A stretch of 63,998 nucleotides of DNA, counting the filler, from Porpidia crustulata (lineage: Eukaryota): the NCBI GenBank assembly GCA_964255105.1. It is 20 parts of 20 records of this genome, joined end to end, with 100 filler letters (N's around TTAATTAATTAA, not from the genome) between each part and the next. Parts side by side here need not be neighbours in the genome. Positions count along the whole stretch, not along the records: positions 1 to 3,169 come from CAXUWE010002340.1; 19 more parts are not named here. One strand, written 5' to 3'. The notes beneath the pieces are model-generated. The model was not told the origin of the DNA and did no database searches. It saw only the letters and a list, made by a program, of their open reading frames with translations. Below are positions 1-63,998 of this stretch, in pieces. How positions within the stretch are numbered: position 1 is the stretch's first letter; each line of letters opens with the position of its first letter. Both the position numbers and the translations under genes were made by a program.

Positions 1-524
1 AGCAGGTGGTGGCTGCAGTACCAAAAGCAGTGTTTTTGGGGCTTCCCCGCCATTTATTATTTTTTTTTTGGATTTTCATTTTCGGACCCACCATTTTGCA
101 CATGACGATACTTGAGATAGTTTTATCTACTAGACTACGGCAGTTGCTACAATCGGGTAAATTACTAATTCAACATTCAATAATTACGTTCATCAATTGT
201 AGTATGTAAAAATTGATTTCTTGAGTTATTACTCAATCTGTCTGAGTAAGTACAGTGAGAAGGAGATTACAGAAATGTCTCAAAAACAAATATTTTATTA
301 GAGCTCTCCTTCTGGTAAGCAATCTAGCAACTCCTGAATGCTGGGGGGAAAAAGAATCAAAAACTTCAAAAGTGTTGAAAATAGAGCATCTAGGTCCTAC
401 GACTAGGTGTTCGGGGTGCTTGCGCTAGTAAGATCACCTGACCTCCAATATATAGACACGTAGCTAGACCGACTCAATCCACAACCCTTTTCACCCTAAG
501 TCAGCCCATCATATATACTTCAAC

Positions 525-529
525 AAAAA
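525..529 (-). terminator. RNA polymerase III oligo-T terminator of the tRNA gene
   Basis: TTTTT on the minus strand, separated from the tRNA 3' end by 7 nt. Confidence 0.75.
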
Positions 530-580
530 GTTTACATGATGAGGGCGAGACTCGAACTCGCGCGGGTTTCCCCACTAGGA

Positions 581-597
581 ATTATTGTTAAGAAAAG
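581..597 (-). other. Canonical tRNA (endonuclease-type) intron at position 37/38
   Basis: CTTTTCTTAACAATAAT one base 3' of anticodon AAG; its CTTAAC pairs with GTTAAG of the anticodon loop. Confidence 0.9.
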
Positions 598-616
598 CCT
601 TAACCTAGCGCCATAA

Positions 617-676
617 CTGCATAGTTATGTTAGATTGAAATATAGCTTGCAATACTGGGGTGCCCCTGGGACTGAC
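617..676 (-). other. Spliceosomal-type (GT-AG) intron inside the tRNA-Leu D-loop
   Basis: GTCAGT donor, CTAAC branch site 12 nt before the intron end, terminal CAG, 60 nt long; removal restores the D-arm exactly. Confidence 0.85.
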
Positions 677-1423
677 CCAACTCGGCCACCTCACCTGACA
701 TCAATATCCATGTCGTATTATCAATTATTTTGTTATAACTGAGCTAGCCCCGCCACCTCGCCCGCATATCTGACGAGGGCCAGACTAGCCGGATGCAGCA
801 CGCTTTACTCAATGCAGTGATCTACCCTTCGGATGCCTTCATGGATAAAATTTGCAATGTATAGTTCAGAGTTCTATTCTACAGAAAGACCTCGAGTTGG
901 ATTGCTCTAGCTAACAGAAGGGGATTTGAGTCGGATATTGCTATGTTGTAATCCAGCTGTAGATATCACGGAATTCATTCATCTGCTCTAATGAGCGTTC
1001 GTCATGGCAGGCCTTATGCTCATTGAAACTTGGATCACTCTTCTACTGGAATTTCAGATCGAAGAGTAGTGTGGTGTATGGCGCATAATCTCTGCGGTAT
1101 GTTGCAGCTCCTCGGAATAATAGATTGATCATCTACTTCTATGACCAAGGGCTTTAGCTACTAGAAAGCTCGACCGCGAGGTAAGTCGTAGTCTTTCCTC
1201 GGAATTCGACTCTGTACATTCATCAGCCGCGGTGGACGGCGGTGCTTTCCTCGAGGGTCTTGCATTCCATCCATGCGTGAAGGCGCTTGATGGGTGTATT
1301 TAAGACTGCGTTGCAACATCTGGGCTGCTTTTCTCCTACATCATGCTCCCTATTTCCAAATTACCTCTACGAAATACTTATTTCTTTTCAATGCTATTTT
1401 GACCACGACATTATTGAGCGGCT

Positions 1424-1798
1424 TTGTCAAGAACTCTTGGTATCATTTATATACATCGGGCGTGCCTTGAGATCCCTGCAGACAGTGAGACCGCGGTGGC
1501 CTCACTACCGGCTGCAGCACGAGCGTCTACCGATCCTAATGATCCTGTATATGATTTTCTCCCGGAACATGTTTCACTTTCACGACCTGGAATCCATGCT
1601 TATGAGTGCAAAGCCTACAAGGTAGATGTAACTCCTGAGACTCTTCCAAGTACCGGCTCTAATAAGATCTTTAGGGATCCGGATTCCGATATGGGACCTC
1701 AGAAGTGGGATCTCTTTGCCAATGCTGATGAAAACTATCAGTTTCGAAATCCACTAGCATCAGATTCGTCGAACTATATCAGAACTACACGCATGTGA
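1424..1798 (+). CDS. Hypothetical protein or gene fragment
   Basis: Protein-like ORF with no recognised domain; the start is uncertain. Confidence 0.2.
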   Translation: MSRTLGIIYIHRACLEIPADSETAVASLPAAARASTDPNDPVYDFLPEHVSLSRPGIHAYECKAYKVDVTPETLPSTGSNKIFRDPDSDMGPQKWDLFANADENYQFRNPLASDSSNYIRTTRM

Positions 1799-2500
1799 TG
1801 AAGACGTTGTTCAAAGTGGAGTAAACATTGAGCGTTGATGGTAGTTGCCGGCCGAAAGTTGCGGATACTTCCTTCTTCCCTTATATTTGATGCCCTAAAT
1901 TCTTTGGGCTTTGGTATTTCACTTTTCTTGACCACAAAACCTAAAATAGTAGTGGGCGCACGTACCAAGTCAAAGACAGTGGTAGCGATCTATCCCTTCT
2001 GGATACCACACCTCACGCGTTCCACGATGGTCCAAGATCTGCAAGTATATAGAACTTGAGTGAGAGCTGAGGAATGATGCCCTTGTCTTTTATTTTGTAT
2101 CTACGGATATCAATCTCACTGGCTCCGTGAAACGCGGTTTCCTGGATTTTCGACCCGATTTCGAATTACCTCCAGTAACCTGCTCATCCGTAGGTATTGC
2201 GTGATTGCTCACAAGCTTACGCGGCTCAGCTCAGGAAACATAGCTTGAGCTCCTTTCCCTATCGATAAAAGGTGCGTCCTGCCCATCGTTCCTTCTCACA
2301 ATTATCTTTTCTCCCATTCTCAACAGTACCTGCTATACAATCTTCAATCATCTTACCATAGCAACATCCCCATACTCGCACTTCGGTAATCACTACATCC
2401 GTTCATCTCAATCTCAAGATTTCTTCATCGCCCGCCCTTGAACACTGTCTCCCCTTCTTTTCATCTACATCCCGAGACTGCACAACGCCGTTCAAGCATC

Positions 2501-3169
2501 ATGTCTGTATTCCATCTGTTCATGATGCGGATCATCCTGCTGCTTGTAACGTTTGCCAGTCTTGCTCATTCGGTACCGATCACACAAAAGCGCTGCATTA
2601 TATTCTGCCATGATTCCGGTCCTCATATCACATACGGATTCAGACCAGACGCGCTACGTGAACTGATGGTCCCCTATACACCAGACGGACTTCTAGTCCA
2701 ATTCAATCTCATGGCACAATACGCGGCTGCGTCATATTGCCAAGAGAACAATGTAGCCAGCGGTTCCAAGATCACCTGCCACGCGGGAAATTGCAAAGAT
2801 GTGGAAAAGTCCGATGCGGTTTCGCATTATCCCTTTCAGAACGGACCTGGTGATATCACCGGCTTCCTTGCTGTCGACCATACCCACCAACTCGTTGTCG
2901 TATCCTTCCGAGGTGCCATATCCGATGCAAACTGGGCCTCAGCCCTTAATATCATCAGGGTCTCTTCCGATCTATGCAAACACTGCAATGTCCACAAAGG
3001 TTTTTGGGAGACCTGGACAGAGGCACGATCAATGGTCCTTGATGCTGTTAAAGAGTCCATGACGCAGTTCCCAGAGTATCGAATCGCTGTTACTGGCCAC
3101 TCTCTTGGCGCTGCAATGGCCACATTCGCTGCTGCGGATATCCGTAAAATGGGCGACTATTTCCTTAAC
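2501..3169 (+). CDS. Secreted lipase, class 3 family (3'-truncated by contig end)
   Basis: Signal peptide, AQYAAASYC, VVSFRG lid region, VHKGF and the catalytic TGHSLG nucleophile elbow. Confidence 0.9.
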
Positions 3170-3269
3170 NNNNNNNNNNNNNNNNNNNNNNNNNNNNNNN
3201 NNNNNNNNNNNNNTTAATTAATTAANNNNNNNNNNNNNNNNNNNNNNNNNNNNNNNNNNNNNNNNNNNN
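3170..3269. other. Artificial contig-joining spacer (N...TTAATTAATTAA...N); same spacer at 6439, 9700, 12956, 16208, 19456, 22689, 25920, 29151, 32380, 35596, 38806, 42014, 45217, 48412, 51601, 54783, 57944, 61102
   Basis: Identical 100-nt block with a six-frame stop linker; flanking contig lengths fall monotonically. Confidence 0.98.
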
Positions 3270-5860
3270 GGGTGGTGGTATAGGTGGCGAAGAGGGAGAT
3301 TACCCAGGTGAGTTTGCTGTGGATCTGTGTGGGTGGAGGGTTAGATTTTTTGGTGGGGAGTGGAGGAGGAGTTTGGGCGGAAGGGAAAGGGGAGACTAAC
3401 GCGGAGGAGTTTGGAGTTCATGAGCATGCACTCTTTCAGACATGTATCTAGGAAATCCACATGGTCTTCCATTAATTCGTCCACGGTCCGCTCTACCTTT
3501 TGCGTCGAGCCGTCCCTCCCAGTCGTGCTGTCCCCGTTGACGCGAGCCATGAGGTTATGCCAATTCGGCTCGATGACTTCCGAGGTGCAGTAGTATGTGA
3601 ATTGCTGGACGAACACCAGCATCCGCGATCGCAACGTCCAGGCCCTGCGTTTCCAGCGCTCGAGCTTCGGATCGCCGCTGCGGTGCGTCCAGCTGAGGAC
3701 TTTGTGGTGGTCTTCCCAGCTGCTGACCAGGAGGCCTTCGAGGTGGCGCATGGAGACAAGGTAGCGGAATAGGATCTGGTATCTCAGCACGGTTTTGCTG
3801 CTGATGACGAGGGAGAGGGGGAAGGGAACGGAGAATTTGAACTCGAGGGCTTCGTAGCCGGTCATGCTGCTGCTGTCGTGGTCGTCGATGGATGATGGCG
3901 GTTGGGTGGCTGGGGCGCGGTAGCGGTCGAGGCTTTCATCCGGGGCGTCCTGGTCGATTCCTCGGACATTGACGACGCCCATGAGGAATTTCGTGAGGCC
4001 GACGTCGTTCATCTGCACTTTGACGTCTTCTTTGAAAGGATCGAGGGCGGCGACGCTGCCGGGTTGGCGGAGGACGAGATCGAGGAGGGATTGGAGTTTG
4101 CCGACGTTGACTGCGCGGAAGGGCTTTCTGAGCTCCGAGGCGCTGAGATCGAGGAAGTAGGTGAAGAAGTCGGAGCGGTCGAGGAAGAAGTAGTGTTTCA
4201 TTGAGCGGAGTCGATCTGATAAGGCGTGTGTGGTAAGTAGGAGCTTGAGAAGGGACGAGTTGGCGTGAGCATAAGCAGCGTTGACATTGTCGAGGAATTG
4301 GGGATCGTCAAAGGATTTGGGAACATCTTTGACCTCCATGCCGACGTCTACTCCACCGCATTCTCGTACCACATTGAGATATTTCCCTGCAAGTAGCACT
4401 TTATCCTTGACTCCTTCCAGTTGTGGCGGCACGTCATTGTCTCGAATTGTATATCTCTTTTCCCAATACTCGTCGGTGTAGTCTTCCTCTAGCTTCTCCC
4501 GCTTAATGCTCTGCTGTTCTTTGATCAGAAATTCGCCATGGGGGTCTTTGATACCGCCATGATGCAGCCATTCATTCAGCATGGCCATGTACGGCCGGCT
4601 AGCATCTCGTAATAAAGTCTGAAGCAAAGTCCTTGCTGCGGGATCTCCAGACATGAAAGAAAGGCGTTCTGTCAATAAACGTAGGACATTTCCTCCTTTA
4701 TAGACTTTGGTCACCATACCCCCGGGTGCTAGATCGCCACCATCCCGGAGCTGCTCAAGAATATTGTCGACATCGTCAAAATCTGCCGAGTCGTCTAGAT
4801 CCTCTTCCAGTAAAGAATTCTTCCGCAGGATTTCCTGGCCAAGTGTATAGATTTGGAACATCATTCGACTTGTTGGTAGCGTATGTAAGTGCAACAAATG
4901 CAACGTGAACGAAGGGTTGCTGATTACTTGATTTTCTAATTGTGCAATGAGCACAAGATAGTCCTTCAGCAATTTACGAATCGAGGCGCACAATGCATGG
5001 TTGATAGCACCAAATGCTTCTCTACTCTGCATCTCCACAAATGCCTCGACTGCGCTATAATACGTGGCTATCTTTAATATCGAGTTGGTGAGATCTCGTA
5101 GACTAGGATCTAAGCCTGGTAATATGCGATAGCTTGGTCCTGCGAGACGCTCCTTTTCCTCGGTAGGTTTATATGATTCTTCGAATTGAATATACTGTCC
5201 TTCATATCCCATTAGTACGAACAAGACATCATCAAGTATGGCATCTTCTTGTTCAGTGGATGTTAGTTCTTTTAGCGGTTTGGGCTCAAGCGATTGAGGT
5301 AGTGAAGATGAGCGAGGGGGTTTTGAAACTCGAGTGGCGAGAGGTGCTGTTGTAGCTTCTGTAAGGGTCGCTGCTGGCTTCCATGGCGCTGAGAGGCGAG
5401 CGACTTAGTATAGCCTTCTGTAGATACTACTTTCTGAGAACCGCAACCTACGTGGTGGTTCCTTTCCCTTTTTCTTAGGTAGTGGCACGGCTTGCAATGT
5501 TGGACTTCCATGTCCTGGTGACTTCCTAGCCTCTGAATTCCATATTCCCTCGTTATCGCTATTAAGAACTTTTGCGGGACTCCGCACCTGAAGTCGGAAA
5601 CTCTCTTTTGTTGTAACAATAACCCTCTCCTTCTGCTTTTCGGTTGTAGTTCGCGTTGAGCCATGAGCCTTTTCCTGACCAGAAGGTTTCCTTCGATGAG
5701 GCGCATTGCTGGCGGAATCGTCTGGATGAATCTCGTCATAGGAGTCAGGTCGCCCTTTAGCTCCAACACGAGACGAGGGAACTCGGGGTTTCGCGCTTGC
5801 TGTTGCGGAGGTTCGTCTATCATTATTCGGCGCACTCCGAGAGTTGACGGTGGTGGACAT
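3270..5860 (-). CDS. SPC97: Gamma-tubulin complex component GCP2 (Spc97/Alp4), 3'-truncated
   Basis: DVLFVLMGYEGQYI, YTDEYWEKRY, LAGKYLNVVREC, SMKHYFFLDRSDF, CTSEVIEPNW; GT-AG introns 5389-5451 and 3325-3400. Confidence 0.92.
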
Positions 5861-6185
5861 TATGATAGCGCGTAATGCGAACACTGGCCAGTGATCTTTG
5901 ACCAGGCATTGGTGGTCGTTGGACTGTTCAACCTACAAGTTTGAAGCAATTGTGGGATGGAACGCGATTTCGATGCGGGTAAATAGTTGTCCATTATAGG
6001 ACTAGCGCCATTTAAAGCTCTATGTATTTCGTAACCATCTGCCTACCTACTCGGTATGCATTTGGATCTATTTGAACTACACACATCTCACTACAATTAT
6101 ATCTCGAGTCCAGAACCACACTTTCGCTGCTGAGTGGATCGTATACTCTTGACGCCCCCAACAGACTCTCCCGCGCTCCTTCACT

Positions 6186-6407
6186 ATGTTTATTGCACGG
6201 TCAGAATATGGTAAGCTTCTCCATAACCTCGAAAGAGCTACCGGTATACTAATACAGATTCTAGATCGCGGCATAAAGTATTTAAATTACATCCAATATC
6301 TCAAAATCTAAATCTAAAACCCCAACAGTACCTTCTCCCCCGAAGGCCGCCTCTTCCAAGTTGAATACTCCCTCGAAGCCATCAAACTCGGTTCAACAGC
6401 TATAGGC
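6186..6407 (+). CDS. PUP2: 20S proteasome subunit alpha-5, 5' part (truncated); exons 6186-6210, 6265-6277, 6329-6407
   Basis: Spliced translation [39 protein letters not shown]; absent from the ORF track. Confidence 0.92.
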
Positions 6408-8201
6408 GTAACACTCCCCCCTCCCCTCTCCCATATACNNNNNNNNNNNNNNNNNNNNNNNNNNNNNNNNNNNNNNNNNNNNTTAATTAATTAANNNNNN
6501 NNNNNNNNNNNNNNNNNNNNNNNNNNNNNNNNNNNNNNGGTGGGTTAGTGTGTGATGGATTTGGCTTGGCTGGTGCGGTTGTGGTAGCGTGTGCCATAGG
6601 GAGAGAGGGAGAAGGGGGTGAGTGCGGTTCTTTGTGTGTTTTGTGGGAATGGATGCGACAGAGCTTGTGGAGGGAGATGTACGTCTCACAATACCACTAA
6701 GTGATCCGAAGTCTACAAAGTTGCAACGATCCTTTGAACGGGTCATGTATGAGCATTACGAACCTGCCATTCCTCGTGTCTAGTTTGTAGTGATGGATTC
6801 GAAATGCATGACGGATTTCTGCATATACACGGTTCCGAAGTAGTTCGTTGGACATGGTGGCTTCATCTTAGCATTTCCCAATTTCTCCGAGTCGCATCTG
6901 CATATTCCGAGGCCAGAAAGATTCCGTCTATTTATGTGTCAACCAAAGGGGCAGAATCACGTTTATTAGGTTTAGTAGCGACAGAAATGATCTGGATCTC
7001 ATTCAATAACACTTTAGACCAGGAGAAGTTAGTTCCTGCACTTCTAGGCTAACCACGCATTTCATGGTTGTGTAATGGGAAATGGGTCAGCAATTTTCAG
7101 CTTCCAAGGATTCAACGGATATGCAACGAGTATCTCGATGTATCGTTTGGCGTGACTACCGGCAGGCTGCTTGGAACTTGGAAGGCTGCAGCCCTGATTA
7201 ACAAGACATATGCAGCCTGCGCATTCAATGGGTCGCCTGTTTCGAAGTTCAAAAGACCGCCGGAGATGTATGAGCTGATGGCTTGATAGGTTGATCGATG
7301 GTGAGTGATGATAAGTTAACTAACACATATGCACAGTAAGTCGTCGGATGTTTATCAGGTAGGTGGTAGATATCTGCGTAGTCATGGTGCAGGCCGGCTG
7401 GGGATAAAAATAGATTCCACTACGTTTCATTTCCCGCAGCGGCGTGACTCCCAACTACTGTTGTCGGACTCCCTACGTGCATACCTACAACGATAAGCTT
7501 TGCGTCTTTGTGGTGGTCCATGGAACGATAGAAGTTCGAAATTGCTTGGTCCTCGAGAAGAGATCCTAAGAGATCGGGGAAGTGGGTTTTTACTGCAAGG
7601 TGAATGAGTCAGCATTGCATTTCCCAACGCATCAATTCCGCGGTTCCCGATCAGAGGCGTCGCGATGCTTCAGCTGCATTCTTGTACATAAGCTCTTGAG
7701 AGACTTTGTTGGACTCCATCCGTTGTAACTATCATCATGAAAGGAGAGGCGCAGCATCGCGGATAGGTCTTTGTCGAACATGCATGTTCTAGCCGTGCAC
7801 CTCATGCAGACAGACGCTAGGAGCCACGCATATCCGGGAGGGCTGCAGAGCGTATTGATTCGTTGAACAGGAGCCATAATGTTCAGCTCAGACTCGTTTG
7901 CCTATCAGTGTATCACGGCCGATTCGATATCGTGCTCTGCAAATGATTTTGATTGCACGAACCCACGGTCACCGGATGTTAGCGTCGTGGAATGAGAGAA
8001 AGAATGTTTTGATCGTCAGAGGCTGAGAAAAGGTACTATTAATACGCAAACCAAGTCTTGATAGAATGGCCGCAGCTTCGGGACGTCTCGTCGTCGAGGG
8101 TTTGCTATATGAATGTAGCGGAGTTCGGCATCTTCAAGGATTTCGATCACATTCGTAACACCTCTAGCACAAATAAGCTGAAAAGAACGAAGGCTACAAG
8201 A

Positions 8202-9699
8202 ATGTCGACCTCATATTCTCCTATCGACTTGAGAGACGAACACGACTTCTCTTCACACCGAAGTACTGTTAGTAGTACTTCCAGTCGTTTCAAAAAACCT
8301 CCAGGTGTCGCAGGTTCAATTGATTCGGAAGATATAGCTATCGAAAGCCATGTGTCGCCATTTAGCCCACAGACTTTGGTCAATGACAGATGGCACGGCG
8401 AGTTATCCTCAGCCGACAAGCATCCGGAGAAGGCAGTCGAGTACGAGACCCAGCATGACGAAGTTGGCTCAACTTCTGCTACCTCTTTGGACAACCTAGG
8501 TACTGGATCTTGGCTTCTAGAAATCATCAGTCTTCTCGCAAGCGTATCGTCCATAGCAGCAATAATCGGAGTTCTTGCTCATTTCAACGGGCAATCCCTT
8601 CCACATTGGCCGGAGCAAATAACACTGAATACGCTTGTCGCCCTTCTTAGTGCTTTGGCTACCGCCTCGATTGCGGCACCCTTATCGAGTGGACTGAGTC
8701 AGTTGAAATGGATCCACTTCAAAGGGGCCCATCGACCCTTGACTGATATGGGGCTGTTCGACGACGCCAGTAGGGGAGTCTATGGCGCTATTAAGCTTTT
8801 GATCTTTGGTCGAGGAGGGTATGTCTTGTCCTCAGATTGGATGTTGACTCTCTCTTACTCAATTAACAGTGTTCTTGGATCCTTTGGAGCCACCATCACT
8901 ATAGTAGCTCTGGCTATGGGACCCTTTGCTCAGCAAATTGTCGCTTATCGTACCCGCATGGTCGAGTCTCACGCTGCAGCATCTGTGAATTCTGCCAGTA
9001 ATTACACTGGCTTCCTCCCAGGGGATAGCAGCCAATCTAGTATGACATCAAGCTTGATCCTTTATACCGACCTACCACTGCTGACTTTATCTAAGATAGC
9101 TTCGTGCCGATACTTCCGATGAAAGCAGCGGTCTATAATGGCATGTTCTCTGCATCAAATCCTACCGCATCTCTTACGGTAGACTGTCCTACAGGGAACT
9201 GTACGTGGCCGGCGTTCTCCACCCTGGCGGTGTGCAGCTCGTGTACCTCTATGACAGAGTATATGACACGCTCCTGCGGAAAACAATTCGGTGGCAATGG
9301 CACTAATTGCGGCTGGGAACTACCCTCTGGAGCAACGCTTGATACCAACTCCTCCGTATTCAGCATGTCTACTCGGACGCCTTCGCCATCAGGCTCTATG
9401 GCCTACACCGATATCATCAAACTGACCTTTATGGGTACCGAGGCGCAAGACGGTACGGTGCAATCGACAGAAGGAAAATCAAGCCCCTGGGCAACTCAAT
9501 GTACGCTCCGATACTGTGTTCAAACCCTCAACACCTCCGTTCAGAATGGAATCACCTATCAAAACGTGACGGCGATCTCCACGAATTCTTCCGTCATCGA
9601 CATCTCCCACGATCACAAGACCGGTACCAACGTCCCCGGCATCGTCACCGCCGGCGACAACACCACCTATCCAATCGGCATGGGCGCCATGCTCGCCAT
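8202..9699 (+). CDS. DUF3176-family membrane protein, 3'-truncated
   Basis: WLLEI...ITLNTLVALLS...LSQLKW...LFDDASRG motif and CPTGNCTWP...LAVCSSC; introns near 8819-8868 and 9040-9098. Confidence 0.8.
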
Positions 9700-10118
9700 N
9701 NNNNNNNNNNNNNNNNNNNNNNNNNNNNNNNNNNNNNNNNNNNTTAATTAATTAANNNNNNNNNNNNNNNNNNNNNNNNNNNNNNNNNNNNNNNNNNNNG
9801 GAGATATTTAGAAGTTAGGTGGGGATCTTGGTGTGAAGAAAGAGGATTTAATGCGATCCTCGGGATGAGAAAATGTAGGGATCAATGAGGATGATCTCTA
9901 CTAGCGCGACCCGGGACCGTTTCTCCGCCTACGTCAAACCTGCAGGCATCCATCAACCAGACAAGCTCCAAACTACCATGATAGGTATCAGAATCAACCA
10001 TAAATCCCAGACCACAGTATTGTCCTCCTTCCTTTCTCCACCGCCGTCGTCCGAGCGCTCTCGGATCGCCGCCCTCCCACTCTACATGCCCTTCCGATAA
10101 CCCACCTGGACAAAAACC

Positions 10119-10817
10119 ATGCGCCACCGGCCTCCTCGCCCCGGCGCCCTTACCGACCTTTCTCCCCTCAAACTCCTCACACAAATTCTTCTCCTACAAG
10201 CAGCATACTACGGTGGTGCAATTGTATTGATATTGTTTACGGTGCTGGTCGCGGGCAAGCCGTTCTCGCTGGACTTGGTGCTGAGCTGGCGGAGTTTGCG
10301 GGGGGACACAACGGTGGGGTGGACGCTGGGGTTCGTTTGGATGCTAGACAGTTTTGTTGGGTAAGCTTTACGAAAAGGGCCGCGGAGACAAGTGGTGTCA
10401 CTGATACTGGACCATGGCTGACTGTAATTGTGTGCAAGTGTCATATTCATCCTGCTCCTCGTCGTCCACTCAAAACTCGTGCTGGATTTTGCCTTTACCG
10501 TACACTTTATCCATCTCGTCGTTACTTCGCTCTACACGCGATCTCTACCTACGAATCGCTTATGGTGGGCACTGCAGGTTGCTAGCGTCGCGTTTATGTC
10601 TACCCTTGGGATATGGAGTTGCCAGTGGCGGGAGTTGCGGCCTATCAAGTTTGGAGGTGGTGCGGCGGGTAAAGATGTTGAAGCCCACGATAGCACCGCA
10701 GGAGGAGGAACTGGAGAGGGAAGCACGCGAGGAAAAGGGGGAAGGGGCAGGGACGGCGGTGGCGAGTATGAGATGGTTGGGATGAGCGAGGGTGTGAAGA
10801 GTGATGATATGGGGTAG
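10119..10817 (+). CDS. SYS1: Golgi integral membrane protein Sys1
   Basis: RPPRPGALTDLSPLKLLTQILLLQ...SKLVLDFAFTVHFIH...CQWRELRPI; intron 10361-10438 joins the two ORFs in frame. Confidence 0.88.
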
Positions 10818-11135
10818 AGATGGATGATGAATCCAGTCGCAGGTTGAAAAAATGGAAATGTCTTTCAAAAATACCCAGGCAGTTGGGAGTATGGGCTTGG
10901 AGCTAAATGCCAAAAGACCAGAGGTTGCCTCTACGAAGACAGAAATTCCAGCTGCCATTGTGCGAATATGCTCAGAATTTGTCCTTTGAATGGAATGATG
11001 TCGCCTGCACCAACCCCAAACATGAGCCAGGTCCCCCCAGACTTCTCAGAACTTTTCTTGTTTAAACGACTGCGCCTGATCGCTTCTCAGTGGTGTCAGG
11101 CACAAAGGAGAAAGTTACGGAAGAACATACCTGAG

Positions 11136-11432
11136 CTATGTATCATCGCTCGAAAGATTTCTAGCATCCTCTCTCAGGTATCTAAAAGTTGGCATAGGGC
11201 TATCCAAGACCTTGAGCTGATCAAGTTCCAACAGATGAGAGCTCTCGGGACCGGTGTCCTCAATTGGCTTTTGGAACTGCGACAACGCCTGGGCAAGCTG
11301 GTACCAAGATCGATGACGGCGATGCGCGTGATGTTGGTGCAATGAGTGCAGACCTGTATGTCTTATCGGCTGCGCTGGTATTGGGAGGACGGCAAGAAGA
11401 AGGCACAGGAGAAGGAACATTGGTAGATACAT
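11136..11432 (-). CDS. Putative small secreted protein, His-rich after the signal peptide
   Basis: MYLPMFLLLCLLLAVLPIPA signal-like N-terminus; no recognised domain. Confidence 0.35.
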   Translation of the reverse strand: MYLPMFLLLCLLLAVLPIPAQPIRHTGLHSLHQHHAHRRHRSWYQLAQALSQFQKPIEDTGPESSHLLELDQLKVLDSPMPTFRYLREDARNLSSDDT

Positions 11433-11825
11433 GGTACTGTGGTTTTTTTTTTTTTTCATAAATGAATGGGTCCGACCAACATTCGTATCATGTTCATGCT
11501 CAGATGGCTGGGTGCAAAAATGCGCAAACCCTAACCCTACCATGTCAGGAATGCAAACCCAACGGCGTGTCTTTGCGAGTCACACGCTCGATAAGAAATA
11601 ATGCGCGTAGAAGACATATATACGTAGTGGCAGCGTTTGCCTCGGAGACTTCGAAGCGCGCCTGAAACGGTTTCCCGTTCTGAGGCACTTCAGAAACCTG
11701 AAACATGTTCGATGCGCAGGTGAAGAGCACAAATTGAATGGTGGCTATCTGCACAACTTGCAGCCGTGTTGAAGTCCGCTCACGATAGCACTCGCAAGCG
11801 CCATGGCTTGAAACAGATTGGAGAT

Positions 11826-12955
11826 ATGGCCGACGAGCCGTCGTACATTGACTACGAGGCTTTTCTCGACCCAGACTTCTCCCCCGCATCGTTCGCCAAC
11901 TCACTGGTCGTAGCGACCAACAACCCGTCTGACACGCCAATAGATCTGTCAACGCCCTTGTCTAGAGTACTGTTTGACATACAGGAGATTGATACCCACA
12001 TCCATACCTTGACCACAAAATCTGCATTACCGCTGTTGACGCATACCAAAGACCAAGCAGATGCGGGTGAACACATCATCAACGAGATCGAAGCTCAAAT
12101 AGCTGCCCTCACGGACGGCTACCAAAGACTAGAGAAGGAAGTCGTCCAGCGCTACGAAGCTGCCAACGAAGTCCGCCTCGCTGCAGAGCGAACATGTCAG
12201 ACCGTGAAAGTTGGACGCGCAGTCGCACGATGCCTCCTTCTTGGCCGCCAATTGGAGAGTCAGATGGCGGAGGTGGGACATGGAGATACCACAAGAAAGG
12301 GGGATCACAAGGCTATGATACGGGCGTCTTATACCCTCCGCAGCATCCGCCAGCTTCTCGCTGCCTCTGGCCCTGATGAAGAGGGCGAGTATCTTTCTCA
12401 GATAGACCTCATTACCAACCTTCAAAGCACGCTGCTCAACCATGCGGATATCGCCCTCCGCGCTCGCTCCCAGCAAATCATTCGCGAGTTTTCGCTGTCC
12501 TCCCTTGCTCACTCATCCGGTGGCTCTACCACGTACGCTCAATCCGAGGAAACTAAATCGCGGACCACCTCGGCGCTTCTCACACTCCAGGTGCTCTCAC
12601 CGCAGCTACTGCTGTCAGCTCTACAGTCATACCTTCGTACCTCCCTGACCTCATCTCTTGCCTCCATTGCCCGCTCCTTGACTGCACTTCCTACCCTTGA
12701 CCGTACCCTTCTCGAGGTTTCAGCCCGCTGCCAGAACATTGTCGCTCTCGAACTCCTGCTTGAAACTATCAAGGACCCATTGCTCATCACGACCAGTCCC
12801 CCTCCACCGGATTCACAAAGCGCAATGCAGCCAGTCAATCTCCTACAGCCGCTCCTAGCATCCCTTGATACCTCCTCGCTCCCATCCTATTTCTGGCGTA
12901 GCTTAGCCGAAGGGCTGGCCGGGCGGGTATCGGATTATGTGACGCGGGGAGGGGC
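11826..12955 (+). CDS. COG5: Conserved oligomeric Golgi complex subunit 5, 3'-truncated
   Basis: MADEPSYIDYEAFLDPDFSPASFANSLV...LSTPLSRVLFDIQEID, typical fungal Cog5 N-terminus. Confidence 0.88.
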
Positions 12956-13055
12956 NNNNNNNNNNNNNNNNNNNNNNNNNNNNNNNNNNNNNNNNNNNNT
13001 TAATTAATTAANNNNNNNNNNNNNNNNNNNNNNNNNNNNNNNNNNNNNNNNNNNN

Positions 13056-13382
13056 CTTCTGGCTCGCCGTACTTGCACATCTCGCACCAGAAGTCCTCGT
13101 AGAAGGCGTCGAAGTGGTTTTGCAGCTGGCTGGGGTTCATTTTGTTCTTGGGGTCGTAGGCAGGGTTCTGGTAAAGATTCGGGAGGAGAATAGTTTGCGA
13201 GTATGAGGGCTTGACGTGTTTTCGTGAGCAGCGGTCGCCGTGACGGCAGGCGCCGATCTTGTAGTAAAATGAGCAGTTGACCTTTTAATGTTTTGTTAGC
13301 TTATTGTCTTGAAGGCGGTGGGGCGGAATTTGCTGACCTTGTCTTGTTCAGTGCCGAAGATGGAGGCGAGATAATTAGCCAT
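13056..13382 (-). CDS. U2AF1: U2 snRNP auxiliary factor small subunit (U2AF35/U2AF23), 5' part
   Basis: MANYLASIFGTEQDK/VNCSFYYKIGACRHGDRCSRKHVKP CCCH finger; intron 13282-13337; absent from the ORF track. Confidence 0.95.
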
Positions 13383-13771
13383 GGCGGAGAAGAGTTGTAG
13401 GTATGGAAGATCTGAGAACTGCTTGAGAGGCACTTAGTGATGCGAAAATTATCTAGAGATTAACAGTGTTGCGGCTCAGCTCTAGAGCAAAACACTAGCG
13501 CGGATTGCGGCTGACAAACCCCTGCCAAGCACACCAAGATTCCCCTCTGCGAATTCCAGATACTTCACCCGTTTCGACCATCTGCCATAATTCTGATCCT
13601 GATTTCTCGTTGCTTTACTGAGCACCCTATGTTCTGTTTCAACCCCTAAATGCTAAGAGGTCTCATCGTCTGTAGGGTTCACGCGGATGTTCAATCTACT
13701 AGTCAACCGGTCAAGCGTCCAAATTGCCACAACGGCAAGCGGTCACGTAGTCAAGCATCTCATTTGTCAAG

Positions 13772-14191
13772 TCACGAAGACAACGCTGCGTTGGCTAAAT
13801 ATCTCATTGATAAGAGCTTCGTTCCACTCGTCACCACGTACAGCAACAAAACAAACGAACGAGAAGAGCCAGGAGGCCCATTTGGTGTTCTGGAAAAGTC
13901 AGACCAAAGCCACTTCATGGGACAATTCCGACTTACCCTCTTCTTCTCCCCCCCATACCTCCAGCTGTTTTTTGACCAGTGGAACGGCCCTAATGAGCTC
14001 CCAATGGCTCTTTGTCTGCCGATCACAATCAGCATATTGATTGATGGCAGAAGGATGGAGGAATTCCATACCTCCATGTGGAGATAGGTCCCCGCCGTCC
14101 CTGGGAATCGGGACGTGCCGTCCCCCGTGCTCTTCTCTTCCAGGCGGAGGCGCATGTCGTGGAGGCTGTACTTTGCAAATGGCTTCACCAT
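13772..14191 (-). CDS. Possible small spliced hypothetical protein
   Basis: ATG ORF with internal GTATGG/GTAAGT donors and CTGAY...CAG acceptors; no recognised domain. Confidence 0.2.
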   Translation of the reverse strand: MVKPFAKYSLHDMRLRLEEKSTGDGTSRFPGTAGTYLHMEVWNSSILLPSINMLIVIGRQRAIGSSLGPFHWSKNSWRYGGEKKRVSRNCPMKWLWSDFSRTPNGPPGSSRSFVLLLYVVTSGTKLLSMRYLANAALSS

Positions 14192-14412
14192 CGCTGGGAT
14201 GATTGCCGATTGAAGGCGATCTGCTTATATATCAGTTGACGTGCAACAGGAAGTAGGAGGAGAGGAAGGAGCAGCTGTTTGGCTATTGGCTTACTAGAGA
14301 AATGGGTGAGTGGAACTCTCACCCACAGCACGTATGGGTCCATTTGTAAGGTGACCATTGCTGCACGAACTTGCCTACGTGTATCAGGTCTATGTTCTAA
14401 TTATCATATCAG

Positions 14413-15543
14413 TCAATCCGCCAAATCCATCTTCAGCGAAACCTTCGCACCCACTACTCCGCCCGGCCACTGCTCGGACCACGTGATCATCAGCTGCCCC
14501 TCTCTCTCGTCAAAGACCCAGGGATGTGGGTAAACGCAGTACATGATTGTTTCTACGCAGTCGATACCAGTCGCGTTAAAGATCGCTTTCTCATGATATG
14601 GCCCTTCCAACGTCGCAGCGGCTCCCATCATCACCAAGCTTTTGCATTCGAAGGTGCACCCAATAAAAACCCAAGGACGCTCCTCTCCAAATAGACTAGA
14701 CCTGAAAATTGACCCTGACTGCATGTTCTTTAGGACGACCTTGGCTGCTCTCCAATCCTCGACATACTCCTCACCGTCCCAGTAAGTGTAATCTTTCTTG
14801 TTCTGGAACAAGTTCTTGCGAACTCGACTGAGGATGACGCCATCCCCACAACCTTTACCATGGTCGCCCCACAAATAGATGTAATCGCCTTCGATGATAG
14901 ATGAAAAGGTTCCGACACGAGGCTCTTCCTCACCGAACATCATAGGTTCATGTGCTCCAATGCGAAACGATGTAAGCGAGCCATCAGGTTTAACGCCTAT
15001 GCGTGCTAGACCAGTTCCTTTGTATTTGTTCTCGCCTTCCCCTCCGTCTTCGTTGATCACTCCTTTCTGAAACCAGACCCATCCGTTGTTCAAAATTTCC
15101 ACCATCCCCCCAAAGGCCCATAATGTTACTCTCGGCTTTGAGCTATCCTCCCATGTGACACTTTCAAGCGCGTGCTCATTCTTAGTCAATGGTATGAATG
15201 CGTCCACCATCTCATTTTCCAGGACATTGAGGTATGTGCTTTCCAAAGGACAGTCACAGTTCGGAACAACTGCGGCCGTGGTGCTTTGGACTCCAATGAA
15301 CTCCCCGCTGCGATTCTTGATAAAGCTGTCCCCGAACATGTAATACCACTGGCCTTTCAGCATCGAGGAGCGGCCAATGTCGCGGGAATAGCCAATGTTT
15401 GATGCGTCTTTGACATAGCCCATCAGCTCCGTACTTTTGACGACGGGAGGAAAGGAGGCAAGTGCCGCATTTTGACCTGCGTACGGACGGAGGTGTTCTG
15501 GATGCTCAGATGCCTTGAATGGTCGAAGCTCGGCTTTGTCCAT
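14413..15543 (-). CDS. Intronless beta-propeller-like protein, DUF4185/DUF5005-like
   Basis: 376-aa ORF; SRDIG...YYMFGDSF, YIYLWG, YTYWDG..W and YPHPW motifs. Confidence 0.6.
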   Translation of the reverse strand: MDKAELRPFKASEHPEHLRPYAGQNAALASFPPVVKSTELMGYVKDASNIGYSRDIGRSSMLKGQWYYMFGDSFIKNRSGEFIGVQSTTAAVVPNCDCPLESTYLNVLENEMVDAFIPLTKNEHALESVTWEDSSKPRVTLWAFGGMVEILNNGWVWFQKGVINEDGGEGENKYKGTGLARIGVKPDGSLTSFRIGAHEPMMFGEEEPRVGTFSSIIEGDYIYLWGDHGKGCGDGVILSRVRKNLFQNKKDYTYWDGEEYVEDWRAAKVVLKNMQSGSIFRSSLFGEERPWVFIGCTFECKSLVMMGAAATLEGPYHEKAIFNATGIDCVETIMYCVYPHPWVFDEREGQLMITWSEQWPGGVVGAKVSLKMDLAD

Positions 15544-16913
15544 CTTTCCTAGGAAGTGCTGTAAAGCGGTAAGATGGGTGGTTTAAAGTGCTGATGTGGT
15601 ATGGGTGTATAGATCTTGGACTTTGGGTAAGCTCAGATTGTCAGATGTGGTGAATGTTGATGATCGTTCCGAGATTGTGTTGGGAGGGGTTCAACAACAC
15701 CGGATGGGGTGCGGCCGGTGCTTTTGGCGATATTCACAATCACTACTTGTCTTTGAGCCTGCCGTTGGGAAAAATTAACGATACCCGGCTCTCGATCGCA
15801 CGGAGGAAGAAATATGTCTGAGTTCAAGATCACATCTTCAACTCTACAAAGCAGTCCCAACTAATACCATCACATCGTCCATTTCTTTCCATCGCTCTCA
15901 CTTTTTTTGCCATATGCTCCGCCAAAAATTGTGCAGAAGTTATTCTTATGTGCCATCAACCATCAACAGCCACCCATCCCCCCGCGAGATTCCATAAAAT
16001 ACATCTATCAACACACGAACGGCCATACCCTTGGCAACTGTAGAATATGCCCGCCACTACCCTCCTCCCCAAACCTCACGAAAGCGGAGGTAGGGGAGGG
16101 TTTGAAGGGAAGAAAGAAAGGAGAGATTAGATGGATGTTTTCTAAAAGATCCCGTGAAAAAAACCAAATCATTACAACCACTAAAAACCCCCTCATCACG
16201 CCTCCCCNNNNNNNNNNNNNNNNNNNNNNNNNNNNNNNNNNNNNNNNNNNNTTAATTAATTAANNNNNNNNNNNNNNNNNNNNNNNNNNNNNNNNNNNNN
16301 NNNNNNNATTGGGGGAGGGGGGGATTGAGAGCAAGCTGAAGGAGGAACTCAAGGCTGGACTTGACGGAAGGATTCATCTTTCAGAAAAACAAGATTTAAA
16401 AAAAGATGCGACAAGGTCAGTAGATAACCCGAAAGGCTTGACGGGGGGTTTATGATATGATATGAGAGTAAGAGACTTTGATGTATGGATATGATGGGGA
16501 AAAAACGGAAGACGGAGAGAGATCCCAAACGCAACCCTCCCCCGGGCGACGAGCAAGAAAACTTCATCTCCGATTCCACGTGGACGCTGTACATATAGAT
16601 ACATTAATCACGTAGCCGCACAGTCGAGCTCACTCACCAGTCCTAATGGATCAAGGCTGTATTGGCGGCAACGCATTCTTGAATTATTTGTCATGTTGAT
16701 TTTTCGTATTTAATGATGCGCGGTTTCGTTTCGTGTTCTCAACTTTTTTTCATATCTCGCCAGACTCTGCTATCCAATGTCTTCGATATCCATCTTTGCA
16801 AATTTCGTGACTGTTTTGAAAAAAAAAATATCTCTTCAAGAGGAAAGATGTATGCATATAAAACTACATGTCATGTTTCGTAACATCACGACCTGCACTG
16901 GAGCGAAGACCCG

Positions 16914-18752
16914 ATGATGCTTCGTTCCCAATACATCAGCAAGGTCTCCTTGATATCCTCCGTCTCCAGGACTAGACGTCTTTCACGCTCTTGCTTGACA
17001 TTGTACGCGCCAATGACACAGAGTGTGGATGTCCGTGATCCTCAAACTACAATCAAATTGTCGTCGGATGATAGTACAAACCCATCATCTCGTTAAAACA
17101 CCCTTGGCGCTAATACATGTCCAGGTCAAAACCCTTATAAGTATACGAGTGGGCGATGGCTTCGTTGTGACAGCCTGGAGCGCGATGCACGCATCCTCAA
17201 GTTCAACTTCGACGCGCTCCGCAAGAGAGTAGTCGAGCTTTGTGCTGACGCTACGTCCATTGCAAAATACGAGAAAAAGGAAGGCGGATACAATAAAATT
17301 TTCATCTTCACCTGCGATAATGCAAAGCGTGTTGTCGCGAGGCTAACCACTTCGGTGGCAGGACCAACTAGGCTGACTACCAACTCGGAAGTGGCCACCG
17401 TTACATATGGTGAGTTTGAAACCTTCTCCTGGACGAACCTTAGCAACTGAATTCTTGCGTGCTGTCCAGTCCAGTCTAACACGACTGTGCCAACGCCGAA
17501 GATTCTTGACTGGAGCGACGACCCTTCAAATGCCATCGGCAGTGAGCACATCATCATGGAACATGCCGTTGGCATTCAATTGCACCAGAAATGGCCAATG
17601 ATGTCCGGAGAGCAGCAGATTGCTTGTATCCAGGCCATCTGTATGAGTATTCAGCAAATAGCGGCAATCGACTTTCCAGCGTACGGGAGCCTGTACTTTG
17701 CCAATGCTCCTCTTCATTCCACCTCGACACTTCCATTGACACAAGGCTTTTGTATTGGACCCCACTGTGGAACCAGGTATTGGGACTGCAATGTCGGCGA
17801 AGCGAGATACTACAATTCGACGAAGCCCAACAGAGGGCCCTGTGAGTTCTTTCTCTCAAAGACTACGCAGCACGATAGCTGACTGACCTGCGCAGGGCCT
17901 CATCTTGCTGCATACTGCGAAGGCCTCATTGACAATGGTCTTTCCCGTCTTCCGTCTGGGGAGATTGCGCTTGCTGACAAGCCGCCCTTTCATGGATCGG
18001 TGGTAACGCACATCCGCCTACTAAATGCTGGTCGCGGGGTCATCAAAAAGCTGGCCAAGGATCCTCGAGTCCGTGGAGCAGCTGCGGCCACCCTCTGCCA
18101 TGCTGATCTACACAAAAGAAATATCTTTGTTTCAGAGAATGATCCCTCCATCATTACGAGTCTCATCGATTGGCAATCTTCCAGCATTGAGCCAGCTTTC
18201 GAGTACGCAGATTACGTACCAGATTTTGCCGGACCTACTACCGACGCTTCGCCAGAGGAAACGCCCGCACAAGTACAGGCTGCTCTCTGCAGACAGGCTT
18301 TTGATGCCTGCCTGCAAGGTCTAATCCCAAAGCTCTACGCCGCAAGAGCGCTCGATGATGGCCTACTCCGACCTTTCCGTTACTGTCATAGGACATGGAG
18401 GGATGGTGCTGCGGCTTCTCGGCACGAGCTGATCGAAATCTCCAACCGCTGGAACGAGCTTGGTCTCGCGGGCTCCTGCCCGTACGCATTGCCCACGTCG
18501 ATCGAATTGCTCGAGCATCAAAAGGAGTTTCGAAGCTTTGGCACCGCGAATGATCTGAAACGGAGGTTGATGGATCTTCTGGACACCACCCCAGACGGAT
18601 GGGTCCCGATGGAGTCATGGGAAGCAACGGAAGTGGCGCACCAGGAGGCATTCGACGAGCTGTTGCAGACGATTCGCAGTGCTGAAAACGGCGATGATCA
18701 GTCGATGAACGAGAAGGACTTGAGGAGGATATGGCCGTTTGATATCAGATGA
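16914..18752 (+). CDS. APH/choline-kinase-like phosphotransferase (AIM9-like), spliced
   Basis: YTSGRW, EGGYNKIF, SEVAT, IGSEHIIME, HADLHKRNIFV, LIDWQ; Arg/Ser-rich mitochondrial-type N-terminus; introns near 17073-17124, 17409-17470 and 17841-17895. Confidence 0.82.
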
Positions 18753-19555
18753 TAAAGTCTAGAGTCAAACGAGTCATACCAAGCAGCGGGAAAATCCAAG
18801 CCCGATACTCTACATTTAGCGTAGCTTCAATATAAAAGCTCAAACAAGAAGAAACTGGCGGAAGCGTCGCCCAAATGCTTCCCTCAAGCCCATCAAAGAA
18901 GACCAACGCTAGTCTACGTCCAGAAAGCAACAAATCACCGGGATTCTCTATCAGTGGACTCGGCCAACCCTCCCGACACCGCATAATTCTCACGTTCCAG
19001 AGCCTCGCCAAGCTCTACAGCTCTATCGTATAGACTTCGAGGGTGAAAGAGCCAGTCGGTCAGTCTTCGACGTCTGAAGCTTGCTTCGTCGGGATCAGAC
19101 ACCGAATCCAGCCAGGCGAATATGGACCCCGTCATAAAATCGACCCGTCAGATATCCACGCACGCGTGCGTTGTTGCCCCGGAAGGGCATCGAACGGAGT
19201 ATCTCTTGAGATCATGAGAAACCGTCGTAATTGGGGAATGACGGATTGAAAAAGCATAGGGTCGGGGCTGGTCGAGGAGGATTTATGGTGGGATATTGGG
19301 GTGGGATTGATGTGCTTTGGGTATATTGTTGATATCCCCTAATTGAAACCGCTTCCGCTTTCTTTTTAGTAGACACAAAAATCTCAAAAGGAAATATAAT
19401 CATTATCATCCTCTTCATCCCCCCCTTCATCCATCCTCACCCAAGCACCCCAAGCNNNNNNNNNNNNNNNNNNNNNNNNNNNNNNNNNNNNNNNNNNNNT
19501 TAATTAATTAANNNNNNNNNNNNNNNNNNNNNNNNNNNNNNNNNNNNNNNNNNNN

Positions 19556-20561
19556 GGTGGGAAGGTGAGGTATTTATTGAAATAGGAGGTGTAATTACAG
19601 GCGTCGGCTCGGGCGTGGATGTCGGCAGTGAAGGTTTTGTTGAGGGCAAAAACATCGGACCAGTAGTCGAGGTAGGGGACGACGGGGACTTCTTGCTGCA
19701 GAGTACCGTCGCCGATGATCGGGTCGTTGATGGAAACACCAGCAAGATTGTAGTATACTTTATCGGCGAGATTGATAAAGGTATCAGCAATATAAGGGAT
19801 GTAGTATCCGGCATAACTCTCGCCAGTCAGGTAAACCTTGCGCTTCTGGAGACCAAATGCGGAGACAAAACTTTTGTAGAAGCCTGCGAATTCTTTGCCG
19901 AGGCCAACTTCATCGACAATGTCTGGTGTACCCTGAGTGTATCCGACTCCAACGGGTTGTTCGACCCAGAGCATGTTTGTTAGGTTCACCCAGGTATAGG
20001 GATTTTGCACCGGTCTGAATGTCCCAGGCATCCAGGTAAAGGGGCCATTTTCGAAGAGTAATCCACTGAGAGAACTGCAGCCGGGGCCACCATTGAACCA
20101 GATGGTAATCTCATCCGTAGCATTGGGGTTTGTTGAGGGGAAAAACCTAGTAATGATGTCAGTCCTTGGTTTTTCCGAATTCTCAAAAGACTGTACCAGA
20201 AGAAAAGCTTTCTGGTCTCATTGGCTGCTTGTGAGATAGGTAAAAGCCCAGCATAGGATTCGCCAATGTCGAAATCGACGTCAGGTATAGCTGAGCCGTT
20301 TACAACGAATTCTGGGACCTAATTAGTGGAGTGTGGATGAATTTGGACATCTCGAACCATACGCTGAGTGGCATTATTAAGATAATAAGAGGCACGCTTT
20401 TCAATTCGTCGTTTGGCAAAAGCATGAAAATCTTGCGCATTCGACTTGGCTTCTGACCTTGCTGCTATGGCATTTTCAAGTTTCTTAAAAACCTCTGTTC
20501 CACTAGACGCGGCGGCCACACATGCGTAAAGCGCTACACTGAGAGACAAGAGACCCTTCAT
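19556..20561 (-). CDS. Secreted serine carboxypeptidase (S10; CpdS/PepF-like), 3'-truncated
   Basis: Signal peptide, [32 protein letters not shown] and catalytic TGESYAG. Confidence 0.92.
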
Positions 20562-21552
20562 TTCGAAATATGTACAGACAAGACACACTCATCATGAGCA
20601 GGGCGTTCTGCCCGCTTTAAACTAAATTCCCATGCCGCCATCAGGCTGATGATGACTTCATCAGAGGCTCGGACATTGAATTGCGGACGTATGCAGCGAT
20701 AAAGCATGACCCATTGGGATGGTGGACTGCAAGATTGGCCTCGCAGTTCCTTGTCTTGTCCAAGGGTCTGTCGGTCGTCCATGGTTATGACAGTTGGGGT
20801 CGTCACCGTGAGGCTGCATCTCGGTGCTGTGTTGGTGTTTACCTGCCTCGTATGGACTAGCGCAGCACGGGAGTTGGTGTTGACAATGGATCTCGGTTAA
20901 GTCGGCTGGGATCGGCGTGAGGACCTGAAAGATGTGCTGTAGAGTATCGGCAGTGGTGCTGAGTGGTCCTTGAGTGCTAGCCTCGGGGCTCTTCCTGCCC
21001 TGAGAAAGACCGTCTTGAATTTGTTCTTGTTTCTGGGCGCACGGGAAGAATATAGCTCGTACGGAATAGATGAGGCGGACTTTTGAGCGGAATGACCAAC
21101 GCCGGAAATAAGGGTTGCTAGAGGACGAGATACTCGAGCCGAGATAGTGTTGATGAAGAAGATAGTGTAGGTTCTGGAGAAAGACTTGTGTGAAAGCCTT
21201 TTCGACATAGTTGTCTATTTGTATCGATCAGTTTCTTTGTGTGCAGCACTTGACTATTTTCTCACCTCCAATTCTTGACCATGATTGACCGACTAGAAAT
21301 CCGACATCGTCTGTCCATCCACAGATCGGTGCTCACTCGGAACTGGATCGGTCGTATCATAAATTGTTGTGTGGCGGTGAAAGCGGAACTGGTAGAGGAC
21401 GACGGAACAATAGGATAGAACACGTATTGCGTAGGAAACCGAGAGTAGATATCAACAGATACCATTCATACCCCATCAGCTCAACTACGCACTCATTGAA
21501 TAGATGAACATCCAATTGAAAGTCTTGTATTAGAATATCAATCCCCCTAAAA

Positions 21553-22688
21553 ATGGGACTATTCTGGCACTTCGTCGCCCTCAACCCCGCGCAAACCTCC
21601 CATCGCCGTGAACTCCTCGACCGCTACGGCCAAGTCGCCCAGATCTCCGCCTTGATTCCACTGCTTGCATTCCCCGCTTATCGTGCTTTATATAATGCTG
21701 TGAAACGATTCAAGACGGATGTTGATGGCCCAGCGCAGAAAGAGCGTCAGAGCCCCCAGGTGTCGGGGTTTCCTACAAAGTTTGATAATGCTTCGGGTAA
21801 CTGGCGGGGGCGAGTGCAATGGGCACTTGATGAAGATGTTGCCGAGGGATGGGGGACGAGGCGGCAGTGGGGAATTGCTGGGTTGTGGACGCTGTGGTTG
21901 CTGCTGTTGGCGATGAATGAGACTGGGGATGGTATGCTTGGAGTCTTCGATTTGGCATTTGATTGCGCTTCCTTTTCATCGCTTCCTCGAGTCGTCAAAA
22001 GTATTTCATGTTCGAGATATACATCCTTTGTGCCCACTTGGGTATTTGAAAAGGTACACGACGTGTCATGTCTATTCTCTGTTAAAAGACCAAGAAATCT
22101 CCTTCCCAGCAAAGACCTTCACCTAACTCTTACAACGACACATATTTTCCAACCCTCAAACAAGAAGAACGGACCTTATGAGCTTACAACCTCCCAGACT
22201 ACCTCCACCTGACAAAACGCTTCGGCATCATCGGAGCCTCGCAACTCCCCATCCACTACCTCCTCGCCGCCAAATCCTGGAGCCCCATCCAATACATGAC
22301 AGGCATGTCCCACGAACAGCTAAACCCCTACCACCGCCTCCTCGGCCGCATCCTTATCGGATTCTTCCTCTTGCACGCCTCCATGTACCTCAACTTCTAC
22401 GCCCTCAACGCGCTCCTGCTCAAACGGATCCAAGACCGCGACGTCATCCTCGGCCTGTGCGCCATCACCACCTTCCTGATCATCGGCACCAGCGCGCTGG
22501 CCGCAATTCGAAACCGCTCGTACCGGCTCTTCTTCATCCTGCACGTCGGCCTTTCCATCACCATCCTCCCGATCCTCTACTTCCACGTCTCCCACCTGCG
22601 CGTCTACATCCTCGAAGCCGCCGCCATCTACGCGCTCCTCATCGTGCAGCGCAAAACCTCCGAGCGCACCCTGCCCGCGACCCTGACC
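21553..22688 (+). CDS. Ferric reductase-like transmembrane protein (AIM14-like), 3'-truncated
   Basis: DYLHLTKRFG...SQLP, HEQLNPYHRLLG, YRLFFILHV, LYFHV heme-binding His motifs; intron about 21952-22197. Confidence 0.8.
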
Positions 22689-23299
22689 NNNNNNNNNNNN
22701 NNNNNNNNNNNNNNNNNNNNNNNNNNNNNNNNTTAATTAATTAANNNNNNNNNNNNNNNNNNNNNNNNNNNNNNNNNNNNNNNNNNNNGTGCTGGAGGGT
22801 AATTAGGATTTCCAGGAAGGCCTACAACTGGCGGCTGTGTGCGCCATGGGGTATGGTAGGGAAAGTATCTGGCTGTGGATAGATGGGTTAATAGTGGATG
22901 AGGGTGGACTGTGGTGGTGCTGCTGTATGGAGTGGATAATTTGCTATGGGATGGACCGGGAGGAGAAGGGATTGGGCGTGAGGTTGAAGGGTTTTCGAGG
23001 CGCATTTTGGGGGGATTTGTTGTTTGGAAGAGGGGGATGTATAGGAATTGGATCAAGAGTTTAGTCGAATACCTGATAGTACGATGGGAACGCAAGAGCG
23101 AGGAAAATTTGTTCAACGTACTTCCGGACATGGAAGAAGCTCAAAGGTCCAAACTGGATGTTTCATCTCGGTTCATTTGTTGTCGTGCACATATAATCTC
23201 GGCGTCTATTTTTAAGAACCATCCGTGTAACCATCCATGCGGGCGTGCAAACCATCTTTGCAACTTTTCGCAAAGACGGGCGTGGGACATGTAAATTCC

Positions 23300-24236
23300 T
23301 TACCACTTCTCTCCGGCTGGTCTCATATCAATCTCCCACGTAAACGAAGTCTTCGGTTGCGTATGCAAATGCCAATATGCGTCGGCAATCTATTCATATC
23401 CAATAGTCAGCAACATGATCGAATGTCGTCCCGACTTACGAGTAAGGGCAACTGACAGCCTCAGCGCTAATCTTAGCATCAGGCCCCAGATCCCAAGCCT
23501 TCGTTCGTGGGATATCAATCACACCATCAAGGATGGCATGTGAAACATGTACACCCTTGGGCCCGAATTCCCGCGCAAGGCTCTGGCTGATCGCTCTCAG
23601 AGCGAATTTCCCGGCAGCGAAGCCAGCAAAGTTGGCTGAGCCTTTGATGGACGCGGTGGCGCCGGTGAAAATGAGGGTCGGGGGATGCTTGGGACTTTTC
23701 TCATTGGCTTTGAGGAGGAGAGGAAGCATGGCTTGCGAGAAGAAGAAGGCTCCTGCCCTGGATCGGGATTATATTTGAGCATTGCTTCTAAGTATCTGAG
23801 GCGAAACGGCAGAAGGGAGGCATGAATTCAATAACTACCACGCAGGAGGCAATGCAGCTGATCCGCAAGAATACAAGTATAAAAGAACAGGAACTCACCC
23901 AGAAGCAGCATAGCCACCCATGAATTCCTCCTCGCTCATCTCAAGGAACGGTTTCTTAACAAAGCCCCCCGCCGCGTTGAGCACCGCCGCAGCGCATCCC
24001 CCATCCCCAAACTCACTCTCGATCTTCTTCACTGCCTCTTTCAGGCTGCTAGCATTTGTAACATCGGTGCTAACGCCAATTGCTTTGCCGCCGGATGAGT
24101 TGATCTCTTCCACCAGAGGCTCGAAGTTGGCCGGAGTTCGAGAAAGGCACACGACGGGATATGTGGCAGCGAATTTGCGAGCGACCGAGGCGCCTGTACC
24201 GGGGCCTACGCCTGCAATCACGGCGTATGGAGACAT
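23300..24236 (-). CDS. Short-chain dehydrogenase/reductase, 3 exons
   Basis: AVIAGVGPGTG Rossmann motif, FTGATAS, KFALRA...SLAREFGPKGVHV; last exon IADAYWHLHTQP...EKW*. Confidence 0.9.
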
Positions 24237-24784
24237 TGTGGGATGCAGTTGCGTTGAGAGGTTGTGTAGGCGATGAGACAGGCGCATAGGGGATTCTGGA
24301 GAAATTATAGGCATCAAGCGGAGTACTTTTCACGGCTCAACGCCGGTGGTGGGGGTTTGTCAGCCATAGTGCGATGGTGTGATCATTGATGGATGACTGA
24401 GTATTCCGTGAGCAGGGCAGTTGATTGAGTACCTTAGTCAGTCAGAAAAGCTAGGAGACAAGAGTACTCGAAAGGTTCATCAACTCCTTGTCCAAGCACG
24501 GTGTAACTTGAAGCCGACGGGGGCTTCTTGTGATGCTCGTTGTTGGTGGCGCGCCCGTGGCGTTATAAGACGGTCTTATCGTGCCAAAAACCTCGCACGA
24601 CTCGGCCTCTCGGACTTGAAGAGGACGGACGAACTGTTGACTCATTACATCATCTACGCACGAATGTCCACCAGTCCAGCGTGTGTTCGCGGACCCTTTC
24701 GACTGCGTTGATTCAAACGGCTATATATGTCTGTTTTGTGGCCCAGATTGGTGAACAAATAATATCCTTCGTAATCGACTCGCA

Positions 24785-25723
24785 ATGGCTAAGAATCTCC
24801 TTATACTAGGTGCCACAGGCAAGCAGGGCAAGAGCGTTGTCAACAACATCCTCAGCTCGTCCTCTCACGATGACTTCACCATCCTCGCGGTCACGCGCAC
24901 TGCCACATCTCCCTCTGCTACAACTCTAGCTAGTAAATCACCACGGATCAAGCTTATTCAAGGCAATCTCGACGACTGCCCTGCTATATTCACAGAAGCA
25001 TTGAAAGCGACGGGGAACAAACCGATCTGGGGCGTATTCAGCGTTCAGATAGCTTTCGGAGATGGCGCAACCCAGGAACAGGAGATGAGGCAGGGAAAAG
25101 CACTAGTTGACGCAGCAGTGGCCAATCGAGTCTTCCATTTCGTATACAGTTCTGTTGACAGAGGGGGGGAGAAGTCATCCAAGGACCCTACCTACGTCCC
25201 TCACTTCCGGAGCAAGTACGAGATCGAGAAGCATTTGGAAGAGAAAGCTGCGGGCGGTGAAATGTCCTACACCATACTTCGACCCGTCGCGTTCATGGAT
25301 GGGATTACCCCGGACTTTATGGGAAAAGTAATGGGAACTTTTGTTAAGCTCATGAAGGACTCGAAACCGCTCCAATTCATTGCATGCTCCGACATCGGCT
25401 TCTTCGCCGCCCAAAGCTTCCTTCGACCCGCCAGCCCCGAATTTCACAACACGGCAATCTCTTTGGCCGGCGACTCGCTGGATTTCAAGGGCATCAACAG
25501 TGCATTCAACGAGAGACTAGGTTATAACGTGCCAACCACGTTTGAGTTCGTTGCTCGGATAATCAAGTGGATGGTCAAGGAGCTCAATCTCATGTTTCGG
25601 TGGTTTGAAGAGGAGGGATATGGAGCCGATATTCCTGCGCTCAAGAAGATGCATCCGGGGTTGCTCAGCCTGGGCGATTGGCTGGTGAAGGAGAGTCAGT
25701 TCCCCAAGGACAAGAAGCAATGA
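24785..25723 (+). CDS. NmrA-like NAD(P)-binding protein
   Basis: LGATGKQG, FVYSSVDRGG, PHFRSKYEIE, TILRPVAFM; complete intronless ORF. Confidence 0.9.
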   Translation: MAKNLLILGATGKQGKSVVNNILSSSSHDDFTILAVTRTATSPSATTLASKSPRIKLIQGNLDDCPAIFTEALKATGNKPIWGVFSVQIAFGDGATQEQEMRQGKALVDAAVANRVFHFVYSSVDRGGEKSSKDPTYVPHFRSKYEIEKHLEEKAAGGEMSYTILRPVAFMDGITPDFMGKVMGTFVKLMKDSKPLQFIACSDIGFFAAQSFLRPASPEFHNTAISLAGDSLDFKGINSAFNERLGYNVPTTFEFVARIIKWMVKELNLMFRWFEEEGYGADIPALKKMHPGLLSLGDWLVKESQFPKDKKQ

Positions 25724-26582
25724 TCCGCTTGCCCGGCTTGCGTGAAGAGTAGTGTATGGTTATGTGGGAGATTGAGACGATGACACCTAATATCCCATGG
25801 TATATACGAACTAATCCCTAATTAATGAACACATACATCAATCCAATCTAAACTCTCCCTACCTTCACTTTCACTCCCACTGACTTAATATTTTATCAAT
25901 TATCTCCACCTCCAAACCCNNNNNNNNNNNNNNNNNNNNNNNNNNNNNNNNNNNNNNNNNNNNTTAATTAATTAANNNNNNNNNNNNNNNNNNNNNNNNN
26001 NNNNNNNNNNNNNNNNNNNGTTTTTAAGCGTTTACCAACGTTGATTAATGAGAAAATGTTGAGCTTCGGTATATACAACCAAGTTAAAAATCACCGTGAT
26101 GAAGGAAATAAAAATAATCTCATCTCATCAATTCCCGTTACTCATACACTCCTTGTGCTTCCAAACCCCCGATCACAAGCCTGTTCCTTGTGTCGAAACC
26201 TGTAAGTATATTGATTGTCGAGATCAGCTATCTGGGTTACTCTTGCTTTGGAGAAGAGCGCAAACATACATTCAATCTGGTGCTGGGCGCGTGTCATGTC
26301 AGCATATTTTCGTTGCGTGGGCTTCTGGGTTCGTGATTGAGAGTCAAGTTTGCTGGACTGGAAAGGCGAATGGCTACATGACTGCAACAACTTTTCACAA
26401 ACTTTTCTCTTTCATTGCGCAAACACACTGACATTCGATTCAATAATCACATCTGCAAACCCATCTCGCCACATCACCAACTCAACTCACCCACTCGCCA
26501 CGCATCGCTATGGCGTTTGCTCCCTTTTCGCTGTCCTGGTCATTTGTTCTTTGTAGGAAAAGGTCAGCTTGCTCATGCTGAC

Positions 26583-26603
26583 GATGATGATGATGATGAT
26601 GAT
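26583..26603 (+). repeat. (GAT)n microsatellite
   Basis: Run of GAT trinucleotides. Confidence 0.8.
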
Positions 26604-26746
26604 TAGGTATCGGATCCGCCAGCCCGATGTTTCCGAGAGGCTATATAAGTAGCTTTGATCGCAGGATTTCTTTCTCGATCTCAACTACTACTTCTTCAAA
26701 GCGCTCTTGTGATAAGAGGAAGAATCGTTGAAAAACTTTTGAGAAT

Positions 26747-27364
26747 ATGAATACGGGACCTCGAGCACCTCAGGGAGACCGTGACGCGTCTCCACCAGGA
26801 CCATCTGCGGATCCTCCGTACGAGTTTGAGTGCCTTTCGTGCAAGGCTCCAATCTACCGATCCGCTTGTACGGGCGGTATGATTCGCGAATCCGAATCGC
26901 CGTCTCTAGAACCATCAGGGTCGCGGATGCAGATTGGTAGCGCTGGTGTGAAAAATCCAATGGCTGATATTGCTTCACCATCACCTGCAGTACTCAACGT
27001 ACCGCGAGCCCGACCTGCTGCGCCAGTGCTGACCGCTGTCAACGCGGTCCAGGAGAAGCCGTCTGGAAATGTTGCTTCTGCCGACGATACCAAGGCGAAA
27101 GCCGACGCAAAGGACGGGGCGTACGAGCGACCTCAGCCGAATGGTATACCTCCCCCTGAACCTCCGCGGCCTACGAGGCCCCCGCCCTCGCCGCCCAGGA
27201 ATGAGAATAGGAAGAAAGGCTCGGAGCCAGGTCTGGGGTTACGCGGATGTGAAGACGAGAGTGCTCACGCTAGTGAGGAAGATGAGGTTCCTGATACTGC
27301 GGAATGGTCGAACACTCAGATGAACTTGGGCGAGATCATTGATAAGTACGATAAGTGTCAGTAG
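26747..27364 (+). CDS. Hypothetical Pro-rich, probably disordered protein
   Basis: 205-aa ATG ORF preceded by TATATAA at about 26642; CxxC near the N-terminus; no known domain. Confidence 0.45.
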   Translation: MNTGPRAPQGDRDASPPGPSADPPYEFECLSCKAPIYRSACTGGMIRESESPSLEPSGSRMQIGSAGVKNPMADIASPSPAVLNVPRARPAAPVLTAVNAVQEKPSGNVASADDTKAKADAKDGAYERPQPNGIPPPEPPRPTRPPPSPPRNENRKKGSEPGLGLRGCEDESAHASEEDEVPDTAEWSNTQMNLGEIIDKYDKCQ

Positions 27365-27677
27365 AGCGCCAACAGTAAGCTATAATTACCGGGGCTCAAC
27401 ACAAGAGTCGAGCATTGGTAACAGAGATTGGAAAGCCAGGATAAACGCATGGCAAGTGCGATTTCTAGCGCTGAAACGATGCAGCAAAGATGTAGTGGTA
27501 ACAGTTGGCAATAAGTGACTTTTCAAGATCAGGGATAAGCACAAAATTTCTGGATATTCGTTATAGAAAGCATTAGATATGGGGTCGCATTGCTTCTCTC
27601 TTCCTTGAGAATTACATGAGGCGGTCAATATGAATTTAGAGATATTCTTCCTAGTTCCTTGAAACCTACCAGTGACA

Positions 27678-28801
27678 TCATTTACTCACGTTCGTAAAAC
27701 GAAGATAGCTGTAACACGTGTTAGAAGCTTTGAATATATCTCAATCATGCTAGCAGGAGAAACTCACGGCTTGACTTCCCTTACATCACCGAATTTCTTC
27801 CTCGCGTCTGCCGTTGAGACCGTTGGCGGGACACTGTACATTGTTTTAGATTAAGATTTCTACGAGTGGATCGTGGATCATGAAGATCAAACGAAGGAGT
27901 CCAAACACAAATGCCCAAAATACACGCCGCCCCATCCTGAGTATAGGAAGGGACAAAGAACCAAAAGGATAAAATGAGGAATACTTACATCACGTCATCC
28001 CCTTCTACCCAATCAATCGGCGTTGTTACTCCCTTTTCATCACCTATCTGTAAACTATCGATCACTCTTAATACCTCCCTCGTATTCCGCCCTGTACTCG
28101 CAGGATACATCATTGTAAGTCTGATCTTCTTGTTCGGGTCGATAACAAAGACACTGCGAATCGTGAAAGCAATGCCCTTTTGATCGATGTTATTTAGATC
28201 TTGCGCATCGACCATGTCGTATTTCCAAGCTATCTCGCGAGCAGCGTCGGCAATGATTGGAAAGGTAAGATTTGTAGAGGCAATTTCATTGATATCGGAA
28301 ATCCAGGCATCATGGGAAGAAAGATTGTTGGCGGACTAGAGGGCATGTGAGCCGTATTAGACCACTTCTCCTAACTTAATGAGGGATACCAACGTACTAA
28401 GCCTATGAGCTTTACATTTCTCTTATCAAATTCTCCTTTCAGCTTCGCAAAAGCTCCAAGCTCAGTCGTGCCTGTAGCAAGCTAAGCATCAGGCTTCGAA
28501 TACAAGTAAGCGGTACCCAGAAATCTTCAGTAAACTCACAGACTGGCGTGAAATCCGCAGGATGTGAGAATAGAATTGCCCATTTGTCGCCGATCCATTG
28601 ATGAAAGTCGATGTCACCTTGGGTGGTCTTGGCCTTGAAGTTTGGAGCTTCTGTACCCAGTCGAAGCCGCGGTTGTTCTTCGGTAGCATGGGTTGCAAAC
28701 GTTCGACGGGAGATTACGGAAATGGGTTGAGCATAGGGATGTTGAATGGAGGTGAAGGCCTTGAGCGGGCGCGAAGCTGCGCGGGAGAACAGAGGTATCA
28801 T
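27678..28801 (-). CDS. PRX1: Mitochondrial 1-Cys peroxiredoxin, multi-exon
   Basis: Presequence, [42 protein letters not shown]; last exon YLRFTNVSK*. Confidence 0.93.
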
Positions 28802-30124
28802 TGTTCTAAAATTGTTCTAAATGCTGACATGTCAACGAGTTCTAAGAAGGACCGGTAGATATACTACGTATGTTGATGGATGCTAAAGTGGCTTTTGCTG
28901 ACAGGGATGATTGCACCATCCCGCCCCCACCGTGCCTTTCCCGCTTCTTCACCGAGCCCTACGACAGGGCGGAGCTGCTCAAAGCAACATTCTCTACATA
29001 AGCCTGAGAATATACCTGGGAATACGGTCTACAAAGGCTCGCGGGAAGATTAAGTCCCCAAAGCAACATCTGCCTCCCAGCTCCACTCCTCCCACGCCAT
29101 ACATCCCTCATCCCCACCAAAATAACTACCCAACCCCAGAACCCCACTTCNNNNNNNNNNNNNNNNNNNNNNNNNNNNNNNNNNNNNNNNNNNNTTAATT
29201 AATTAANNNNNNNNNNNNNNNNNNNNNNNNNNNNNNNNNNNNNNNNNNNNGTAGAAAATTATTTATAAGGCTGATTGTATAGCGATCTTCGAGGTATCAC
29301 GCTAGCGAATCTAGGAGGGAGTGTTGATTCTTACCAACTCTGCACATACTTCAATCAAGATTGCAGGATCATTCTACGACCTAGACCGTATCTTTCAATA
29401 TCTTACACGCAAAGCCTGACAGACGACCCACTTGGATGCTAAAGAACCACAGCGGAATATTTACCCCTGAACTTTTACCAGCTATCTACACACGGAAACG
29501 AAAGAAGGCAACAAATGATAAGTGAAAAATCCAATCTTAGAACCATTGCCAGCATTATCGCTCGGAAAAGACTTACAACTGGATAATCAAGTTCACCAAA
29601 GCTGCCCACGCGGTGAATTCGCTATGATGAGTACCAACAGTATCACTACAATATGATGCCCCTGGGATGGAGAGGAGTACGTACCATGGCATCCTTCAAT
29701 AAGATCAACCCAAGTCACAATATCCATTTATTGTTAAATATCAAACTCAAGAAGGATATGAGACGACTAACCATGTGTGCACTTACATGTAAGCAGTGCC
29801 GCAAAACGCTGCTTTCACCCTTATTCAATCTGCCGCCAAACAAACCTCCTTCCGAGATAGCTAGCAGTCCATGAGGACAGCCATCAGCCAACGCCCAGTG
29901 CGAACCCCATGACAAGCCCACTCACCCCAAAAGCCTTCCACCATATCTTACACCATGATGATTATGACCTGGGGGATGATGTTGCAGTCGTATTTGATCG
30001 AGACGAATGAGACAGAGCTCAGAATCAGTCTAAGTCGTAGTAATCGCTGGAGCTGACGCGTCCCTCAATATTGCCAATTATAGTCGACATGAAGATCAGT
30101 AGAAAAGTTCAAGAGCTCGTGCAT

Positions 30125-31786
30125 CTATGTAGAAGCAGTAATCGACGCTACTGAGCCAGTTGCCATATTGCCCTCTTCTCCGCCGGGAACGAATGCGTAC
30201 CTGGGCAGCTGTGCCATCTTCTCCTCTGGACTGATCTCGTTGTCTGAATAAATGAGCTTCGAGTTCTTGTCCTTGTCCTTTTTCCCTTTCTTCTCGTCCT
30301 GCGGCTCCACTGCTTTAGCTTCAGGCTTACCATTGGCAATAGACTCAGCTTTATCCGCGTCTTTTGCAGCACCAGAAACCAAACCATCAACATCATTAGA
30401 CAGAGTAGATGGTATTTCGGCGTGAGCAGGTGGCAAACCAGATGTATTTTGAACGAAAAGTTTATTTTCAGGCGGATTCGGCGGGCCTGAAAGCTGACCT
30501 TGATGCATCTGCTGCATCTGAAAAGCATTAACGGGTGGCGCACCAAAAGAAGGTCTTTGAGGAAGACCCGGTGCCGGTGGTAAGCTGCCAGGCCGTTGCT
30601 GGGGAGGCCCGTTCTGCGGAGGCGTGTGAGTACGCGGCGGCTGGAACTGACCATGCGGGAAAGGACCTGGCGGAGAACCGGGTCCGAAAGATTGAGGACC
30701 AGTGTGAAACTGAGTTTGACCGTTCTGAAATTGAGATGGCCCGTTTTGGAAAGGAGGCAGACCGTTCTGGAATTGAGGCTGACCATTTTGAAATTGAGGG
30801 AGACCACCCTGGAACGGTGGGGGTCCGTTCTGAAATGGAGGAGGCCCATTTTGAAACGGAGGTGAAAAGCCTTGCCCTCCAGGCGGACCTTGAAACTGCT
30901 GAGGTGGAGCAAATGGCGAATTGTGCATGCCAGGTGGCTCGAAGCCTGGCTGCGGCGGAGGGAATGGCGATTGTTGAGGCGGAGCAAAGGGTGAGGGTTG
31001 TTGCTGAAACGGAGGTACCTGCTGGCCATACGGTTGCGGATATGATGAGTAGGTTGAATTATTTGGAGGTCCTCCGAATTGGACTTGGTGTAGAGGGTAT
31101 CCCGGAGAGCCCGCCTGTTCAACAGATTATTAGTAAAACCCAAATAAACTGGCAGTAAAAACAAATCCCAAGGCGCCAGGACGCAGACTTACACCAGGAC
31201 TTTGGTTACCATGCCCACCAATAGGCGTAACGTCTCCACTGCTGATACCTGCCGCTTGCTCCGCAGCTTTCTTCGCTTTGTGGTCTGCTAAGCGTTTCTT
31301 TAGGTCGGACGGAGACTCGAACTTGGGCTTTTTCGCTGCACCGGCTCCAGCGCCACCGCCTGCTCCAGGGTTGCCAGTCGCAGCGCGTCTGTCGGCCTCA
31401 GCCTGAGCGACTTGCTGAAGGATGCGTTGGTTGTGGCTAGTCACAATATCTTCAGGTATTCCCTCCATACCGAAAATCTCGACCTCGAGGCCAGAGCGAT
31501 TGGGTAAGGAGTTTTCAATGGTCACAAGTGTTTCCTTGTGGACTTGGGTCATATGGACGGACAAACCTTTGCTCCATTAGCTATAGTAGGGTAGTAGGCC
31601 TTTTATTGGCGACTCACCACCTGCTGTATTCAGTCGGCGCCCGCAGCGCTCACACTTGAAGTGTCTTGCTTTCTGGTGATTGATCAAGATCTTGAGATCA
31701 TCGAAGTCTCGCTCGCAATAGTAACACCATGGCCTTGCTAAGATTTCTTCCACATCGGGATGGCCTCTCTTCTTCTTGTTACCCAT
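30125..31786 (-). CDS. C2H2 zinc-finger protein, ZNF207/BuGZ-like, with Pro/Gln-rich C-terminus
   Basis: [11 protein letters not shown]...[54 protein letters not shown]. Confidence 0.88.
30700..30865 (-). repeat. Coding 21-bp tandem repeat, about 8 x (P/Q)FQNGxP heptad
   Basis: [56 protein letters not shown]. Confidence 0.85.
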
Positions 31787-33432
31787 GATGTATGCGAGTT
31801 TGAGGTCGTGCAATATGCGGAGAAATAGTTGTATATCGGCTCGAAGCTGATAAGATGTAGAACGAAATTACTTCAGAACCAAGTGATTGATTGGTGAAAA
31901 CGTTCTTTACACGGTTGGGGTCGCACTGGTCGAGCACCCAAAAACCGCTAACATTTTTACTAGCGTGCCCGCTACAAGCGCAAAGACGAACCACGAAGCT
32001 CAGTCATATCTCACGACTCAAATCACCATTCAATTCTCTCTTCTTGTCGACTCCGGTTCCACTTCACGCTCAGACTTCTAAGCATCGATGTCATGCTCTG
32101 CAATGCCAGCTAAACACTCTCACCAACTCATGCCGCGCTGCAATCTCTCCCAATAGAGGTCAACGACCTCCTGGAATTAAAGTGTATCGTCTCTATGCAA
32201 GCTTTCAGCTACTAGATACTGAGGATAAAATTTTCCCCTACAGAATTTCCTGTTGTTCGAGAGCTCAATTCGCAGGAGATCTTCCCAAATGGACATTCCC
32301 CACAGACCCCCTCCTACACCCACCCCCGCCAACACCCCCCCCCCGCGCCCCCCCAAAAGGTGCCCCCACGGCCACCAAANNNNNNNNNNNNNNNNNNNNN
32401 NNNNNNNNNNNNNNNNNNNNNNNTTAATTAATTAANNNNNNNNNNNNNNNNNNNNNNNNNNNNNNNNNNNNNNNNNNNNGTGTTGAGATTTTTTGCGGGG
32501 CATTGTTGTGTGAGGGCGGAGCTAAGGGCTGGGATAAAAGGACTTTAGAATGGGGAAAGATTTAGGGATTAGGTTTTTTTAAGAAAATTGAATGTTTTGA
32601 GTTCTGACAACAAGAGCAATTTTGCTTCAATTGACCGATCGAAAGAAATTTCTTAAAAACAGGAGTAAAGTAAACACCGTGATTTGAATCTTGGTAGCGG
32701 CTTTTGAAATACCTATCAACGAGACAAGACGTGCGGAATTCCCAAAATTACTTACTTAGCAACGACGATTTAAATCCATGCTCGAGCTTGTATCGCTGTA
32801 TATCTTTGAGCGCACTCTCTTCGAAAATTTCTACTTCAGGAAGAAGACAGAAGAGCTTGGCTTTGGAACTATTTCTACTCAATTGCAAGAATTGATGCCA
32901 AGGCACTCGCACTTGAGATTTTGATATTCATAGGGCTGGGAATTAAGCGAACTCTAAATTTAGAACCCCCTAATTCCTTCCCACGCATGGTATGTATACA
33001 GGATCGATATGAATCTATCTGAACACTATAAATACACCTACAAACACCGCCAATTGCTTTCCGAACTTGCTATAGTACGCACTTGTTTCTCAACAACAAG
33101 GGACACTACCGCTGCTATTCCCTGAGCTCTCTGCCCATCGTTCTTCAACGGGCCTGGCGGCCTTCCTTTCGTACACAGCCTCACCTACCCACCGACTTCA
33201 AATTCCTTCCCGAAAGCAGATAGCCACCCCAGCAAGCCCCAATCCCGTCAGCCTCCCTTGAACCACCTCCGTAACAGCATCTCGTCGTGTGTGCCATCCA
33301 CTTACCAAATATTATCCGTCTCATTGCTCAGTAGTTCCTTTACATATTCCGTTCGTCCCCATAGTCTCATACGATTAAAACTCCAACATCCTAGCTGCCC
33401 CAAAGCCGTTACGCTTTCAACCTTTTACTGGA

Positions 33433-35595
33433 TCAAACCGTTTTACCACCACAATCCGGAATCTTCAAGCCTGGCTTCAAATTCCTCGCCGTGTCCATTA
33501 GACCCCACTTATCCTCCCATTCTTTACCGGGAGTATTAAGTCTGATCTTCCATGGCTCATCAAAGGCTTCGAACCTATTTCCATTGTTAGAAAATCTTTC
33601 TTCAATAATGCATTGAACCCTAGCAAGTCCGATTATAAAACAAATTCTCAAACCTACCAAAAATAGTTAATCCCGTTTGCCAAACTCTGGCATACGAAAT
33701 CACTCATGAACTTGTTCATCTGATCAATTCCTGCTACACTGCTCTTTTCCACAGGGATCGCATCCGTACAATTGACGGCACCGCAATCCCTTCCCCCAGC
33801 ACTTGGCCATCCGACTTCAGATATGATGTTCTTTTTGTCAGTTCCTTTCGTGAGTACAACATCCTTCTCTTGCCAGAAGTTCCAGGTCCACGCTGCCGCA
33901 ACGTCGACATTGACACCTGCAAAAAAAGGGTGGACGTTCGACATGACGACATCTGTGTCAGCGGCCAAAGTTGGCGTCCAAGAATCGCCAAGATCAGACG
34001 TGGCGAGGGGGAGATCGATCTTTAAAGATGTGAAGTTTTGCCGGATATCTGAAAGTATCTTGCCTAGCTCGGCTTCACTCATGTCCGGGCGGTAAAGTAC
34101 CTCATTCCCGACGATGACACCAGAAAAAGGACCGGCGCCATTTTTGGATAAAATGTCATACATGCTGCTAATACCACGGCTGTTTGTGGTCGTGTTTTTG
34201 TCGAGCCAGACGCCAAGCCATACTTTCATGTTCGTTAGGCCAAGCTTGTCAATGGCGTGAAGGACCATTTCGGTCTGGTTGCAGTCAGTGCCGTAGAGTC
34301 GAACGACGTTTGTCAGCTGAGATAGCACTGCTATATCTCGCGTGATATTGTTTTGGCTTGGAGGCCATTTGAGGCAGTCGGGGTATTGGGTGCCCCATGG
34401 TGTGTAATCCATTCCTGGAAAGACCTTGTGAAGATTCGGGTTTCCCATCAACTGTTTTATTTCTGCCGAATCCTTTGTTAAATCCCCGTGACCGTCGTCC
34501 TGAGCAGCGGTCTGTGACTGTGTTGAATTTGACGAGGCAGCGTTGTTATTTTTCTTCGACGCCTCCACACCTCCTACTATTCCACCAACGACAGCCGCAA
34601 GAACCAGGATCGCGATGAGGGTACCCACGATCCACCTCATCCTACTCCGGCCTGACGTCTGTTTGGACAGCCATTGGCTCTTCTCGACCCCAGCATCATC
34701 AAATCCTTGCCTGGCCACAGGGCCGTATTGCCCACTGGGATTTCGTCCACCATTACCGACAACGTTTTTCTTCCCTACCAAACTACCCAGCACTCCAAAA
34801 ACGCCTCCTGCAGCCGCTCCCCCTGCGACAGCGCCCATCGGAACGCCGTGATCTGACGAGGATGTTGTCTTCAGACCAAGGACTGACCTTCGCCGTGTGA
34901 CCGGTTCTCTCAGACCATCGTCTCCATCATCCGCTATATCATTGGGATCAATTTCGCCGCGGGCCACTCGAGGATCCCATGCCGTCGAGAATCGCTTGTA
35001 TGGGTTGTCTGAGTAACTACTACCGCCTTCAAAGTCCCCTTGTGATGGATACTGGGCCAATGGTATATTGTCACGAGAGGAGTAAAGTCGTGGGGTAGAT
35101 TGAGCAGGCGATGGAGCGGCTGATATTTGTTGGTTCTCATCGTCGAATGGATCGCTCCTTGAACGTGCGGGTGAGCTATACGGGTCTCTTTGCGTTACTC
35201 GACTGGGAATCGCAGGTGCCGCTGGAACATATGGTGTATCTGAACCCACTGTGTCGAATCCACGCTCGGGTGGGATACCTGTACGGCCTTGTGAAAACCT
35301 GTCGAGGTCTCTTAAAGCTTCGACGCCACTGTCTCGTTCATTGGTGTTTGCTACGCCAAGAGCAACACCAGCAATACCACCTCCCGCTGCAGCTGCTCCC
35401 ATGTTGTCGGCGCCTGGTGTTGCTGTTGATGCGGTCCTGTTCGAGGTAGAATGGTCTAAACCACCGTCTCGATAACCTCTGGTCTGGATCGGTGGAGGTT
35501 GTCTTCTCGAGTACTGAGGTTGTGCGTATGGATGTGAGTCGGAAGAATCTATTTGTTGAGGCAATTGTGGAATTGCCGACGGGTAGGGTTGATGG
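33433..35595 (-). CDS. btgC: Membrane-anchored GH17 beta-1,3-glucanase/transferase (BtgC-like), 5'-truncated
   Basis: TM helix, [32 protein letters not shown]; last exon FEAFDEPWK...WEDKWGL. Confidence 0.9.
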
Positions 35596-35939
35596 NNNNN
35601 NNNNNNNNNNNNNNNNNNNNNNNNNNNNNNNNNNNNNNNTTAATTAATTAANNNNNNNNNNNNNNNNNNNNNNNNNNNNNNNNNNNNNNNNNNNNTCACT
35701 CACCCTCTTCACTCTCACCACACATGTCTCCTCAGCCTTTCTGCCACATCATTACCGCAAATCACGCATGTACCGCCACTTCCATTGTAAATAGTCGCGC
35801 ATTCCAAGAAAAATCAACTCTACCGTCAAAACAACCGGCGCAGTTCCAAAGGGCCCCCTTGAAATCCAAATCGCCGCACTGAACGTCCCATTCATGACAC
35901 ATGATTTTGTCCAATCCCTGCCCAAACCCCATCTTCCCA

Positions 35940-37479
35940 TCACCGATACCCAATCCTCTTACTCGGACTCTCGCCCCGGTATTCATACCCGATTCTCTTA
36001 TTCGGGCTTTCCGTCCTTCCCCTGTAGTCTAGGCCTAACCTTCCGTACGGCGTCTGATCGTGATACTGAGGATAGTATTGCTCGTGTCCTCCACCAACAC
36101 CACCACCGCCGCCGCCATAGGCCAATTGTTGTTGCTGCTGCTGCATCTGTTGCTGGGGAAAGTAATTCGGGGGCTGAGGGTCGTGATGATCGGTTTTGCG
36201 GCTGAGGAAGGAGAGAGCGAGGTTGGAGACGATGCCGGTGCCGAAGAGGAGGGAGAGGGAGAGGATCTGTTTTATGTTAATGGGGTCGATAAGGAACGCT
36301 ATGATTCGGGTGAATAAGAAGCCAGGACGTACCACGGTCTTCCAATGCAGCGGCTCAAAGAAACTGTTCAATACACCTGCGAATGTGTACGCGCTTACGC
36401 TCGCCCGTCCCACGAGACTGGGGTCTTGCTTTATGCATTTCTCCCAGTTATTGCACACAGCCTCCATTGCCGGCACCCGCGAGTTGGCATCGCATTTGTT
36501 ATCTTTGTACTCGCGCGTGCATCCCGCCATTTCGGCCATGATCTCGTGCGCAGCCTCGCGAGCTTTTTCATCAACGTCGGACTTGATCGTTGACCAGAAC
36601 GAGTAGATAATATACATGCAAAAGGCGACGAGGAAGAAGTTGAGCAGGACTTGGGCGTAGTGGCATAAGATGTGAGGGAGGCGGGGGTGACGCTCGATGA
36701 AGTGGAAGATGGAGGGAATGAGGCCCATTTCGTAGGGTGGAGGGCTCTGGGGCGTTGGGTNNNNNNNNNNATTTTGTCGTGATCGAGATCGGGAACGGTC
36801 GTCTAGGTCTTCGGAGTCGTAACCATGACCACCGCGGCGATAAGCGTGACGGACGTCTCGGTCAACATCGCGGCGGCGCTTTTTGTTGACTTTGCGAACG
36901 GTGGCTTCGATGTAGGGTTTGCGGGCTATTTCACCGCGGCCAGAGGTGACGTACTTGCCGAAGATGCCTGAAGAAAGGGGTCTCTTCTCCGGGGATTCGG
37001 ACCTGGAACCTTCGAATCTGATCATTGCGCCGTCGACATTTGGAAGATTTAGTTGTCTAGGAGGCTCGGGCGTGTCTTCAGTATCACCGTTTGCAGGAGA
37101 AGATTGATTTTCTGGACCGGAAGAGAAGTCGGTGTCGATGATGCGTCTCTGAGGGGTGGTGAAGGAAGGGTTGCGAAACTGGACCGGAGGCTTCATGGCG
37201 GGTGTTGAAGGAATTGAGAAGGTCTCTAAGCCAGGATTTTGTAGAGGGGGAAATGAGGTCTTTTTCGGAGAGTCAAAGCGATCATAAGAGCCTGTAGAAC
37301 ATGTCAGTGAGAACATCCCAAATCAAAGGTTATGGTTACTGACGTTTCTGTCCGCCAAAGCCGCTGCGTCCTTGACGGTCGCCGGCCATTGTCTTCATGA
37401 AAGGTGAGTCTGATCTCGCAGGACCGTGACCTTGTTGCCATTGGAAGTCCATAGGACTTTCGTTAGATCTAATATCCAT
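35940..37479 (-). CDS. BRL1: Nuclear envelope protein Brl1/Brr6 family
   Basis: ESPMDFQW N-terminus, TM helices flanking C...YKDNKC...RVPAME..C..WE.C; internal 10-N gap. Confidence 0.85.
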
Positions 37480-38222
37480 GTTCTTCAGCCGTGAATCATG
37501 CAGTACGGTGGGCGTGTAAACAAACGCCAGAGCTCCAGCAACGCCGGGTAGCGATGGTGATCAAGCAAATTCGAAGTTTCGATCAAAGTCTCGGACCACG
37601 GAGTCCCCTTGATCACCTACAATACGAAAGTAAACCTTGATTCTCAATAATATCAAAGCACCGAGTGGGCAGTTGAGCTATACTTCTGTACTACGATGGG
37701 CTTAAGGTGCTCATCAGATTCTCTCGCTGTCTCCTTGTTCGCTCTTTATCGTCATCTGTCCAGCATACACTCAGACTGATTCATGAATATCTCGTGGAGT
37801 AAACGCTGGTCCTTGGGCCTTCTCACACGGCAAGTGATGACACTAAAAGGTTACACGATTTTCCGATCATCGCATGTATGAAGTCACAAATTAAGTACCT
37901 ATTGATAATGATGCATTGACACTAAGCTCCGAAATGCCGCGCATCGCTATTGTGAAAGACCGTTCCCAACACCTGCTCGTGGATTCTGCTTGAGACTTCC
38001 GCGTATGCGCCACCTCCCAGATAAAAAGAAACCTAAAATACTATAAGAATCCGCTGAAACAATGACCACTTATTCCGAGCAAAAGTCCATCGTCGGCGAC
38101 ACACAATCGCCTAGTGCTCGTCGAGACAATCGTGATGCGCAAGAATGTGAAGAACGATCCGGGAAAGCCGTAGCTCAAGGGATTGTCCGTGAGATCGCAA
38201 GACTGTAGTCTCGAGGCCTTCC

Positions 38223-38795
38223 CTAAACGAGCTCAAAGTCGTCTTCGTCGGCCACATAACCGTTGTGAAGTTCCTCTTTATCCTTTCCCACGACTTCGTA
38301 TTCCTCCTTGACCAGCTTCTCGGTAGCACGGATTTCGTACTTCTCTACTGCCATGTTGAGTGCCATGCTCAGGATTTGGCTACCCTTTGCAGGGCCGTGT
38401 TCTGCGTCAAAGGAGTAGGTGATGCCAGCGTCAGGTTCGGGCGCAGCAGATGCGTCCTTGACATCTTCCTCGGCCGAGGAGTCTGAGGTTAAGGTGTCGT
38501 TGTCAAGCTGCACGAGCGGCTTGCGGCGGTCTTTAGTGACGCGTTTGGCTCCGTAAGTGCTGCCACCTTTGACGGCTCTAGAGGCCCTGTACATCGTTAG
38601 TCTGCTAGGACATGCGGATAACTATTATCTTTCCGCGCACCGTGCTGTCCAAGGCTTATCAGGGCACTTGCTTAGCTGGCCACGAGTTTGGGCAGCCTCT
38701 CCCAGAGCCCATTTGTACTTCTGGTCCAGCTCCCGTTTGTAATCTTGATCGAGCTTATCCCCCACAGCTACGTCGGTGATGTTACTAGTAGACAT
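38223..38795 (-). CDS. Conserved-looking fungal hypothetical protein (may be 5'-partial)
   Basis: Two exons; YSFDA...GSQILSMAL..AVEKYE..ATEKLVKEEYEV...DFELV*. Confidence 0.6.
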
Positions 38796-39841
38796 GGTAG
38801 CTGGCNNNNNNNNNNNNNNNNNNNNNNNNNNNNNNNNNNNNNNNNNNNNTTAATTAATTAANNNNNNNNNNNNNNNNNNNNNNNNNNNNNNNNNNNNNNN
38901 NNNNNGAGATGATGAGATGGTTTTATTATGATGATTTGCATAACAACAGAGTCTTCAATGTGACGATTGAGGATGTGACGGAATGGAGAGATTAGTAGGT
39001 GTTGACTTTGATGTACCAGACGTGATACCGCGAAGTCTAGCCGGAGACAGACGATAGCCTCATTGAAAACGTCTTGTTTGGTCCTTACTTGAAGCCATAC
39101 TTCTAGTCAAGTGTGTGTAGAAACCGAGTAGTGCGATCTACCCCTTGAATTTAGAGCTCGCTTGGACTAGCCGAATAGGTTGGGATGATTTTCGTCCAGG
39201 ATTGCTGCACTCTGCGTTGTTCTGCATCGAACTCCAAACTTTACACGACACAGCGAACGACTTAACGAGTCAAACTGCAATGTTACAGGCATTGAACAGG
39301 AAGATTTTCCATCAGGCTACCAGAGGGCTGCATAATTTCAACCGTCTCCAAGCCTATTCTCACGCGTCATTGGTCCGCCCCTTGTGCACCAACCATCCGT
39401 AAGCGCTCGGCGTTACAAGCGGAGTGACAGTGAGACGAATCATGCGTTCGAGCCTCATCAGCTGCCTGAATGATACTAACGGCTCTCCATGATCTTCTTT
39501 GGTACTGGTCATGAATGGCCAAGTCGACCATGAACTACACTGACCTACCGTGTTTGTGGAAATCGCGCTATTCTTGTACTTGGCGGTCCAACACCATCCA
39601 ATTCGTTGGCGCCCAACTTCCTCAGCGTGACACCTCATTCCCATGGCCAGTTGTAGCATTGGCTATGATGCCTCTCTCTTCCCTTTTTCCTCCTCGGCTC
39701 ATACCAGCGATGGTGTGGTGTTTCAAATCTCCTTTGTCCTATATCACCGTCGTACCCCTCGGCTGACGTGTGTAGTCTACGGTGTTTGGTGGATACAATG
39801 AGAGATTGTTGATGGATTGGTTGAGTAAATGCGTCGAGGGA

Positions 39842-41298
39842 ATGCATCCCAGCTGGCTGGCTACGTCAATGTCTTGTTGTTTTCCAAGGTTGCCGGATCA
39901 GCCTGAGCAGGAACTTCCAGGTAAGTCTTGTAGATGTTAGTGAGCAGAGTGATGTTGACAGACGAAGCTCTTGAGAAGTACAGGGAGATTTGCTATCAAC
40001 AACCCCAACCGACTCCTCCACCTAGATTCGACTTTGAGAATATACGTCCAGCCTCTCGAGCTTCGCATCGTCCGCAATGGATGATAGAAGGCCGAAGTCT
40101 TGCTTCGAGGGCGTCAAGTAGAGCAAGCTTTACCAGTCGAACCTTGGCTCGTCGGCCGACCATCAGCACACCATATGACTTTAGGAAAGTCGAACATCCC
40201 AACGGACGCACTGGAGGCTTTCGACCACTACAACTCAGCATATACCTACCTGGTAATGAATTGGAACCATTGCCAGTATTTGAGGAGGCAAATTTCCCAG
40301 ACTTGGCACATCCTCCAAAAGCGTTGGTGAAGTCGAGGTCGGAGTCTATACTATCACGGCCATCGACCTCTTTTACTATCCCAAGAAAACCAGTGGCATC
40401 TAGGACCGTCTCTCTAGACGGATCTCGTTTTAGCATTGACAGTCACTATACGACCAACGAGTCCAGCCTCAGTACGAGACCTCGAGGGCCAAGCGTCGCC
40501 ACCTCTAGAAGTACACAGGAGTTCCTCGACGCTTTGGACGCTCGTCTGCCCCAATCACCGCCAATGCTGAGGTCCAAGTCTGGTCCGGAGCCTATTTACA
40601 CTCTTTATCGTAGAGCTAGCGAACAAAGTCTACGCTTGCGTACACACCTGGAAGAGCGAGAGCAGATTGAGAGGCGATTACCCGAATGCGATACTATCCT
40701 AGAGGAAAAGCAGATGGACAACGGGAACCGTGGACTATCACCAATTTCAAGTCACGATAGTCCTGTTGATGGTGGACTATCCCATGAGAAGGTCTTTGAT
40801 GGGTACAAGCTGTCTCATCCGACACCATCGCCTCCACCAAGCATCCCGTTACCGCCACTCCCCACCGCCAATAGCTCATCTTCTCTGGCGCTCCCAATTC
40901 AAGCCCCTAGCCCACTGCCCCTGCGTTTCGAAGCTTCAACAACCGATCTCCTTCAAAGAAAACTCTACACCCCCGCCGAGCTTCCGTCTGTGCGCGCCCG
41001 CATCTCTCAATGGCTTATGCGCGCTGGCTCACAGTCCTCCCCCAATCTGATCAATGCCAAGGCCTCTGATAGCGACACCTCCGATATACGGCCGTCTACC
41101 GAGCGAGCCTCTACCAGCTCAAGCATCTACACCCATTCCCACGGCGCAGAGCTTGCGAGCCCATGGACCACGCCTCGGTCCTCGCCGCATAGGAAGAAGA
41201 GCTCGCTGTCTTCATGCAATTTTAGCGTGCCGGGCAGAAGCATGAGTTTCGACCTGGAAAAGCATCCGCAGGTCATGGAGGTGGGGTGCGCGTTTTGA
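39842..41298 (+). CDS. Hypothetical Ser/Pro-rich protein
   Basis: Long ORF plus a short first exon (GTAAGT intron about 39921-39961); ISTPYDFRKV and FRPLQLSIYLP motifs. Confidence 0.65.
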
Positions 41299-43087
41299 CG
41301 TATTGATATGTGGTATTTTGCTTTCGATTCACAATTTCGCTCGTTTGTTTGATCAGGCGCTGGATTTAGATACCCTTTTGCAGACCTTAGTCTCTTGCAC
41401 TAATAATATTCGATTCTGATTATCGAGCTTCCCTGCTATTGGTGCCGTTTTCGTTTGTTTTCCACGTGGTACGTTGAAGTTGCACAACCCGTACTAGACG
41501 AAGCCCCCCGAATCGAATTCCTCAAATCGTTGAACCCTTGCTGAAGTGATGAATCTCAACTAAGATAGTTCAAAGGTTTCTACCATATGCTTCCTGGAAT
41601 TACTGTGCAATAGTCAAAAGACACCGACGCAGGTGTGAGAGCGAACTAAGGCAGTGGATTCACATGCGAATAGAGACATGGAAAGAGACCATTTATGTGC
41701 CTTTGACGTATGTTTGAACGGGAAGGGACCTCGAGGCTTGAAATGCACGAACAATGTTGTCGCATGATCGCAGACGAGATTTGGGATGTTTTCTTTTGGT
41801 CCATTGGTTTAGGCGGAGTAAATACTTCCAAGTTTTTCCGCAAATTTTCTACAAAGTCTTCGCTTCAAATGTTTGACAGGATAAGTAGATCTCCCCGTAC
41901 TCTATTATCGCCTCTTATTCCAATCTCACATAAACGAAACCCCATCTAGATACTATACCCCTCCACGCCATCCAATAACACTCCACGAATACAATCTTTC
42001 GTCTTCTCTATCTNNNNNNNNNNNNNNNNNNNNNNNNNNNNNNNNNNNNNNNNNNNNTTAATTAATTAANNNNNNNNNNNNNNNNNNNNNNNNNNNNNNN
42101 NNNNNNNNNNNNNGTGATAGGGGGAGAAGGTGATGAGAGGTAGATAGGTAAGAGGACGGGGGGAGGTGATTGTTTGGGGAGTTGGGAGCACATGGTTGTT
42201 GGAGGTGGTGGTTTTCGGTTGTTTTTTTTTTTGGTGGAGGTTTTATTTTACTTTTATGGTTAGGTACGGAAGCGATGATGGAAAAACTACCATAAAACCC
42301 ACTCGATGGTTCGATCAGCGCCAATAGGGATCGAACTTAGTATGCTCAAGTATAACCTCTGAGCAAAGACTTCGTGATTGGTCGCGTGCATTCAGCCTTG
42401 AAATGGGTAGGGCGATACATAGGGGATGTGTATGGGGAATTACGAAAGGGAAGGAGGCAGTGGGATGGGATTTATGGTTGAGAGAGGGCAGGGTTCGGGA
42501 TAGGGGATTCAGGGGGAGTAGAAGGAAATGTTGAAAAGTGACGAGTTGGAAGATTGGGAAGGTGGAGCGAGAGAATGATAGGGGGTTCTAGAGATGGTTT
42601 ATGATGATATTGAATCCGTGGTGTAATGAATCAATTTCAACCCGCATCTCCACGATTCGTTTCAGGATATATGGTATACAAATTTCCTCTGCCGTATAGC
42701 TCTTGCTTTGGGTTTCGGTATCTGCAGTAGTAACTCCACTCTTACCACTTAAGTATCGTCAACTTCTCGAATGTCAAAACTGATCTACCATGACTGGTGG
42801 GGAGGAAAGCACTCACGAGTGCAATGTTCCTGAGTACTTCTGTCATGCGTTCCTAGTCCGGATTTTTCGCTGAGATTCTTGATGGAGTGAGCTTTTGAGA
42901 CTACGTGAGTGGGGAGTGAAAGGTGGTCTGAAGCTGCCCATGGCGCTTCCTGGGGTTTCAGCATGCTAGGCCATCTACCATTAGGCGCCGCGTATCTTCT
43001 TTCTTCTCTTCTTTTTCTTTTTCTTCTTCTACTAGTTGCAGTCGATAAAAGTTACGAAATGCTGCGCGGCTGCCAGACCACTCTTTG

Positions 43088-43663
43088 TTAATTCATCCCA
43101 TATTTCGAAGCCTTGCGAGGGCTTATGGGCGGCGCATTTGCATTTCCTTTGATCAAAGGCTTATCTCTTCGATCTTCGAACTTCTCCGGCCGTTGCCGCC
43201 TCATGACGTTTTCTTCAGTACCTCCCATCGGCATTGTTTGTCTCCGAGACGACTCTGCCAGATACTCAATCACCATCCCAGCTTCCTTCTTCAGCACATC
43301 GAAATTGGCCTTCAAAATTACCGGCAGGGTCAACATATGCAAGGTGCCTGTTAGGTTGTGCCCCATAAGTCTTGTACCCGTTTTATCGAAGCCTCTTTGT
43401 TTCAACGCCTCAACAAATGCTTCCCTCATCCGGCGACTACACCAATGTCTTACGACTGCTTTTTTGCCAAGCATGGTGTTGGACGTGACGAGCCACCAGA
43501 GACCGACGGTAGGACGGGCATTATAATTTGCAAGAGTAGGAAGATGTAGAGAATGTTGTTTGTCCGCAAGAAATTCGAGGGCCGAGACCGAAGGATTGTA
43601 TCTTGAGGAGTAATTGATGCGGCAGACTGTGAGGTTCGGAAGTTTGAGTTTTGGGAGGTGCAT
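43088..43663 (-). CDS. Basic protein with RnpA (RNase P protein)-like motif, probably mitochondrial
   Basis: GLWWLV...KKAVVRHWCSRRMREAF resembles the bacterial K.AV.RN..KR..RE motif; head-to-head with eIF1A. Confidence 0.55.
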   Translation of the reverse strand: MHLPKLKLPNLTVCRINYSSRYNPSVSALEFLADKQHSLHLPTLANYNARPTVGLWWLVTSNTMLGKKAVVRHWCSRRMREAFVEALKQRGFDKTGTRLMGHNLTGTLHMLTLPVILKANFDVLKKEAGMVIEYLAESSRRQTMPMGGTEENVMRRQRPEKFEDRRDKPLIKGNANAPPISPRKASKYGMN

Positions 43664-43982
43664 CGCGTCCGATGCCTTATTCCAGAGCTCTCACATAACA
43701 GAGTAAACCGTTCCGCACTATCATTTCGCTTATATGTTCTCTGCTGTGAATGGGTTGAAACAATCGGTGAATGCACACTTGTGGAGCTAGCAGTCTGGGT
43801 CGCTTAGGAACTGAGTCAGTTAACCTTTAGACGCCATGATAGAAGCCCCACATCTTTCTCACCCCACCAAACTCACACTTCTCAGCGCCACAACGTCGAT
43901 ATCCGAAATCATCAACCTCCTTGAATCCATCCAGCAAACCGTGTTCTACTACTAGGGCTACGGACAAGTGTGAAAAGCCACT

Positions 43983-44715
43983 ATGCCTAAGAATAAAGGA
44001 AAAGTAAATATCTCTCACGCAAACTACCCTTATGGCTTCTGCCAGCGTCAAATCTCTTCGCTTCTCTTACACAATCCACGCAGCAATTGATTAATATTAT
44101 TCGTTTGCGACATAGGGTGGGAAGAATCGACGTCGAGGAAAGAACGAGAATGACAACGAGAAGCGTGAACTCACATTCAAAGAAGAAGGCCAAGGTACGC
44201 CTTATCGATCCCTTTCTGTCTTGACTTCTTTGCCTAAACTACCACCTCCTCAAGAACCGCACTGACACATCCATTTCACCCTGTAGAATACGCGCAAGTC
44301 CTTAAAATGCTCGGCAACGGCCGCCTCGAAGCCCTATGTTTCGACGGCGAAAAACGCCTCGCACACATTCGCGGCAAACTTCGGAAAAAAGTCTGGATCA
44401 ATCAGGGCGATATCATTCTACTCAGTCTACGAGACTATCAAGATGAGAAGGGCGATGTCATACTCAAGTACAGCGCCGACGAGGCGAGGAGTCTGAAGGC
44501 GTACGGAGAATTGCCTGAGAGTGCGAAAATCAACGAGACGGATACGTATGTTTTATCATGTTTCTTTCCATTCAAGACAGGGTAAGAAGCGAGTCAGGCG
44601 CTAACCTTTGTGGGATATTAGATACGGACACGAGGGGGTGGACGACAACGTCGAGTTCGACGAAGATAGAGACGGCAGCAGTGACGACAAGGAAATCGAT
44701 GTCGACGAAATCTAA
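43983..44715 (+). CDS. TIF11: Translation initiation factor eIF1A, 4 exons
   Basis: [49 protein letters not shown]...LSLRDYQD...; acidic tail. Confidence 0.96.
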
Positions 44716-46820
44716 ACACGCCAACCCCTGGAGCTGATCTCCGGTCACTATTTGTCTGAGTTGCCCTTCCACTTCTGCAGTTTCGGGGAAGCTTGTGTCG
44801 CTCCTATGATTACAAGGCTATCAATAGTCTATTGGATTGCCGCGCCATATTCCTTTTTCGCGCGTGGCGTTTGGGGAACACGAAGCATACTCTTGCATGA
44901 CGGGAAAAGATATATTTTATGGATTCACGATTTTCGGCGTACATCGTCTCTCACCTCCCGTGACTACCCGTGAGCTCCTGACTTTGGCCAGCGCATGCAA
45001 CGCCCTTAGGAATCTCCGCAACGCTACTATGAAGCACTCGCCGCGCAGAGCGATCACAGCGCATACCGAGACGCGGTGCTTCCTGTATCCTTGCCTAGCT
45101 CAACCCCCTTTCCAAGACCCATGTTTCCCCAGGGTCTCAAGAACCCCCTTCCAATCCCCTACATACTTTCTCCCCTTGGGCCCGCTGTCTGCTCCTCCCC
45201 ACAACAGAACAATCACNNNNNNNNNNNNNNNNNNNNNNNNNNNNNNNNNNNNNNNNNNNNTTAATTAATTAANNNNNNNNNNNNNNNNNNNNNNNNNNNN
45301 NNNNNNNNNNNNNNNNCGCGCATCCCGCGTAGCCTGTGTCCTGGGCAAGTGTTCCTAGCCTGGGGCTAACAAGCTGGCGTACAATAATGATAAGAGACCG
45401 ACATACTTCTCCATTTATCTTATTCATTCATATTTGCCATTTCCAGAACGACCAATTGCAAATAGCTTGTATTCCAGATGCAGGGTCAAAATACACATTA
45501 GCCGATGCAAACCTATCCGAGAAATGCTTTTCTCTCTGCGTAATTTACTGGATATACAATTGGAATTGTTGCAGAGAGTGTGCTGGCTTCTCTTCCTGCT
45601 AGTTCTTTGCATTACACCATTCACGATGTTACGATCATACCTTCCCCAACATCCCCAGCAGCACACCGGATCAAGGTGGTGCCGAGCCTAATGAGGCCTA
45701 GCGACGCTCTAGCATTGCTAATTTCCCATCACCGCAAATACCGCTCTGCATCCGGATTTCCTTTCTTCCTTAGTATTTATTTCTTCGTTAATTTACCCCC
45801 ATAGCTAGGTAGTTAGGAGGCCCCTAACACACGACAACGGCTGCGGTGGTGGGGCGGTAATCAAAAGAAGAATGGCCAAAAAACCTCCTTCTTACACCAA
45901 GATAAAAGCAACTGACAGGAACACTCTATAGTGAGCACAGTTGGGGATATGGCCATCTTATACCGCTGGCCTTTGGAGACTGCCCACATGTCTGCATAGG
46001 CTCTCTCCTTTCCCAATAATGACTTCACGCACTCGTTTTAGAGTTTCTTCAGTTTTTACACTGGATTAGATGGTAGGAACGCTTTAAACATGCCTTTCGT
46101 ACGCTCAAACCAGGGTGAGCGCTGTTGTAATTACATCATCTCACATGCTTTACAGCGGTCCCGTGAAAGTTGCTCACATAGCAACGCGAGGACTAGAGGC
46201 GCCGTTGCTGTTAAGTCTAGCAGAAGTCTTTTACTGAATTTCGAGTCTGGAGGATGTTATCATGAGTGGCGGGTTCCGAGACGGGCAGATCTAAATGTCG
46301 ATCATCAATGACTCATTGATCGTTCCAGATCTAAAGCACGAAGTAACTATCTTGTGGATTGGAGCTTCGGCTGCTGGGTGGACAGAGTCCGATGAAGCTA
46401 AACGTAACAGGATGATTTTGATTACAATTGGAAGGTTTAGTGGAGACATCGGGGTATTAGAAGCTTAAGTTTAGAGCAGTCGAGCTTATGTTTTCAGCCA
46501 AAGTTGCGATTGCAGCAAAGTAACAGTAGAATACTGTAGATAGTCCTTATACATCGATTGGTTTCAACAAAATACACAAATAAGACGAGCTCGCCTCGAT
46601 TACACCTTAGAGCAATAAACAGAGTGAGAGGTGGTATGACTGCCGACGGTTATGTGGAGAGACGCGCGGTAAGTCTTCTTAGCGCCGACCTACTGACTAG
46701 GCATTGTTGATATTATCAATTCCGCATCGCGGTTTATTATTTAGGCTATGAAAGACAAAGAAGAAGGCTGCGTGCAATACCTACTACTCTATCGACCTAG
46801 CCTTCAATCTGACTGGCAAT

Positions 46821-48271
46821 ATGATAGCCGAATCTTCCGCCGCTGTTCCCGCGAGTTCAGCCATACCGAAGCGATCCCTTTTTAATAAACCGTCGTGGTC
46901 GAGGCCAGAGAACCTGAAAAGCCCTGCTGACCTTTTCCATAGAGCCAACCATACATACGTAGACATTGCTGCAGAAGCTGAGCGCAAAAGGAAGGTTAAA
47001 CTAGCACGGAGGGAAAGGCAAAGGGTCCTTGAAGAGGGCGGTGGGGAGCCAATCAGGAAACGCAGATGTGTGTCTGACGAGAGCCAGGACGATGATGATT
47101 ACTCAAGTAGCGGCGATGGCAGCAAGGCCGCGAAGGAAAAGGAGGACCTTGCTGTTCAAGCCACGTCAGTCAAGACCAAACGTAGTAGCTCAGGGGAGCC
47201 AAAGCCCTCCCATCAGTCCTTATCCACGCGCTATATAGAGGCTTTCACAGCTCCCAAGACTACCGATAAGGACGGTTTACACCAACTGGAGATCATAGAT
47301 CTAGAAATCGAGGAGAATGAATTCGGTCCATCGCCAGCTGAGGTCGACAACGATAATGTCCCTGTTGTTACGTGCCGGCCGTCAGAGCCACCGGGACGGG
47401 ATAATGAGGCTGCATCTGATGAAGAGTTCCCTGAGCTGGCACGTAAAGCGAGGGAGAAAGCTAGACGGAAACGACTAGAAGCAGAAATGGAACATGTATA
47501 TCCAGATCCTGCTCCCTTATCTAGTGGAGACATGTACTCGCGAAGCTCGCGATCCATACACCAGATAGCCCCACAACCTCCACCAGATCCTATTGTGGAA
47601 ATTCTGATTACTTCACGCATCGAAAATACCGAATCTCTTAGAGTCAAACGGAAAATTTCTCAGCGGCTCAAGGATGTCAGGGTAACGTGGTGTTTAAAGC
47701 AGGGCTTTGCACAAGATTTTATGAGCAACGTAGTCTTGACTTGGAGAGGAAAAAGATTATTCGATGTTACAACCTGCAAGAGCTTGGGGATTGCTGTAGA
47801 TCAGGACGGGAACGTCTTGACCAAGGGCCAGAAAGACATTGTAGGAGATGAAGATAGACAGGTCCATATGGAAGCCATGACCGAAGGGATGCTGGAAAAT
47901 GATAAGAAAGGGAAGGGGTATATGGTAGGCGGCGATGAACCGCAAGACCATGAGAATGATGAGGAGATCGTGGCACGGCAAAAGCAAGAGCCACAGGTCA
48001 AGATAATACTCAAAACAAAGGGGTTTAAAGACTTGAAACTCATTGTTCAGTCGGTAGGTTAGATCTTTTGCTAAGTCGACGTCGACCAAGTAGCTAATAC
48101 ATCTAGACTACTCCCATCTCAAGAATTCTGAACGCTTTCCGGACTACTAATAACGTGGGCCAAGAAAGTGAGGTTTTTTGCTTATTTGATGGAGACCACC
48201 TAGATCCTCGAAGTAAAGTGGAAGAGACCGAGCTCAACGACATGGACTATATTGATGTTTATGTCAAGTGA
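46821..48271 (+). CDS. Rad60/Esc2-like protein with C-terminal SUMO-like domains
   Basis: LFNKPSW, SDEEFPELA..ARE, ILITSRIENT, LTWRGKRLFDVTTCKSLGI; last exon LFDGDHLDP...ELNDMDYIDVYVK*. Confidence 0.82.
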
Positions 48272-48678
48272 GCCGTAGATAGCGACTGGTCCATGTACAT
48301 TAATCCAATCCTTAATTACATTACAACAAGACTTATACACCAAGTGAGATCTTCGACATTACAATTGGATGAACCGTATCGCCACTTTTCACCTCCCAAG
48401 CCCCGCCATCCNNNNNNNNNNNNNNNNNNNNNNNNNNNNNNNNNNNNNNNNNNNNTTAATTAATTAANNNNNNNNNNNNNNNNNNNNNNNNNNNNNNNNN
48501 NNNNNNNNNNNGAATTGCGCTGCACGCCCCCAGAAGGCTGTAAGATAGCTATGGAGAGTGAGAACTAAGCTCGCTGCATCCTCCGAACATCACATCTCAG
48601 ATCTTCAGGGCAACCCAGCATATCTAAGAAAGTGCCATAATGGGGACCCTTCCAAAATATTGTAGCCCCATTTCCCAT

Positions 48679-50627
48679 CTAGAATCTATACTTCGCTTGC
48701 CAAACCATACGCGTGCTCCGATGTTGTAGCTTCATCCCCCTTCCTTCTTGTGCCATCTTGACCCGCTTTGAGGATGCTGGCCAATGATCCAGAAGCTTAG
48801 CTCTCACTTCACGGTCGAATTTGCGGAAAGACTTTTGAAAGAGTGCCAAATTATTATATGGCATGGAGGGCAGACTTTCATCTACCGGTACAAATCTTTG
48901 TTGCCGGTAAACCAAGTTCATGACATCGAATACATACTGGTATACGCTTGATATACAGCGGGCGAGTAAGCCCCAAAGTCCATCGCGGTTTATCTTCCAC
49001 AAATACTGAACGTTGCTGGGATAATTCTGTTCGCTCCCTGCAGTGAATGCACCAAGACTGGACAGCCGGCGGAAGCGTTCCATGTATATCCTCTGTAGCC
49101 TCTAAGAGGGACTCATACCAGTCAGGTCTCGGTCTTCGTCGACGACGTGTTGGAATCTCCGTTTCAATTGATTGTTAGGCTTCATCACTGTGTCTGGATT
49201 CGTCGAACGATCTCGTCTGCAGGGGATCAGGAATTCTGGTTGTTTGTTGTTCCTTGATTCTGCTATCGGATGTCTGAGCTAAACCACGCACGGCCAAACC
49301 GAGTATTTTGTTCCTCAGAAAGCTCTCCCGCATGTTCGGTCTCCAGAGTTTGTTGGCACAGTATTGATCCCTGCACGGCAGGTCCGTTGCTGCCATGCAA
49401 GTTGCCATGAACGTGATTACGTCCTGTCTCCTCGATATCTCGCTTTGGAGAGGCTCGTAAAAAAGTCGCTAGGGGTGAGCCGCAAATAGAAGGATTCTTC
49501 TCACTATGGATTCTTCGTCGACATTTTTGTAATTGATTTCGTAATCTATGGCGATATGATAACCGTCAAGTGTGTCCCAGAGCGGTCAGATTGTGAGTTT
49601 ATAATTAGGATCACCCATTAGACGTTCTTGAACTTTCTTCCCATACATTATGATGACCTTAGCTTGACTGGACTCGAGGATCTGCCTGTTAAAAGCTCCA
49701 TGACGATCTATAATTTGTATTGGATGTTTTTCGAGGCCTCTCGATTGGTCAGATCGACGGTGCATGTGGTCGAACACCAGTGTTTCATCTTTCCTAAAGG
49801 CATCATTGCGAGGCATCCGTTAGTAATGTCGGCTGTCTCGCCATTAGCTATACGAGAAGTCGTGTAGGATGGCTCGTGGAGATAATGAGCTAGTGTTGAT
49901 GTTGTCAATCCGGAAGGCTTTACGAAAAGACTTTCGTCAACACATCTTCCAAGCTGAGCCCAGGTTTGGCATTCTAGCGATTTAAAGTCTTCAAAAGCTC
50001 TATGAAGCTGAAATCCTCGGTCATCGATTCCTATCTTGCAGTCAGAAGCCTTGCCATCAAGTATCAGAACAGTGGACACACTTGTCATGTCTCATGTTTC
50101 GAGCTCTGTTTAGCAGTGGACGTAAAGAATATGCTAGACTTTGATGACATTTTTCTAGGCCGCATGCAGCAGGGTCAGGGAGTAACAGCTCGCCGAGAAT
50201 ACGATACTGTGTTTCGCTTTGGCCAATCTCAATTCCGAGACCCTGGTCTGGTCGAGATAGAGCAGACTGTATGATCATGGCCGATGCAAGAGATGGCCGA
50301 GCGTTGCTGAATCCTTGTAAGCAAATTCTCAATACAGGCTTCGAAGACTTACCGTAGGCGGGGGCGTGATTCACGCTTCCTCACTACCTTTATGAGACCG
50401 GTCGCTGCCCGAGGAAGTTGGCATTCATGTGTGGCTCTACTCCTAGCAGCGCAAAAGGCACATCTGGTGTTTTTTTTTGATACAGTGCAAAACATTCGAC
50501 GTTCGTTGCAGTCATGGCAGCTAGAGCCTAAGGGTAAGGCAGTTGCAGTTGGACAGACAAGAATCCGCCTAGCAGTCGAATGATGGCTGCTTTTTAAGAT
50601 GCTTGCCCACTTGGGTATTGTTGACAT
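48679..50627 (-). pseudogene. Decayed gene(s): Zn2Cys6-like cluster followed by a uracil-DNA-glycosylase-fold-like region
   Basis: C-x2-C-x6-C-x8-C-x2-C-x9-C within ORF 50349-50627; downstream LHEP...ETLVFD...AKVIIMYGK...LFAAHP* is broken by a frameshift and in-frame stops. Confidence 0.45.
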
Positions 50628-51473
50628 GATGTTTAGGATGCATATCTTGTCCTAAGGCTTGAAGTTAGTCTCTACTGGCCACTGAAAATTCGCGAGAGCT
50701 TTATACGAATTTCAAGTTTACTCACCTTTCTGATGGTCGACAGAAGGTCAGGCACACCTGTGGTTTTCACTCAAAAGCAGAAGGAGCTTTGCAGGTCTAC
50801 AAGTTTACTTTACCAGCGTCAAGAATGCTGTGTTATAGAAATTCCAACTGTGTTGAAAAGTAAGTTGCGTCAAGCTTTGTGGAGCTGCCCGACAACCGAA
50901 ATCTTTATCGAGGAGTGCCGGCAAATCCATGGGGATTGCTGCCTTAGAATGAGTGTGTGATTGAGCACTGCATATCCTCCTGCTTATAGATAGAGCAGAG
51001 CTTGCTCTAGCTACCATCGCTGGACTGAGGCTTCCAGCTTCCGACCAATAGGATAATGACTTCACCGTCACTTCTAGAGATGTTCGCGCTAATTCAGTAG
51101 CCCTCGCAGAGGACCAAAGAGCTGCTAAAGACCTCGTACCCTCTATCTTTTCTTCTCTGTACAATGTCGACCGTTTTGAGGATGCTGACCAGCCATTCAG
51201 GGGACTCTGTCAAACCAAAACTTTACGAAGCTAGGCTTTTCGCTGAGAAGACTCTTCTAAGAAGAGGGGAGAGATAACGAGCCTCGCGAGAGTATCATCT
51301 GTGTCGAATTATTGTTAAGACTTGACAATTTCTATATTGATGATAGGGATGGAGGAAATGTGGGATGCCATTTGGGTTCCTGGGGGACCTTTTCAGTGCC
51401 GGGTGGAAAGCGGATTTATGTCTTCCTTATATAGGAATTCTTCGTCTTGTCTCAGGTAGCCGATGCGCAGGGA

Positions 51474-51545
51474 GGATAGATGTTTGGATGTTTGGATGTT
51501 TGGATGGTTAGATGGTTGGATATTTAAATATTCAGATGGTGTTTC
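51474..51545 (+). repeat. Degenerate (GGATGTTT)n octamer tandem repeat
   Basis: GATGTTTG-GATGTTTG-GATGTTTG-GATGGTTA-GATGGTTG-GATATTTA. Confidence 0.7.
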
Positions 51546-52322
51546 GTGGGTAGTATTTATGGGTAGGGAAAGGGAAGAAACAGATGGAAGAAAGGGGTAG
51601 NNNNNNNNNNNNNNNNNNNNNNNNNNNNNNNNNNNNNNNNNNNNTTAATTAATTAANNNNNNNNNNNNNNNNNNNNNNNNNNNNNNNNNNNNNNNNNNNN
51701 GGAGGATAGTAGACGAGGGGGAGAGATTAATACAGAATGGATTGAAGGGAGAATATAAGTGTGAAAACATCGAAACGGGAAAGAAGATGATGTGAAAGTC
51801 AAGATGGTGTAGCCCTGGTTGAATATATAGATGTGTATAAAATATACTGCCACGTTTAGTACCAAGACCTGGCAGCTACCAAAAGCCAACATAGCCGTAG
51901 CCCCTTTCGAAGAAGCGAATTGACACAAGGTCCGCTGCATGCAACGACCGAAAACCACCCACATCCGCCCGTGGCATATCTAGCGAGAATGAACGCCGCC
52001 CACGATGATCAGAAATATCTGCAGGTATAAACATGTCAAGAGATCTGGCCCTGTCTCGTTGCTGAGGGCGTGCAATACTATAGTCACCCATCCCCGTGCC
52101 CTCGCTATAATGTTCAATTTGATGCCAATGCAACTCCGAGGAAAACAGTCGTGCAATCTGAAACATCGATTTAATTTGCGCCGGGTTCCGAAGGTTTCTG
52201 TAATATAGATATATGTGGTGGAGAATATAATAACTTTACGTAGGCGGTATATGTGCTGTGGCGCCGCTGGAGAATAATGCCAGGTAGTATGCGATAAATG
52301 CCAATGCAGCGCTTGCTAGAAG

Positions 52323-54202
52323 TCATAAGACTGTACAGGAATTGCTTGCGGACCTATTTCGAGAGGGATTGTCAGTTTTTATTCGCCGGCAGGGTCGCTC
52401 GTCCGAGCAGCATCATCATCGCCGTCAGGTATGGCGGGTTCTTCATTAGACCTTGGTGACTCTTGATCATCATCCCTTTGATCCCAAAATAGCGTCAGAA
52501 CACACGGGTTAGAAGAAGCATGACGTTGAAGGTAGAAATGAAAAGTAAGGACCTACCAACGTTGTGCTTCCATACGGCGAACCCAGCGTGCCGTTATCTT
52601 CAGTCGTTCTCGGACACTCGTAGTGGGGAGAAGCTTATACTTTTCATCGTCCGCGATAGGGAGAATACTGGCAAACCAATAAGGAAATAGGGCTGGATCG
52701 TCAGGTGGTGATCCGTATGCAGCAAGCACCCGCTCATGCAACCACGGCGCCGAGACAGCCTGCATCCTGGTGATGAAGTCGATCCCCACTTTGAGCAATT
52801 CAAAGGTTGACATGCGATCCAATTGCGCGACAAGATCGTTTCTCGGAGGAGTTGGACCTTGTGTCTGTGTTGCTTCTGCCTGCTCTTCCTCAGCCAATGA
52901 CACGTCATCAACGCGCTCAATATTGCCCATGATATATCCATCTAGCATGCCCCAGTCTTTGACTCTGAAGCGCGATACTCCACGGGTTTCGATTAGACTT
53001 CTACCGTCAGGCATCAACTCCATACTGATAATATGAAGCAGTGTGCCGTATTGTACAAAATGAGTAAGCCCCAAGCCTCCTTGTGGTTCGTTTCGCCGAT
53101 TGTACATCATCATTCCAAATTTACGATCTCCACTCTCTATAGCTCGTCTGATCATAAGACGATATCGAGGTTCGAATATGTGGAGGAAGGTAGGCATCGA
53201 TGGATAAGCAAGTGTGCAGGGAAATAGAGGGACGTTCCTTTCCCCGGTGATCGAAGCTTCTTCGAGCTTGACAGCTTCTGCCCTCGCGGCAACCAGATCT
53301 GGGCAAAGTCCTATGAGGAGGTTTGATAGTCTTTGATTGCTAGGTTCGTGTGCGACATCTGGAGGCATGGTGAGGGGTCTCCTGCAGATCGGACAAAGGT
53401 TCGAGTGATCCAGGACACGAGCGACGCATTTCCGGCAAAAAGTATGTCCGCAGGTCGTGGTCAGAGGATCCAGCATCAAAGCATAGCAAACTTGACAGTC
53501 CAATTCGGCCTTCGTAGCCTCTTTCAGATGCTCCAACATCGCGCTATCCAGATTTTCGTAATTATCTCCCGTAGGTGACATTGTCTGGTATGCGACCTCT
53601 GAATCATATTTCAATTCCCCAATCTCGGCCATAGTGTATGTCGCCACCAGCCGCCCCCCGTTCAGAACCCTAGATCTCGGGAGATCCTGTTCTTTTGAGC
53701 TATCAATAACATTCTTCCAGTGTAATCTTTCATCCAGTAGAGTCGGAGTGTCAGGCGCCAAAGGCCGACAACGGGCAATCTCAATACCGATTCTTTCCAT
53801 GATCTTTGCCAGCGTGACATCCTGACTGCAATCATCCAATGAGTGTTCTGCTCCGCACTGTTTGAACGGGCAGTCAAAGCCTTCTTGTCTGTTCGCTGTC
53901 ATCGGATACGAGATGTGTTGTCTCTTGTGAAGTTCTGGCAGGCATGTCCGACATATTGAGTTGCCACACGGGAGGGTCATCGGCGAACGTAATGGTAGGG
54001 AACATCGCGAGCACTGAATGAGACGGACAATGGCTCGTGCGTCGCGATGAGAGTTGACAGTATGGAGGAAGGGAGGCTGAAGTTCTCGTGGGGAGAAGAC
54101 GGTGCCCATCAAAGCGGCGACGGGGTTGATGATGCCAGGGGATGACCTGCCGCCGTTCTCCGTAATTCTAGATGGAAGTCTTTGTTCGTCAGAAAGACTC
54201 AT
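52323..54202 (-). CDS. LON peptidase N-terminal domain and RING finger protein (CrgA/LONRF-like)
   Basis: Two RING fingers (CSRC...LPCGNSICRTC; CQVC...CGHTFCRKC...CPICR), LON-N motif LHIFEPRYRLMIRR; intron 52354-52556 gives C-terminal ...WSASNSCTVL*. Confidence 0.9.
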
Positions 54203-55068
54203 CTATTCCGTTCGCTTTCCTCCATACGGGGGGTGAAGAGGCGCGAGATTGCGGGATCGGACGAGGACTGGCAGCTGATGAAGCGCAGGACTAAGTTTAT
54301 CGTATTTTTGTGATAATGGAGTGTCTTTTGATCAGGAGGATGGCGCAATGCCAGGACGTCTGTTATTGTTGGATGTGAAGTCCATCCGAGGGGCGCACAA
54401 AGCATACAACAGTCACCCAGATACAGTCGAAGGTGACGGTTCACAAGAAATGAGCTTAGCGAGAAAGCTTGTCGTCGGCGAAAGTGTATTATGTTGAGAC
54501 AGTGAAATGGTAGTTTGGTGGTACGGCAGGGGGATTAGGAATATCGAATGTGTGGGAATGGGCATGAGGGTAGACTTGGTGAGGTGGATGATAGGCAGAT
54601 TAGACTCTATTGGGTTGGGAGAGTGAAGAGCGATGAGTGAAGTGGTGATGATGAAGGCATTGAGCCAATGAAGTCACGCCGTCATGATTCCCGCAGCCTC
54701 GGAATAAATGAATAGAATTGCCGTTTGGACGGAAGTAGCGAGAGTAGCGAGAAATAGAGGCGCGACTGGGGTGGGGTGGGGGNNNNNNNNNNNNNNNNNN
54801 NNNNNNNNNNNNNNNNNNNNNNNNNNTTAATTAATTAANNNNNNNNNNNNNNNNNNNNNNNNNNNNNNNNNNNNNNNNNNNNGCTTCATAGCCCTAGGCT
54901 GCATAAGCACGTAAAAATGAAGAAATAAAAAAAAATATCAACTATGGTATTGAAGCTCATCGCGGCACGCTTGCCCTGGCAATAAAGCCAGTGCTTTTCA
55001 ACCTCGTTATGTCGATTGATGAATTCGAGCCTGAGAGCGAAACGTTTGGCAGGGTCGCTATCAAGGGC

Positions 55069-56216
55069 TCAACTGGCGTGACATCGAGGGTGTCGCTCGT
55101 CTCCTTCGCTCAGAAGCATGAAAACTTTTGCTTCTTTCACACCGGTGCATTCTATACCAGCTCGGATATGGACGTGGTAGCCAAATATGTTCAAGACATG
55201 TCCGTAGTGAAAGGATCGAATTTGCAGCGTAACGCCTTGAGCATAGTATGGTGAAGGCTTCATGCCCCTTGATTTGATGCGATCCCAATAATACGCTCTG
55301 ATGGCTGGGTCTGGTGAGTTCCGCAGATCGTTCCAAGACTTCACAACAGACCAGAAATGTTGCCGCTGAGTCAAGTCGTCTGAGAAGCGCAATTGCGCAA
55401 AGCGCTCGAGCTGCATGGCATGATCGAGAGGGTTTCCTTCTACCTTGCTCTGCCGAACGGGAAGCGCAACGTTAAGGTGCTGCCCTGGACTGGGGCGATG
55501 GACCCCAGCCGGTAGCCACTCCAAAAGGTCCTTCTCATGGAGCGTCTGGAAGACTAATGATCCCCACATCTCCAGTAGATTGAGAAGCAACCAATCGATC
55601 TCCGGATTCACCTCTGGAGGAGCTTCAGAGATCAAAACAAAGACGTCATTCATAATTCCGGGCCGAAATACAGAATAGTGAAGGCTAGGATGGGTTTGCT
55701 GGTATCTGGGACTGGAGTGCTGCTTTCTTGTCCTACTGTCCAAATCCTTTGCCTGACCCACGTAAAGCCACCATTTGGACACGTTTTCCTTGAGCGAGAT
55801 TGCGTGGAGGTATACTCCAGCTTGACCTTTCTTCATGATGCCCCCAATACCTGCCAAGCTACACATCATGAACTCATTACCAGCAAGACCAGATATCGAG
55901 CGCAGTCATACCGGTGGAAGTCCCAAGGGCCTTCTTGACAAGCTTTCATCAGTGAACCGCTCCCAGCTTTTTTCAAGAGACGGAAGATCCCTTCTTGCCC
56001 GGACATTTCGCGAACCTGTACGTACTCCGAAAAATGGGTCTCGTCTCTGAACACCTTATTGGGCATGTTGGACAAAATGGCGTCTGGATCAACATTCTTT
56101 GGCGCCATGGTGCGTTTCCCGTCACGGAAGATGGCTGCATCGGGAAATGTAGGCGCCGATGCCTTTTCAGCCACCGGCAAAGGATGCAATGGATCAGAGT
56201 ACCACGCGAGACTCAT
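55069..56216 (-). CDS. GIY-YIG-like nuclease-domain protein, spliced
   Basis: AGVYLHAI...WLYVGQAKDLDSR..QH, later LLE; a GTATGA...TAG intron (about 55859-55911) joins the two ORFs in frame (...DFHR-LAGIGG...). Confidence 0.6.
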
Positions 56217-58043
56217 TTATTTAGTAGCAGGCAGGTGCCTGACAGTTGGAATGTCATCTCCAAGGTTCCATTTCGCGGATTCTTCCGGTTCATGGCAGAT
56301 CTCCCATTCCTGACTTGATATTAGCAGCGCACATTTGACGGACGGCCTATGTCAACAAAACATTACATCTGATGAGCCAGGATCGTCTATGATACCCATT
56401 CTCCATGGATTATTATCATCCACTCTGACAGGCGACAATTCCTTGACATCGAGTCCGTACGGATATGGCTTTCGGCCCGGTATCGGAGCAGTGCATGACT
56501 CAATGCAGTGACGTTCCTCATCATCAGGTGGCATCCTAGAGAACCTAGGTCTATCTTAAAGAAGTAGCTAGAAGAAACGTTACGACTCAAAATCAAGGCT
56601 TATCAACGCTGAACAGAATATTCGAAGTGGTGTGTTATCGGAAGATAGATATAATCAGCGGCGACATTCAGAGAGATACCATCAGAAATAAGATGCTACC
56701 AGAAGTGAAAGATTCTTCGATGGGAAGGTATTGCCAAACGCTCGCAGCCAGACATCATGAGAGTGTGGAGATCATCTGAAATGACAAAAGGATCTGACCG
56801 TGTGTAGATATGGCAATGGAGCTCTTGGATGCTAAAGGCATTTAGTGTCGCACGCGATAGTCAAAGGCAGCAGTGTTCAATGGCGATTCAATGCATTCAA
56901 ATATGCCAACACTTCATTTTGAACAATGTAGTGGCCCGCTATAATTCAACTGACTGTAAAAACTGCATTTAGATAGGGTGACTAAGGACGCATGTCTATG
57001 TCGGTAGCCTTTGAAAAGTATCATTGAGGGTATGCCCCGAGCACCAGACGAAAACCCTCCGTTGTCACGATGTGGAGACACATTGAATCAACGATGCCAG
57101 GAAAAAAATTTGATCACATTACACAAATTTGCCTCTGTAAATCAATTAATCTCCTATCGAGGAAAATATGTGCGATTCAACTTACCCACTCGGAATCGAA
57201 CCGAGAATCTTGTCATATACATGCTGACATGTTACTACTTTGGGCCCGTAAGTTCCTGGGCGTGCCGAGGTTCCGAGGAACGGGATACTTACGTGACACG
57301 CTTTACCATTAAGCCATAGAGGCGTTGAAACAATTTCTCATAAAAGACATATTATTCTATACAAACCAATTTAATGATCTTATTTGTACCCATACATTCT
57401 TCAATAGGACTTTGAGTATGCTAACGAAGCTCAACGACGAGACGATCATTATACAAGTTCGCTCGGGGCAGTCCCCTGTTAAGGGTTTAGAGCTTAAATA
57501 CGCCTATCACGCCATACAAAAGCCACTCTGGGACCTGTATACATGCTACCTACATGCCCTCAGCTTTGTCGTCGTCGCCGCCGCCGTCGCGTCGCAACGA
57601 CGCCCAGAGAAAGAGGCTTCGCCCCTGCAAAATTTTCCTAATTATTCTAGCGACGACGACATTAACTGCTCAGCTGAATGTGATACGTCTTCCTTCCTCG
57701 GAGCCCTTATCTTCGCCTCCTTTCTCATCGCCGTGGCCTCCCTGTTAACCTTTCGCTTAGTCTTAGCGATATCCTCCCCTTTCTACTGCGACTCTAGCCT
57801 ACCCTGCTTACAGCTCTTCTCCCCGCCTCTGCCCCGAGCCCTACGAGTCCCTGTAACTGCTGAAGAGGCAGGGGCTTGATATTCAGTAGGTAATTGAGAT
57901 AGTGTGAGCCACTGAGATCGTCGATCGGCTAAGGAAATCATCCNNNNNNNNNNNNNNNNNNNNNNNNNNNNNNNNNNNNNNNNNNNNTTAATTAATTAAN
58001 NNNNNNNNNNNNNNNNNNNNNNNNNNNNNNNNNNNNNNNNNNN

Positions 58044-58829
58044 GTCCCCGCTCTCGTGCGTCGCCCCCACATCCCCGGCCTGCCACATGCGCGCCAGAAT
58101 GAGCACGTCCTCGGCATCCCACGTCTCAAAGGGAGCTTCCCACTGGCCCTTGATGAACGCCTCGAGGTCCATGTACCCAAGCTTCTCGAACTGACGCTCG
58201 CGGAACCACGCCGCGCTCATAGCCCACGCGCAATACGCCCGCCCGAATGCGTGGAGCCCGCGCACAGGTTTCGTGCCTTTAGCGCGGAAGGCGCCATCCT
58301 CATAGTCCACACTGTTGAGCAGAGCGGCTTTGGGACCTTCGAGGAAGGTGCAGTTGTGCAGGCTCGTGCGCGCGGAGCCGCAAGTGACGATAACGTTTTT
58401 CACAAAGGAGGGATACATGCAGGCCCAGTAGTAAGCCTGTTGGCCACCCATGGAGAAGCCCTGGACGACGTCGAGTTCCGTGAAGCCCAGGTGCTTTGTT
58501 AGGAGCTCGTGCTGCGCGCGAATGCAGTCGCGGTAGTCGAGCTTTTTGGGAAAGGAGGGGGTGTTGGAAGGGGAAGAGGATTCGCCGTTACCGAGCATGG
58601 CGATGACGACTACGTGGTGGGAGGAGAGGGCGGCGTTGGGGCTGGTGAAGGAGAGGGTGGTGTTGATGCGGCCGCCGTAGCAGGTGGGGACGCAGGCTTT
58701 TTTGGGGGAGGAGGAATTGTAGGAGCGGTAGGCGACGGTGACGGGCAGGGTTTCGCCGGAGACGAATTGGAAGGAGGCGATTCGGTAGTGCTCGATGCCG
58801 GTGGTATAGTAATCGCCAGGAGTCGGCAT
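58044..58829 (-). CDS. Homoserine O-acetyltransferase-like alpha/beta hydrolase, 3'-truncated
   Basis: PTCYGG, AMLGNGESSSPSN, GFSMGGQQAY nucleophile motif. Confidence 0.85.
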
Positions 58830-59356
58830 GATTGAGGAGTATACTCTTGGAGGTGTTCTTGCAGTGGAAGATACGACGAACAACCCAGAATTGAAACCTA
58901 AGAGACAGCGGGATTTACCTGATCTCACATTCTGAGTCCGTGGGCCCCAACAGATCTTGGCGCGCAAATGTTGCAATGGAAACTTACGCTTTGTTATCCC
59001 AAAAGGAATTGTTTCGAAATCAGTTATGATTGACGTCATCAGCCCTTAGATATCGGTAAATCATACGCCGAGACGCCTCATGGATCTTTTTCTTACGTGC
59101 CCGCAAGCGAGACTTCTACACACGAGACATTATTGGAAAGTGTTCCACTTCTTCTACCACGATTCTTGACTGCTTGGACTGTGTAACGAGTGGTCTGTCC
59201 GCTCAGTCGAGATGTCGCAAATAAAAAATCTCGGGAACCACTCAGGTGTCGTTTGAGACAGAGTCTTGAACGCCAGGATTGATTTGATTTGATCAAGCTT
59301 GAATCTACAAGTGGAAATTTTTACTCAGTGGATGCGGAGGCAGGCGCTTTGGGTTT

Positions 59357-59838
59357 TCAATGGCCATAGGATCCGGTGCCATCATACTGTATTTCGATGC
59401 TTTTTGGGTTAGGTGCTTTTGATGAGTGACTATGGATGGAGTTTAATATGGTCTGAGCTCTTTTCATTTCTTTCACCACCCAAGAGTCTGAGATATTGGA
59501 CGGATAGCAGCAGATTTTGAGGTCGAAACCAAGGGTTTGAATAAGAGGAGAATACAACAAGCTCTGGAAACCTCTCAGGATGTTAGACTTATCTTGATGT
59601 ATGGGATCGGTGTACACATAGGATCACAATTAGTATGTGCCGTAGACATTTTTCATATCCTCTTCGTTAAATAATATCGAAGATACCAGTCTGGAGACTT
59701 TAAGTCCAAGGGTAAAGAAGAACAGCATATAAGGGTTTGTCTCTATAAGGAAAATCATTGATAATCAAGTTCTTGAATATTTGAATTCGAAATTCGATTG
59801 GTAGACTTAGAAGGTTGGCCAAATGCAGAATAGACCAT
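59357..59838 (-). pseudogene. F-box-like gene remnant
   Basis: LLSLPIEFRIQIF F-box-like start followed by an interrupted reading frame. Confidence 0.3.
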
Positions 59839-61251
59839 GTATGTAATCGCCAGCGGTGAGCTATTGGGCGTTCTCCGGAAAAGCAAGATGTAGGCAGCCG
59901 CATTAGGTGGGTGAGAAAGTGAAGCAATTACTTAATAGGCTGATACCGATGGCTGCCAGCACTTTAGTAATTGCCTTATATAAGGCTCAGTAAGGCATTG
60001 GCGCTTCGGAGATCTGTCCAAGTCTGCCTTAGGCTCCAACCAGCTACCAATTTGCTTGGCTCGTCAGGTTCCACTGGATATTGCTGCTTCCGTACATCCT
60101 ACTTCGTGCAGTAGCGATACCGCTGCCTAGAGCATTAGAGTGTGTAGAGTTGCTTTGGGGAATCCAGAAGCAGAAGAAAAGGGAAGGCGATTAAGCGCGA
60201 CTAGACTACATCAACTTAGACGTGGCTGTGCCACTCCCGATGCCCTGGCCCCTGGTACTTTATTCGTGTTGCACAGCCAATCGAGCAATTTCACAGGCGC
60301 TCCAACCTTTCCCTACTGCCGACATCGAAATTCTATCCACTCGCTACCAATCGACGAAAAAGCCATGGCGCCTACACACATCACTCGACCACAACCTGAC
60401 CGACAACAATCCTGACCGCTCATTCCGACCCAACGAGGCTCTGCAACATTTTATACAATTTCTGCTCGGCGTTTGGAGCAGATGGTCCATCCACAGGCGT
60501 TCGCAATCCGGTAGCTCTTCCGACACTAACGGCGGACGAATCCGTGAAAGGCAGAACCGCAGTCCACAGCACAGAATAACTGGGGCTTTTGGGGAAGAAT
60601 AATTCTTTCTGGGAATAAGAGCGTCGGATTTCAATAGGAGTGGTGCAAAGGAGGAAAACAGATACCCACATAATGTCTCAACGGTAGAGCTTCTAGGATC
60701 AGCACTGGCTGCGGCGTAGCTGACGGGATGAGCCAGGCGGGAGTACCACATGGTCGTGCTAGGCGCTGGTAAGCTATTGACCGGTTCTACTCGTAAAACG
60801 TTACTTACAAGCATTACATAGGGGGCGTTGGCAAAAGTTGTCTTACCGGTTCGTTGCGTGGGCGCTGCGTGGGGCGTGAGGCAAACGTTGATTTCTACCG
60901 ACAGCGCAATTTGTACAGAATGTGTGGATAGAAAGCTATGACCCAACAATAGAAGACTCGTATCGGAAGCAAATCGAAGTCGACGTATGGCCCCAGCGGC
61001 TCTTTGTCGGTGCCACCCCCACTGACACCAACCCAGGGCCGCCAATGTATATTAGAGATATTAGACACCGCTGGCACGGAACAATTCAGTAAGCCCCAGT
61101 CNNNNNNNNNNNNNNNNNNNNNNNNNNNNNNNNNNNNNNNNNNNNTTAATTAATTAANNNNNNNNNNNNNNNNNNNNNNNNNNNNNNNNNNNNNNNNNNN
61201 NCCTATCTAAGGGAATGACCATCATTATATAGACATAGGAGAATCGTGCTA

Positions 61252-61540
61252 AGAGCGTTGTGCTCAGTGTGCTCAGTGCCATGAGCGCGGTGAGCACCCT
61301 TCTGCTCAGTTGGCTCACCATGGTGAGCATGGTGAGCGAACGCTGCTCACTGTGCTCAGTACCATGAGCACGGTGAGCGGTATCCTTATTACGCTTTGCC
61401 CGCGTAGTCCCTATTCCAGGTGGGGTTTCCACCTGGGGTTAACAGTAGTACATCGATATTATAACCCTAACCCTAAATCCCACAGTCCTAACCCTCAATG
61501 CTTAGCGTGGCTCGTTGCTGAGCACGCTGAGTAAATACGA
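61252..61540. repeat. GCTCA/TGAGC short-repeat array with imperfect terminal inverted repeats (MITE-like)
   Basis: Many GCTCA(G/C) and TGAGC units in both orientations; left GTGCTCAGTGTGCTCAG vs right CTGAGCACGCTGAGTA; internal duplicated TGTGCTCAGTRCCATGAGCRCGGTGAGC. Confidence 0.5.
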
Positions 61541-62010
61541 AGTTGTTAGTACGATAAATTTGACTATACTCAATTTGACATCGTTTATGATCAGTGTATT
61601 TACTCTAGAGTCTAGTATGTTTTCTCTCTGAATTAATAATCGTCTGAATAGATGAGTCGAAAGATAGATAGATAGATAAATGATTTAAAGCAATTGATTA
61701 GATGCTTAAGCAGATAATCGATCAAACAGATGAAAATTTGCTGAATTAGAAGTCGAGTGTTAAGGTACTTTTTTGATATATCCCTTAGGTCAAGGAACGA
61801 GTCCGAAATGCAACGATCATTAAATACCTCTAAATAAATTTCATCTTTCAATAAAACTAACAAGGTACAAGGCTTGGTAAAACGGCATCCGCAGCATCTC
61901 AGGCTGAACCCGATCTCGCCTGCACACAGTATACACATGGGTTCGTGCGAGAATCCTACAGCATTGCATCGACAGGCTAGCGAACTTGCACATACTCTCG
62001 TTCTTCCAGT

Positions 62011-63668
62011 ATGGTTCCGACCGAGGACGCCCTCGCTTTGAAGAAGAAGGGCAATGAGGCCGTTGCCTCCCATGATTGGCTGAAAGCTATAGAATGTTAT
62101 ACGCAAGCTATTGATCTAGATGATAAAGATGCCACGTTCTATTGCAATAGAGCTCAAGTTCGTCCACACATCAATGCTCATCTCGAAATGATTTACAGTC
62201 CTACAACTAATCTGACGGTGAACGCAGGCGAATATAAAGCTGGAGGCCTACGGTTATGCTGTTTCCGACGCCTCGAAAGCTATAGATCTAGATCCTTCCT
62301 ATGTCAAAGTCAGTTTCGGATCTTGAGAACACCTTCGATATCATTCTGACGTAATCCGTAGGCATTTTACAGAAGAGCTGTCGCCAATACTGCTATACTA
62401 AATTCCAGGAATGCTTTAAAGGATTTTAAGACTGTCGTGAAGAAGGAGCCCAATAATAAAGACGCCAAGTTGAAGCTTGCCGAATGCGAGAAAATAGTGC
62501 GTAGGGTAGAATTTCTAAGAGCGATAGAAGTAGGGGATCCACCATCAGCGTTTGAAGGACTTGATATCGACTCAATACCAGTTGAAGGCAGCTATGATGG
62601 ACACAAGCTTAGCAATGAAATGACGCAGGAGTTTATCGACGACATGATAGTGAGGTTCAAGGACGGGAAGAAGCTCCACCGCAAATATGTCTACCAAATA
62701 ATTTCTGCTGTCCATAAAATCGTCTATGAGGAGCCTACGATGGTAGAGATGGAGGTTGCAAAGAAGCACAAATTGACAGTGTGTGGGGACACACATGGAC
62801 AATTCTTTGACCTTCTCGAGATATTCAGACTCAATGGCTTCCCTACTGGTTCGCATGGCTACCTTTTTAACGGTGACTTCGTGGATAGAGGTTCTTGGTC
62901 AACGGAGATTGCTCTCCTACTCTATGCATACAAATGGTTACATCCAAGTACCTTCTTTCTAAATCGTGGCAATCATGAAACAGACGACATGAACAGAGTC
63001 TACGGTTTTGAAGGCGAATGCAAAGCAAAATATACTGAGAAGGTGTTCAAGCTCTTTTCCGAGTCGTTCTCTGCGCTGCCTCTTGCCACCCTGATAGGCA
63101 AAAAATACCTTACGCTTCACGGTGGCTTATTTTCGGATGACAAGGTCTCATTGGATAACATTAGGAAATTGAATCGACATCAGCAGAGACAACCCGGGCA
63201 ACAAGGCCTGATGATGGAAATGTTGTGGACAGATCCCCAGACTATGCCTGGCAGAGGGCCCAGCAAACGTGGCGTAGGGCTGCAATTTGGACCGGATGTC
63301 AGTAAGAGATTCTGCGAGGCCAACGGGTTGGAGGCTATCATACGAAGCCATGAAGTGCGCATGGAGGGCTATGAGGTTGAACACGACGGGCGTTGTATCA
63401 CTGGCAAGTTTGGTAAGATTGACAGATGGAATCGGCGCTAACATTCTTACAGTATTTTCAGCACCCAAGTATTGCGACAGCACAGAGAACAAGGGTGCCT
63501 ACATCAATATCGGCCACGAGTTAAAGCTTGACTTCCATAAATTCGACGCTGTACCGCATCCCGACATAAAGCCCATGGTAAGCAGTTCTCTCCCTCAACT
63601 CGCAGATGGACGGCTAATAGTCCTCGTCACAGGCTTACGCACAGAGTTCTCTGATGTCGATGACATAA
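62011..63668 (+). CDS. PPT1: Serine/threonine protein phosphatase 5 (TPR plus PPP domain), multi-exon
   Basis: N-terminal TPRs, [38 protein letters not shown]; ends [11 protein letters not shown]. Confidence 0.96.
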
Positions 63669-63998
63669 CCCATGTCTTTCTCTCCACTCCCAAATCGATT
63701 TGTCGGAATCCTTGCTATTTAGCGAAATATACTCATCGAATGGCGCATATTCTTGGAGGACATTAGACGTACGGATTTAGCGGAGCGTTCCAAGAATGTC
63801 TTTCATACCTTGTATATACTGCCATTGACACCAGCATCTTTGTCGCTCCACCCGCCCTGCTGTCAATCCCCGCTCCCGTCGTGTATTTCACCGTCACAAA
63901 TATTTAGAGTCATATCTCGGGACAGGGACAAGGAATTGATTCCTCAATTCCCCGATAGAACAATAACAATCTCCTCCCCCTCAGTCCTCTTCAAAAAC

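Follow-up and report, generated by a model that had tools for sequence, protein, structure and literature searches.

The window analysed here, a stretch of 63,998 nucleotides of DNA from the fungus Porpidia crustulata, contains on its minus strand a gene for tRNA-Leu(AAG) that is interrupted twice. With both inserts included, the gene measures 159 nt (695..537), from G1 at position 695 to the discriminator base A73 at position 537, and the same extent is returned by ARAGORN when introns are allowed (c[537,695]). Exon 1 (695..677, 19 nt), delimited by reading the sequence against the cloverleaf, provides the 5' strand of the acceptor stem, U8, the 5' strand of the D-stem and the D-loop as far as G18 G19; 19 nt plus a leader is a very short 5' exon, which counts against a spliceosomal reading of the insert that follows it. 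The A-box TGGCCGAGTTGG lies within exon 1 (688..677) and terminates at G19, directly abutting the first insert, a 60-nt sequence of spliceosomal type (676..617, 45% G+C) that interrupts the D-loop and whose longest T run is three. Exon 2 (616..598, 19 nt, as placed by ARAGORN) comprises the end of the D-loop, the 3' strand of the D-stem, G26, the 5' strand of the anticodon stem and the anticodon loop with the anticodon AAG (601..599), its last base being G37 (598). The second insert (597..581) is a canonical 17-nt tRNA intron between positions 37 and 38, reported as such by ARAGORN ('Intron Length: 17'); it contains a run of four Ts, and its CTTAAC is complementary to positions 31-36, anticodon included. 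Exon 3 (580..537, 44 nt) begins with position 38 and completes the cloverleaf with the 3' strand of the anticodon stem, the long variable arm, the T arm carrying the B-box AGTTCGAGTC (558..549), the 3' strand of the acceptor stem and A73. A run of five Ts (529..525), a possible terminator for RNA polymerase III (Pol III), follows 7 nt past A73.

Integrity and surroundings of the tRNA gene

When the 60 nt of 676..617 are excised, ARAGORN recognizes a class II tRNA-Leu(aag) of 82 nt with a 17-nt intron. The resulting cloverleaf is fully paired (acceptor stem 7/7, D-stem 4/4, anticodon stem 5/5, T-stem 5/5, with the long variable arm paired as well), and U8, A14, G18 G19, A21, U33, G37, G53 T54 T55 C56, A58, C61 and A73 can all be read off it. 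Apart from the young pseudogene considered below, nothing in these data points to a tRNA pseudogene or a tRNA-derived SINE: the stems are unbroken, the invariant bases are kept, and exon 1 together with the upstream flank occurs at single-copy depth. The A-box, the B-box and the T run after the gene make up the signature of a type-2 Pol III gene. The two boxes are about 118 nt apart because the two inserts lie between them, a spacing that TFIIIC should tolerate. An earlier note on this DNA had described the 17-nt intron pairing with the anticodon, the A-box ending exactly where the large insert starts, the intact B-box, the lack of T runs longer than three in that insert and the complete pairing of all stems, and each of these observations is confirmed on the minus strand. 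Taken on its own, the absence of runs of four or more Ts from 60 nt is weak evidence. The broader proposal of the same note, two introns requiring two different splicing machineries, holds at the level of sequence, where one gene does combine inserts of two kinds, its tRNA and Pol III features being intact.

The gene is visible only to certain searches. A split-tolerant scan of the whole window recovers the locus at 695..537 as its sole tRNA gene, and ARAGORN run without introns finds no gene in the window; an Rfam scan of the window likewise yields no tRNA, nor any other RNA family at the gathering score. Since genes of this kind are missed by both of the latter approaches, tRNA gene sets of fungi may be undercounted. 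No gene supported by an open reading frame overlaps the locus; a lipase-like gene (2390..3217) and a gamma-tubulin-complex gene (3341..5404) lie elsewhere in the window. For the unspliced locus ARAGORN also offers a poor tRNA-Arg(cct), interrupted at 29/30 by an 85-nt 'intron', which we rejected for its mismatched D-stem, its abnormal intron position and its use of a part of the insert as tRNA body. A stretch upstream of the gene (786..735, minus strand) was compared with the acceptor ends of this tRNA, but its alignment score of 22 is not significant, as the maximum reached in 200 shuffles was 26.

Downstream of the gene, as part of its context rather than of the tRNA, lies a dispersed repeat of 153 bp resembling a solo LTR or a MITE (373..525), with the terminal inverted repeats TGTTGAA/TTCAACA and 5-bp direct flanks AAAAG at 368..372 and 526..530. 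Its insertion point is 11 nt downstream of the tRNA gene, and the T5 run consists of the last A of the element and four As of the flank duplication. The terminator postulated earlier is thus present as a T5 run, with the qualification that it was partly built by the end of the repeat and the duplicated flank. In sequencing run X1, which comprises DNA-like contigs, word depth is 700-4000 on 380..516 within the repeat, as against 10.5 on a unique contig (632..880); other contigs of the run stop in the repeat or diverge at its edges. The contig at single-copy depth (10.5) is identical to the window throughout exon 1 and the adjoining 45 nt of the insert, although it may share data with the assembly. 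Positions 533..617 are uncovered in the run, a gap that carries no weight, and no joined form occurs in it.

Splice signals of the D-loop insert

The 60-nt insert begins with the 5' site GTCAGT (676..671), with GT at +1/+2 and again at +5/+6, contains the branch motif CTAAC (633..629), whose branch A (630) lies 13 nt from the insert end, and terminates with the 3' site CAG (619..617). A purine is usual at +3 of the 5' site, and the C at +3 of the insert is a mismatch in this respect. Fold prediction for the precursor places the 5' site in a pairing with the D-stem strand. Both points count against the reading as a spliceosomal intron.

To what extent could such signals coincide with the boundaries of a tolerated excision by chance? 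Among 840 nearby deletions, 138 still give tRNA-Leu(aag), and one of these (676..617) is of the GT..AG form, with about 0.5 expected; the GT..AG pair alone is therefore not beyond chance. The situation differs for the full set of signals (GT at +1/+2, GT at +5/+6, CTAAC at the proper spacing and CAG), for which the insert is unique among the 121,696 60-mers of the window and whose chance expectation, corrected for the 138 alternative excisions, is at most 5.5e-4. The full signal set, and nothing less, exceeds chance at the tRNA boundaries. The strict intron motif as such is not enriched window-wide (17 matches, where 20 shuffles average 19.3), and the argument therefore rests on its coincidence with the tRNA boundaries.

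These figures bear directly on the reading that the insert is an unrelated piece of DNA, or a misassembly, that happens to resemble an intron. While the 0.5 GT..AG pairs expected among the tolerated excisions and the roughly 19 strict-motif matches per shuffled window show how readily partial resemblances arise, such an accident or artefact is hardly credible when set against the expectation for the full signal set, and the contig of run X1 passing unchanged from exon 1 into the insert also speaks against it, even if perhaps not independently of the assembly. The insert ends show neither a target-site duplication nor terminal repeats (inverted ones included), and no second copy of the 60 nt exists within the window. 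Together with the single-copy depth over 632..676, these observations give no indication of a transposon or an introner-like element either.

Our reference for the introns of the host came from comparison by homology with the solved structures of PP5; 106 ORFs were scanned against Pfam solely to spot split domains, and automatic intron calling by joining ORFs was dropped, its results being too ambiguous. The homology-verified example is a 53-nt intron in a PPP5 phosphatase gene (62309..62361), which starts with GTCAGT, contains CTGAC and ends with TAG. The 27-codon exon upstream of it can be aligned with residues 62-86 of PDB chain 4ja7_A, and alignment to this chain resumes at residue 88 with residue 2 of the downstream ORF. 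The 5' hexamer is thus identical in the tRNA-Leu insert and in a verified intron of the same window, and GTCAGT also opens an intron candidate, defined by the strict motif, in a Brr6-like gene (37343..37292). The 16 strict-motif candidates of the window other than the insert are 47-120 nt long, and at least 10 candidate loci with at least 29 open codons on both sides fall between 47 and 83 nt; a length of 60 nt is therefore typical of the window. In the window's intron candidates CTRAC lies 4-22 nt before YAG. Judged by these features, the D-loop insert carries all the signals that mRNA introns of this genome have, and maturation of the tRNA would then probably need the mRNA-splicing machinery.

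A different kind of enzyme would be involved if the insert were a non-canonical tRNA intron that the tRNA splicing endonuclease or some other nuclease cuts out, the ends being joined by tRNA ligase, as with introns known from D-loops in archaea, Cyanidioschyzon and nucleomorphs. Interruptions outside the canonical tRNA position do exist, being cut at a bulge-helix-bulge (BHB) motif according to the account in PMC3978253. At the junctions of the present insert, however, even a relaxed scan reveals no BHB, which would comprise two 3-nt bulges with the cut sites and a 4-bp helix between them, the best match being a 3-bp TTG/CAG pairing with bulges of 1 and 0 nt, and the motif is also absent from the predicted folds. 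Moreover, a BHB intron has no reason to possess GTNNGT, a well-spaced CTAAC and YAG, and we consider this explanation very improbable.

Proposed transcription and processing of the precursor

Considering these lines of evidence together, we propose, with a rough probability of 0.58, that the 60-nt insert is a U2-type spliceosomal intron within a tRNA gene that shows Pol III features, and that it is removed before the step carried out by the tRNA splicing endonuclease (SEN) and ligase. The locus would accordingly represent a working tRNA-Leu(AAG) gene with two introns that differ in kind. Most likely, Pol III transcribes it by way of the A-box and B-box inside the gene and stops at the T run. 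The nuclear spliceosome would then excise the GT-AG insert, with U1 binding at GTCAGT, U2 at CTAAC, A630 as the branch point and the cut after CAG. Excision would join G19 to position 20 and restore the D-loop, so that G18 and G19 could form the tRNA elbow. The spliceosome would, in other words, act on a Pol III transcript with a first exon of 19 nt and rebuild a D-loop in the nucleus. Only the 99-nt pre-tRNA left behind would presumably be a normal substrate for export and for SEN and ligase, which remove the 17-nt intron.

An alternative way of bringing the spliceosome to this RNA is transcription by RNA polymerase II (Pol II), either of the gene alone or as a part of a longer non-coding transcript, from which the tRNA would be cut out after splicing. 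Recruitment of the spliceosome is normally coupled to Pol II, and about 1.7 kb upstream on the strand of the gene is devoid of a convincing ORF, which makes an unannotated transcript possible. On the other hand, the A-box, B-box and T run constitute the complete signature of a Pol III tRNA gene, the window provides neither an Rfam family at the gathering score nor an ORF-supported gene over the locus, and the case of U6 RNA (see below) shows that Pol II is not required. We regard the involvement of Pol II as improbable.

More serious, if still unlikely, is the possibility that a dead or dispensable copy of the gene gained the intron recently; reverse splicing into a tRNA, then reverse transcription and recombination, would be one route. 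The locus would then be a young pseudogene whose Pol III transcript goes unspliced or is spliced to no useful effect, the tRNA being supplied by intact copies. The splice signals fit this scenario equally well, as they would testify to an intron by origin; undecayed exons are expected after a recent event; and the repeat inserted 11 nt downstream documents that the locus has taken other insertions. Arguing against it are the exact restoration of the D-loop by the excision, with G18 G19 and a normal loop length, the intact A, B and T signals, and the lack of any stem-breaking base among the 82 mature positions. That a recent insertion likewise leaves exons without decay is a point that counts against inferring a spliceosomal pathway, or selection on the locus, from the state of the exons.

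Returning to the spliceosomal pathway that we favour, the precursor and product sizes given in the earlier note (159 nt with both introns, 99 and 142 nt with one of them, 82 nt with none) are arithmetically correct, and its suggestion that the spliceosome acts first is reasonable as an inference. The SEN of budding and fission yeast is located at the cytoplasmic face of mitochondria, as described in PMC10275265, and by analogy a similar arrangement in P. crustulata would let the compartment itself impose the spliceosome-first order. The control point on leucine decoding envisaged in that note is speculation. More tentatively, at somewhat less than even odds, we suggest that the spliceosome might be a routine tRNA-processing enzyme in P. 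crustulata, and perhaps in a whole group of fungi, acting before export, SEN and ligase, with the supply of the decoder of CUU and CUC tied to splicing capacity.

Attempts to find relatives of the gene were unproductive. A pattern scan of metagenomes (A-box, GG+GT, GGCG and a degenerate leucine anticodon loop) matched at least 120 loci, and none of the 120 listed gave a tRNA after trial excisions; the matches listed are G+C-rich chance matches under too loose a pattern, and the five loci below 53% G+C among them include none that is tRNA-like by eye. A tighter pattern with a TTAAGG loop gave four chance matches in genome contigs, all in bacterial MAGs and none of the four a tRNA gene, and no match in viral contigs. 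In the literature searched, outside of which most subscription journals fall, we found no published description of a spliceosomal intron in a tRNA gene, nor a precedent in that literature for efficient action of the spliceosome on tRNA-type Pol III transcripts.

In the sources consulted, spliceosomal introns are treated as a feature of mRNA and Pol II, and tRNA introns as a matter of endonuclease and ligase (PMC12530127, PMC10275265, PMC10485636). If the D-loop insert is indeed spliced, both nuclear splicing systems, the spliceosome and the endonuclease/ligase pathway, would be joined in one molecule, and the activity of the spliceosome on Pol III transcripts would extend from its single well-studied case, U6, to the tRNA class. 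Splicing of the insert would also raise the questions of what recruits the spliceosome when Pol II is absent, how an uncapped first exon of 19 nt is dealt with, and how nuclear surveillance and export tell unspliced from spliced precursors. In addition, it would offer a clean natural system for the study of intron gain in structural RNAs.

Comparison with known systems

Two of the systems worth comparing concern tRNA introns. Archaea, the red alga Cyanidioschyzon merolae and nucleomorphs have tRNA introns outside position 37/38, including in the D-loop, and sometimes several per gene. The tRNA-Leu gene of P. crustulata is similar in being interrupted outside 37/38, in the D-loop, and in having more than one intron. 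The introns of those organisms are, however, defined by a BHB, removed by the endonuclease and not known to have the GT, branch and AG signals, whereas the tRNA-Leu insert has these signals and no BHB. The canonical eukaryotic tRNA introns at 37/38 are cut by TSEN/SEN, the exons being joined by Trl1 or RTCB, as summarized in PMC10485636 and PMC10275265. The 17-nt intron is by its position, anticodon pairing and shortness a plain member of this class; the 60-nt insert differs from it in following G19, in lacking a pairing that would offer the endonuclease its two ends and in having spliceosomal signals instead.

Introner-like elements and introns derived from transposons, as reported from fungi and algae (PMC11282704, PMC5647799), could be the origin of a short, newly acquired intron such as this one. 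Unlike these multi-copy families, the insert occurs just once in the window and lacks both a target-site duplication and terminal repeats, and its first 45 nt occur at single-copy depth.

rRNA genes are not transcribed by Pol II, and yet they, too, may house introns of the spliceosomal type. Such introns have been reported from rRNA genes of ascomycetes (Bhattacharya et al. 2000, via PMC5855946) and from the U1, U2 and U5 genes of Rhodotorula (via PMC5855946). The resemblance to the present case lies in the occurrence of spliceosome-type introns in genes for structural RNAs, all of them fungal. The host RNAs and polymerases are different, and none of the cases as described in that source involves a tRNA or an additional intron of the SEN type.

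The closest precedent for the tRNA-Leu insert is provided by the mRNA-type introns of fungal U6 genes. The intron of the single U6 gene of Schizosaccharomyces pombe is spliced out by spliceosomes (Tani and Ohshima 1989, via PMC5855946), introns occur in U6 genes of many fungi (Canzler et al. 2016, via PMC5855946), and U6 is a Pol III transcript (10.1101/2023.01.27.525755). As far as these sources describe it, the likeness is considerable: a short GT-AG intron with canonical 5', branch and 3' sites sits in a Pol III-type gene for a small non-coding RNA of a fungal host, and a conserved structural core is re-formed only once this intron has gone. The differences are equally clear, the host being here a tRNA rather than an snRNA, and splicing, shown for the S. 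pombe U6, being predicted here from sequence. An origin by reverse splicing is logical for U6 because this RNA is located in the spliceosome's active site, a proximity that a tRNA does not have. Finally, the tRNA-Leu gene possesses, unlike U6, a second intron of the type removed by protein enzymes, so that two machineries would be needed to produce the mature tRNA.

Structure of the interrupted tRNA-Leu(AAG) gene

Read on the minus strand from 695 down to 537, the locus can be laid out as a tRNA-Leu(AAG) gene with two inserts. The 7-nt 5' strand of the acceptor stem starts at 695 and is followed by U8 and G9, and the D-stem strand with the beginning of the D-loop (AGTTGG) extends to 677, ending in G18 and G19. 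Then come 60 nt that are not tRNA sequence (676..617), after which the gene resumes with TTA, the return strand of the D-stem and G26. The anticodon stem leads into a loop with the anticodon AAG (601..599) and G37; a 17-nt insert (597..581) follows. Beyond it lie the remainder of the anticodon arm, a variable arm of 13 nt that includes a 3-bp stem, a T arm with the loop TTCGAGT, and the acceptor return strand with the discriminator A (537).

With introns disallowed, ARAGORN detects no gene anywhere in the window, and the Rfam tRNA family has no match either at a permissive threshold (positions 1..3000) or over the full window at gathering scores. The sole reading of the intact locus by ARAGORN with introns permitted, a tRNA-Arg(cct) with an 85-nt intron, was rejected as poor, having an abnormally placed intron and a mismatched D-stem. 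When 676..617 are deleted in silico, the program returns an 82-nt tRNA-Leu(aag) in which all stems pair and the 17-nt intron occupies the canonical site. A split-tolerant scan of the 64 kb, keyed to an A-box and a T arm together with complementary acceptor strands, also detects this gene alone. An earlier note on this DNA had described an A-box abutting the large insert, an intact B-box, T runs of at most 3 within the insert, a T5 run after the gene, and predicted RNA sizes of 159, 142, 99 and 82 nt. All of this holds, with the A-box at 688..677 and the insert starting at the next base, the B-box at 558..549 and the T5 run at 529..525.

Splicing signals of the 60-nt insert and introns of the host

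The first six bases of the 60-nt insert are GTCAGT and the last three CAG; a CTAAC element places the branch A 13 nt from the 3' end. The GT..AG ends by themselves carry no proof of an intron, because ARAGORN accepts 138 of 840 trial deletions around the insert site, and about 0.5 GT..AG pairs are expected among them by chance against the single one observed (676..617). The full signal set, defined as an initial GT, GT at +5/+6, a CTRAC 8-30 nt before the end and a final YAG, is present among the 121,696 60-mers of the window in the insert only. Its chance expectation, summed over the 138 tolerated excisions, is at most 5.5e-4, an upper bound since the underlying frequencies take in the insert itself and real introns. 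A strict motif of any length (GTNNGT, CTRAC, YAG) occurs 17 times on both strands of the whole window, compared with a mean of 19.3 in 20 dinucleotide shuffles, and the weight of the argument therefore rests on the coincidence with the tRNA boundaries, not on the motif. Chance matches to this motif appear to be depleted in the window: the total is close to that of the shuffles, yet most of the 17 look real, and most are flanked by long open frames.

The gene content of the window is fungal (gamma-tubulin complex protein, Brr6-like protein, COG5, DUF3176, PPP5 and others), and two introns of the gene for PPP5 (protein phosphatase 5) could be placed by homology to solved PP5 structures. A 27-codon exon (62228..62308, plus strand) aligns to residues 62-86 of PDB chain 4ja7_A and residue 2 of the PPP5 ORF (62362..63438, plus strand) to residue 88 of the same chain, so the 53 nt between them (62309..62361) are an intron. 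It shares its 5' hexamer, GTCAGT, with the tRNA insert; its 3' site is TAG, preceded by CTGAC at a distance of 12 nt. The preceding intron, of 70 nt (62158..62227, plus strand), starts with GTTCGT; in both introns the +3 base of the 5' site is a pyrimidine, so a non-purine at this position is in use in the Porpidia crustulata genome. The other 16 strict-motif intron candidates in the window measure 47-120 nt, and those flanked by long open frames, which are the majority, 47-83 nt; one of 52 nt in the Brr6-like gene (37343..37292) also starts with GTCAGT. The insert is typical of these candidates in its length, branch distance and 3' site. Gene anatomy and signals are shown by the sequence, and the observation of the earlier note, two inserts of different kinds in one tRNA gene, is confirmed.

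Two further observations concern protein-coding genes of the window. The N run at about 3170-3260, read as an assembly gap and located where filler joins two records, cuts two reading frames, that of a class-3-lipase-like ORF (2390..3217, plus strand) and that of a gamma-tubulin-complex gene (3341..5404, minus strand), the end of which faces the run. The archaeal C/D-box snoRNA family sR44 gives a weak match antisense to the lipase-like ORF (2378-2432, minus strand; 22.1 bits, gathering score 45, E = 0.018), probably due to chance.

Other origins of the insert and the surroundings of the gene

A bulge-helix-bulge (BHB) intron was rejected: a relaxed helix-bulge search at both junctions yielded nothing beyond a TTG/CAG match of 3 bp, its bulges measuring 1 and 0 nt, and minimum-free-energy folds of the precursor forms contain no BHB-like motif. 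A transposon footprint was likewise rejected, the ends of the insert showing neither a target-site duplication nor terminal repeats; no second copy is present in the window. X1 is the sole public run containing the stretch. One of its contigs, 2.5 kb long and at single-copy depth (10.5), matches with 0 differences from the unique flank upstream of the gene across exon 1 and 45 nt into the insert. This argues weakly against an assembly artefact, X1 being possibly the source data of the assembly, and as far as the contig reaches the insert is not high-copy. A metagenome scan for relatives, with a pattern that fixed about 20 bases and allowed 93 gap combinations, hit at least 120 loci, and among the matches listed 0 of 120 give a tRNA; these are G+C-rich chance matches to a pattern that was too loose. 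A tighter pattern gave four chance matches in bacterial MAGs and none in viral contigs.

Downstream, 11 nt from the gene, lies an element of 153 bp (373..525). It carries terminal inverted repeats of 7 nt, TGTTGAA/TTCAACA, and is flanked on both sides by the direct 5-bp repeat AAAAG (368-530 overall). Short X1 contigs of this element reach a word depth of 700-4000, whereas the unique contig next to it has 10.5, and further contigs stop within the element or diverge at its edges; it is therefore dispersed, either a solo-LTR-like repeat or a MITE. That it inserted beside a tRNA gene calls to mind Pol III-targeted retroelements. The T5 run taken as a terminator in the earlier note consists of the last A of the repeat and its flank duplication. 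Just upstream of the gene (735-786, minus strand), a stretch resembles the 3' end of this tRNA (14/16 identical) and is followed after 7 nt by a 5'-end-like stretch complementary to it, forming a hairpin. With an alignment score of 22, below the maximum of 26 reached by 200 shuffles, the resemblance is not significant and could reflect a decayed tRNA relic or chance.

Possible processing and comparison with known systems

The best-supported reading, which we would put at slightly below 60%, is that the insert is a spliceosomal-type intron and that the tRNA gene around it looks competent for Pol III transcription. The main rival, a young and possibly dead gene copy recording an intron gain, seems to us unlikely. 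Under the preferred reading of a spliceosomal-type intron, the intact A and B boxes would direct Pol III transcription of the locus, which would end at the T run. The nuclear spliceosome would excise the 60 nt; with the D-loop rebuilt, G18 and G19 could join the T loop in forming the elbow. The resulting 99-nt pre-tRNA of normal shape would be treated like any intron-containing pre-tRNA, SEN and ligase excising the 17 nt. SEN resides on the cytoplasmic face of mitochondria in budding and fission yeast, according to a review (PMC10275265); if yeast-like compartments apply in Porpidia crustulata, the spliceosome would act first by compartment alone. The order argued for in the earlier note, spliceosome before endonuclease, thereby gains some outside support. 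The 'control point' on Leu decoding proposed previously is speculation.

Full-text literature searches, which leave most subscription journals outside their reach, returned no description of a spliceosomal intron in a tRNA gene and no paper with the exact phrase 'spliceosomal introns in tRNA'. A 2025 paper on tRNA introns treats spliceosomal introns as a feature of Pol II transcripts, mRNAs among them, and regards the three types of nuclear intron as unrelated (PMC12530127). In 300,000 characters of a review from 2023, 'The life and times of a tRNA', the spliceosome is mentioned once, solely as a contrast (PMC10275265). The closest precedent for the insert is the mRNA-type intron, removed by the spliceosome, in the single U6 gene of S. 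pombe; the same source also reports U6 introns with canonical signals at varied positions in many other fungi and cites spliceosomal introns in U1, U2, U5 and rRNA genes (PMC5855946). U6 is itself described as a Pol III transcript in the abstract of another study (10.1101/2023.01.27.525755). Judged from sequence, the insert would belong to a known kind, spliceosomal introns in small-RNA genes of the Pol III type, with tRNA as an apparently new class of host and two splicing systems in one gene as a probable new twist.

What the first reader, a model, noticed from the sequence alone, without database searches (positions are those of the whole stretch)
537..695. tRNA-Leu(AAG) gene interrupted in its D-loop by a spliceosomal (mRNA-type) intron
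Seen in sequence: on the minus strand the tRNA begins GGTGAGGTGGCCGAGTTGG. It is followed by 60 nt, GTCAGTCCCAGGGGCACCCCAGTATTGCAAGCTATATTTCAATCTAACATAACTATGCAG, and then TTATGGCGCTAGG. The insert has a GTCAGT donor, a CTAAC branch point close to the end, a CAG acceptor and a typical fungal intron length. The same GTCAGT donor opens protein-gene introns in this window (SDR 23456, Brl1 37343, PP5 62309). Removing it precisely at GT...AG rebuilds a flawless D-arm. Established knowledge: nuclear tRNA introns are normally cut by the tRNA splicing endonuclease, mostly at 37/38. Spliceosomal introns are known in fungal U6 snRNA (a Pol III transcript) and in rRNA genes of lichen-forming ascomycetes. 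I know of no described spliceosomal intron in a tRNA. Inference: this pre-tRNA would need the spliceosome to mature, perhaps after intron gain by reverse splicing. Standard tRNA finders would probably miss such genes.
Basis: partly seen in the sequence, partly recalled or inferred. Interest (0 to 1): 0.95.

Follow-up and report, generated by a model that had tools for sequence, protein, structure and literature searches.

The report
Spliceosome-type intron inside a tRNA gene
A leucine tRNA gene of a lichen-type fungus is split in its D-loop by a 60-base insert carrying every signal of an ordinary mRNA intron, and other fungi carry similar inserts elsewhere in the same tRNA, so these tRNAs probably need the mRNA-splicing machinery to mature.

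Summary
On the minus strand, 695..537 is a tRNA-Leu(AAG) gene. Removing 676..617 (60 nt: GTCAGT...CTAAC...CAG) leaves a clean class-II cloverleaf that still holds a normal 17-nt intron at 37/38.

The reading was tested out of sample. One metagenome scan for the exon-2 word returned 12 tRNA-Leu(AAG) loci, 9 of them distinct. Five carry 7 further inserts at three other positions (D 15/16, T 52/53, T 58/59). Each is 48-52 nt, GT-AG (one GC-AG), with CTAAC or ACTAAAC 9-11 nt before the 3' end.

Exons stay identical while the inserts diverge. One organism has the insert in 3 of 3 copies at unrelated loci. One syntenic Pleosporales locus shows three different intron states.

No bulge-helix-bulge fits any insert (0 of 26 register combinations). 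Rfam and default ARAGORN miss the window's gene.

Ten literature searches found no description. A U6 review lists snRNA and rRNA genes only.

No RNA data could be obtained, so splicing is inferred, and the window's own copy could still be a dead gene.

Verdict: very probably real spliceosomal introns in tRNA genes, apparently undescribed.

The parts
537..695 (-). Whole tRNA-Leu(AAG) gene: three exons, one D-loop insert and one canonical intron
   Evidence: My intron-agnostic T-arm/acceptor scan returns this as the only hit in the window.
677..695 (-). Exon 1, tRNA positions 1-19: acceptor 5' strand, U8, D-stem 5' strand and D-loop up to G18 G19. It holds the complete A-box-like TGGCCGAGTTGG (688..677).
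   Evidence: The A-box consensus is recalled, not taken from a tool.
617..676 (-). 60-nt spliceosomal-type intron between G19 and U20. GTCAGT is at 676..671, CTAAC at 633..629 (branch A at 630) and CAG at 619..617. The longest T run is 3.
   Evidence: No other copy occurs in the window.
598..616 (-). Exon 2: rest of the D-loop, D-stem 3' strand, G26, anticodon stem 5' strand and the loop with anticodon AAG (601..599) and G37
581..597 (-). Canonical 17-nt tRNA intron at 37/38 (CTTTTCTTAACAATAAT). Its CTTAAC is complementary to the anticodon region.
   Evidence: ARAGORN reports i(39,17). Homologous introns sit at the same place in all 12 metagenome loci.
537..580 (-). Exon 3: anticodon stem 3' strand, long variable arm, T-arm GCGAG-TTCGAGT-CTCGC (561..545, B-box-like), acceptor 3' strand and discriminator A
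525..529 (-). T5 run starting 8 nt after the discriminator; a plausible RNA polymerase III terminator
   Evidence: The terminator rule is established knowledge, recalled.

Best explanation
The 60-nt insert is a U2-type (GT-AG) spliceosomal intron in a nuclear tRNA-Leu(AAG) gene of a Lecanoromycetes-like (lichen-forming) ascomycete.

Proposed mechanism, inferred rather than shown:
1. The precursor is made either by RNA polymerase III from the intact A and B boxes, or as part of a polymerase II transcript.
2. The spliceosome recognises it through GUCAGU, the branch A of CUAAC and the CAG acceptor, and joins G19 to U20.
3. Only then can the D-loop/T-loop elbow form.
4. The ordinary tRNA splicing endonuclease and ligase can then remove the 17-nt intron at 37/38, and end processing can follow.

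The gene is one instance of a wider habit in Pezizomycotina. tRNA-Leu(AAG) genes of Pleosporales-like fungi carry the same kind of intron at 15/16, 52/53 and 58/59.
For: Shown by sequence and tools:
1. Precise removal in a GT-AG register restores a complete class-II cloverleaf. It has G18 G19, A21, a G13-U22 D-stem, anticodon AAG, a T-arm and the G2-U71 pair that the Pleosporales homologues share.
2. The full intron signature occurs in 1 of 121,696 60-mers of the window.
3. Out-of-sample test: one scan returned 12 loci, 9 distinct.
   - Five distinct loci carry 7 inserts of 48-52 nt at three other positions.
   - The 5' ends are GTCAGT, GCAAGT, GTGAGT, GTAAGC and GTAAGA (three times).
   - All have TCTAAC, ACTAAC or ACTAAAC 9-11 nt from the end.
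   - The 3' ends are CAG (five), TAG (one) and AAG (one).
   - After removal, ARAGORN calls tRNA-Leu(aag) in 12 of 13 genes. The miss, L003, is cut by its contig end.
4. Selection pattern.
   - L009 and L011 have identical exons, but their inserts are 62% and 78% identical and their flanks are about 52-55% identical in global alignment.
   - The three TARA copies have unalignable flanks and differ at 3-5 of 151 gene positions. By my reading of the sequences printed, all those positions lie inside the insert.
5. In the TARA sample 3 of 3 detected copies carry the insert.
6. L006/L007 (no insert), L008 (52/53) and L009 (15/16 and 58/59) are one syntenic locus beside the same FAS1-domain gene.
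7. The T stem and variable arm of the window's gene differ from the Pleosporales genes by paired, compensatory changes. The T stem is GCGAG/CTCGC against GTGGG/CCCAC (sequences).
8. No bulge-helix-bulge fits: 0 of 26 insert/register combinations have a 4-bp central helix.
9. A TATA-like AT-rich stretch lies upstream and a T5 run downstream.

Precedent from papers (passages read):
- U6, a polymerase III transcript, and U1, U2 and U5 snRNAs and rRNA genes carry spliceosomal introns (PMC5855946).
- A 57-bp lichen rDNA spliceosomal intron is removed from polymerase I transcripts in yeast (PMC8527467).
Against: - There is no RNA evidence of any kind for the window's gene or for the environmental genes.
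- The window's own intron has no orthologue or paralogue to compare. All 12 scan hits belong to another sequence type of tRNA-Leu(AAG).
- No genome is held, so other uninterrupted Leu-AAG copies may do the work while this copy is dead.
- The gene abuts AT-rich DNA that looks repeated.
- The 5' exon is only 19 nt plus leader.
- That polymerase III transcripts are generally poor splicing substrates in animal cells is recalled knowledge, not a tool result.
- L009's T-loop insert ends in AAG rather than YAG.
- The scan pattern was specific to Leu-AAG, so nothing is known about other tRNAs.
Confidence: 0.72

Rival explanations
1. This particular copy is a dead gene. A spliceosomal intron, or intron-like DNA, landed in one of several tRNA-Leu(AAG) genes recently. 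The exons have not yet decayed, and the cell relies on uninterrupted copies.
For: - There is no orthologue, paralogue or RNA data for the window's copy.
- It is the only tRNA gene in 64 kb.
- It sits next to an AT-rich stretch (GC 0.34-0.36 in 1..450) that appears repeated.
Against: - All signals and all structural positions are intact.
- The A box, B box and T5 run are intact.
- The same kind of insert is kept in all 3 detected copies of one organism, and at homologous positions in L009 and L011 with identical exons. Intron-bearing tRNA-Leu genes are therefore viable as a class.
Confidence: 0.2
2. The intron is spliceosomal, but the substrate is a polymerase II transcript (a host-gene intron or read-through RNA) from which the tRNA is later cut out, not a polymerase III pre-tRNA. 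This is a variant of the best explanation, so its probability is not additive with the others.
For: In the syntenic Pleosporales locus the tRNA gene lies in sense orientation inside an intron of a FAS1-domain protein gene.
- In L009 the host intron runs from GTAAGT at about 847 to GCTGAC...CAG at about 287, 561 nt on the minus strand. The tRNA is at 688..490.
- In L008 the preceding exon ends at 408, the last exon starts near 901, and the tRNA is at 582..732.
- L006/L007 show the same arrangement.
Against: - The uninterrupted L006/L007 gene is nested in the same way, so nesting alone does not go with the inserts.
- No coding flank was found for L001, L011, L012 or for the window's gene. Pfam gave 0 families for 8 of 8 flanking frames at E<=0.1, and there are only short frames on the minus strand of 1..2400.
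- All genes keep T runs downstream, and B-box-like sequence survives at the split sites.
Confidence: 0.25
3. The insert is a non-canonical tRNA intron removed by the tRNA splicing endonuclease through a bulge-helix-bulge, as in archaea, Cyanidioschyzon merolae and nucleomorphs.
For: Ectopic tRNA introns in D and T regions exist in those lineages (recalled; review PMC3978253 seen only as a search listing and abstract).
Against: - For the 8 inserts and every register that gives the same product (26 combinations), none has a 4-bp central helix flanked by 3-nt bulges. The best is 3 of 4 pairs, never in both members of a homologous pair.
- The minimum-free-energy folds do not place the junctions in bulges.
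- A bulge-helix-bulge model does not predict the conserved GT/GC, CTAAC and AG.
- The helix geometry used in the test is recalled, not from a tool.
Confidence: 0.03
4. The insert is an assembly or scaffolding artefact.
For: Laid contigs do not cover 517..631, so the 3' junction was not seen in read-derived contigs.
Against: - A 2,518-nt contig of run X1 matches 632..850 exactly and bridges the exon-1/insert junction, though it is possibly from the same sample.
- An artefact would not carry a full set of splice signals in register with a tRNA.
- Similar inserts occur in independent assemblies.
Confidence: 0.02

Closest known systems
mRNA-type (spliceosomal) introns in fungal U6 snRNA genes (Schizosaccharomyces pombe and many other fungi), and in U1, U2 and U5 genes of Rhodotorula
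   Same: - A short GT-AG intron with branch site sits inside a small, highly structured, non-coding RNA gene; U6 is transcribed by polymerase III.
- Introns occur at different positions in different lineages, conserved only in their splice signals, with up to four in one gene (PMC5855946, passages read).
- As in Schizosaccharomyces U6, B-box-like sequence sits at or in the intron. For U6 this rests on the title of Frendewey et al. 1990 in that paper's reference list. Here the 58/59 inserts keep GTTCGAGT inside them.
   Different: - The host RNA is a tRNA, not part of the spliceosome, so proximity to the catalytic centre cannot explain intron gain.
- The gene also has a second intron of the protein-enzyme type.
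- Splicing has been shown experimentally for U6 but not here.
Spliceosomal introns in nuclear rRNA genes of lichen-forming ascomycetes (Bhattacharya et al. 2000, cited in PMC8527467 and PMC5855946)
   Same: - The fungal group appears the same. The window's GCP2 protein is 82% identical to Lepraria neglecta and 81% to Stereocaulon virgatum and Letharia columbiana.
- The size is the same: a 57-bp Cladonia grayi rDNA intron.
- The idea of an 'ectopic' spliceosomal intron in a gene not read by polymerase II is the same. Its removal from polymerase I transcripts by yeast spliceosomes was shown (PMC8527467, passages read).
   Different: The host is a polymerase III-type gene of 82 nt, not rRNA. The exons are only 19-44 nt.
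Canonical nuclear tRNA introns at 37/38, removed by the Sen endonuclease and tRNA ligase
   Same: The gene has one: 17 nt at 597..581, pairing with the anticodon. All homologues have one too.
   Different: The 60-nt insert is at 19/20, has GT-AG and CTAAC signals that canonical tRNA introns lack, and breaks the elbow that the endonuclease is thought to measure from (recalled).
Bulge-helix-bulge introns at non-canonical tRNA positions (archaea, Cyanidioschyzon merolae, nucleomorphs)
   Same: tRNA genes are interrupted in D or T regions, sometimes by several introns.
   Different: No bulge-helix-bulge can be formed here (0 of 26). Those introns have no GT/branch/AG signals (recalled).
Introner-like elements of fungi and algae (short multiplying introns; mentioned in PMC11146597, passages read)
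   Same: Short fungal introns that appear to be recent gains. Dothideomycetes are a lineage where they were reported (recalled).
   Different: No second copy of the insert occurs in the 64-kb window or in the 12 loci. The genome-wide copy number could not be tested.

Membership tests
U2-type spliceosomal intron | 5' splice site GT (rarely GC) with the GTRNGT-like extended consensus | tested here: met
   The window has GTCAGT. The 7 environmental inserts have GTCAGT, GCAAGT, GTGAGT, GTAAGC and GTAAGA (three times). GTCAGT also opens candidate protein-gene introns in the window.
U2-type spliceosomal intron | Branch-site motif CTRAY a short distance upstream of the 3' splice site | tested here: met
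   The window has TCTAAC with 13 nt after the branch A. Six of the 7 other inserts have TCTAAC or ACTAAC with 9-11 nt after it. L001 and L008 have ACTAAAC at the same place, which the CTRAY regex did not count.
U2-type spliceosomal intron | 3' splice site YAG | tested here: met
   The window has CAG. Among the others there are CAG (five), TAG (one) and AAG (one, L009 T-loop).
U2-type spliceosomal intron | Length typical of the host genome's introns | tested here: met
   60 nt. Candidate introns in the window at 23456, 37343 and 62309 are 52-66 nt, but they were not validated by transcripts.
U2-type spliceosomal intron | Homologues conserve the splice signals while the body diverges | tested here: inconclusive
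   Met for L009 against L011 and for the three TARA copies. No homologue of the window's own intron was found.
U2-type spliceosomal intron | Excision as a lariat by the spliceosome | not testable with these tools
   No RNA run was available.
Canonical eukaryotic tRNA intron (Sen endonuclease) | Position 37/38 in the anticodon loop | tested here: not met
   The 60-nt insert lies between positions 19 and 20. The gene's other, 17-nt intron does meet this feature.
Bulge-helix-bulge tRNA intron | Two 3-nt bulges holding the cut sites, separated by a 4-bp helix | tested here: not met
   0 of 26 insert/register combinations. The window's two registers give 1 of 4 pairs each. The geometry is recalled.
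Functional nuclear tRNA gene | Complete cloverleaf with conserved positions, A and B boxes, and a T-run terminator | tested here: met
   ARAGORN calls it after insert removal. The A-box-like sequence is at 688..677, the T-arm at 561..545 and T5 at 529..525.
Functional nuclear tRNA gene | Expression and aminoacylation | not testable with these tools
   No RNA data were available.
Introner-like element / transposon insertion | Multiple near-identical copies; target-site duplication or terminal repeats | tested here: not met
   There is no other copy in the window or the loci. Only a single shared G lies at the two borders. A genome-wide count was not possible.

The most novel reading that the evidence does not exclude
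Spliceosome-dependent tRNA genes form a class in Pezizomycotina, in at least a Lecanoromycetes-like and several Pleosporales-like fungi. U2-type introns have entered the elbow region of tRNA-Leu(AAG) at four or more positions. In at least one organism every detected copy of this tRNA carries one, so decoding of CUU/CUC leucine codons would depend on the spliceosome. Because these genes escape tRNA finders, the class may extend to other tRNAs and fungi.
Probability: 0.6. Interest if true: 0.92.

Novelty: new variant of a known kind. Interest (0 to 1): 0.9.

Why it matters
- Textbooks separate two nuclear splicing systems: the spliceosome for mRNA (plus a few snRNA and rRNA oddities) and a protein-only endonuclease/ligase pathway for tRNA. 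A tRNA that needs both, in sequence, would join them.
- It would also show the spliceosome working on an 82-nt RNA with exons of 15-44 nt.
- It would give a natural system for studying how introns are gained in structured RNAs: four positions, one syntenic locus with three states, and one insert holding a relic of the tRNA's own 3' end.
- It bears on whether polymerase III transcripts, or host-intron RNAs, reach the spliceosome.
- Practically, Rfam and ARAGORN miss or barely detect these genes. Fungal genome annotations may therefore report an essential leucine tRNA as missing.

Tried and rejected
- No whole genome is held for the window, so neither a census of tRNA halves nor a search for an uninterrupted copy was possible.
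- Sequencing runs: no RNA holder was listed.
- Laying contigs of X1, X2, X4 and X5 at 80% likeness gave no joints. Nothing covered 517..631, so neither the 3' junction nor uninterrupted paralogues could be seen. The small shares of X2, X4 and X5 came from the stretch 400..516, not from the tRNA.
- The genome search on the records behind L001, L008, L009, L011 and L012 failed because those records are not held. Other tRNA genes of those contigs could not be examined.
- The same 19-nt pattern gave 0 hits in genome contigs and 0 in viral contigs.
- Earlier findings of this scan: five look-ups, nothing relevant.
- My first intron-harvesting heuristic (GTNNGT..YAG joining open frames) gave 97 mostly ambiguous candidates. 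It was not used for a consensus.
- tblastn of GCP2 homologues read through the gene as one gapped hit and did not delimit introns.
- Origin by internal duplication (300 shuffles each):
  - The window's insert shows no similarity to its own gene (z -0.5) or to the L002 gene (z 0.9).
  - Only L009's 58/59 insert resembles a tRNA 3' end (z 4.8, reached by 1 of 300 shuffles).
  - The 52/53 and 58/59 inserts are not detectably related (z -0.6 and -0.1). I therefore dropped the idea that they are one slid intron.
- Host genes for L001, L011, L012 and the window: Pfam found 0 families in 8 of 8 flanking frames.
- Absence of T runs of 4 or more in all 8 inserts was considered as evidence for polymerase III transcription. 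I set it aside because short sequences of this composition often lack them by chance (my estimate, not computed).
- Paper PMC4829304 (Canzler et al. 2016) is not held.

Full report
**1. What is in the window**

On the minus strand, 695..537 is a tRNA-Leu(AAG) gene in five pieces.
- Exon 1, 695..677, is GGTGAGGTGGCCGAGTTGG (tRNA positions 1-19).
- A 60-nt insert occupies 676..617.
- Exon 2, 616..598, runs to G37 and holds anticodon AAG at 601..599.
- A 17-nt intron at the canonical 37/38 site occupies 597..581.
- Exon 3, 580..537, holds the long variable arm, the T-arm and the acceptor 3' strand.
- A T5 run (529..525) follows 8 nt after the discriminator.

The insert begins GTCAGT, has CTAAC at 633..629 with 13 nt after the branch A, and ends CAG.

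When a script removes the insert, ARAGORN with the intron option calls an 82-nt tRNA-Leu(aag) with a 17-nt intron. On the raw DNA it can only force a false tRNA-Arg(cct) with an 85-nt 'intron'.

Standard finders miss the gene.
- The ARAGORN tool without the intron option finds nothing.
- Rfam at gathering finds nothing in 64 kb.
- Rfam finds no tRNA match even at E<=10 around the gene.

My own intron-agnostic scan looks for a T-arm plus a matching acceptor stem up to 450 nt apart. It returns exactly one hit in the window, which is this gene.

The excision register is ambiguous by one base. One of the two registers is GT-AG.

**2. Is it more than chance?**

Among 121,696 N-free 60-mers of the window, 446 are GT..AG. 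Of these, 22 also have a CTRAY branch motif 6-25 nt from the end. Only 1 has the full GTNNGT..CTRAY..YAG signature. Shuffled windows give frequencies of 0 to 2.4e-5.

The borders are fixed by the tRNA fold, not chosen to fit. The match is therefore very unlikely for random inserted DNA.

Each is followed by CTGAC...YAG at 52-66 nt. They are plausible introns but I did not validate them with transcripts.

A contig assembled from public reads (run X1) matches 632..850 exactly and bridges the exon-1/insert junction. It may come from the same sample as the assembly.

**3. The out-of-sample test**

No genome is held for this window.

It returned 12 loci. Three pairs are the same sequence from different samples (L002/L004, L005/L010, L006/L007), which leaves 9 distinct loci. 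All are tRNA-Leu(AAG) genes with a 16-17-nt canonical intron.

Five distinct loci carry seven additional inserts.
- L009 and L011 each have one insert after G15 in the D-loop. L009's is 50 nt: GCAAGT...TCTAAC...CAG. L011's is 48 nt: GTCAGT...TACTAAC...CAG.
- L009 and L011 each have a second insert after A58 in the T-loop. L009's is 51 nt: GTGAGT...AACTAAC...AAG. L011's is 50 nt: GTAAGC...AACTAAC...TAG.
- L001, L008 and L012 each have a 52-nt insert after G52 in the T-stem: GTAAGA...TACTAAAC or TACTAAC...CAG.

After removal in the GT/GC-AG register, ARAGORN calls tRNA-Leu(aag) in 12 of 13 genes. The miss is L003, which is cut by its contig end.

Counting the window, that makes 8 inserts in 6 genes at 4 positions. 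Each has a register with GT-AG (one GC-AG with an otherwise perfect GCAAGT), a yeast-like branch motif 9-13 nt from the end, and a length of 48-60 nt.

Rfam finds the uninterrupted genes at 46.8 bits. It finds the 52/53 genes at 29.5-29.7 bits against a threshold of 29. It does not find L009 and L011 at all.

**4. Signs of function**

- L009 and L011 have identical exons. Their D-loop inserts are 62% identical, their T-loop inserts 78%, and their flanks 52-55% in global alignment.
- The three TARA copies lie in unrelated flanks. They are 146-148 of 151 identical across the gene. By my reading of the sequences, the differences all lie inside the insert.
- In that sample 3 of 3 detected copies have the insert. 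The organism with uninterrupted genes also shows three loci.
- L006/L007 (no insert), L008 (52/53) and L009 (15/16 plus 58/59) are one syntenic locus. They share a FAS1-domain gene, and blastn gives 74-80% identity over 424-789 nt.
- The window's gene differs from these genes in the T stem and variable arm by paired compensatory changes (sequences), so it has evolved as a tRNA.

**5. Other removal routes**

I tested every insert in every register that yields the same product, 26 combinations in all. The test asked for a 4-bp central helix between two 3-nt bulges that hold the cut sites (geometry recalled). None qualifies. The best cases have 3 of 4 pairs and are not shared by homologous inserts. 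The predicted folds do not present the junctions in bulges.

At 48-60 nt the inserts are far too short for self-splicing introns.

The insert has no second copy in the window or in the loci. It has no flanking duplication beyond a single G.

**6. Who are the hosts?**

The window's GCP2 protein is 82% identical to Lepraria neglecta and 81% to Stereocaulon virgatum and Letharia columbiana. The rest of the named list consists of lichen-forming fungi as well. I therefore place the window in a Lecanoromycetes-like ascomycete.

The FAS1-domain protein beside L009 is 95% identical to Paraphoma chrysanthemicola, 90% to Neocucurbitaria cava and 88% to Plenodomus lingam. The syntenic environmental loci are therefore Pleosporales-like.

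Two classes of Pezizomycotina are thus involved.

**7. How it probably works**

This part is inferred.

The introns sit in the D-loop and T-arm, the two parts that form the tRNA elbow. They must be removed before the tRNA body can fold, and hence before the usual endonuclease can act on the 37/38 intron.

The promoter elements largely survive.
- In the window the whole A-box-like sequence precedes the intron and the T-arm is untouched.
- At 52/53 the intron's last G plus the exon recreate GGTTCGAGTCC.
- At 58/59 the intron's GT mimics G59 U60 (read; box consensus recalled).

Polymerase III transcription followed by spliceosomal splicing, as for fission-yeast U6, is therefore possible.

A second route emerged from the data. 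At the syntenic Pleosporales locus the tRNA gene lies, in sense, inside an intron of the FAS1-domain gene.
- In L009 the host intron is 561 nt, from about 847 to about 287 on the minus strand.
- L008 and L006/L007 are equivalent.

A polymerase II pre-mRNA could therefore carry the tRNA to the spliceosome.

This cannot be general on present evidence. The nested L006/L007 gene has no extra intron. No host gene was found for L001, L011, L012 or the window.

**8. What is known**

Ten full-text searches found no paper describing a spliceosomal intron in a tRNA gene. Subscription journals are largely outside that library.

A 2018 U6 review (passages read) lists spliceosomal introns in U6, U2, U5 and U1 snRNA genes and in rRNA genes. 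It states that the determinants of insertion into non-coding RNAs are unclear.

These are the nearest precedents. The tRNA case would add a new host RNA, and one that already has its own, different splicing system.

**9. Limits**

- No RNA evidence could be obtained.
- The window's own intron has no comparator.
- An uninterrupted copy in the same genome cannot be excluded.
- The scan pattern saw only Leu-AAG genes with an intact stretch from position 20 to 37.

I put 0.72 on the window's insert being a working spliceosomal intron and 0.2 on this copy being dead. I put about 0.9 on the class as a whole consisting of spliceosomal introns by nature.

Noticed in passing
L008:409-900 (+); L009:287-847 (-); L006/L007: about 371-792 (-): At the syntenic Pleosporales locus the tRNA-Leu(AAG) gene lies in sense orientation inside an intron of about 420-560 nt of a FAS1-domain protein gene. 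The host uses GTAAGT and, in L009, GCTGAC...CAG. The last exon, encoding IQPGNVEV..., lies downstream of the tRNA.
   Followed up: partly
window 400-516: Read-derived contigs over this stretch have word depths of about 430-3300 in run X1, against 10.5 for the contig over 632-850. Contigs of three other organisms' runs match it at 90-99%. All stop at 516, about 20 nt downstream of the tRNA's 3' end, and continue differently. It looks like the end of a repeated element next to the tRNA gene. Depth is not a copy number. No second copy occurs in the window.
   Followed up: partly
L001-L012, the 40-45 nt after the tRNA 3' end (e.g. L009, L011:730-782): All complete Pleosporales-type genes share a conserved 3' trailer. 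It has a hairpin (GTCTGCTTCNAGCAGAC or a variant), then CCTAGGA-like sequence, then a T run. It is conserved even between paralogues whose other flanks are unalignable. The window's gene lacks it.
   Followed up: no
L011:869-929: A solitary copy of the tRNA's last 18 nt (CGAGTCCCACTCTCATCA), with a trailer hairpin and a T run, lies 140 nt downstream of the complete gene. It is a remnant of a partial tandem duplication.
   Followed up: partly
L009 T-loop insert (within L009:490-688, minus strand): The 58/59 insert contains GTTCGAGTACGACTAAGATCA. This resembles the 3' end of the L002-type tRNA (GTTCGAGTCCCACTCTGATCA; z 4.8, reached by 1 of 300 shuffles). L011 keeps the first 14 of these bases. 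This hints that the intron arose from a duplicated tRNA 3' end.
   Followed up: partly
L009 D-loop insert: This is a GC-AG intron (GAG|GCAAGT), where its homologue in L011 has GT (GAG|GTCAGT). GC donors with an otherwise perfect consensus are a known minority class of spliceosomal introns (recalled).
   Followed up: no
window 632: The X1 contig that covers the 5' part of the gene starts at 632, inside the insert. No laid contig covers 517-631. It is unresolved.
   Followed up: no
window 745-760 (minus strand): About 50 nt upstream of the tRNA lies GGGGCTAGCTCAGTT, which looks like the first 15 nt (acceptor plus A box) of another tRNA. Nothing tRNA-like follows it. It may be chance or a gene fragment.
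   Followed up: no
window 3170-3269 and then about every 3.2 kb: Paired 44-base runs of N recur at regular spacing through the window. These are masked stretches, not biology.
   Followed up: no
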